This document shows, piece after piece, positions 1 to 64,000 of a DNA stretch of 64,000 bases. The stretch lies in NCBI GenBank assembly GCA_042408215.1, contig JAYFMW010000029.1, positions 32,001-96,000 of the forward strand, written 5' to 3'. A model generated the notes under the pieces. That model was not told where the DNA came from. It searched no databases and saw only the letters and a list, made by a program, of their open reading frames with translations. The stretch's first letter is position 1. Each line of letters begins with the position of its first letter. The DNA comes from Microcoleus sp. (lineage in GTDB: Bacteria > Cyanobacteriota > Cyanobacteriia > Cyanobacteriales > Microcoleaceae). Made by a program: the position numbers and the translations under genes.

Positions 1-1
1 C

Positions 2-1501
2 TTTTTTCCAGAGGTTCACCGCAAAAGTGATTTTGTGTGGAGCGGGGTAGGACTTTTTTATGGGTTAATTTTATGGGCTTGTGCGGGGCGAATTACTGGT
101 GCTCTCCTGCTGGGTCAAATCGCGGGCGTCGCTCTGTTGGGCTGGTTAGCCTGGGAAACTCTGAGTTTGCGCCGACAAGTGACACCAATTGCTCAGCAAA
201 CGCCGATTCCTGATTTGGCCCTCTTTGATAACACCATGAAGGCTGTGGCTGGTGGGTCACTTCCGGGCTGGTTTGGCCAGAAAAAAGACACCGCGGCGAC
301 AAAACCTAAGTTTGTCAGAGCCCAGAAACCGAAAACTGAAGTTGTTCCCCCACCTGTTCCAGATAGGAGTGAACTCAAGGTAGAGGAACAGCCGACGACG
401 CCCCCAGTAGTTGAATTTATTTCCGAAAGTTCGATCGCACCCACTCCCGAAATTGCTCACGCTCCTGAGTTCCCAATTCCCGACTCAATCACACCCACAA
501 CTCAGCCAATACCGGTATGGTCGATCGAAACACCCGTTGCTGACACAACGCCAGCCCCTGTAGAATCAGCGCTACCGCACGAAACTCCGTTACCGCTAGA
601 AATTTCAGAAATGGTCGCCGGAGCCAATGTCGAGCCAGCAGAGGCTCAGCCAGAGGCTAAATTGCAGCAACAATTGGATGAATTCGACGACGAAATAGCA
701 GCAGAGTTGGTAGCCCCAGCGAGAGAGTCGCAGGCTGCTGTTTCCTCAACTCCCGCTTCCCCAACTCCCGCCAAAGTCTCTAAAAAATCCGCAGGTTTCG
801 GCAGTCTATTCGACAACATCAAAAATAGTCTCGGTGGTTTTTTAGGCAGAGGTTCCGATAAAAGCAAGTCTGCTGCAACTCCCCAGACGCTAACACCGAA
901 AGTTCCTCCAACTAAGATCGAGCCAGTAGCTGAAATACCCACAATTTCTGCACCGAATATTGACCAGATTCTCGAATCAGAATTAGCTGCTGTGGCTGTC
1001 GAAGCTACAGCAGAAACTAGCACTGCTGTTGAGGAAAGTCCAGGAGTGCCATTGGAATCCGATATCGAGACGGCAGAGTTGATGGCCACAGAAAGCGCCA
1101 GTTCTCCCGAAATAGGCGATCGGGCGATCGCACCCTCTGAAACTGAAGCCCAGACAAGCCCAGAAACTCAGGTTGCTGAAGACACAGAAGCCTCCGATAT
1201 ACCATTCGCAAAAGTCCCTAGTTCATCTCTAGAAAAGACAGTGGTAGAAGTGGTTTCAGTAACGGCTGTGAAGATTCACGAATCCGGGGATGCGATCGAC
1301 AGTTCCCCCAAACTGGAGGTAGAGGCAATTTCAATAGAGGTGATCTCGATCGAACCCACAGGCGACACACTATCTCAAAACGCAGAAAAACCTGAATTGA
1401 GTTCTCCAAATCCCCCAGATTCCGATCTTGTCAAAACGGCCACACCTGCTGTTGAATCTCAGTCTGAGCATATTTCCAGCCAACAGCCACCGACGGCATA
1501 A
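2..1501 (+). CDS. Ycf66-family protein with long Pro/Glu/Ser/Thr-rich C-terminus (5'-truncated by window)
   Basis: Frame is open from base 2 (FFPEVHRKSDFVWSGVGLFYGLILW...RITGALLLGQ), matching the Ycf66 N-terminal membrane motif. Confidence 0.75.
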   Translation, partial: FFPEVHRKSDFVWSGVGLFYGLILWACAGRITGALLLGQIAGVALLGWLAWETLSLRRQVTPIAQQTPIPDLALFDNTMKAVAGGSLPGWFGQKKDTAATKPKFVRAQKPKTEVVPPPVPDRSELKVEEQPTTPPVVEFISESSIAPTPEIAHAPEFPIPDSITPTTQPIPVWSIETPVADTTPAPVESALPHETPLPLEISEMVAGANVEPAEAQPEAKLQQQLDEFDDEIAAELVAPARESQAAVSSTPASPTPAKVSKKSAGFGSLFDNIKNSLGGFLGRGSDKSKSAATPQTLTPKVPPTKIEPVAEIPTISAPNIDQILESELAAVAVEATAETSTAVEESPGVPLESDIETAELMATESASSPEIGDRAIAPSETEAQTSPETQVAEDTEASDIPFAKVPSSSLEKTVVEVVSVTAVKIHESGDAIDSSPKLEVEAISIEVISIEPTGDTLSQNAEKPELSSPNPPDSDLVKTATPAVESQSEHISSQQPPTA

Positions 1502-1648
1502 AACACAAAACAAAAGGTAGAAATCAGAATTTTTTTGATTCTGCTTTCTACCTTCTACCTTCTACCTTCTACCTTCTGCCTTCTACCTTCGGAATTCGCG
1601 TTAGAATGGCAAAAATAATCACAAGTTTGTAGGTTAAATCAATAATAT

Positions 1649-3115
1649 ATGAAAGCAATTATGGTCGTGGGAACAACCTCTCACGCAGGAAAATCTTTAC
1701 TCGTTTCAGCTTTGTGTCGCATCTTTTCTCGGCGGGGCTGGCGAGTCGCCCCGTTTAAAGGTCAGAATATGGCACTGAATTCCTATGTCACTGCTGGTGG
1801 CGGAGAGATTGGCTACGCTCAAGCAGTTCAAGCTTGGGCCGCGGGCGTGGCTCCTTGGGTGGAAATGAATCCCATTTTGCTCAAGCCGCAAGGAGATATG
1901 ACTTCTCAATTAATTATCAAAGGCAGAGCCGTAGCCAATGTGCGAGCTGCTCAATATTACGAGCAGTATTTTGATATCGGCTGGCAAGCTATTAAGGAAT
2001 CTTTAGGATTTCTGAGTCAAGAATTTGACATGATTGTGTGCGAAGGAGCCGGCAGCCCTGCGGAGATTAATCTCAAGCACCGCGATTTAACAAATATGCG
2101 GGTAGCTAAATATTTGAATGCGAGGACTGTGCTAGTAGTGGATATCGATCGCGGCGGAGCTTTTGCTCACATTATCGGTACTTTGGAATTGCTCGAACCA
2201 GAGGAACGAGCCTTAATTAAAGGGTTTATTATTAATAAGTTTCGAGGTCAGAAATCGATCTTAGATCCAGGACTGACTTGGCTAGAAGAACGTACAGGCA
2301 TTCCGGTAGTTGGGGTGATTCCTTGGATAGACGAAGTGTTTCCGGCAGAAGATTCTCTCGATTTGCTCGATCGGCGTTCTCCAAATTCTCACACAGACCT
2401 GAATATTTCAGTCATCCGTTTGCCCCGAATTTCTAATTTTACCGACTTTGACCCGCTGGAGTCGGAAACTACTGTCACGGTCAAATATGTCAGCCCCAAA
2501 GACCAGTTAGGGCATCCAGATGCGGTAATTTTACCAGGCTCCAAAACGACAATTTCTGATTTGCAGGTGCTCCGACAAACCGGTATGGCAGAAGCGATTA
2601 AAAAATATTTAACTGCTGGCGGTACGGTGATGGGAGTTTGTGGCGGGTTTCAGATGCTGGGAGAAAGTATAGTCGATCGAGAAGGTCTTGAGGGAGAACA
2701 GGGAGAATTTCAAGGGTTGGGATTGTTACCTTTGAAAACTGCGATCGCCCCTCATAAAATTGCCCGCCAACGTACCGTAACTTCTAGCTATCCTCAACCG
2801 GGTTTACCAGTTTCCGGTTACGAAATTCACCAAGGAAGAACGCAAATGTTAGCATCAAATTTGACTGAACCACTGTTTGACGATCCTACTTTGGGAATGG
2901 TCAATAATTCCCAATCCATTTGGGGTACTTACTTGCACGGTGTTTTTGATAACGGAGCTTGGCGACGATCTTGGTTAAATCACTTGCGGCAGCAGCGAGG
3001 ATTGCGGGCCCTACCTACAGGAATTCCTAATTATAGGGAACATCGAGAAGCTCTTTTAGACGCTCTGGCTGATACCGTTGAAAAGCATTTAGATATCAAA
3101 CAGATTTTAGGGTAG
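1649..3115 (+). CDS. cobQ: Cobyric acid synthase
   Basis: GTTSHAGKS P-loop, PFKGQNM, EGAGSPAEINL, glutaminase GVCGGFQMLG, GYEIH, GTYLHG. Confidence 0.97.
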   Translation: MKAIMVVGTTSHAGKSLLVSALCRIFSRRGWRVAPFKGQNMALNSYVTAGGGEIGYAQAVQAWAAGVAPWVEMNPILLKPQGDMTSQLIIKGRAVANVRAAQYYEQYFDIGWQAIKESLGFLSQEFDMIVCEGAGSPAEINLKHRDLTNMRVAKYLNARTVLVVDIDRGGAFAHIIGTLELLEPEERALIKGFIINKFRGQKSILDPGLTWLEERTGIPVVGVIPWIDEVFPAEDSLDLLDRRSPNSHTDLNISVIRLPRISNFTDFDPLESETTVTVKYVSPKDQLGHPDAVILPGSKTTISDLQVLRQTGMAEAIKKYLTAGGTVMGVCGGFQMLGESIVDREGLEGEQGEFQGLGLLPLKTAIAPHKIARQRTVTSSYPQPGLPVSGYEIHQGRTQMLASNLTEPLFDDPTLGMVNNSQSIWGTYLHGVFDNGAWRRSWLNHLRQQRGLRALPTGIPNYREHREALLDALADTVEKHLDIKQILG

Positions 3116-3169
3116 TTATTAGTCATTAGTCAGCAGTCATTAGTCATTAGTAGCTTAGGTGAAGTTTGA

Positions 3170-3406
3170 ATGACAAAAATTTGTTTTTTACCAGAAAATG
3201 TAACAGTTGAAGCTGAACCGGGAGAGCTTTTGCTGGATGTAGCTAAACGTGCAGGAGTTTCTATTCCTACCGGCTGTCTCATGGGTTCTTGTCACGCTTG
3301 CGAAGTGGAACTGGAAGACGGAGAGATAATTTGTGCTTGTATTTCCGGTGTACCTTCGGGAAAAGAGCAAGTAACAATTAATCTTTATGTTGACCCGATT
3401 TGGTAA
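3170..3406 (+). CDS. Small 2Fe-2S ferredoxin-like protein
   Basis: CLMGSCHAC...C motif, 78 aa. Confidence 0.85.
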   Translation: MTKICFLPENVTVEAEPGELLLDVAKRAGVSIPTGCLMGSCHACEVELEDGEIICACISGVPSGKEQVTINLYVDPIW

Positions 3407-3755
3407 TTAGTCATTAGTCATTGGTCATTGGTCATTGGTCATTGGTAATTAGTCATTGGTCATTAGTCATTGGTCATTGGTCATTGGTCATTGGTCATTA
3501 GTCATTGGTCATTGGTCATTGGTCATTGGTCATTGGTCATTGGTCATTGGTCATTGGTCATTGGTCATTGGTCATTGGTCATTAGTCATTGGTCATTAGT
3601 CATTGGTCATTAGTCATTGGTCATTAGTCATTGGTCATTAGTCATTGGTCATTAGTCATTGGTCATTAGTCATTGGTCATTAGTCATTAGTCATTGGTCA
3701 TTAGTCATTAGTCATTGGTAATTGGTCATTGGTCATTGGTCATTAGTCATTGGTC
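3407..3755. repeat. Heptamer short tandem repeat (STRR) GTCATTG/GTCATTA, about 50 units
   Basis: Directly visible tandem array between convergent genes. Confidence 0.95.
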
Positions 3756-3849
3756 TATTTGTTGTTTGTAACACTCTACCAATTCCCGATGCTTCTAGGC
3801 CCGATGCCCTATTCCCAATGCCCCATGCCCCATTCCCCATTCCCAATCT

Positions 3850-5191
3850 TTAATTCTTTTGCCATTCTTTCTGTTTTTTGCGAGCCGATTGCAGCCATTT
3901 TTGCGCTTCTGGATAAACAGTTGTTCCTGGTTTAACTGATTCTAATTGGTTGATAATTTCCTGCAATAGTCCTAGGGCGTAACCAGGATTTTGACTGGTA
4001 GAATTTAGGTGAGTTTGGAAGTTTGCAAACAAGCTTTTAGCCTGATTGAAAGCTTCAACTGACTCTTTTTCGGCTTTCAGTCGAATCTGTGTAGTGCCTA
4101 AATTATTTTGATATTCAGCTAGTTTTGTTTGAGCGTTGAGATAGCCCGGATTATCAAAGGGAATTTGGCTGAGTCGTTCAATAGATTCTTGCCACAAATC
4201 TGCTATTTTTTGCCAACTTTCTGCTGAATGCGGAGGTTTCTGAGAGGCTACAGCGGCAGTTAAGGCAAATTCTTTAGCAGCTTCAATTAAGTTGTCCGCA
4301 CGCACCGAACCGGTGGCGACGCCGCCCATTGCTTGAAAGTCTCTTTCTGCTGCTTGGAGTTTTTTCCTAGCAGTTTCTCCGGCTAGGGTTTCTGGGGGAA
4401 TTTGATTGAGTTGGTCGATCGCACTTTGCCAATTTATGCTAGCTTTTTGTCTATCTGCCGCATTTTTTGCTTGCTGATACTGCTGTTTCGCAGCTGGTGA
4501 GGGTTTCTTCGACTTGAGTTAACTGAGTAAAAGCATTTTTTTGCTGGAAAATCTGGGCATCCATGCGCCCGATACTTTTGCGGGCTGCTTGAAATTCATC
4601 TACTGTAAAGCGCCAAGTACAGCCAAAAAAAGAGCAGTAGGTTTGTGGATAATAACCTAAAAACCAAACCGGCAAAGCGTCGAGGTGTTTTTGCGCTTGT
4701 TTTGCTTTGGTTTCGCCCAAGTCGAAATCCGCCGCAGCCGTGGCTTTATTGATTAATTGATCGGATTGTTCTACCAGGGCGATCGCCAGCCGGTAATTTT
4801 GATCCATACTGATAAAACTGGGCAACAATAATATCGGCATTGTCTTCGCAACTGGCCAGCGAATCATCGGAAATGGCAGGTTTAGCAGCCAAATTATCCC
4901 CGCCCCAGCCCCCAAAAAACCCCCAACCCAGAGAATTTTGCTGAACAATCCGGGCGGGCGGTTGGCTTTAACGGCATCTTTGAGAGCTTTTTCGCTGAAG
5001 TTGGGAAATTCATCTTTGAAAGTAGCGCGGATTTCTTCTATTGAGGCGAAAGTGCCATTTTGCGATCGCATTTTCTCCAGCCGCTTGAGTACCATACTCC
5101 GGTACACATTACCAGCTAAGCCATCAGCCGCAGCACACTTTTCAACTTCGGCCCGCAAAATTTCAAAAGCTCGATCGGTAAGACACCCCAT
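3850..5191 (-). pseudogene. Conserved membrane-anchored helical-repeat hypothetical protein split by one +1 frameshift near 4496
   Basis: ORFs 4451-5200 and 3850-4329 join into one frame (..VEETLT/AAKQQYQQAKNAADRQKASINW..AMGG) if one base is removed; may be a sequencing error. Confidence 0.7.
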
Positions 5192-5231
5192 AAAACTCAC
5201 CTATGCCCTTTTAATTATTTTACACTACGAC

Positions 5232-6040
5232 AGAAACTCAAGAAACAAGAAACTGGGTTTTTATCCAGATTATCTGCTGTCACGCGTCTTCTCTGAAAAA
5301 ACCCGGTTTCTGGCCACGCATCACAACTCAAGAAACTCAAGAAACCGGGTTTTTTGCAGTTTTTGGGTGGTGGAACGACATTCTCGGAAAAACCCGGTTT
5401 CTGGCCACGCATCACAACTCAAGAAACTCAAGAAACCGGGTTTTTTGCAGTTTTTGGGTGTGTAATTATATTTTCGGAAAAAACCCGGTTTCTGGCCACG
5501 CATCACAACTCAAGAAACTCAAGAAACCGGGTTTTTTGCTGTTTTTGGGTGGTGGAACGACATTCTCGGAAAAACCCGGTTTCTGGCCACGCATCACAAC
5601 TCAAGAAACTCAAGAAACCGGGTTTTTTGCTGTTTTTGGGTGGTGGAACGACATTCTCGGAAAAACCCGGTTTCTGGCCACGCATCACAACTCAAGAAAC
5701 TCAAGAAACCGGGTTTTTTGCTGTTTTTGGGTGGTGGAACGACATTCTCGGAAAAACCCGGTTTCTGGCCACGCATCACAACTCAAGAAACTCAAGAAAC
5801 CGGGTTTTTTGCTGTTTTTGGGTGGTGGAACGACATTCTCGGAAAAACCCGGTTTCTGGCCACGCATCACAACCAAGAAACTCAAGAAACCGGGTTTTTT
5901 GCTGTTTTTAGGCGGTGTAATTATATTTTCGGAAAAAACCAGGTTTCTGGCCACGCATACAACCAAAGAAACTAAAGAAACCGGGTTTTTTGCTGTTTTT
6001 GGGCGGTGTAAAGATCTTCTCGGAAAAAACCCGGTTTCTG
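5232..6040. repeat. Nine tandem 91-bp units, each with the inverted repeat AGAAACCGGGTTTTT...AAAAACCCGGTTTCT
   Basis: Marker CTGG recurs at 5310, 5401, 5492, 5583, 5674, 5765, 5856, 5947, 6038 (91-bp period). Confidence 0.95.
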
Positions 6041-6042
6041 GG

Positions 6043-6828
6043 CTACAAATACCGAGTTAATTGTACTCGATACCGTTCTTTTTTGGTAACAGCTACTTCT
6101 CCAATTTCCAATCTTCCCTTACCGCTAACAGCGATTAAATCTCCCGACTTGACATTATAACTAGCTTGAGTGATGTCTTTCCAGTTAACTCGCACATCGC
6201 CACTATCAATTAAATCTACCATTTTGCTGCGAGACATGGCGAATCCAGCAGATGCGACAGCATCCAATCTCATCGAGGCTTCAACTGTTGTCAATTCTTT
6301 CTTTTTCGGTTCTCTAATTTTGAGCTCAGTCAACTCAATGCGCCGAGTTTTCACGGGAACCGATCGCACCTGCTGTAAACTCATCTCCAAATACTCTACC
6401 ATCTCAGGCATGACAATGGCTTGGGCCCCGCGTTCGCCCAAAACAATCACATCGCCGGTTTTTTCCCGGACAATTCCCGTACCCAACATCGCCCCCAAAA
6501 AATCGCGGTGACTGGCTGTATCAAACAGGAAATTGCCAGCGATTTCTATCGCAGCAATATTAACACTAGCAGAGTCGATCGCAATTTCCGAGCGGGCGAT
6601 CGCAATTCTTTGTCTTTCAGCTTGCGGATAGCCGCCCCAAGCCACCAACTCCACATCACTCAAACGATTAAATACAACCTTAGCTTCCGCTAATTCAGGA
6701 GGCGACATAAAATCAGTCTGAGTAACTTCCCAATTTTTAATTGCTTGTTCAGCGCAATCAATCACTCGCGCCACGCATTCGCGATTTTCGATACCTTTTA
6801 ACAGTTCTTCTCTTTGCAAACTTGCCAT
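6043..6828 (-). CDS. Photosystem II S4-domain RNA-binding protein (YlmH/Sll1252 family)
   Basis: WGGYPQAERQR, HRDFLGA, C-terminal S4 motif SMRLDAVASAGFAMSRSK. Confidence 0.9.
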   Translation of the reverse strand: MASLQREELLKGIENRECVARVIDCAEQAIKNWEVTQTDFMSPPELAEAKVVFNRLSDVELVAWGGYPQAERQRIAIARSEIAIDSASVNIAAIEIAGNFLFDTASHRDFLGAMLGTGIVREKTGDVIVLGERGAQAIVMPEMVEYLEMSLQQVRSVPVKTRRIELTELKIREPKKKELTTVEASMRLDAVASAGFAMSRSKMVDLIDSGDVRVNWKDITQASYNVKSGDLIAVSGKGRLEIGEVAVTKKERYRVQLTRYL

Positions 6829-6840
6829 AATTAAATCAAC

Positions 6841-7620
6841 CTACAAAATATCACTTAAATCCAAAACAAAACCGGGTAATACATCTTCACCTGACAAAGT
6901 TGCAGGGGAAGATAAAATTTCCACATCTGAACCTTGACGGGAGATTTCAACTTGTCTATTTTTGCGATCGAGCAACCATCCCAACTTCGCTCCATTTTTG
7001 ATGTACACTTTCATTTTAGCGCGCAATTTTTCTAATGAATCGCTAGCCGATTCCCTACGGGATAGCTTCGCTTCACGCAATTCCACTACAAAATCAGGAC
7101 AAATCGGTGCAAATTTCTCTTTTTGTTCAGGAGTTAAAGCATCCCACCTATCGCGCCGCACCCAAGCAGCATCGGGAGAAATATCTGAACCATCGGGCAG
7201 TTTAAATCCACTAGAAGAGTCGAAAACAACTCCTAAATTGTTTTGACTACTCCAAGCTGTAAGTTGAAAGTTTAGGCCTGAATTGCAATTATACCAATTT
7301 TTTATGAAGCTGCATAGAATTCGATCCCCCCTAACCCCCCTTCTTAAGGGGGGGACAAGAGTCCAATCAAAGTCAACCCCTACTCCCCTTATTAAGGGGG
7401 ATTTAGGGGGATCGGAATATGTGCAACGACCCATTAAATTGGTATTACCCGTTTCGCTACCCGTAGGTGGCATGATAATTAATTCTCCATTAGCAGTACG
7501 TTCAAATTTTAAATCCCGGTTTTCTTGACACAACTGAAAAAACTGCTCGTCAGTTAATTCGAGCGTTAATTCTAGTGGAGAATTCAGGGGGATAGTTGAT
7601 GATTCCATAACTCTCTCCAA
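6841..7620 (-). CDS. Uma2/DUF820 family endonuclease carrying two in-frame insertions
   Basis: FERTANGELIIMPP, FDSSSGFKLP, SPDAAW, CPDFVVELR, GEDVLPGF motifs. Confidence 0.9.
   Translation of the reverse strand: MERVMESSTIPLNSPLELTLELTDEQFFQLCQENRDLKFERTANGELIIMPPTGSETGNTNLMGRCTYSDPPKSPLIRGVGVDFDWTLVPPLRRGVRGDRILCSFIKNWYNCNSGLNFQLTAWSSQNNLGVVFDSSSGFKLPDGSDISPDAAWVRRDRWDALTPEQKEKFAPICPDFVVELREAKLSRRESASDSLEKLRAKMKVYIKNGAKLGWLLDRKNRQVEISRQGSDVEILSSPATLSGEDVLPGFVLDLSDIL
7052..7075 (-). mobile_element. 24-bp short dispersed repeat inserted in a HIP1-like site
   Basis: Removing TGAAGCGAAGCTATCCCGTAGGGA restores GCG^ATCGG and the Uma2 motif ELRSASD. Confidence 0.75.
7292..7444. mobile_element. 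153-bp MITE, terminal inverted repeats TACCAATTT/AAATTGGTA, TTA duplication
   Basis: TTA at 7289-7291 and 7445-7447; excision restores ETGNCNSGL. Confidence 0.85.
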
Positions 7621-7801
7621 AGATTACACGATTCGGGCAAAATATCCTGGGGATGGTGAAGTAAGTCTGTCTAAAATTAAAGGCTTTTAACATTAATTGT
7701 CGCCGACTTGCTTCACCCCTACATTTCTGAAAAAGCTTGAGATCCTTTGTTAGAGATGTCTAATGACTGCTGACTAATGACTGCTGACTAATGACTAATA
7801 A

Positions 7802-8308
7802 CTAAGTCTCTGTATAACCTTGCATATTTTCCGGTTCAAACTGCCGCAAAATATTAGCAGCCTTTCCAGTCAAATCATCAGTACCCTTCACCGCAATCAA
7901 AAACTTACCTGCATTCAAACGGTTGCGGTAGGGTAAAGCGTCGCCACTACCAAAAGCCATGCCGCCGGCTCCTCCAACAAAAACACTGCCCATCGCACCG
8001 GCGATCGCACCTAGTACGCCACCGATCGCGTGATCGCCAATTTCTCCCGCCCAAGCAAAAGTCTTCAACTCAGTAATCAGACTGAAAGTACAACCAGCAA
8101 TAAACCCAAAGGGCACGAGCCAAATAGCCATGAGTTTAGCTTGTTTCTTCGCTTGCTGGTTGGGGTCGATTAAGCCAAATTCATCAGCAGTTTTGTAGCC
8201 GCGGCCCAAAATGCTGACTTGTTTCATCGGTAAGCCTTCTTTTTCTAGAGCACAGTAAGCTGCTTCGGCTTGCATTCGATCGGGCAGTACGGCAATAAGA
8301 TAATTCAT
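7802..8308 (-). CDS. Conserved cyanobacterial membrane hypothetical protein
   Basis: ORF with two Gly-rich hydrophobic segments; ATG start MNYLIAV. Confidence 0.75.
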   Translation of the reverse strand: MNYLIAVLPDRMQAEAAYCALEKEGLPMKQVSILGRGYKTADEFGLIDPNQQAKKQAKLMAIWLVPFGFIAGCTFSLITELKTFAWAGEIGDHAIGGVLGAIAGAMGSVFVGGAGGMAFGSGDALPYRNRLNAGKFLIAVKGTDDLTGKAANILRQFEPENMQGYTET

Positions 8309-8591
8309 TAAACACAATTCCTGATAGTTCAGCTAAGATAGCTAAAATGTATTATAACCCGAAAAGACTTACTAGCTAAGCAGTTCGGGGATTTGAAGGC
8401 GGTTTGAGAGTGAGATCGACCCGAAACCTAAAATCTTTCCAGCAAAAAACTGCCGATCAAGACAGAATGCAGATACAATTCAAACTGCACAAAGGCAAGC
8501 TTAAGCTGAGCTGTAATATCCGGCTCCAAGTCTAAGCCTCAACTTTGATCGCGCTCAGCCTATTGTTACTGATTCCACTCAATTGCTTGCT

Positions 8592-10175
8592 ATGCCTAAA
8601 GTTCTAGTATCCGATCCGATCGACCAAGCCGGAATTGACATCCTCTCCCAAGTCGCCCAAGTTGATGTCAACACAGGACTGTCAGCAGCAGAACTGGTAC
8701 GAATTATTCCAGATTACGACGCTTTAATGATCCGTTCTGGCACCCAAGTTACCAAAGAAATCATTGAAGCCGGGAATTCACTCAAAATCATCGGCCGCGC
8801 CGGCGTCGGCGTAGACAATGTAGATGTACCCGCCGCCACTCGTAAAGGAATTGTAGTCGTCAATTCCCCCGAAGGTAACACGATCGCCGCCGCCGAACAC
8901 GCGATCGCCATGATGCTCTCGATGTCCCGCCACATTCCAGAAGCCAACGCATCTGTCAAAAGTGGTAAATGGGAACGCAATCGCTTCCTCGGCGTAGAAG
9001 TTTACAAAAAAACCCTCGGCATCGTCGGTTTGGGCAAAATCGGCTCCCACTTCGCCACCGCAGCCAAAGCAATGGGCATGAAGCTGCTGGCCTACGATCC
9101 ATTCATTTCCGCCGAAAGAGCCGAACAGTTGGGCTGTCGCTTAGTAGAACTCGAATTGCTGATGCGCGAATCCGACTACATCACCCTGCACATTCCCAAA
9201 ACCCCGGAAACCCTGCACCTAATTAACGCTGAGGTGCTGTCGAAGATGAAGCCTACGGCCCGCATCATTAACTGTGCCAGAGGTGGCATCATCGACGAAG
9301 CAGCCCTGGCAGATGCGATAAAATCAGGCAAGATCGCCGGCGCAGCTTTGGACGTTTACGAACACGAGCCGCTCGAAGCCGATTCCCCCCTGCGGACTGT
9401 TGGCCAAAACATCGTGCTGACACCACACTTGGGAGCATCGACAGCCGAAGCTCAGGTGAATGTGGCGATCGACGTTGCTGAACAAATTCGCGATGTACTG
9501 TTGGGATTGCCGGCGCGATCGGCTGTCAACATACCAGGAATTTTCCCAGACTCGATCGAAAAACTCAAACCCTACCTGCAACTCGCCGAAACCCTCGGCA
9601 ACCTCGTCAGCCAGCTAGCCGGCGGCCGAGTCGATTACCTCAACGTCCAACTCCAAGGTGAATTAGCAAATAATCAAAGCCAGCCCGTAGTCGTCGCCGC
9701 CCTCAAAGGCTTGCTCTTCCAAGCCCTGCGAGAGCGCGTTAACTACGTCAACGCCAGCATCGAAGCCAAAGAACGCGGAATTCGCGTCGTCGAAACCAGA
9801 GACGCCTCTATTCGCGACTACACCGGCTCTCTGCACCTGATGGCCAAGGGAACCCTCGGCGAACACACCGTCACCGGTGCTGTACTCGGCGAAAACGAAA
9901 TTCGGATTACCAGCGTTGACGAATTCCCAGTCAACGTTTCCCCCACTCACCATATGTTATTTACCTTGCACCGCGATATGCCGGGAATAATTGGCAAAAT
10001 TGGTTCCCAGTTGGGCAGTTTTAATGTCAATATTGCCAGTATGCAGGTGGGCCGTAAAATCGTGCGTGGTGATGCGGTGATGGTTCTGAGTCTCGACGAC
10101 CCTCTACCAGAGGGGATTTTGGCTGAAATCATCAAAGTTCCGGGGATTCGGGATGCTTACACGGTAAATCTTTGA
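8592..10175 (+). CDS. serA: D-3-phosphoglycerate dehydrogenase
   Basis: GRAGVGVDN, GLGKIG, NCARGG, TPHLGAST, C-terminal ACT domain. Confidence 0.97.
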   Translation: MPKVLVSDPIDQAGIDILSQVAQVDVNTGLSAAELVRIIPDYDALMIRSGTQVTKEIIEAGNSLKIIGRAGVGVDNVDVPAATRKGIVVVNSPEGNTIAAAEHAIAMMLSMSRHIPEANASVKSGKWERNRFLGVEVYKKTLGIVGLGKIGSHFATAAKAMGMKLLAYDPFISAERAEQLGCRLVELELLMRESDYITLHIPKTPETLHLINAEVLSKMKPTARIINCARGGIIDEAALADAIKSGKIAGAALDVYEHEPLEADSPLRTVGQNIVLTPHLGASTAEAQVNVAIDVAEQIRDVLLGLPARSAVNIPGIFPDSIEKLKPYLQLAETLGNLVSQLAGGRVDYLNVQLQGELANNQSQPVVVAALKGLLFQALRERVNYVNASIEAKERGIRVVETRDASIRDYTGSLHLMAKGTLGEHTVTGAVLGENEIRITSVDEFPVNVSPTHHMLFTLHRDMPGIIGKIGSQLGSFNVNIASMQVGRKIVRGDAVMVLSLDDPLPEGILAEIIKVPGIRDAYTVNL

Positions 10176-10345
10176 AGTATTTTGGATTTGAGATCTTAAA
10201 TGCCAGGACTGATAATTGGTAATGGGCAATTGTTAATGGGTAATTAGCAAGACAACTGGGAATTTTTCCATGAGTCAATCCTCATTGCCAAGTCCCAGTC
10301 TCTCTCCCCCAATCTACACTCTAAAATCTCAAATCTAAAATCGTT

Positions 10346-11236
10346 ATGGCACATAGCTGGTGGGAAATTCGAGTTCTTTGCGATCCGGCGTTGGAAGATA
10401 TCATCTTCTGGCGTCTGGAAATGTTCGGCTGTCAGGGAAGTGTCAGTCAGATGAAAAGCAATTCTTGTTTGATGTCGGCTTACCTCCCGGAAGAAAAAGC
10501 CCAATTGTTGGATTTGGCCGCCCTGTCGCTGTGGCTGCGCCAAGATGCCCTGTGCGCGGGTTTACCTTTACCAGCTATGCAGTGGGATTTGATTGAGGAA
10601 GAGGATTGGGGCAGCACTTGGAAGCAGCATTGGCAGCCTCAAGAAATTGGCGATCGCTTTTTAGTTTATCCGGCTTGGCTACCAGTACCAAGTAATTCCG
10701 ATCGCCTCATTTTGCGTTTAGATCCCGGTATAGCTTTCGGTACCGGTGCTCACGCTACTACTCAACTTTGTCTGGAGTCGCTGGAAATGCGGATCGGTTT
10801 TGATGACAAAGAGTGTGTAGTTGCCGATATTGGCTGCGGATCGGGTATTTTGTCGATCGGCGCTGTGTTATTGGGCGCCACAAAAGTTTATGCTCTGGAT
10901 ACAGACCCTTTGGCAGTGCGATCGACCATTAGCAACAGACAACTCAACCGCGTTAACCCGCAGCAGTTGGTTACAGAACTCGGCAGTGTCGATCGGCTGA
11001 AAGAAATGGTAGACGAGCCTTTAGACGGTTTCATCTGCAACATTTTAGCAGAAGTAATCATTGATTTAATCCCGCAGTTCACTTCAATTAGCAAACCCAC
11101 GACTTGGGCCGTGCTCAGCGGCATTTTGCTCGAACAAGCCAAGCCAATTGCTGATACTCTCGAACAGCACGGTTGGATTGTGGCTACTCTGTGGAAGCGC
11201 CAAGATTGGTGTTGTTTTAATATTCGGCGAAGTTAA
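10346..11236 (+). CDS. prmA: Ribosomal protein L11 methyltransferase
   Basis: [30 protein letters not shown]. Confidence 0.95.
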
Positions 11237-11276
11237 CAATCCGAGATTTTCGATACATATATTAGTAATAGAGTTC

Positions 11277-11405
11277 GTCAGTTGCGATGATTTTCGATGC
11301 GTATCGAATCGCCACAAACTGACGCACCTTACAAGTTAGTAGGGTGAGTCAGTTGCGATAATTTTTAATGCGTATCGAATTGCTACAAACTGACGCACCT
11401 TACAA
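11277..11405. repeat. Two tandem ~71-bp REP-like palindromic units (GTCAGTTG...AAACTGACGCACCTTAC)
   Basis: Visible direct repeat with internal inverted symmetry. Confidence 0.7.
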
Positions 11406-11574
11406 GGAAAAATATAAACAACTAATAATAAAGATGAAAATTATGATTAGCCTAAATCATTGGTGTAATAGTAATGCTTGCTAGATCGGCTTTTGAGATA
11501 TTTTTGCCTTGCACAACTCATTGTAAAAGTGACAGTGCTAATATGAAAGCATAAACAGCTTGCATAAGAAAGCT

Positions 11575-12063
11575 ATGGACGTTGAAGAACTATATAGACG
11601 TTACGCGACGGGAGAGAGAGATTTCCCTGGAGTTGATTTAAGTCATGCTAACTTAAACGTTGCTGACGTAGGTGATATCAGAGACCTTCCACCTGGTCAA
11701 AATGAGTTGAGTGGTATCAATCTCAGCGGTGCGAACTTGACTAGAGCCGAGTTGAGTTTTGTTAATCTCAGCGGTGCTAACTTGAGTAGTGCTAACCTAG
11801 AGTTTGCCATCCTATTGGGTACTATATTGACTGGTGCTAATTTGAGGGATGCTATCCTAGATTATGCCGAACTGGGAGGAAAACTGATTGATGCAGACTT
11901 GAGAGAAGCCAGCCTGTTTTGTACGATATTGAATTGTACTAACCTAACCAGAGCCAACTTGATGGGGGCAACATTTCAAGTCAGTGCAAAGGGTCGTTTG
12001 ATTTTTAGTGATACCATCATGCCAGATGGGACTATTAATAATGAAGATGAAAATTATGAGTAG
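11575..12063 (+). CDS. Pentapeptide repeat protein, copy 1
   Basis: MDVEELYRRYATGERDF cap, A(N/D)Lxx repeats, MPDG end. Confidence 0.9.
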   Translation: MDVEELYRRYATGERDFPGVDLSHANLNVADVGDIRDLPPGQNELSGINLSGANLTRAELSFVNLSGANLSSANLEFAILLGTILTGANLRDAILDYAELGGKLIDADLREASLFCTILNCTNLTRANLMGATFQVSAKGRLIFSDTIMPDGTINNEDENYE

Positions 12064-12178
12064 CCTAAATTATTTGTGTAATAACGTGTAATAGTAATGG
12101 TTGCTGAATCAGCTTTTTAGATATTTTTTCATTGCACAACTCATTTAGGTTTACCAGAGTTCAATTTTATTAAAAATT

Positions 12179-12215
12179 AATAGCGTGGAAAGCTGACTTG
12201 GCTTTCCACGCTATT
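12179..12215. terminator. Hairpin/bidirectional terminator; paralogue at 13029-13063
   Basis: AATAGCGTGGAAAGC...GCTTTCCACGCTATT; second copy has a compensatory change. Confidence 0.65.
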
Positions 12216-12228
12216 TTGTTTAAATTCT

Positions 12229-12363
12229 AGACCATCAACCTTCTGATTCGATTATTTCCTCTATCTCGTCGGGAATATTTGAAAAAAAAGTCAAGCTCAG
12301 TCAATTCCTCAACTTGGTTAACAGTCAGCTTCCATGTTTGCCAATTTCTCCAAGCAGCTTTGT
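12229..12363 (-). pseudogene. Orphan copy of the 3' tip of the large nuclease gene
   Basis: Near-identical to 13079-13212 (KAAWRNWQTWKLTVNQ...). Confidence 0.85.
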
Positions 12364-12426
12364 ATTGATAAAAAGTAAAAGTGACAGTGCTATTATGAAA
12401 TTATAAACAGCTTGAACAAGAAAGCT

Positions 12427-12915
12427 ATGGACGTTGAAGAACTATATAGACGTTACGCGGCGGGAGAGAGGGATTTCTCTGGAGTTGATTTAAGAGGAGC
12501 TGACTTAAACGTTGCTAACGTGACATACATCGAAGACCTCCAACCAGGTCAGAATGAGTTGAGTGGTATCAATCTCAGCGGTGCTAACTTGACTAGAGCC
12601 GATTTGAGTTATGTTAATCTCAGCGGTGCTAACTTGAGCAGTGCTAACCTAGAGTTTGCTACCCTATCGCTGACTATATTGACTGGTGCCAATTTGAGGG
12701 ATGCTATCCTAGATTACGCTCAACTCTTAGGCGACCTAATTGATGTTGACTTGAGAGAAGCCAGCCTGTTTTGTACGCTATTGAATTGTACCAACCTGAC
12801 CAGAGCCAACTTGATGGGGGCAACATTTCAAGTCAGTCCAAAGGGGCGTTTGATTTTTAGTGATACCATCATGCCAGATGGTACTATTAATAATGAAGAT
12901 GAAGTTTATGAATAG
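12427..12915 (+). CDS. Pentapeptide repeat protein, copy 2
   Basis: Paralogue of 11575-12063 at an 852-bp offset. Confidence 0.9.
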   Translation: MDVEELYRRYAAGERDFSGVDLRGADLNVANVTYIEDLQPGQNELSGINLSGANLTRADLSYVNLSGANLSSANLEFATLSLTILTGANLRDAILDYAQLLGDLIDVDLREASLFCTLLNCTNLTRANLMGATFQVSPKGRLIFSDTIMPDGTINNEDEVYE

Positions 12916-13090
12916 CCTAAATTATTTTTATAAGTGTGTAATAGTAATGCTGGCTGGCTCGGCTTTTCAGATATTTTGCTATGACAAAACTCCTTTATGT
13001 TCGCTATAGTTCAATTTCATTAAAAGTCAATAGCCTGGTAAGCCAAGCAAGCTTTCCAGGCTAATTTCTTTGCTGTCTAGACCATGAGCC

Positions 13091-16000
13091 TTATGATTCG
13101 ATTATTTCCTCAATCTCGTCGGGAATATTTGAGAAAAAGTCAAGCTCAGTCAACTCCTCGATTTGGTTAACAGTCAGCTTCCATGTTTGCCAATTTCTCC
13201 AAGCAGCTTTGTTTGGTATTTCTGGAAGATTTAACCCCAACAAAGCATTGAATGGGTGAGGAACTGGTAGCGCAAAATCTCCATTATTACCTACCGATCC
13301 ATTTGGATTAGTTGGTACGTGAGCGGGTTCAACCTCGTTAGGTGTCAAAATGCCGTAAGTTGCAGCGTTAGCAATTGTGACATTAGCAGGATTTAGTCCT
13401 GGCTGCTCTAAGTCCAGCACAACCTTCCAACTCCAACCAGGAATATTGATTCCTTTGTTAGTAAGAATTTGGGGGTTTGTTAATGTGCTAGGCTTCGAGT
13501 TATGACTGAAACGCTGCGGATTAGGATTGGTGCCATAACCCCCAGCAACAACATAAAGCTCTTTTGGGGTCTCAGTAATTGGATCTGTCTCAGTAATCTG
13601 TTTAAGAAAACCGTCGAAACTTGTCCATGCTGGACTATCAGGGATTTCTCCTCGGAAATCATTGTTATTATCAAAATGCTGTGGAACTACATTTGTCAAC
13701 AGAAAAGTAGCTATGTTGTCTTTTTCGCTATTGGTTCGGTGAGACGAAGGTAGCAGATGCCCCTTTGAGTAATCACTGCCACGGTAGTCTTTATCTACGA
13801 TACGACCCCAGCTTTCAGGAATGCTTTTATCTTCAATAAAGTCGATTTTTGAGCGAGGAGTGTTACCCAACCACTTTTGATTCATTTGCCAACTTACCCA
13901 TTTAGGAGTTTTACTGCTGTCATCATAAGCAGTGGCAAACTGTGCTTTCTCTAGCAAATAGTTATTGCTATCTGCAACGTCAAGGTCAGTTGTGTTCCTG
14001 GCATCTGAGGGATTTCCAAACAGTAGATGTTGACTTTTGAAGAATACATTATCTAAGTAAACTGTACCGCCACCAACAACTTCAAACTTGAGAGTTGCTA
14101 CTTTACCGCGCAAATTGTCAGGCACCTCAACTTGGAAAGTCTCAAACCCTTTAATTCCATAATCAATCTTTTGGGTGTCTGCTAAATAAGCACCTGGTGT
14201 ACGATTTGCGCGCGTCAAATTGATGGATGATGAAACGCCTAAAGGACTTCCATCTGCTGCTGACAAAGTGACCAAAACACTTCTGCCTCGTTTCAGTTCT
14301 GCTTCGGGAACATGGAGGTCAAAGCGTAAATTTCCCCACTCAGGCACAACAAAACGGTTGTGGGTAATACTTTTCCCTGATTCTAGCTTCAGAGCATAAT
14401 TTGGTTGAGTTCGATCGACCCCAATCCTATCCAGTTCCGCGCGCCAAGCCGGAGCCTGTGTTGCAGATAGCTGATTCACATCAACGAGATTGCTTGTAGA
14501 CACGCTCGGTGACGTTTCGCCATTATGAAAAGACCAACCAGGAATCGCATTAGAAAAAAGAGTCCGATTACCACCCTGCGGATTAAAAACAGCATCAAAA
14601 TTGCCGTTAAACAGAGTAGGAACCGCAGCATCTCCCCGCATCCTGGCATCATAAGTATTGTCAAAATCAACCGGGATACGCTCTACATTCGTTTGGGGAC
14701 GCAACTCCGAACCGCCACCTAAAACCGAATAAAACCACCCCGTACCAATTCCCTCCCAAGGAGCAGCATCAACACCATGCTCAAAACGCTCTTCCGGCGT
14801 ATACCAAGGTGTAACCCGAGCAGAATTGTTCGCAATATTGCTAAATGAAAAGTCCTTATCGAACAAAGGTTCGCGATACCCATCGCCGCGTCGGCGGAAA
14901 ATAGGATTAGCATCTAAGTTTTCATCGAACGGGAAGTTAGTTGGAAACAAATCTGATGTCCCCCCATACCAGCTCAAAACACGTCCGTGTACAGCTCCCC
15001 TTCCAGCAATACCAACAGTAGGATCGGTTTCTTTTGTAAACCCAGTACGACTGTTGTCATAATCTGGGTTATTTTTATTAGTTCCCAGAAAAACCGACAA
15101 ATCCGGTTCTCCTAACAGCGGAGCATTAGAATCGGGATTTTCTGACCTCCAACCTTCTCGCGGAAATTTAAGTCCGGGGGCTGTTTTCCCATTTTCTGTA
15201 GACGGAAGATTGGGAATATCCCGACCCGCCGGCGAAACCGTACCGCTTAATAAATTCGGTACTGTCTGATAGTAATTATCCGCAAAAGTGACATTTTTCC
15301 AAACCTGAACCTTCGGTTCGCGGAAATCCCCGAAATTATTTGTCACCACATTTAGCCCCGGTTGATCGAAATCGTGGGGGTCTAAAGTTGTCATCTGAAG
15401 GTCGCGAATATCAGAGTTTTCTTTTCCACCAGCTTCAGGAAAATAAGTCCCCAAACGCTGAATAATTTCGCTGTTAACAACTGTTCCCCGACTGAAGCCA
15501 ATAAAATGCAGCGGTGAATTGAAAATTGCTCCTTGTTTTGCCGTGTTATTTTCATCAATGAACAGTTGGTCTAATTGCACGAGAGAAGTAAAAAAAGCAT
15601 CGGCAACTGCTTCGCTAAAACCTGAATCAGGAGCTGATGATTCATTATTGTTAGACCAATCATTTAGCAACACTAACGGTTGATTTTTGTCAAGGTATGG
15701 AGCTATATAACTCTTCAACTTGGTGAGATAGCTAGGGTCGTCTTTTGGACTCAAACCTGCTGGGAAATCTCCGGCAACCACTCCATATTTGTTGACAGGA
15801 ACCCAATAACCAGTAGCGAGGTCGTACCTCATCATCAAACCGTTGTCCTCAGCACCTGCATTGGCAATACTATTGCCCAGTTGGTAAAACTCTGAAGGAA
15901 TCCCAGGGTTATTAAAAAATGGAGGACTAAAGGGAGGTTTGAAGCCATGAGTCAGCACAGTTACGCTGGGGAAGGTATCTCCACCGTTGAGAGCTGGCTG

Positions 16001-18665
16001 TAGTGGCGTCCAGAAATCGCCAAAATCTATATTTCGGCTGCCATTTTTATTCCAAGCTTCAACTGCCCAATTGTACTCCTGACCCGCTGTCAAAGTGAGG
16101 TTTTCAGGCAGCGTGAAACTGGTATTTGTACCCTCGATAAATGTTTTACCGCCATCCAAAGTCCACTTCCCAATGCCGTCATCACCTCTTTGCCAAGTTG
16201 CTGTCAGAATTCGGTTGGGGTTGAAGTCGTTCTCTTGGCTGTGGTAAAAAGATGTATTCCAAGGTTTTGTCAATAAATCCAACTGTTGTGGTTTGCTCAA
16301 TCCTTGATTGAAAAGAAATTCGTTCCCATTCGGGTCTGGTAAATCGACAACTTGATCCCACGGTAGCAGTCCTTCACCTTCATCGAATACGCTGAGGAAC
16401 AGGTTAACTTCTTCTACATTTTTACTAGGCAATTCGTCAAATTCCCATTCAAAAGTAGGAGTCAAGTCTTCTGTATCCTCACCCGGCCCAGTTAAATCCA
16501 ACCAATCCAGCGGTGTCGCCACCAAACCGCGAGAGTTAGTCGCAGCAACGGGAGCTCGCTTGCTACCAGGTGTCACGCCGTAAGTATACTGGTTGTTTGC
16601 ATCAATCAGAATCTGGAAGTCAGCAGCAACACTAACCGCTGGGTTAATATTATCGATGGGTACTGTGGAAAGGTCAGCAACCGTAGCATTTCGTGCTGTA
16701 GTGCTGTCAAACAAAGGCAGCCCGACACCCCGACCTTTAGCATCAATTTGAAATTGACCGGGGTTGGTCACAGTTCTAATGAATTCCTGAGTGTCAAAGA
16801 CATACACTTTGCCATTCGCACCGCTCAAATTCGGATAGGAAGCATAGAGGTACTTGCTATCGCCCGAAAGCACTAAATCAGTAGTCAATCCGTCGGGAAT
16901 TGGTCTAGTTGCTGCTACTAATTGCGGATTCGTCAGCGGGTCTTTGATAATGCCGATATTGCTACCGGCCCGCGGGTCTCCATCCACGCTGGGCAATTCC
17001 TGACCGAAAAATTTCGCGTCCGCATTGCGACCCACAACAAAGGCATAACTAGCATCCGGTAAAACTGTTACCGAAACTCCCTCATTCACATCAAAGTAAT
17101 CAAAAGTTGAACCCAGTCCTAAATTTGCATAACGAGTAGTAGCAGCAAAACTTACCGGATTATTATTGGTAATATCCAGTACCCCAAATCCTTTACTATC
17201 TTTGCCGCTGTTTGTAAACGTCATCTTCAGCGGATCGACCGTAGCAGCTAATCCTTCTACGCCTTCATCGGCTGTTATATTTCCGATTAATTGATTCCAC
17301 TTTTTAGGGTTCTGACTTGGGTCGCGGGGTCGGTCTTTGGGGTCAATATTCACAACGTAAATCTGGCTGTTTATCCCATTGGGCGCGGTAACAAATAGCT
17401 TCTTTCCGTCACTGCTAATTGCCATCTGTCGCAAACCGCTAGGTGCTGCACCAACTGTAATAGTTTGGGTAACTTGGTGATACTTGGACGAGAATGGGTT
17501 GATATCGAGAACGTAGATGGAATTGCCGCCAGTTTTCCCGTCAGCAATGTAAGCGTATTGGTCGCGGGAATCTATTACTATTGAACGTGGCGCTGCACCG
17601 CTAGGTAAGTCGATCGGATTTATGCCAGCTATATCCGGTTTGGTGTCTACTTGCTGGCGGGTGATCGGATCGACCAAAGCCACTCTACCGGAAGCTTCTA
17701 GAGGTACGTACACGCGAGAACCGTCGCTAGTTACAGTCAAATCTCTGGCTCTATCTAGTCGATCGTCCGTACCTACAGTAATGTTACCAATTAGCAAGTC
17801 GCTGCTGCTCGTTGTCGCCACAACAGATTTGGGATTGGAAGCGTTGAGGACAGCGATTCTATCGGCCGTCCACTGCGCTGCAAACACGTTTTCTGTAGTG
17901 TTTTCAACCCGGTAGGAATTGCTGTTTTTGAGAACTTCTTTTGCTGGTTCTGCCGGATTTGAACTGACTTTTTCGTTTTGTTTGCGACCCAGGACAATCC
18001 GGGAATCGCCCAAGGGTATGGTGTCGGGAACTCTGACAGCTACTTCAAATTGATTGTTTGCTAATTTGCGACTGAGGTTAGTTAATATTGTGCCTTCGTA
18101 GGTTTTGCCACCAACATAAAATTTTACCACTAAATCGCTGAATTGGCTACCTTTGGTGTCGCCAAAGTTGTCTGCTAAAACGTTGCTTCCGGTGAGAAAC
18201 AAAACTGGTAGATTATTTTCAAAAGGTTGATTATTTGCGTCTTTTAATTTTATTTCTGCACTTTCAATGATGGGAGTATTTTGGGGATTGGCGGCAGTTG
18301 AAGCGAGTTGAGATGCGCGTCTTTCCGCAAAAATACCCTCTTTACCGAAGTAGTCGATTTGTCTTTCGTTTGCAGGTTCGCCAGTGAGAGAATCGAGTTC
18401 AGGCGATTTTTTTACGGGGGGGGGTAAAACTGAAATCCTTTAAATTCGGGCTAAAATTGATGAATTTGGAGGAGATTGCGGTGTCTTCGGGGTTATTGTT
18501 AAAACTGTCTGGAAGTCCGGGGAGTGCTGGTGCTGGGCTAGGGTTGATAAGGGCTTGAGGATTGAGTGAGTTTGCGGTATTTAGGTCGAATTCTGGTATT
18601 AAGGTCGTTTCGCCAATAGGGAATGGCTCTTGACTGTTGAAGGGCGATTGATTGGAAAATTTCAT
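13091..18665 (-). CDS. Large multidomain protein: low-complexity N-terminus, YVTN-like beta-propeller, alpha/beta-hydrolase-like domain, beta-sandwich, C-terminal DNA/RNA non-specific (NucA-like) endonuclease; +1 frameshift at G9 tract 18416-18424
   Basis: TVLTHGF, HFIGFSRG, TLDPHD hydrolase motifs; YSKGHLLPS and TFLLTNVVPQ nuclease motifs; ORF 18399-18665 joins the long frame if the tract is 8 nt. Confidence 0.8.
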
Positions 18666-18970
18666 AAGATGCGAACAAGCGATACAGTAACTTGTTGTGA
18701 TTCTTAGTATCTCACCATAGGAAAATTGTTTTTGTCAAGCTGTTGAGGCAGAAATGTAGATTTTTGTTATAAAAATTTACATTGTGTTAGAGATGACTGG
18801 TACGATCGCCCTCAATTAGGCAAAAACAATCTCGATCGTCCCGTAATATCGTTTCTAATTAAATCGGAATGATTTAACCGCAGAGAGCGCAGAGGGCACA
18901 GAGAGAGAATAGAGAGATGAATACAGGACGATGCTACCGGATTCGATCTAAGAGAGCAATTGCAGCATAA

Positions 18971-19555
18971 TTAAGAACGATAAACTAAAGAACGAACGTA
19001 AAAAGACACAGATCCAATTAAATAAAAACAATTCACCAAAATCAACAATATCTTACCAATAGAAGAGTGAACAAAACCAAAAATGCGGAAAGTTGACAGC
19101 AACACTAACAACATTTCCACCACAGAAACAATTGACCCGTAATGCTTCCTATCCCAATAAGAAATCGGACTGATAAAACGGTAATTGCTGAACGGAAAAA
19201 AGTGCCTGTGAGCATCATCATTATGCACCGGCAAATCTCCTAGAGAGTGCAGAATCATGCTCAAAAACAGAATTTGGATGCTTTCCCAGCCAAAGTAATC
19301 AGCAATTACCCAGCCGATCGCCGCCAGAGGGATAGAATGAAACAGAGCCACAATATTCTGGACAAAAGGCTCATAATATGCTTCTGACCAAATTGTAGCT
19401 TCCGGCAAGCGAGCAATGTATTTCGCCCAAAAGTAAAATAAAAATATTGGAATATCCGGCAAGATTCCGCCGATCGCCATAATTAGATTAGCTTGCGGCA
19501 ATTGCCGTTTGCCGAGAATTGCCAGATTGATAATCGCGTGGCTGGGAGTATTCAT
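18971..19555 (-). CDS. Putative membrane metal-dependent hydrolase-like protein
   Basis: TPSH, GGILPD, HS, HSLGDLPVH motifs plus hydrophobic helices. Confidence 0.65.
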   Translation of the reverse strand: MNTPSHAIINLAILGKRQLPQANLIMAIGGILPDIPIFLFYFWAKYIARLPEATIWSEAYYEPFVQNIVALFHSIPLAAIGWVIADYFGWESIQILFLSMILHSLGDLPVHNDDAHRHFFPFSNYRFISPISYWDRKHYGSIVSVVEMLLVLLSTFRIFGFVHSSIGKILLILVNCFYLIGSVSFYVRSLVYRS

Positions 19556-19678
19556 GATTGACGGTTAAATCTGTTGGGAGGGTGAAGCATTTGGAGATAA
19601 AACACTCTTGTTTTCAACATAAACTGTCGCCCAAATGCTTCACCCCTACACTCATTGTGATACTCTCTTACTACGAAC

Positions 19679-19996
19679 CTACAAGAAAGGTTGCAGTCGA
19701 TCGATCAACTGCGCCGCTTGCACCACTCCCTCAATGCGATCGACCTCAGCGCCATTTTTGAACAACACCAAAGTCGGCAAAGCAGAAATGTGATACTGTG
19801 AAGCCAACTGTTCGTACTTATCCGTGTCAATTTTGACAACCATCAGCTTTTCCTTCGTTTGGCCGCTCACTTGCTCCAAAATCGGCACCATCATCTGACA
19901 AGGCCCGCACCAAGTAGCATAAAAATCTACCAACACCGGCAAGTCGGAGCTCGATAGTAACTCCTCAAAACTGCTGAACTGTTTTTGAACTGCCAT
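19679..19996 (-). CDS. trxA: Thioredoxin
   Basis: WCGPC active site; ATG start MAVQKQFSSF. Confidence 0.92.
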   Translation of the reverse strand: MAVQKQFSSFEELLSSSDLPVLVDFYATWCGPCQMMVPILEQVSGQTKEKLMVVKIDTDKYEQLASQYHISALPTLVLFKNGAEVDRIEGVVQAAQLIDRLQPFL

Positions 19997-20034
19997 AGGA
20001 CAAAATAATTTTTTGGGTTCTGGCTCGATTTTAG

Positions 20035-20835
<801 letters not shown>

Positions 20836-20979
20836 GATTTGGGGTTTTTTTTAGCCGCAGATGCACGCGGATTAACGCGGATATCTGCGGTTTAATTGTC
20901 TATTTAATTGTCTAGGGCGATCGCTATATTTTCTAGCACTTTCCAAGCCTGATGTTCCTAGTCAGGAAAATCATCGTTC

Positions 20980-21131
20980 GACTCAGAAGAGCCTTAATTT
21001 TGTACTCAGCCACCGGGCACTACCGCCACAGATGTGTGGGGAATGCGGGCACTCAGGGAAGCTTCGAGAATTAAATCGTCTTCGTCTATCTCGATCGTGC
21101 GATCGCCCAGCAGATAGTAAATGTGTGGCAT
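20980..21131 (-). pseudogene. Relic 5' end of a 2Fe-2S domain gene (type often fused to adenylate/guanylate cyclases)
   Basis: MPHIYYLLGDRTIEIDEDDLILEASLSARIPHT, then a frameshift into CGGSAR. Confidence 0.55.
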
Positions 21132-21342
21132 CTGTGACGTCTCCAACCTAAATGGCGCGAGCAATCTCGCCCAAATCTGTACTTTTATTTAGAAAATGAC
21201 ATTATTCTTAATGGTTAGGCAATGTTGTGCGGTGTAAACCTTGCTTAGCAAGAGTTTCAGCTTTTTGTGCCTCTAAAAACCCGTGGATTTTCTTGGGATA
21301 GAATAGCAGCATCTTTGACAACATACTAAAACCTGTATAAAC

Positions 21343-22476
21343 ATGAGTTCATCAACAGCCCTACAAAACATCGAAAAGCACATCCCCATCGTGGGAAATG
21401 TGCATACCAAAAGTCCGATCGCCTACGGAGCAACCCGCCTCGCAGTCAGTACAGTTAACGCCCTGCAAATGGCAGCAGCAGAGTCTTACATCAACGGATT
21501 AGAAGTCCCAGATTCAGTATTGCGATCGCTTTTTGATACCTGTATGCCCCTCTTTTTCAAGTATTTTCCCTCTCTGCTTGCACCCTACGAATGGGTACTA
21601 ACAGAAACAGATCATACCGCCGAAGGGCCACGGGATTTAATGAAGATTCAGTACGACTTACCTCAAGCAATGCTGAATCCGATGTTAGGCGATGGAAAAC
21701 TCATTTATCCTAAATACAGCATGGGGTTGTGGGAAAAAGGAGCCGCCAACCTTGAACAATCGCAAATCCAAATGATTGATGATGTGATTGACAAGCTAGA
21801 GATTCAAGATGGCGACAATATTTTAGACTTTGGTTGCGGTTGGGGTTGCGTTCCCAATTACATTCTTTCCAAATTCCCCAATGTCAAGTTTACCGGAATT
21901 AACTTGAGCCACCACCAATGCGAATATATGCGTCACAAGATGCAAGACCCCGAAAGTTACCTTAGTTCAGGTCGATTTACTCTCTACGAAGGAGATTTGA
22001 ACGACGCCCAATTTGAGACGAAATTTGATAAGATTTTGTCGATAGGAGTTTTTTGTCATGTAGGTAATTTAACAAAAGCTTTCCAAAAGCTCGCATCTTT
22101 CTTGAAGGATCAAGGCAGAGTTTTCATTCACATCATCACAGTTCGCACTCCCAACAATATATCCAGCGTTTTCACCCACAAATACATTTTTCCCCACGGC
22201 CGTTTCTGGAAATACGATGCAGTTCCCAGCTACAAGAAAGACCTCAAAACCATTGAAAAATGGTATCTCAATGGCTCCAATTACTCCAAAACCTTTGCTA
22301 GCTGGCTGCAAAACTTTGACGATTCTCAGGCGATAGTCAAAGATTTAGACTACGGCATCGACTATGCCAAATTCCGCCGAATCTGGCGGTTTTATCTGAT
22401 TTGGTTTGTTGCTAATTTCGCGAGTTGTGACGGCGAATATAACGGCAACGGCCAATTTTTAATGGCTCGTGCCTAA
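21343..22476 (+). CDS. SAM-dependent methyltransferase, cyclopropane-fatty-acid-synthase-like
   Basis: QYDL, KYS, LDFGCGWG, KYIFPHG, YSKT..W motifs. Confidence 0.85.
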   Translation: MSSSTALQNIEKHIPIVGNVHTKSPIAYGATRLAVSTVNALQMAAAESYINGLEVPDSVLRSLFDTCMPLFFKYFPSLLAPYEWVLTETDHTAEGPRDLMKIQYDLPQAMLNPMLGDGKLIYPKYSMGLWEKGAANLEQSQIQMIDDVIDKLEIQDGDNILDFGCGWGCVPNYILSKFPNVKFTGINLSHHQCEYMRHKMQDPESYLSSGRFTLYEGDLNDAQFETKFDKILSIGVFCHVGNLTKAFQKLASFLKDQGRVFIHIITVRTPNNISSVFTHKYIFPHGRFWKYDAVPSYKKDLKTIEKWYLNGSNYSKTFASWLQNFDDSQAIVKDLDYGIDYAKFRRIWRFYLIWFVANFASCDGEYNGNGQFLMARA

Positions 22477-22721
22477 TCGCTATAGCATCAGCATCTAGTT
22501 GGATAACTTACGCAGAACACTTCAAGGTAGGGTGCATGACAGCAATAAATATTCGAGCCACCGCGAAGTAATTATTGGCTGTCACGCACCTTACTTAAAC
22601 CCTACTAGGATTTACGCACGGGTGTCTAGAAACCGGGTTTTTAGCCAAAATATTGGCCCAAAACCCTCAATCTCCGTTAAAAACCCGGTTTCTTTAGCGC
22701 AACTAGACTCAAGAAAAACCG

Positions 22722-23438
22722 TCATAGCCTAGTATAAGAACCGTCTAAGCCTACGTATCCAATCCATGTCTCCCCATCGAGACCATATACGGGGCCAGTA
22801 TTGAATGTGTTGTATGAATCAAACCTATGTTTATTATTCAAACGTTGGTCCCCTTTGTTGATGCTGTTTTTCATTTCTTCCAACTTTGCTCGATTTCTCT
22901 CAATCTGTGCCGTATATTGATTCTGGCGATCGATCGGGTTCAGTTGGGCATCAGTCGTGTTGGGATTCACGATCGTAGAAACATCCTGTCCACTGGACTC
23001 CGTGAGGGGTAGCGTCGATTGTGAATTCATCAGCATACCTGTTAAAGGATCTTTAAAAAGCGAACCCAGCCAGCTTTTGGTATCGGCAACAAACCCATCG
23101 ATTTGATTCAGAAAACTGTCTACCTCTGGATCGCCAGTTTGATGCCCTACCCCAACGTTGCCGGCAGTTGGAGTATTCGGGCTAGGAAAGTTGCCAGCTG
23201 GCGCAGTTACACTGGTGCCAGCCCCCGGCAAAATCCCCCAAGCCTCAGACAAAAGACTATACACCTCATCGAGATAGGTGTTTGCATTGTTTGCATTCGA
23301 GGCAGGAGTTGCACCCGCAATTGTCCCGTAACTATATGGCGAATAAAGGTCAGATAGCAAAGCAGTTGTCATTAAAGGGTTATAATCTAACCCCGCAGAA
23401 GGGTAACTGTTTGTGGTAAAATCTTGAAAGCCCAACAT
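22722..23438 (-). CDS. Hypothetical protein
   Basis: 238-aa ORF with an AGGAGG ribosome-binding site upstream. Confidence 0.6.
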   Translation of the reverse strand: MLGFQDFTTNSYPSAGLDYNPLMTTALLSDLYSPYSYGTIAGATPASNANNANTYLDEVYSLLSEAWGILPGAGTSVTAPAGNFPSPNTPTAGNVGVGHQTGDPEVDSFLNQIDGFVADTKSWLGSLFKDPLTGMLMNSQSTLPLTESSGQDVSTIVNPNTTDAQLNPIDRQNQYTAQIERNRAKLEEMKNSINKGDQRLNNKHRFDSYNTFNTGPVYGLDGETWIGYVGLDGSYTRL

Positions 23439-23534
23439 AATTTTGCCTCCTAATATTGGCTGTTGCCAGAGAAAAGGTTTGCATTCCCAATAATTGCGCT
23501 TTTCAATTGAGTGAGATGCACTTGCTTTTTCAGT

Positions 23535-23623
23535 CAGGACTTACGCAAATTATTGGAAAACAAAAGGCTGCGATTACTTCATTGTCGATCGCAATGACAG
23601 AATTCGGTAGTGCGTAAGTTCTA
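23535..23623. mobile_element. MITE with AGGACTTACGCA-type terminal inverted repeats
   Basis: CAGGACTTACGCA...TGCGTAAGTTCTA. Confidence 0.7.
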
Positions 23624-23670
23624 CAAGTAAGCTAGGGGAAGTGAAATCGCTTAATTCGTCGCTGATAGTC

Positions 23671-24209
23671 TCAGGCTATAGTTTGTCTCGCCCTCAAATC
23701 ATTGACAGTCAGGTTGAAATTACTACTCCGTTCAAGATTGAAACTGTAAAAATCATCCCGATCGAAAGACCCCACAAAATCGCCAAAGATGCGATCTTCT
23801 GTAAGAGTGTCGATATTCCGCGCTTCAGTTAGCGTGTTCCCCCTATTGTCGGATGGCAAATAGTCGGGACGGGTTGCCGAAAAACTCAGCCTGTAGCTCC
23901 CGGATTTTGTTCCAGATAGAGTTCCGTGTCAAATAGCGGACTGGGGTTGCGTCCTTCGAGTTGACCGAATTCTATGAAATGTCCGATCGCCGTGAATTGA
24001 CCAGCCATCACTGCCGCTTGAACATCTGGATTCTCTTTGAGGTAATAGTCTGTATCAAATAAAGGTGTTGGGTCGCGTTCTGCAAATTGACCAGATTGCC
24101 GAAAGCGATCGAATGGACTTTGGATATTCCCCAAGATTAAACCTTAAGTTACATCTGGGTTATTTTCGATGTAAAAATTGGGATTGAAGAAAGTCTGTAG
24201 TTCCAGCAT
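23671..24209 (-). pseudogene. Degraded surface protein gene (FD/NxxYYLxxNPDV repeats followed by a PPC-like domain)
   Basis: ATG at 24209, in-frame TAA at about 24144, frameshift near 23880, truncated GNTL...DFY domain. Confidence 0.65.
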
Positions 24210-24844
24210 AATCTCGCACAAACAAATAAGTATTTATATTTAAATGCTACACTCGTTTTATAAATAACTCGAACTCGTAATCTTTTTTTACAACCCATTA
24301 AGTAGTCACTTATCAAAACATTTTCTACTGTAAATAACCAATAAAAAAAATTATGTTTTCTTGAATTATTGAAAGTTTTATTGAGAATTGTAACGCTACT
24401 TAAGTAGCTCCACCTAAAAATTCGAGCTGCTGCAAGGTAATTATTGGCTGTTACAGACCCTACTTAAACTGTCCTGCAAAAAATGCTTCGCTCCGCTATT
24501 GCTAGGGGTAAGGTGCAACCTAAGCACCCGAAATAGTCCTGGACGCACGGTTGGTCAAAAACCCGCTTTCTTGAGTCTAATAGCGTAAGTCCTGGGAAAG
24601 ATCGAGTGTGCGTCCAGGACTGTTCAACTTAAAGGTAGGGTGCGTGACCACCAGCAATCTTGGTTCTCCTGACTTTTCGGCGATCGTAAAAATAAAAATT
24701 CCCGTGGTGCGGGCTGGAGAACCCGCCTGAGCGAGACGCTCACACTACCGTTTCCACCACAAATCCAGGAGAGCCGAAATCTTTGAGCCGCAGTGAGGTA
24801 ATTAATGGCTGTCACGCACCTTACTTAAACTAGAACTTGTGCAT

Positions 24845-25975
24845 CTATTTTTGAAGAAAAGGGCAATTCACGGCCATTGTACCAGAGGAATCAGTAAAGG
24901 TAACTTCATCCTTATAATGCCGCGGTGTTTCCATCAGCAACCGCCAAGCTTCTCCAGCATCTATTAAATTCATGCGTCCGGGATAATGAATTTTTAACAA
25001 CTCTTGCACCATCGGATAATAGTCTGAGTTGATGCTGGGGAAAATATGATGCTCTGTGTGGTAAGAAAAATGTAAGTGCAGCAGGTCAAATATTTTAGGA
25101 ACCCGCAATGACATACTATTAATCAGCGGGTCATTGATGCTGGTCATCCGGCAACCCATGTGATTGGTGTAGATGTAAAACATTGCGCCCGCATGACCAA
25201 TTGCGATCGGCAAAAAGTAGGCCAGAGCAACTTTTAGCGGATTAAATTCTAGGTAGAATAAGATGCTCAGATGAATTCCTAAGATTCCCAAACACTCAAA
25301 GGCGATCGTCAATCTATCTTTAGGACTAACTGTAAAGGCAGCCGGCACGTAATCAACAGATTTATCATTGAATAACAACACCGAGGATACGTTGCGGAAA
25401 TTGTGTACAAACCACGATCCAGCCATCCCTACAATTAACCACACCGGGTTGACTTCAACCGACGGTACAAACAGATTTTGAATCCATTTTCCCCAGGTAT
25501 CTGGCTGCTGGTACAGGTAATTGCGATCGGGATCTGCTAGGGAATTTGTGTTATTGTGGTGTACGAGGTTGTGCAGGGATTTCCACTGAGTAGGTGGCAT
25601 AAACAGCATACTTAATCCCAAAAAGGCGATCGGATAAGTCAGTCGCGACTTTTTCAGAACGCTACCGTGCATCAGGTCGTGGGAGCTAAATAGCAAAACT
25701 ATGATACTATTGCCCATGATGACGGCTAGAGGTAAGTAAAGCCATAAAAGATAGACAGGCCATCGATCGAGATTAGCAGCAATCCCCCATCCTAACAATA
25801 AAATCCCCAGATTGATCGGCAGTATCACTAACTTGCTTGAATTGGGTTGAAAGGCATCTGATGGCAGAAGTGGACGCAATTTCTTAGCGTATACCGATTG
25901 GTGAATTAGCGTTTCTTCGCCTAAAGTCGGCGTGGCAGTCTCGTCTAGAGTAGAGAGTGTTTTTTCGGATTTCAT
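24845..25975 (-). CDS. Membrane fatty acid desaturase family protein
   Basis: Three His boxes: HDLMH, HNLVHH, HTEHH. Confidence 0.9.
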   Translation of the reverse strand: MKSEKTLSTLDETATPTLGEETLIHQSVYAKKLRPLLPSDAFQPNSSKLVILPINLGILLLGWGIAANLDRWPVYLLWLYLPLAVIMGNSIIVLLFSSHDLMHGSVLKKSRLTYPIAFLGLSMLFMPPTQWKSLHNLVHHNNTNSLADPDRNYLYQQPDTWGKWIQNLFVPSVEVNPVWLIVGMAGSWFVHNFRNVSSVLLFNDKSVDYVPAAFTVSPKDRLTIAFECLGILGIHLSILFYLEFNPLKVALAYFLPIAIGHAGAMFYIYTNHMGCRMTSINDPLINSMSLRVPKIFDLLHLHFSYHTEHHIFPSINSDYYPMVQELLKIHYPGRMNLIDAGEAWRLLMETPRHYKDEVTFTDSSGTMAVNCPFLQK

Positions 25976-26276
25976 GTTGTCGCTAACAGTATTCTCATCT
26001 GAATTATAGGACTTACGCGGTGCAAATTTTATATATTTGTGGGCTAAGGTGCGCTGTGCATCCCCCTACAGATAGATTTTTTGCGTAATTCCCGACTCAA
26101 TAACTTGCTAATTTTAATCAGAGCCGGTTTTGAACGAGTTTAATATTTAGGAAAAATCAGTCATTAGTTAGTAGTGCTTATTTGCTTGTTGATGCTTGAA
26201 AAAATCACTAATAATGACTAATTAAATTCTGGACAAAATCTCACCATCTATCAGTAATAGCGTCAAAGCTGCCTGA

Positions 26277-26618
26277 TTATTGATAAGGATCTTGGCCTCG
26301 AAGCTGGCGCAGAGAATTCACACACAAGGGGCAATCGCACCCAAACGCAGCAACAGCAGCATCACTTTCTTCTTCAGTCATCGGAAATTCCAAAGTTGGC
26401 TGTGTATAGGCCACTTGAACAGTTTCTTTTACTTTGGTGAATCCTCCCCCATTGGAGCGCACGCAGCGCAAATGGGAACAAACCTGCCCTACCGTCGGTG
26501 CAGGGTTGCTGAGGTTTGGTTGGGACATCTCAGCAGCCTTGGCAGTATGGACACTCAGTAGTATTGAACTGAATATGCTGGGACTGGCAAGCAATGCAAG
26601 TGCAATTTTTTTGTTCAT
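26277..26618 (-). CDS. Secreted hypothetical protein with C-terminal CDCPLC motif
   Basis: Signal-peptide-like N-terminus; conserved-looking Cys motif. Confidence 0.65.
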   Translation of the reverse strand: MNKKIALALLASPSIFSSILLSVHTAKAAEMSQPNLSNPAPTVGQVCSHLRCVRSNGGGFTKVKETVQVAYTQPTLEFPMTEEESDAAVAAFGCDCPLCVNSLRQLRGQDPYQ

Positions 26619-26741
26619 CTTTAATACCGCTGTACAAACCTAATATCATATCCCATAAAGAGACTTTTGTAAAAAAATATTAAAAACTTAAGTCCTACCA
26701 ATAACAAATAACCCATAACAAATAACCCATAACAAGTAACA

Positions 26742-28010
26742 TTAAAAAAGTCCGTTTCCCTGAACAATTTCTTTAATTGTAGTCAACGTATCTAAACCAA
26801 TTAATCCTCGACGATAACCTTTTTGATTAGACATTCCCAAAAATATCGCATCTCCCCGATTTTGATAGCGCCAAAACCGAGGGGAGGCATTAATAAAAGT
26901 AGAGGCACTGTTGACATCCAGAGCAAATTGGCGACTTTCTAGGTAAGATTCTGTGGCGATGCTGTCAGCGTGGCCGCTGCTGTAGCGATTGATCCAGCCG
27001 ATCGCAATCCCTAAACTATCGACCACTTTAAATGCTATGGTTTTGTTCAAATACGGTTGAGTCCACTCAGAGGTTTCAGCTAACTGCAATTCGGGAAAAT
27101 CTGCGACGAGCTCGGCGTCTCCCCTAATTTGAAAGCCTTTTTCTTTTAAACTGTTCCACAGCCTCACTAAGGAAGAAGGCTTTTGGTTGCGATCGATCAG
27201 CACTTTCTCGATCGCATTCACCGGATCGGGCACGCTTTGATGGCTGTCCAAAATCATCCACCTCGCCATCTCCAAACTACCAGTAGGCGACCAATAAAGG
27301 TAACAATTTCCCATTGCCGATCGCAACACCGGTACTGTACACTGTCGCACCACCTGCTGCACCAAACTCGGCCTGCCGTAGGGAATAATTAAATTGAGAT
27401 ATTCGTCTTGAGTGACTAAATCGCGGATCGAAGCGCCTCGATCGGGCGGCAGTACCTGCAAACATCCAGACGGCAAACCAACCTCATCGATCGCCGACGA
27501 CAAAGCTTCCCCGATTACCGCATTAGTTTGCCAGCTTTCGCTACCGCCTTTGAGAATCAAGCTGTTAGCACTTTTGAGACACAAACCCGCCGCGATCGCC
27601 CCCAACTCGGGAAACGCCTCGTAAATTAGGGCGATCGCCCCCAGCGGTAGAGACTGACAGTATACTTGACACCGATCGACCTGATAAGAAGCATTAATCA
27701 CCCTGCCGATCGGATCTGGCATTTCTCCCAATCGCTGAAGAATTTGCACCGTTGTCTTGATCCTTTCTGGCGTCAGCTTTAGCCAATCCACAATCAATTC
27801 GGGAATCGCCATATCCCGACTCGCTTCCAGATCCAGAGTATTTGCTTCTAAAATTTCATTTTGTCGGCGTTTCAGCGCCAGAGCCATCGCCTGCAAAGCA
27901 GCAGCGCGATCCGTACTCTTTGTCCCCGCCAGCTCCAAAGAAGCAAGATTTGCGCGGCGGGCGACATTTGCAGAATCCGAGTCAAGGCTAGAATCGTCAA
28001 TTATCATCAT
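26742..28010 (-). CDS. proA: Gamma-glutamyl phosphate reductase family protein (divergent paralogue)
   Basis: PLGAIALIYEA, LKGGSE, SGHADSI, NASPRF; the canonical catalytic Cys region reads PDPVNA. Confidence 0.8.
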   Translation of the reverse strand: MMIIDDSSLDSDSANVARRANLASLELAGTKSTDRAAALQAMALALKRRQNEILEANTLDLEASRDMAIPELIVDWLKLTPERIKTTVQILQRLGEMPDPIGRVINASYQVDRCQVYCQSLPLGAIALIYEAFPELGAIAAGLCLKSANSLILKGGSESWQTNAVIGEALSSAIDEVGLPSGCLQVLPPDRGASIRDLVTQDEYLNLIIPYGRPSLVQQVVRQCTVPVLRSAMGNCYLYWSPTGSLEMARWMILDSHQSVPDPVNAIEKVLIDRNQKPSSLVRLWNSLKEKGFQIRGDAELVADFPELQLAETSEWTQPYLNKTIAFKVVDSLGIAIGWINRYSSGHADSIATESYLESRQFALDVNSASTFINASPRFWRYQNRGDAIFLGMSNQKGYRRGLIGLDTLTTIKEIVQGNGLF

Positions 28011-28014
28011 TTAG

Positions 28015-28419
28015 CTAACGCCTGTAAGCTAGCCATACCATCAGAGCCGGCAGCATTGCTAGCAGCAAGGCTAGCATTGCCCACAGAATAATATTCGGGC
28101 CTGGTGAGAGCAGGGCCAGCGGCAACCAAATCATTAGCGGCACCAAAATCATGCCGAGAGTCAAGGGCAAATAGTCCGCCCTCCAACCTCGATTCGCTCT
28201 GTTCCACTGTTGACCTGTCCACCGCCAAGCCTGCTTGTAAGGATAGTTTGTGGATAGTTGCTCGATGACGTGTCCGCTTTCGTCCAATACAAATATTTGC
28301 TGACAGCGATTGCAGCCAAAGGCTTCTGTCAGTACGATCGGTACGAGGCGACCCCGACGTCGGCAAGGGCAGGGGTAATCACCGTTTAAGTCGATCTTTG
28401 GAGCTTTTTGAGATGGCAC
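28015..28419 (-). CDS. Conserved hypothetical protein, Zn-ribbon plus two TM helices
   Basis: CPC...CNRC and hydrophobic C-terminus; GTG start inferred. Confidence 0.7.
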   Translation of the reverse strand: MPSQKAPKIDLNGDYPCPCRRRGRLVPIVLTEAFGCNRCQQIFVLDESGHVIEQLSTNYPYKQAWRWTGQQWNRANRGWRADYLPLTLGMILVPLMIWLPLALLSPGPNIILWAMLALLLAMLPALMVWLAYRR

Positions 28420-29116
28420 GGGATATCCGATAACAAAAGCGTTTTTACAAAAATAATCTTTAAGATATCCTTCAATCTTACATCTTGCACCTCTGTCAGC
28501 AACAGGCTTTCCGGCCTGTTCCACCAAGAGTGAATTTTATAGTGGAACAGGCATCCTGCCTATTCTTGAGCATAATGCAAGATATCAGTTCGATCGAACT
28601 TGTCAACTCGCCGCTTCTAAAAATCTACAGAAATCTGTAGGTCAAACTTAGCGGTTTATGTTTAGCCCTTAGCAAGTGCTATAAGCTTCCCGATTGCTCA
28701 GGTTGGCCTGCTCTTCCCAGTTAGAGACTGCCTTGATTTAGCAGAGGACTTAAAATATTTGGTTTTTTGATGATTAGTTTGTGCCAAGTGTGTTGCTGTG
28801 GTTTTCACACCAAGTAAGCTTTAACAACCCGCACTAATCAAGCGTTTCTCAAGTTTATCACGATTGTTGTGAAAGTCGTCAAGATCTGAAAAAATCTAGA
28901 TAATTCTAGATTTTTAGGCTGCTGTTTTAAACCCCTAAGCAGGCTTTCAACTGCCTGTTCCGAGCCTTCGCTCTATCGGCACTATGTTGTCGAAGAGTGA
29001 GTTGCGAGTTCCGTCATTAATTTTACCATAAACTGAGGTATTATCACCAAATGTTGGCGACATAGCACAGATTTTTTTGGGCTTTGTCAGATTAACTAAA
29101 TTACTTAATCTTTAAA

Positions 29117-29188
29117 AGCGGGTGACGCGATTCGAACGCGCGACATTCACCTTGGCAAGGTGACGCTCTACCACTGAGCCACACCCGC
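29117..29188 (-). tRNA. tRNA-Gly(GCC)
   Basis: Cloverleaf GCGGGTG...TTGCCAA...GTTCGAATC. Confidence 0.95.
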
Positions 29189-29404
29189 ATTTCCTGCGGT
29201 CTTAACTATAATGCCTTAACTATCTGATTTTGTCAAGTCTTTTTCATAAATTTTTTTCAGAAACTCAGCCCAGGGCGATCGGGCCACTACCCATCTCACG
29301 TTTTCGGAGCCGGATTATTAACTAAATCAGTAATTGCCATAGTTTTGACAGCCAGCAGCCGACAACGGAGCTACAATCAGACTGGAATTTGGGGGAACAC
29401 TGAT

Positions 29405-29545
29405 ATGTCAGACTTAAATCGCGGAATCATGAAGTTCAAGGGAGCTGACAGCCCCATCGCGATCGCCATTTCAGCGATCGTGATTGCGGGCGGGATCGGC
29501 TTTCTGATCTGGTGGGCACTACAATCAGCCTACGCCTTAAGCTAA
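29405..29545 (+). CDS. Small single-TM protein (46 aa), MSDLNRGIMKF type
   Basis: G-rich RBS, ATG, one hydrophobic helix. Confidence 0.65.
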   Translation: MSDLNRGIMKFKGADSPIAIAISAIVIAGGIGFLIWWALQSAYALS

Positions 29546-29645
29546 CTTTCGCTAACAAACTGCGCTGAGGGCGGGTTGATCTCACTGATCTGTGTGCCCG
29601 CCGACATACTGGAAAAACCCGCTCCACTAACTAATGACAGATGAC

Positions 29646-29915
29646 GTGAACAAACCTGACAGTCAAGGTCGTACCGTTAGACGGTAGGCTTCTTATTTCC
29701 TTTTTTGCTCATGCTTTTTATAGTGAGGTAGTTCCACCCCCACTTACTAATATTATAGGACAGGAAGGCAAGATCATCCCGAAATACAATTGTCGGGAGC
29801 CGTACCTCCGACCGACGCTTCTGGACATCCCTGCGGTAATTTATTCGGGGGTACTCCGTGCAAGCACTCCGATAAATCCCCCTCTAAATACACCGAGGGA
29901 CTTCCCGGCTGTTAG
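29646..29915 (-). mobile_element. Possible non-autonomous IS200/IS605 derivative (PATE-like)
   Basis: Subterminal hairpin at one end, AAGAAGCCTAC...TCAC right-end-like sequence at the other, no ORF. Confidence 0.4.
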
Positions 29916-30111
29916 TTAATCTGACTTACCACTGAAAATTGCCATAAATCCCTCGGATGAGTCCTAGGAACGATCAAAGATTACTACCCGATCAACTACT
30001 TTTGTAGTGCATTTGTCAACAAGGCGCGCAGAGAGCCTAGTTTTGGATGCAAGGGTTAGCGCACAGTCAATGATTTGCTTATTTTTGCTAATGTATGCTA
30101 CTATTGGCTGC

Positions 30112-30687
30112 ATGGCATACGTCCCACTCAGAAAAGCAGTCGAATTTCTGGGATTGCATCCACATACCTTGAGAAAATATGCAGACGAAGGGAAAATCAA
30201 AAGCATCAAAAACGAAGCAGGGCAACGACTCTACGATGTCGAGTCTTACCAGCGCGGTGCAACTAGAGCTACCTTTGTTTGCTACTGTCGCGTCAGTTCT
30301 CCCAAGCAGCGAGACGACCTTGCTAGACAAGTTGACTTCATGCGACAGCAATACCCCGACGCCGAAATCACCCAAGATATCGGGTCGGGACTCAACTTTA
30401 AGCGAAAAGGATTGCAAGCCTTACTGGTCAGATTTATGCGCGGCGAACAGCTCACGATTGTTGTTGCCTGTCGCGACAGATTGTGCAGGTTCGGATTTGA
30501 ATTATTCGAGTTCATGGCCGGGCAGAACGGTGGACAAATCTTGGTTCTTGACCGAACTGTTCACTGCCCAGAAACCGAACTCACGAGCGATCTTCTTGCC
30601 ATCCTTCACGTCTTCGGTCGCAGAATGCACGGACTCAGAAGTTACAGCAAGAAGATCAAGGAAGATCCGGCTATTCCTAAATCCTGA
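30112..30687 (+). CDS. tnpA: IS607 serine recombinase (MerR-like HTH plus resolvase)
   Basis: LGLHPHTLRKY, YCRVSS, DIGSGLNFKRKG, DRLCRFGF. Confidence 0.95.
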   Translation: MAYVPLRKAVEFLGLHPHTLRKYADEGKIKSIKNEAGQRLYDVESYQRGATRATFVCYCRVSSPKQRDDLARQVDFMRQQYPDAEITQDIGSGLNFKRKGLQALLVRFMRGEQLTIVVACRDRLCRFGFELFEFMAGQNGGQILVLDRTVHCPETELTSDLLAILHVFGRRMHGLRSYSKKIKEDPAIPKS

Positions 30688-31771
30688 GCAAAAAGCGTTA
30701 ATTAAGCAGTGGTTTGGAGTGAGTCGTTTTGTTTACAACACAACGATCAAATATCTCCAAGAACCAGACACAAAAGCTAGCTGGATGACAATCAAAACTG
30801 GAATACTCAACAGCTTGCCAGAATGGGCAAAACCTGTACCTTTCCAAATCAAATCGATTGCCATTAAAGATGCTTGCTCAACTGTGAAAGCAGCTAAACA
30901 GGGCTTCAAAAAAGACAGCCAAATCCGTAAATGTAAATTTCGCAGCAGGAAAGACACCAAGCAGTCTATCTATGCGCCGAAGTCGGCTATAAAAGATTGT
31001 GGTGTCTACCATTCAATTTTGGGCAAGTGTCAGGTAACAGAATCTTTGCCTAGAAATTTCAGTGATGGTAGGTTGACTCTCGCTTATGGCAAGTATTACC
31101 TAGTTGTTTCTGAAGAAGTGCAACAAGTTAAGACTGATAAACAAGGTCGGCTGGTTGCCTTAGATCCCGGTGTCCGCACGTTCATGACATTTTTCTCTGA
31201 AGATTCTTACGGCTGGTTAGGAAAAGATTCTAATTTGCACATCCAGAAACTGTGTTTCCGGTTGGATAAACTGGTATCAAAATCTTCTAAAGCTCCTAGT
31301 CGGCAGAAAAGAAGATTCAAGAAAGCAGCCAGTCGGCTTCGTTGCAAAATAAAGAATTTGGTCAAAGAATTACATCACAAAACAGCTAAGTTTTTAGTTG
31401 ATAATTTTGATGTGATTCTGCTACCAACTTTTGAAAGCTCCCAAATGGTGTCTAAGTCGCGCCGTAAGTTGAGAAACAAAACGGTGCGACAAATGTTGAC
31501 ATTGAGTCATTACGAGTTTAAGACTTTCTTGAAGTGGAAAGCTTGGGAAAGTTCAAAACTCGTAATTGATTGCAACGAAGCTTACACTTCAAAAACAGTT
31601 TCATGGACTGGCGAAATTGTCCAAAAACTAGGTGGCGCTAGGACTATTAAGTCGGCAGCCACTGGATTCAAGATGGATCGGGATCTAAATGGTGCTCGTG
31701 GGATTTTCACGGGCGAGGCATTGGTTGACACGCCTTTGTTGAGAGATTCTCTTAACTTATACGTTTGTTAG
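30179..31771 (+). CDS. tnpB: IS607 TnpB, pro-Fanzor-like RNA-guided nuclease (start uncertain; overlaps tnpA)
   Basis: RFVYN helix, ALDPGVRTF, ILLPTFE, NEAYTSKT, DRDLNGARGI. Confidence 0.9.
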   Translation: MQTKGKSKASKTKQGNDSTMSSLTSAVQLELPLFATVASVLPSSETTLLDKLTSCDSNTPTPKSPKISGRDSTLSEKDCKPYWSDLCAANSSRLLLPVATDCAGSDLNYSSSWPGRTVDKSWFLTELFTAQKPNSRAIFLPSFTSSVAECTDSEVTARRSRKIRLFLNPEQKALIKQWFGVSRFVYNTTIKYLQEPDTKASWMTIKTGILNSLPEWAKPVPFQIKSIAIKDACSTVKAAKQGFKKDSQIRKCKFRSRKDTKQSIYAPKSAIKDCGVYHSILGKCQVTESLPRNFSDGRLTLAYGKYYLVVSEEVQQVKTDKQGRLVALDPGVRTFMTFFSEDSYGWLGKDSNLHIQKLCFRLDKLVSKSSKAPSRQKRRFKKAASRLRCKIKNLVKELHHKTAKFLVDNFDVILLPTFESSQMVSKSRRKLRNKTVRQMLTLSHYEFKTFLKWKAWESSKLVIDCNEAYTSKTVSWTGEIVQKLGGARTIKSAATGFKMDRDLNGARGIFTGEALVDTPLLRDSLNLYVC

Positions 31772-32373
31772 CGTTTGTTAGCAAAAAAGTGTCGGTTGTA
31801 TCTCAACAGAAATTTATGGCAAGCTTTCGGGACATCTTAAAATACTACAGTCGCTACTGGAAAACTTCAGTTTTCAGCATAGGCGCATCCAGCGTTTTGG
31901 GACTAGCTGATTTGCTTGCGCCCTAGGCGATCGGTCAAATATTAAACCTATTGTCGGGTCAAACTACAGATATTCTGTTACCCAAAAACTCATAGCAGCG
32001 ATCGCCTCTGTTACCCAGCAGCCCGCCAACAAAACAGGAGCGCTATCCATCTTGCTGGGCATAATTTTTCTGGTAACAGTAGCCAAAGCACCGATTCAAC
32101 CTTGGGTAGGAAATTGGTTTCACTGGGTGATACTTCGACGGAGTTGATCGGCTCGCCCTTCGGCGAAGCTGAGCGGGTAAACGCAGTCCTTGGGCTCAGC
32201 ACAAGTGCCCAATGCCCAATTCCCCATCCCTCCGCTTCGCTTCGCCCAATTCCCCATGCCAATTCCCCTATATCCACTACTTGACTTATGTATTCAATGC
32301 TTTTCATTAGACTTTCTGATGTATTGTTGCAAACAAAGAGTCTGGTGCTAAGATGTATAAATGTGATGGAAAT

Positions 32374-32455
32374 GGGTCGATGCCCGAGCGGTTAATGGGG
32401 GCGGACTGTAAATCCGCTGGCTACGCCTACGCTAGTTCAAATCTAGCTCGGCCCA
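32374..32455 (+). tRNA. tRNA-Tyr(GTA)
   Basis: Cloverleaf with CTGTAAA loop and long variable arm. Confidence 0.95.
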
Positions 32456-32529
32456 CCTCAATTTAATAAAAAGTTAAAATTTAAGAATTAAAAATTAAAA
32501 GTTTTAATTTGAGATTCTTAATTTTTTAT

Positions 32530-32601
32530 GCCCGTGTAACTCAGTGGTAGAGTACCTCCTTGGTAAGGAGGAAGTCACGAGTTCAAATCTCGTCACGGGC
32601 T
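32530..32601 (+). tRNA. tRNA-Thr(GGT)
   Basis: Cloverleaf with TTGGTAA loop. Confidence 0.95.
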
Positions 32602-32656
32602 TTTAAAAGACTATATTAAAGGATTAGCGGTTGAAGTTGTTCTTCAACCGCCCATA

Positions 32657-33568
32657 CTAATTTTTCAGATTCGCTTGCAAATAAGTTTTTGGGTCTTCAG
32701 CAACCCAACCTAAACCCGTATTGTACCGAACTTCAAAATGCAAATGAGGTTGCGGAATATCCGGTTTTCCTGTCGTCCCCACAGTGCCCAAAACTTCTCC
32801 AGACTGCACAGTCTGCCCGACTTTTACCGCCATATTTCTCAAATGAGCGTAGCGCGTTTGCTTCCCCGCTTGGTGGTTCACTACTACTAAATTGCCGTAA
32901 TCCCCCTGTGGCCCGGCAAAGGCGACTGTCCCCCCGCCAGCAGCCAAAACCTGCGTACCCTCCGCGGCCAAGAAATCTATGCCGCTGTGGAAAAAAACTG
33001 CGCGACTTACCGGATGCGTCTGCCAGCCATAACGCAAAGCTTCTACCGCCGGTGTCGCTAGCGGAAAGCCTTGTACCGATGTCGCATCGGGATTTACCGC
33101 AGGTTCGATCGACCAATTTACCGAAGGAATAAACGCTACTTGCCCGATCGGCTTGCACCCATTTGCCTCAAATAGCAAGTCTGCACGCACTTTGTAAGTT
33201 TCTGCCAGTTTTTGCCAATTCGAGCCGGCAGGCACTTCTACCAGTCTGCCATCGTAGGGAGGAATGACGATCGTACTGCCGACAGACACTCGACCTCTCC
33301 GCAACATCGGATTCATCGCCATCAGCGTCGCCGGAATCACATTGTACTGCCGCGCTATGCTTTCCACTGTTTCGCCCTGGACAGCGGTATGACGGCGCAA
33401 CCGCTCCAACGCTGGCAGAGGGCAATCGCGGGCGGGTGAGGGGTCTTCTAAAGGTGCGACCGTCGGAAGATTTGTCAGGGTGGCCACAGGATTTGCCACC
33501 GTTTTCCCAACAGGTGCGGCCAAGCAAATTAGTACAGAAACTAGAGGAAATAAGCGCTGAAAAGTCAT
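32657..33568 (-). CDS. LysM plus M23 metallopeptidase
   Basis: LysM repeats, HSGIDF, YAHL, HLHFEVR. Confidence 0.92.
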   Translation of the reverse strand: MTFQRLFPLVSVLICLAAPVGKTVANPVATLTNLPTVAPLEDPSPARDCPLPALERLRRHTAVQGETVESIARQYNVIPATLMAMNPMLRRGRVSVGSTIVIPPYDGRLVEVPAGSNWQKLAETYKVRADLLFEANGCKPIGQVAFIPSVNWSIEPAVNPDATSVQGFPLATPAVEALRYGWQTHPVSRAVFFHSGIDFLAAEGTQVLAAGGGTVAFAGPQGDYGNLVVVNHQAGKQTRYAHLRNMAVKVGQTVQSGEVLGTVGTTGKPDIPQPHLHFEVRYNTGLGWVAEDPKTYLQANLKN

Positions 33569-33794
33569 GATCTTAAGACAAAAGTATTCAGTTCGGGCAA
33601 TTAACAATTTTTGATGAGAGTAGAATTTAATATGTTAAAGCTCTGGACGAGTCCCAAACTTTAAATCCCAGGCTAAGCCAAGTTAGGATAAGAATTATTC
33701 AGTGTTGGTCGCCCTTGGCAAATCAGGCACAAACTACCTCCTATGTACAAAAGCGCTTACCTGTTAACAGCTATGTTCTTGAGGAAGCGGTACG

Positions 33795-33890
33795 CCCCGC
33801 CCCGCTTCCTTCCCGTCGCCAAGACACAAATGCTTGATTCGGAACCTGTCTGCGAGGATGAGGTATCCCACGGGAGTGATTAGGTTTGTT
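33795..33890 (-). ncRNA. ssrS: 6S RNA, 3' half
   Basis: GATACCTCATCCTCGCAGACAGGTTCC...TTGTGTCTTGGCGACGG resembles the 6S 3' strand and is complementary to 35107-35180. Confidence 0.7.
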
Positions 33891-35069
33891 ACCCCGCAAT
33901 AAATTGACGGGGCTTGAGCCGAGATCGAGCGCACCGAACAAAATACAATTGACCTTGTAGTTGACACGCTATCCCCGGACTTTCGGGCTGACTTACCGAC
34001 AACCCCAAAGCAGCAATATTCTTAGCCGCATTCACATCAGGATCATGTTCAAGCCCACAATGCCCACACTTAAATTGCTTCCCATTGCGATAACTCTTCC
34101 CCTGTTTGGGGTGAATGTGGCCGCAACGGGAACAGGTCTGACTGGTGTAGGCTGGTGGAACACACACAACGAGTACACCTGCAATCGCAGCCTTGTAGTG
34201 CACGAACATCCTCAGTTGGTAAAACGCCCAGTTATTGGTGCGTCTACCCTCAGTCTTGGTTCTCGGCCGGGCGTTGAGACTGTCACGAATTCCGCTCAAA
34301 TCTTCAAACGCAATGCTCTGTTTTGTTTCGTTCACCAGTTGTTTGCTGATGTTGTGATTCAGCCAATGCATGAAAGCGTTGTTCTCTGCCAGAGAGCCTT
34401 CTCAGAAGTCGCCGGGAATTCCGAGTGGGTTTACGTCGAACATTCCCTCTGACCTTGCTATAGCGGTCACGAGTGGCTTGAATCTTGTTGCCACTCCAAC
34501 TGTTTCCAGTGCTGGTAGTGGCGATGTCTCTAGGTCCCAAGTCCACACCGATTACTTTGGGTTTTTTGCCCGTTGGGTCGCTGGGAATGTCAACGCAGAT
34601 ATTGATGTAGCAGTCTCCTTTCTTGGTTTTCTTCAGGGTTGCAGCCGTGGGAGTTTGACCACGGAGCAAGGCAATCCGATCGCCGCCGATGGAGACTTTG
34701 AACTGTTTGCGTCCGAAGCCGGGGCGTCACCCCAAGGGTTTGCGTTTCCTCGAAGTAGCTGAAGGTGCGAAGGTCGAGGTCGATCGAGGTGGGGCGAAAC
34801 TTGTGGACTTGTTTAACCGCTTTTGCATTACCGATCGCGCGACGAATCCCTTGACAAACATGGTTCGCCTTCAATCCCGTTGCTGCTCTCACTGGCTTGT
34901 AGGTCAGGTGATGCAACTTGGTTGTGTTCCACTGTTTATTCGCTTTAGCCTCTTTTGCAACGTCAAGAATCTGATTGCAAGCGTCAGCAAACCGCTCAAG
35001 AGTCAAGTCAATATCTTGACACAACTCTTGAGGGACTATCAGCTTGCATTTAACAGATCTGGTCTGCAT
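33889..35069 (-). pseudogene. tnpB: IS200/IS605 TnpB with two +1 frameshifts (about 34722 and 34374); catalytic motifs intact
   Basis: GVDLG, AFEDL, YTSQTCSRC, CGHC, DVNAAKNI across three frames. Confidence 0.85.
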
Positions 35070-35106
35070 TTAAAGAACATAAAAACTCATCCAGTGCAAT
35101 TCTACA
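33891..35106 (-). mobile_element. Solo-tnpB IS200/IS605 element inserted in the putative 6S RNA gene (junctions +/-4 nt)
   Basis: Right-end hairpin CCCCGTCAATTTATTGCGGGG at 33892-33912; flanks rejoin into one RNA. Confidence 0.7.
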
Positions 35107-35180
35107 ACAAAGGCTCTCCGGCTACCAGAGCTGTTCGACAGCCGCTCGTTGTGTTTTCCTCCGAGTGAGTCAAGCAACTC
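35107..35180 (-). ncRNA. ssrS: 6S RNA, 5' half
   Basis: GTTGCTTGACTCACTCGGAGGAAAACACAA...GGTAGCCGGAGAGCC pairs with the 3' half. Confidence 0.7.
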
Positions 35181-35207
35181 GATTTCCAACACTATCGGAC
35201 TTTTATT

Positions 35208-36425
35208 ATGAGTTTATCTTTTAAGCAGTTGACACTTTATCTGACTTTGCTGTCGATTGGGGGAGGCCTAGGATGCTTGGGCAATCGCTATCTGCAAAGC
35301 CCAAACGGTCTGGAAACTAGGTCGGTTTTGCCCGTGGTGCGCCAGCAAATCCCGCCCGATGTGTCTCCTCAAGTGCCGTCCAATCGCGCAGTCGATCGCA
35401 GCAATCCCAATTTTATTGCCGAAGCAGCGGAAAAAGTCGGGCCCAGCGTGGTGCGGATTGACGCTACCACCAAGGTGGCTTCTCAAGTGCCGGAAGCTTT
35501 CAAAAATCCTTTGTTTCGCAGGTTTTTTGGGGACAATTTGCCGGTACCGGAAGACAAAATTAAGCGGGGTACGGGTTCGGGGTTTATTCTCACTCCTGAC
35601 GGCCGCATAGTTACTAATGCTCATGTCCTGTCCGGGACGGATACTGTGAAGGTGACTCTCAAAGACGGCCGGGAGTTTGAGGGTAAGGTGCAGGGGGTCG
35701 ATTTGCTGACGGATGTGGCTGTTGTGAAGATTAATGCCAAGGACTTGCCCCAGGTGGCTTTGGGCCGATCGGACAATATTGTACCGGGACAATGGGCGAT
35801 CGCGATCGGCAATCCCTTGGGTCTTGACAATACAGTGACTGTGGGCATTATCAGCGCTACAGGTCGATCGAGCTCTCAAGTAGGCATCCCCGACAAACGA
35901 GTCCGCTTCATCCAAACCGATGCCGCCATCAACCCCGGCAATTCTGGCGGGCCGCTGCTGAACGACCAAGGCGAAGTAATTGGCATCAATACCGCCATTC
36001 GCGCCGACGCTCAAGGCTTGGGGTTTGCAATTCCGATCGAAACCGCCAAACGAGTTTCCGACCAGCTATTCGCCAAAGGTAAAGCCGAACACCCCTATCT
36101 CGGCATTCAAATGGTGAGTTTGAATCCCACTACAAAGGCAGAAGTCAACAAACAGCTTAATAGCAAGATTGCCCTGGATCAAGGCGTAGCCGTGACGCGA
36201 GTCGTTGAAAATTCCCCAGCTCAAAAAGCGGACTTGCGTGCGGGAGATGTGATTCAAAAACTTGACGGTGTTGCCGTTAACTCTCCAGGAGACGTGCAGG
36301 AAATTGTGGAAAACACTGCTGTCGGCCAAGAACTCGAAGTGGAAATTAACCGTCTGGGTCAAGTTCAGAAAGTTAAAGTGCGTCCCGGCGCTTTTCCCCT
36401 ATCGGGGAGTGCAACTGGTGGATAG
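35208..36425 (+). CDS. HtrA/Deg serine protease with PDZ domain (HhoA/HhoB type)
   Basis: TNAHV, DVAVVK, GNSGGPL, PDZ. Confidence 0.95.
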   Translation: MSLSFKQLTLYLTLLSIGGGLGCLGNRYLQSPNGLETRSVLPVVRQQIPPDVSPQVPSNRAVDRSNPNFIAEAAEKVGPSVVRIDATTKVASQVPEAFKNPLFRRFFGDNLPVPEDKIKRGTGSGFILTPDGRIVTNAHVLSGTDTVKVTLKDGREFEGKVQGVDLLTDVAVVKINAKDLPQVALGRSDNIVPGQWAIAIGNPLGLDNTVTVGIISATGRSSSQVGIPDKRVRFIQTDAAINPGNSGGPLLNDQGEVIGINTAIRADAQGLGFAIPIETAKRVSDQLFAKGKAEHPYLGIQMVSLNPTTKAEVNKQLNSKIALDQGVAVTRVVENSPAQKADLRAGDVIQKLDGVAVNSPGDVQEIVENTAVGQELEVEINRLGQVQKVKVRPGAFPLSGSATGG

Positions 36426-36515
36426 TTGCAGGTGTGGAGGATGAAGGATGAATCTGATTTTTGATGGGTTTGGCAAAAATTTTCATCCTTCTACTTTCCC
36501 AACCAGTTCATCTTT

Positions 36516-36863
36516 TCACTTTTCTTTGGGAGAATTTGGTTGAATCGAGCTGGTGCTTGCCAAATTTTCTTCTAGCTGCATCCTCTGCTCCATTTGCCTG
36601 AGAAAATAACCAGTCATCATCGCTGAAGCTAGCAAACCTGCTAAGTTTTCGCGGTCCGTTGTAATTTGGACGTTAAAATTGTCTGAAGGCAAGACGCCTA
36701 CAAGTCCTTGAACGTTGTGAGAGATAATTTCTTTGATTTCTGGGCTGACGGACTTGGCGACGCGGGCTAGAACCTCTGGGGATTGGTGTTGGAGGTACTT
36801 CAGAAGTGGATTAGCTGCGGTTTGTTGGGCATTGGAATTATCAAAGTCAGGGTGAAAAACCAT
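36516..36863 (-). CDS. DUF760 family protein
   Basis: NPLLKYLQ, LAGLLASAMMTGYFLR. Confidence 0.85.
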   Translation of the reverse strand: MVFHPDFDNSNAQQTAANPLLKYLQHQSPEVLARVAKSVSPEIKEIISHNVQGLVGVLPSDNFNVQITTDRENLAGLLASAMMTGYFLRQMEQRMQLEENLASTSSIQPNSPKEK

Positions 36864-36905
36864 TGGGCGATTCTTAATTTCTGGCTTATTATATTCTACT
36901 TCACA

Positions 36906-37421
36906 CTATTCGTCATTGCTTGGGTACTGATTTGCCTGAAAGTCAATTTGTAGTTGTTTCGGCAGTTGGTCTACTTGAAAATACCGATGAAATTTGTCGG
37001 TAACTTGTAGCCAATAAGAGCGACTCTCCTTTGGCCGCCGTTTGCGTACAAAACCGAGTTCGACCAGCTCTTGCACTTGCTGGTAAGCGCCGGAACCTCG
37101 CAAGTTAACTAAATCTGGCTGGGCGATACCTCCTTTGAGGGCGATCGCAGCTAGCGTCCGCAGAGCTCCAATACCTAATTCTGGAGGTATCAAAGTTTGC
37201 ATTAAACTGGCAAACTCTTCCCTCAGTTGCAGGCTGTATCCTGTGGGAGTTTCGACTACTTCTAAGGCACTGTCTCCCTGAGCAGAGTCAGACATCAGTT
37301 CGATCAGCGCGTCTTCAGCTTCGGATCGATCGCATTTAGCAAGGTCAGCAATCTCTGCTATTGAGACTGGCTGACCTTTTAGGTAAAGTATGGCTTCTAT
37401 TGTGGTTGCTAAGCGAGTCAT
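36906..37421 (-). CDS. scpB: SMC-Scp complex subunit ScpB
   Basis: [23 protein letters not shown]. Confidence 0.9.
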
Positions 37422-37640
37422 TTGGGAATTGGGAATTGGGAATCGGGAATCGGGAATCGGGAATCGGGAATCGGGAATCGGGAATCGGGAATGGGGAATG
37501 GGGAATCGGGAATCGGGAATCGGGAATCGGGAATGGGGAATGGGGAATCGGGAATGGGGAATGGGGAATCGGGAATCGGGAATCGGGAATCGGGAATCGG
37601 GAATCGGGAATGGGGAATCGGGAATCGGGAATGGGGAATG
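37422..37640. repeat. Heptamer STRR (GGGAATC/GGGGAAT)
   Basis: Visible tandem array. Confidence 0.95.
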
Positions 37641-37830
37641 GGTGTCAACTTAACGTCAAACGTAGTACCGGTCTGCTGTTTGACTATTAGGGTTCGATCC
37701 CCCCTAGCCCCCCTTAAGAAGGGGGGGACAGGAGTCTTCTCAAAGTCCCCCAACAATCAGGGGGATTTAGGGGGATCGAAACTTCGATATAAATGAGAGA
37801 GACAGAGGATTTCAGTCTTAAGTTGACACC
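37641..37830. mobile_element. 190-bp MITE, 13-bp TIR GGTGTCAACTTAA, AATG duplication
   Basis: Perfect TIRs flanked by AATG on both sides. Confidence 0.85.
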
Positions 37831-37913
37831 AATGGGAATAAACATCTCTCTTACACAAATCTAAAATAATTGCTCACAGCCTGCGCCGGGGAGAGTGGAT
37901 AAAGTTGCAACAC

Positions 37914-38573
37914 TTATTGTGGTTTAGTTAAATCAGGTTTCAATTCCATCATCCGGCTATCAAGTTTGCGCGCTGCTTCGCTAATCGTTATAGTTGGCTT
38001 CATGCCATCGAGATATATAATCGCCATAAAAGCCCCTATTTTTCCCCGTCGAAATATAGCAAAATCTACATTCATGGGTATATTTTCTATTTTTCCTTGA
38101 GTTGTCCACCCAGCCGATACCTCGCCAATATTGTCTTGCAAAGTTAAAGCGGTGGGATTAGTGAACTGCGATTCCTTGTTACTGTTTAAACCTTCAGAGA
38201 ATGCTTTTGCCGCAGTCCCTTCACGGATGGCCTCATCAAAGTTAGCTTGTTGCATCGGATCTGACAGTTGCGTTGTAAATCCTATCAGCAATTGAAACTG
38301 CTTGTCATCAATTTTTTGGTAAGCGAAGACGCTTGCTGGCTTGCTGAGTTGATTTTTGAATTTTGCCGCCCCGGATGACATCTCTGTAAAACCCGGAGGT
38401 AAGTCTTGTAAAGTAAGAACTAGATTGGATAAGTCACCTCCGGGAGCTGGAATATCCGCCGAATGAGTATTGCTGCGATCGATTCCTGGATTGGCGATCG
38501 ACATTTTTGCCAATCCACCACCGAAGGTAGAACTAATTAGCAAACACGCTAAAATACACGCTTTTTTGTTCAT
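37914..38573 (-). CDS. Secreted hypothetical protein
   Basis: Signal-like N-terminus, LTLQDLPPGF motif. Confidence 0.7.
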   Translation of the reverse strand: MNKKACILACLLISSTFGGGLAKMSIANPGIDRSNTHSADIPAPGGDLSNLVLTLQDLPPGFTEMSSGAAKFKNQLSKPASVFAYQKIDDKQFQLLIGFTTQLSDPMQQANFDEAIREGTAAKAFSEGLNSNKESQFTNPTALTLQDNIGEVSAGWTTQGKIENIPMNVDFAIFRRGKIGAFMAIIYLDGMKPTITISEAARKLDSRMMELKPDLTKPQ

Positions 38574-38706
38574 TCTTTGATGCCGTTGCTATCCACTCAA
38601 CTTCAGTTTCAAAGTGTTAATATTCCCAAGTTACCTCAATATCAAATCCGGCGCAACAGCCACGAATCATGCTCAATAAATTCGGCGAAGTGTGGCTGGT
38701 AAATTT

Positions 38707-38964
38707 TCACGAATAACTGTCGGTTTCTAACTCCTCTAGTTCTTGCGTAGACTGCCATCCAGCTTGCCAGAGCGATCGATCTTTTAGCTGTTGGGCGTTC
38801 AACCAAAAACGGACATTTGGATCGCAAGCAGCCACCATTTCCGCAAATACCCATTTACCTTCGTTTTTTCTGTTGACTACTTGAAAGTGCCGCCACCCCC
38901 AAGTTTTTTGGTGAGCCGTCCATTTGGAACCGACTAAATAAGGAAATTTTTGTTTTTTTTGCAC
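38707..38964 (-). CDS. Trp-rich conserved protein (TIGR02450 family)
   Basis: LVGSKWTA...GWRHF...W.AGW. Confidence 0.85.
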   Translation of the reverse strand: MQKKQKFPYLVGSKWTAHQKTWGWRHFQVVNRKNEGKWVFAEMVAACDPNVRFWLNAQQLKDRSLWQAGWQSTQELEELETDSYS

Positions 38965-39486
38965 TGTATTTTTGTTGATAAATATGTTAAAAATTTAGTT
39001 AATTGTCATAACTCGTTCAGTTTTATTATATTAATAATCCCTCAAATTTATTCGGGATTTTCATCGAAAAAAAGCGAACACAATGTACGTTATCAAATCT
39101 ACCCCTCTTCAAAAATAAGATAATGACAAAGCTGGTTAGCGCATACATTTGGTATAGTTTCAAAACTCAAATCCCAGTCATCGTTTATGTTCGACCTAGT
39201 AAATGCTATCGAGAGGACTTGCCCACTTTCTACAAGGGATTTAACACTTACCTCAACTTCACTATTCTTCACTCCAGCACATCCTGATTTTTTGTGCTTT
39301 TTTGGACGAATATTGCTTTGTTTGCAACTTGGCGCATCAAACTTTTGACTACAATAACATTCTATATTTTTAGGTTCGATCATTTTAAATCCAACTTAAT
39401 GTGGCTTTCTTGTCGCCCGTTAACCGAAGCGGTATAACGGGGGAGAACGTCACTTAGTACCATTGATACATTATTATACCTTCTTT

Positions 39487-39586
39487 TACACTTTGCCAAT
39501 CCACCAGAACCAGTTAAAACAGGCAATTCCGTTTCTTTTAGCCTTCTGAACAACGCCCATTGAGTTGAATTCAAATCGGCAACAGT
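39487..39586 (-). pseudogene. Fragment of an IscB-like nuclease gene
   Basis: NSTQWALFRRLKETELPVLTGSGGLAK resembles the IscB post-HNH segment. Confidence 0.55.
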
Positions 39587-40251
39587 TTTTGACAAAAAAT
39601 TACCAGGAAATAGGTGCAGTCCTTACCAATGTTCTAATATAGCCCTTCTCTGTTCAATGAGGTACGCTTGGGGATAGGGCATAGGGCATAGGGCCTAGGG
39701 CCTAGGGCATCGATCGGCTTGTACCTCATGGGGTTGAAAACCGCTATATTATGCCAGAGCAATATCTCAATTTTGCCAAGGCTACAAGTGGAGCGAAAAA
39801 TCCGACCTGGAACAGTTGACAAAATCTTGATTTGTTGTTGCCCTTTCATAAATCAGAGTAGAACAGAACCCTGTTTGCAAGTACAGCCGTTAATTGTAAC
39901 TTGCATGAGTTGCACATGAGGGTTCAAAAGTAGGGGCAGTTAAGTTCACTGCCCCTGTAAATATTTATACCTATTGAATAGGGATTATTTTCGAGCCGAT
40001 CCACAAATAGAAAATTGATCCAACATGAGATCAATCGTGAATCTCAAATCTAAAAGCAATTAACACAGGTTATAGTTGTGGACGATCATCCGTTCTATGA
40101 AACTTACTCAAACCTACTGATCGTAAGTTGATGTTCTCGAACTGCTTCATCCTAGGGGGCGGCACCTTCTAGTTCACAGGCGTAATTTCAGGCGGAACTC
40201 TCCCTCATGTATGCCAGCAATCTGAAAGCATCTCCCTTGATTATTTAGCTG

Positions 40252-40476
40252 TTAAGGCTTTTGCCCAGATAAATCCAGAGGAAGTTGGGGAAGCCGGAGT
40301 CGCACAGCATTTGTTTGTAGCCAGAGGGTAATAGCGTGCTTCCGCTGCGGAGTCACGTACTCTCCTGGTCTGATCACGCCAGCACAGACGCCGATGTTTT
40401 TAATAAGGGTTTCTCGCTCCGATGAACTTGCACCCTGTAGCAACCTGACTTGGGCTTTGATAAAATCCACGTTCAT
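40252..40476 (-). CDS. Small hypothetical protein
   Basis: 74-aa ATG ORF in otherwise empty space. Confidence 0.4.
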   Translation of the reverse strand: MNVDFIKAQVRLLQGASSSERETLIKNIGVCAGVIRPGEYVTPQRKHAITLWLQTNAVRLRLPQLPLDLSGQKP

Positions 40477-41209
40477 AGCTGAAAGTAAAATTAAGTAAAG
40501 AACTCAGTTAAATAGCGATGCTTTGATTCCAATTGTAACTCTAAAACCACTTTGTATGAATCAAATTGAGTCAAGCTCCCCTGGATGGGGATCGTGGTGT
40601 CTAGAGCTAGGCAACTTTATTTACTTTATCTGTTTTTGCTAGCAAAAGTGTCACCATGCTAGCAGTCTTGAAAGAATTATATATAGTTAAGAACTGTAAC
40701 AAATTTGAGTCAAATACAACAAGACAGTAGAATTTAGTGGTAACGCTACCCCCCTTGAACTCAAAAAGTTCAACAGGAGATCCTGCTCCTTACCTTCCTA
40801 GGTTTTACCCCCTGATTGTCAATCGCGATCGCACCCCCAACAGTCCTCTTCGATCGTCTCCCCCCTTTGCACCCGCACACTGCCACCTCACCCTGTTTAT
40901 TTATACTTACCGATCTGAGTCTGGTTTGACTATAACCTAAGGCATAGGTGTTATGGTCGCGGTATCATAACCCACCAACTTTCTGTTCTTGTTGCCCAAT
41001 TGTATAGTGCTTTACAAATCTTGCTTGTGTCCTTTTTTGTCTTAAAGAATGCCCAGCGCGTGATGTTAACGGCAAGTTGTACAGCAGGATCAGCTTGCGA
41101 ATATCCACATTTTGCTGTATAGGCGGTGAAACTGTTTTCCAAATTCCTTGGGGCGATAGCGAAGGGACTAGAATTGCCAGGCCAGGGCTGATTTTGTATA
41201 ACTTATAAC

Positions 41210-41408
41210 GAATTGGGAATGGGGAATGGGGAATAGGGAATGGGGAATGGGGAATTGGTAATTGGGGAATGGGGAATTGGGAATGGGGAATTGGGAATTG
41301 GGAATGGGGAATTGGGAATAGGGAATAGGGAATGGGGAATGGGGAATTGGTAATTGGGGAATGGGGAATTGGGAATGGGGAATTGGGAATGGGGAATTGG
41401 GAATTGGG
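41210..41408. repeat. Heptamer STRR (GGGAATT/GGGGAAT)
   Basis: Visible tandem array. Confidence 0.93.
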
Positions 41409-41728
41409 AGCATTACACACCCAATTGAAAAGTGCTATATTAGCTGGAATTGCAATTGTAAATAAAAACGAACCCAGTTGCAGAAAATAAAAAAACCCGC
41501 TCTTTTAGAGTCGGGAATTGGGAATTATAGCCGAAGGCACTTATGCACTTATGCGCTCAGTAAAATGCAGTTCTTGAGCAATGGTGCCCGCCCGCCAGAA
41601 TGTGCTCATCGCCTTGCCAATTGCTTTACAAGCTTTGATCTTGGAACTTTGAGTTATGAGTCATGAGTGACAATTTAAACTTTATTACCTCACAATTCAT
41701 AACTCAAAACTCATAACCTTTACATCAA

Positions 41729-43579
41729 TCAACCCTTCTTCTGGGGTGGCAGCTTAGTTTTCCAATTGGCGATCGCCTTCTGAGCAGGTTGATAACTCTT
41801 GGTACCAGACGGCACCAGCGAAGCAGCTTGAACTGCCTCTTTCAGCCGGCCTTGAGAACTGCGTAACTGAGCAATCTTGAAAATAGTTTCGCTCCACTCT
41901 CCTATCAATCGCTGAGCTTCTTCATACTTCGGCTGACCGGACTTAATTTGATTAGCTTTCTGGATGCCCTTACTGTAAGAAGAGACATCGCCCCGCTTAA
42001 TTTGTGCCTTCGCAGCAGATAGCAGAGCCACATTGATCTGCTGTTCTTTGGATAGCTCCTTCCACTGTGCGATCGCCTCCTGAGACTGATTGTAAGCCGG
42101 CTTATTGAGATCAGGCATCAATTTAGCCGCCCCGATCGCCCCCTGGAAATCGCCCCGAGCCGCCCGCCCGTTAGCTATATCCAAAATCGTCAAACTCCAG
42201 CGATCTATATCCTGCTGAGCCTGCGGGTAAAGCGGATCGGTAGGCGGAATCGTTCGAGCCACTTCCACCGCTTTATTAAAACTCGAAGCCGAACCATCCT
42301 TGAGGAAAGTTTTCGCCTCAGCCCACACCTGCTGGCTCGACGGCTGCGGCTTGCTTTGGGTGCGGGCCGGTACAATCGTCGGGTTGTTCTGCGCTCTACT
42401 GGCACCAGCAGACCTTTGAGGCGGAGGATTCTGGGCCTTCTGGGCCCTCGTGGGAGGGTTTCCTTCCTGCTGGCCTACAAAAATTGACCGATTCGTCACA
42501 AACACACCCAACAACAGCACCAGAGCCGTAGCTCCGCTCCACAAAATTAGCTGCTGCAAAAATGACTTGTCCGACCCCACAGGCTCCAAATCCTCCGGCT
42601 TTTGCAAATTCGGTCGCTCCTCACCCCCGTCCGTCGGCCGGACTGTATTCGGTGCAGATACCTGACTCGGCATCTGGGCTGGCGATTCCTCAGAAGTACG
42701 AGCCGCCGCCGGCAACTCCTCTTTGACAAACAACTGAGCCGTCGCCGTGGCCATTTGCGGGCGATCGTACCCATTAATCTCGGCCCCAACCGCCACATTG
42801 CCGTTGCGTCCCGCCAACGCAGTAGTTGGCATCTCAGAGACATCCGGCAAAATCACCAAATGAGCTTTTCCCGGAGGATTCACCACCATCAAAGGTTCCT
42901 GTTTGGGACGCAAATGGTGGTCGCACAGCTCAGGCAGTCGATCGCTCAAAAAGCGGTCTAAACCCTTAACCGTCATGCACTGGCCCGATCGCAGCCCCTC
43001 CAAAAGCGCCGTCGTAAAAAACCCTTGGCGGAGAGCAGAAGTTTCCCGCGAAACTTGATTCGGGCGACAAGAAAGCAGCGTGGGAATTTCCAAATCCCGC
43101 GCCAACTGGGCCGTTTCCACCCCGATAGTTTCCCCCGCTTTCACGCTCTGGCTGCGGTTCATGTCAACCAGCACCAACACCGTTTCCGTAGGAGCATTTT
43201 TCAGAGTATTCAACAGCAACTGTACCGGAATCCCCGTACCCTGAATGTCCGCCGGATTACCATCCACCGGCATCAAATAATCCTTGCCTTCATAGCTGAC
43301 ACCGTAGCCACTAAAAAAACACCAGAGTACATCTCCTTGTTTCAGGTGTTCGGTACACAGAGTTTCCGTCAACCTCAGAATATTTTCCCGATTTGGATAA
43401 GTTGAGTGACCCCACAGCGACGGACTCGTATCCGTCATCAGTAGACATCCATCTGGCGAAAAACCAGCCTCCTCAACCAAAAAAGCGTACAGTCCCTCTG
43501 CATCCAATGCGGCATAACTCAAAGGCTGGAGTAACTGATATTGATTAATGCCTATGGCAATACAAGCGTGATGTTTCAT
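41729..43579 (-). CDS. Caspase-like (C14) domain protein with substituted dyad, TM helix and helical repeats
   Basis: IGINQY, FSGYG (H>Y), DMNRS (C>N). Confidence 0.85.
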   Translation of the reverse strand: MKHHACIAIGINQYQLLQPLSYAALDAEGLYAFLVEEAGFSPDGCLLMTDTSPSLWGHSTYPNRENILRLTETLCTEHLKQGDVLWCFFSGYGVSYEGKDYLMPVDGNPADIQGTGIPVQLLLNTLKNAPTETVLVLVDMNRSQSVKAGETIGVETAQLARDLEIPTLLSCRPNQVSRETSALRQGFFTTALLEGLRSGQCMTVKGLDRFLSDRLPELCDHHLRPKQEPLMVVNPPGKAHLVILPDVSEMPTTALAGRNGNVAVGAEINGYDRPQMATATAQLFVKEELPAAARTSEESPAQMPSQVSAPNTVRPTDGGEERPNLQKPEDLEPVGSDKSFLQQLILWSGATALVLLLGVFVTNRSIFVGQQEGNPPTRAQKAQNPPPQRSAGASRAQNNPTIVPARTQSKPQPSSQQVWAEAKTFLKDGSASSFNKAVEVARTIPPTDPLYPQAQQDIDRWSLTILDIANGRAARGDFQGAIGAAKLMPDLNKPAYNQSQEAIAQWKELSKEQQINVALLSAAKAQIKRGDVSSYSKGIQKANQIKSGQPKYEEAQRLIGEWSETIFKIAQLRSSQGRLKEAVQAASLVPSGTKSYQPAQKAIANWKTKLPPQKKG

Positions 43580-44713
43580 AAAAAAATTCGGTAAGTGGGA
43601 AACTCAGTCACCAAGAGTGCTGAGAGGGAAACGGCAAGGCGGTTTCAACACTTCGACTTCGCGAGGGTGACCGCCGCCTTGAATCTTTCCATTACAGCGA
43701 TCGGGAATTGCTTAATGGGAGTGTACTTTTGTAATGTACTTTCAGTGGGACTCGGCGGAGTTGATCCGCTCGCGTAGCCGAAGGGCGAGCGTGCATCCCA
43801 ATTACCACTTCAAACTTCGCAATCCTGTACGCATAATGTTCGCTCCTTGCGGAGCCTCCCTTTCGGGGTAATGTTAGCTTGCCCCTTAGTTAACGGTCGG
43901 TACTATATCTAGGACACTGATTTAACTCAATAAGTCTGTTTAATCCTAGATTTCTAGAGCAGGGAACTAGCGAGAGCATTCCCTGGTAGGTCTTTAACTC
44001 TTACCGTTAACGTAGTACGCAGGGTACTGAGTCTGGTCAACTGCGATTTAAGTCTTAGGCTAGAAGCGAGCGTGTCTTTAGACCTGGGTCGTTGACCGCC
44101 TTAAATACATAGTAAACAGCTTGCACAAAACGATAACACATCGCCGCTTCAGGTTAACCCCACACAGGTAGAAGTCAATCGATTTGAGATTTGAGATTTG
44201 AGATTTGAGATTTGAGAGGCGACCCCACGGCCTGTACCGTTCTCCGGTTGCTCGGAGCGGTAAATCAACCTAATTAAACCTAAAACGCTATAGCGATGCC
44301 GCTCCCCCACAAATGAAGGCGAATTCGGGGATCTGGGTGTTCTGTTTTTTGACGTTTTTTATTTCTGGACGGATGAATCCGGGGGCAAGAGACCCTATTG
44401 CTTTCGGTCACAACCAACCAAAAACTGAAAATGCCAGAATTTTTGAGATGGCAGTCAAAAAATCTGCCCTGTACCTTTGGAATAATCAGGTTAAATTAAA
44501 TACATAGGCCGGTCAATTGGCGATCGGAGTTGATCGGCTCAAAAGACCAACAATTGCCGGCAAGCAATAGTACCTTCCCCTTGGAGGAAGTGTTCAGTGG
44601 CTACCTTGCCAAAGTTTTCGTATTTGCAAAGACAGTACCTGCCTGACTATCCTAAAACTTTGCCATTTGACCTGAATTTTCAGCAAACTACACCAAAAAG
44701 GAGTAACCTAAAT

Positions 44714-64000: not shown

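Follow-up and report, generated by a model that had tools for sequence, protein, structure and literature searches.

A complete IS607-family element between tRNA genes

The window, by which we mean the whole 64,000-nucleotide stretch of Microcoleus sp. DNA that was analysed, contains a complete IS607-family element of 1.74 kb (30054..31795, +), which has GG at each end and lies in an intergenic region flanked by tRNA genes at 29117-29188 (-), 32374-32455 (+) and 32530-32600 (+). It carries an intact tnpA gene (30112..30687, +) and a tnpB gene of the pro-Fanzor type (30179..31771, +), the two overlapping by 509 bp in different reading frames. Its boundaries were established by computation from a second copy in the same genome, which is 90% identical and matches from 30054 to 31795, from the ends common to relatives, and from empty sites. 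All 14 related loci examined are empty at the orthologous site, read ...GC(A/G)AGGG followed by TTGTATCTCAAC and contain one GG core, while the window has GG at both 30054-55 and 31794-95, as IS607 crossover at a GG dinucleotide would leave it. The left ends of relatives begin with GG, preceded by A or G in 22 of 23 distinct flanks, and their right ends read TCGG in 76/80 cases, and three further ones have this end displaced by an indel. The initial annotation had already noted that the element appears complete, and was correct with regard to the right end at 31795, but the start at 30054 lies 58 bp to the left of the one it had proposed.

An exact-pattern search for the empty site gave no match in 79 genomes, because the left flank in the window is without 10 bp found in relatives, and the site was then located by BLAST of the right flank. 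The missing 10 bp belong to a short direct repeat (window 30040-30055), and are present both in the empty-site relatives and in another instance of this insertion (L191; run X3). The many insertion sites in relatives, together with about seven short derivative copies, suggest that the element may be mobile. Scanning for promoters gave matches at chance level (3 vs 2.6 expected), and no terminator was found. The element sequence also occurs in 14 RNA runs as assembled contigs, which reveal neither transcription, strand nor ends.

Two other features were seen nearby. A non-coding stretch of ~145 bp at 29776-29923 recurs at two further genomic positions (76-81% matches), shows loose ends in other assemblies, and is possibly a small repeat element. 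A canonical tnpB pseudogene at 33889-35069 (-) is split by frameshifting into three ORF pieces, two of which match guided_TnpB.

The transposase and nuclease genes

The tnpA product (191 aa) is a serine recombinase with an N-terminal MerR-type HTH (PF00239 and PF00376), and scores 155.5 bits against the IS607 transposase family NF033518 (cut-off 110). The tnpB frame is +1 relative to tnpA and is open from 30173 to 31771, with its first ATG at 30179, from which a protein of 530 aa would be made. It is open throughout 30179..30687 (+), which confirms the 509-bp overlap noticed initially, and the conserved part of the overlapping segment runs from P81 to F123 (PYW..C...S..L.LP...KSWF, 30419..30547, +).

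The motifs reported in the initial annotation were all found to be as described. RuvC-I reads D329-P-G (31163..31171, +) when aligned with the mimivirus Fanzor2 structure 9B0L, with the D present in 143/144 and the P in 141/144 relatives. The canonical RuvC-II glutamate column, where ILLPTFE aligns to IAVEDL of 9yyg, is occupied by Pro416 (31424-31426, +) in all 144 relatives, and the relocated glutamate (Ealt) is E467 (31577..31579, +) within NEAYTSKT, which aligns to E467 of ApmFz2 from Acanthamoeba polyphaga mimivirus, is seven residues ahead of V474 and is invariant (144/144), as is the RuvC-III residue D502 (31682..31684, +; 144/144). The zinc-finger positions read VSWTG and SAATG (31598..31666, +), a remnant devoid of the cysteine pairs. 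We considered this loss as a sign of a pseudogene and rejected it, since CxxC is absent from 120/144 relatives while the triad is invariant. Just past RuvC-III, a gain of 3 nt at 31705-31725 gives GIFTGEAL in the window copy and the closest copy in the genome, as opposed to GIFLRAL in relatives, and falls within the predicted RNA region.

Pfam and NCBIfam detect TnpB at residues ~159-509 only, and NCBIfam has no family for the overprinted segment. The sole match of the TnpB sequence in a phmmer search of the PDB was 9B0L.

Predicted omegaRNA and target site

The right end (31640-31797) folds more stably than its shuffled counterparts (MFE z -2.99 vs 200 shuffles). Folding and 34 aligned right ends place the 3' part of a predicted omegaRNA scaffold at 31717..31795 (+), with predicted hairpins at 31738-31756 and 31764-31785 (+) and a predicted pseudoknot pairing GACAC (31727-31731) with GTGTC (31789-31793, +). 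In the 34 sequences 94% of cells are paired in the structure drawn from those same sequences, and a U-A/C-G double change in the pseudoknot is seen in 4/34, both counts being inflated by kinship. No Rfam family matches the right end. The right-end structure is conserved and covarying in relatives, and the pro-Fanzor is a candidate for RNA-guided DNA cleavage. The left flanks predict a TAM at the left junction (30053..30055, +), which is AAGGG here and purine-GG across relatives. With the IS607 omegaRNA boundary described in PMC10711439 and the empty-site loci as a guide, the predicted guide would be the right flank (31796..31815, +), which matches the empty site beside the TAM.

Coding in the second frame

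The overlap had been proposed as possible dual coding, a claim open to refutation by frequent stops in homologous elements. We gathered 282 intact tnpA genes, which gave 113 non-redundant ones at 80% identity, and counted stops in the other frames under TnpA residues 95-180, with the protein fixed and synonymous codons redrawn. For the window the +1 frame was open in only 11 of 2000 redraws, with 3.6 stops expected. Over the non-redundant tnpA genes with a DPG TnpB downstream, the +1 frame was stop-free in 86/87 (0.8 expected), a figure biased towards open frames as most DPG loci had been ranked by similarity to the full-length protein, and in which kin are not independent; the +2 frame was open in 1/87. 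None of the six tnpA genes linked to a canonical TnpB had an open +1 frame. Among untyped tnpA genes it was open in 5/20 (L015, L126, L157, L187, L397), which on inspection were of the overlapped kind and were counted as such in the later codon, start and profile analyses. Loci found via TnpA alone gave the same division: overlap was seen in each of the 10 DPG loci where tnpA and tnpB are both intact, and the 17 canonical loci, some of which are copies of one element, have 1-21 aa ahead of the WED domain.

The choice of TnpA codons points in the same direction. Synonymous choices keep P81 in 82 of 92 elements (16 expected), P97 in 75 (17), S121 in 83 (24), W122 in 79 (33) and F123 in 79 (29), and W83 and L94 are likewise kept far over expectation. 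The control columns did not include L372, L394 or L451, and the z values are raised by relatedness, with a mean z of 2.6 already over TnpA codons 24-60.

Across 221 non-redundant loci, a frame broken on its own is mostly that of tnpA: stops are confined to it in 63 loci and to the tnpB frame in 4, while both frames are open in 143 and both are stopped in 11. In phage copies with a decayed or deleted tnpA, an extension of 80-90 residues with its own Met persists. In two sets of phage copies with decayed tnpA, of 10 and 4 loci, the segment has a dN/dS of 0.12 and 0.09, respectively, similar to the values of the nuclease core (0.08 and 0.10) and below those of the linker (0.47 and 0.34). This purifying selection on the peptide, where the other frame imposes no constraint, is the strongest evidence for dual coding.

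An alternative is that the open frame is a mere shadow of TnpA conservation and is untranslated, with TnpB starting after or near the end of tnpA. Some motifs are indeed forced by TnpA, such as HKDRL, which yields TKTD in canonical elements too, and databases call short forms: a 350-aa product (P0102) is 99% identical to residues 181-530, and the Nostoc PCC 7120 plasmid copy is annotated as a 392-aa CDS inside a 578-codon open frame. However, canonical tnpA genes have on average 7.7 stops in the same region of their +1 frames, the peptide remains under purifying selection where tnpA is dead, and the window TnpB has no in-frame ATG from M20 to M203, so that a start past tnpA would cut into the WED/HTH region (159-195), with a V181 start costing the first WED strand. 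We therefore consider this shadow explanation highly improbable, and the 509-bp overlap almost certainly represents real dual coding, the homologous frames being hardly ever interrupted. Selection acts on both frames, as is the case for overprinted genes, and the TnpA proteins which retain the dual coding are only 32-45% identical. Long same-strand dual coding across such divergent proteins is unusual in bacteria.

In two lineages (L025, L026 and L030, on G000 C5 and C26) an extra C in one C-run breaks and swaps both frames; this run encodes A-H in TnpA and Pro in the second frame, and L285 represents the intact form. The run is probably a slippage hot spot arising from the dual coding.

Translation start and annotation

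Up to TnpA codon 20 the +1 frame contains about as many stops as chance would give (37 vs 44 expected); they are depleted at codons 21-77, and from codon 78 on there is just one. The first ATG is at codons 23-26 in 45/92 elements, and an in-frame ATG at varying positions precedes P81 in 91/92 (85.6 by chance); in ten elements the frame opens only past codon 40, and each of these still has an ATG further on (7 expected). From these late-opening frames and the variable first ATG it follows that the leader is dispensable and the start not fixed, with 30179 being a plausible start in the window.

The variable start position would also fit a programmed frame change, by which ribosomes translating tnpA would enter the segment and make an HTH-TnpB fusion with no start of its own, and single-base indels at the C-run of L025, L026 and L030 do join the frames. 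Such a mechanism would require a +1 (or -2) shift, whereas the usual frameshift of IS elements is -1. The depletion of stops from about codon 21, with about half of the first ATGs close by, argues against it, as do the tnpA-less copies, in which a separate Met lies some 10-15 residues ahead of PYW. We consider a frame change quite improbable, and infer that the segment is translated from an ATG of its own. Annotation treats the two frames inconsistently: in contrast to the shortened Nostoc call, a Microcoleus phage record annotates the long TnpB and omits tnpA.

The overlapping segment and the Fanzor2 N-terminus

The initial annotation had noted a likeness of the overlapping stretch to the N-terminus of Fanzor2. 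This was supported for the RuvC-R part by profiles and predicted fold, while the basic thumb is not clearly shared. A profile of the 144 relatives aligns with 9B0L from residue 78, placing KSWF (30536-30547, +) on NSWY 82-85; with a profile of 21 free-standing Fanzor2-like proteins the match reaches residue 56, and the giant-virus protein L372 matches residues 57-509 directly. HHalign of the overlap profile with the N-termini of 100 L372 homologues gave a score of 24.0 (E 7.8e-5, probability 61%), the best of 40 column shuffles reaching 12.4. The overlap profile also matches 80/120 homologues of another giant-virus protein, and [ST]W[FY] is found in 87/100 N-termini of the L372 homologues. In addition, the supplement to PMC10711439 lists the fungal proteins XP_003683194.1 and CAG8464553.1, in which a PFW...SWFS pattern can be read off the unaligned listing.

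A template-free AF2 model of residues 69-530 had a mean pLDDT of 80 (45-76 by block over 79-158), an earlier model built from 12 sequences being poor (pLDDT 64). Residues 11-451 of the model superpose on chain residues 53-518 of 9B0L (Z 26.9, rmsd 4.2, 416 aligned), whereas with TnpBs the alignment begins only at 87-89 and covers 321-344 residues; the VIA Z for 9B0L equals that of ISDra2 (26.4). In Foldseek the best match was ApmFz2, and the top viral matches were giant-virus transposases. Most of the basic thumb of ApmFz2 (109-130) is aligned as part of an insertion of 12 residues with respect to the profile, and the matching part of the model has a pLDDT of 45-56.

It is conceivable that the dual coding is real and the segment nevertheless not homologous to the Fanzor2 N-terminal domain (NTD), or that a giant-virus or eukaryotic Fanzor2 passed to bacteria. 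Pairwise comparison favours the former, as phmmer left the N-terminal 150 residues unmatched to 9B0L and the similarity to ApmFz2 1-130 was not significant, and the HHalign probability reaches only 61%. As for the latter, an AU test gave p 0.73 for head-to-head Fanzor2s as the basal branch, with the constrained tree scoring higher, and p 0.30 for the window as basal, so that either root inside the clade is compatible with the data, and the supplementary text of PMC10711439 leaves the direction undecided too. Yet the segment occupies the same place ahead of WED with the same W-x-P...SW[FY] order, and there are a chain of intermediates and a structural superposition, such that we regard both versions together as unlikely. 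Segment 81-123 is very probably homologous to the N-terminal RuvC-R of Fanzor2, and its birth by overprinting would be unaffected by the direction of transfer, TnpA having a much wider distribution than the segment.

Classification and distribution

According to PMC10711439, pro-Fanzors combine DPG and Ealt with an IS607 TnpA, and the window protein has LD329PG, no canonical Glu, and an Ealt located some six residues ahead of where the zinc finger would be, next to an IS607 TnpA; the initial description as a TnpB with a pro-Fanzor/Fanzor2-like active site is therefore upheld. In the tree, 40 DPG-lineage rows, including giant-virus loci, split from 6 canonical rows (SH-aLRT 100, FastTree 99), where the label 'GiantVirus' is assumed from contig size for L358, L367, L434 and L498, and the others have GVMAG in the contig name; the grouping with canonical TnpBs that could have overturned the assignment was thus not seen. 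Fanzor2 is encoded by eukaryotes or eukaryotic viruses, whereas the insertion site in the window is orthologous across a cyanobacterial genus, and the nearest named relatives are Microcoleus. Of the Fanzor2 domains, the protein has the RuvC-R part of the N-terminal domain but no CxxC for a C4 zinc finger. The element is an intact IS607 pro-Fanzor, a known group, and by definition no Fanzor2.

The lineage extends beyond cyanobacteria, with members in Vibrio phages (L519, OZ196874.1), large metagenomic phages (phage contigs in L155-L185), Caldilineaceae and Thiomargarita, and these non-cyanobacterial members often have a decayed tnpA. Genome G000 has overlapped elements in at least 13 places, with TnpA 42-96% identical to that of the window, as well as several canonical IS607 elements. 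It also contains seven copies of a ~330-bp non-coding element (C6:423249-423578, C6:743686-744014, C5:363571-363899, C5:370534-370860, C12:36441-36768, C30:227763-228087 and C20:249158-249485), which share 86-100% identity with the first copy and have IS607-like GG ends together with the right-end RNA part of the present family; this is a probable miniature derivative which could supply extra guides. In L194 the left end of an element directly follows right-end sequence, which suggests a tandem insertion or a circle junction.

Origin and history of the segment

In giant-virus MAGs, ten loci have a tnpA nested in the same +1 relation (L322, L326, L331, L368, L370, L396, L435, L493, L497 and L514). 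The segment is retained without tnpA in L335, L342, L386 and L460, and in L372, L394, L496 and L498 tnpA is head-to-head, its +1 frame having 18 stops in L372 and 8 in L394. In a quick tree the head-to-head forms are nested among overlapped ones, but a basal position for them was not rejected by the AU test. A recognisable tnpA fossil lies beneath the segment in 14/29 tnpA-poor loci.

The +1 frames of non-overlapped tnpA genes resemble the peptide: 20/21 were reported by the segment profile (median 6.9, max 41.4 bits), compared with 19/21 of the +2 frames at a median of -1.1 and a maximum of 2.9 bits. This likeness in canonical tnpA points to birth by overprinting, and since TnpA is widespread without the segment, which is absent from canonical IS607, we infer that the segment is the overprinted frame; narrower distribution together with likeness to an alternative frame of the older gene is the pattern of an overprinted gene.

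On balance we lean towards a history that begins in the founder of the whole DPG/Ealt lineage, where the +1 frame of tnpA would have given rise de novo to the Fanzor2 NTD and perhaps also to the lysine-rich leader from which its nuclear localisation signal developed. In this history the domain became essential for omegaRNA binding, spread in nested form through bacteria, phages and giant viruses and into eukaryotes, and was freed repeatedly. If an essential NTD did arise de novo in this way, most annotated pro-Fanzors are truncated and would fail in screens.

Proposed mechanism and significance

Our explanation as a whole, in which we have high confidence, is that the element is an intact IS607 member of the pro-Fanzor/Fanzor2 lineage with an overprinted, later freed segment. 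TnpA would excise and insert the element at GG cores, and TnpB would be translated in the +1 frame from an ATG within tnpA (30179 or 30236). Residues of about 1-75 would form the dispensable and probably disordered leader, and segment 81-123 would fold onto RuvC and, as in ApmFz2, help hold the omegaRNA pseudoknot, which in 9B0L is contacted by Asn82 and Ser83 (PMC11832414). TnpB with the right-end omegaRNA would cut empty sites by means of the purine-GG TAM and the right flank, the TAM of ApmFz2 being GGG (PMC11832414), and this cutting would favour retention of the element. The segment may have been overprinted on the older tnpA frame and freed later where tnpA decayed or moved.

The segment matches an extra domain thought unique to the Fanzor2 nucleases of eukaryotic viruses. 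A structurally solved domain would acquire a traceable origin, with part of a RuvC-associated fold derived from a second reading frame and with nested, decaying and freed forms as living intermediates. It also corrects the published view that pro-Fanzors differ from Fanzor2 by a missing N-terminus, and anyone mining for compact editors from the short ORFs as annotated would miss a segment that probably binds RNA. The dual coding is directly testable, since stops silent in TnpA fit into the second frame.

Comparison with known systems

The literature search, with subscription papers, ISfinder and most supplements outside its reach, found no account of the long overlap, so that the group is known but no printed description of the architecture was found. 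IS607 has been described with two overlapping ORFs, one amoebal copy having a 100-aa N-terminal insertion in ORFB (PMC3673617). With canonical IS607 elements the window element shares a serine recombinase and TnpB, GG ends and no need for inverted repeats, whereas in canonical elements the overlap is absent or only about 22 nt long, the motifs are DIG or DLG, and WED is preceded by just 1-21 residues.

The pro-Fanzors, or TnpB2 (PMC10711439), are similar in DPG, the Glu six residues ahead of the zinc-finger position, the IS607 TnpA, the GG crossover and the pseudoknotted right-end RNA, but the window copy is also without zinc-finger cysteines. They are said in PMC10711439 to be without the Fanzor2 N-terminus, although its tables list long forms which carry the segment.

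With ApmFz2 (PDB 9B0L; PMC11832414) the similarities are the triad, D329/E467/D502 corresponding to D324/E467/D501, the alignment of the N-terminal segment to NTD/RuvC-R including Asn82-Ser83, and the predicted G-rich TAM. The window protein differs in being bacterial, about 20% identical and without a C4 zinc finger or clear basic thumb, and its predicted omegaRNA is shorter. Finally, while the segment is inside tnpA in the window, the nearest ApmFz2-like loci compared here (L372, L394, L496 and L498) have their tnpA head-to-head with the nuclease gene.
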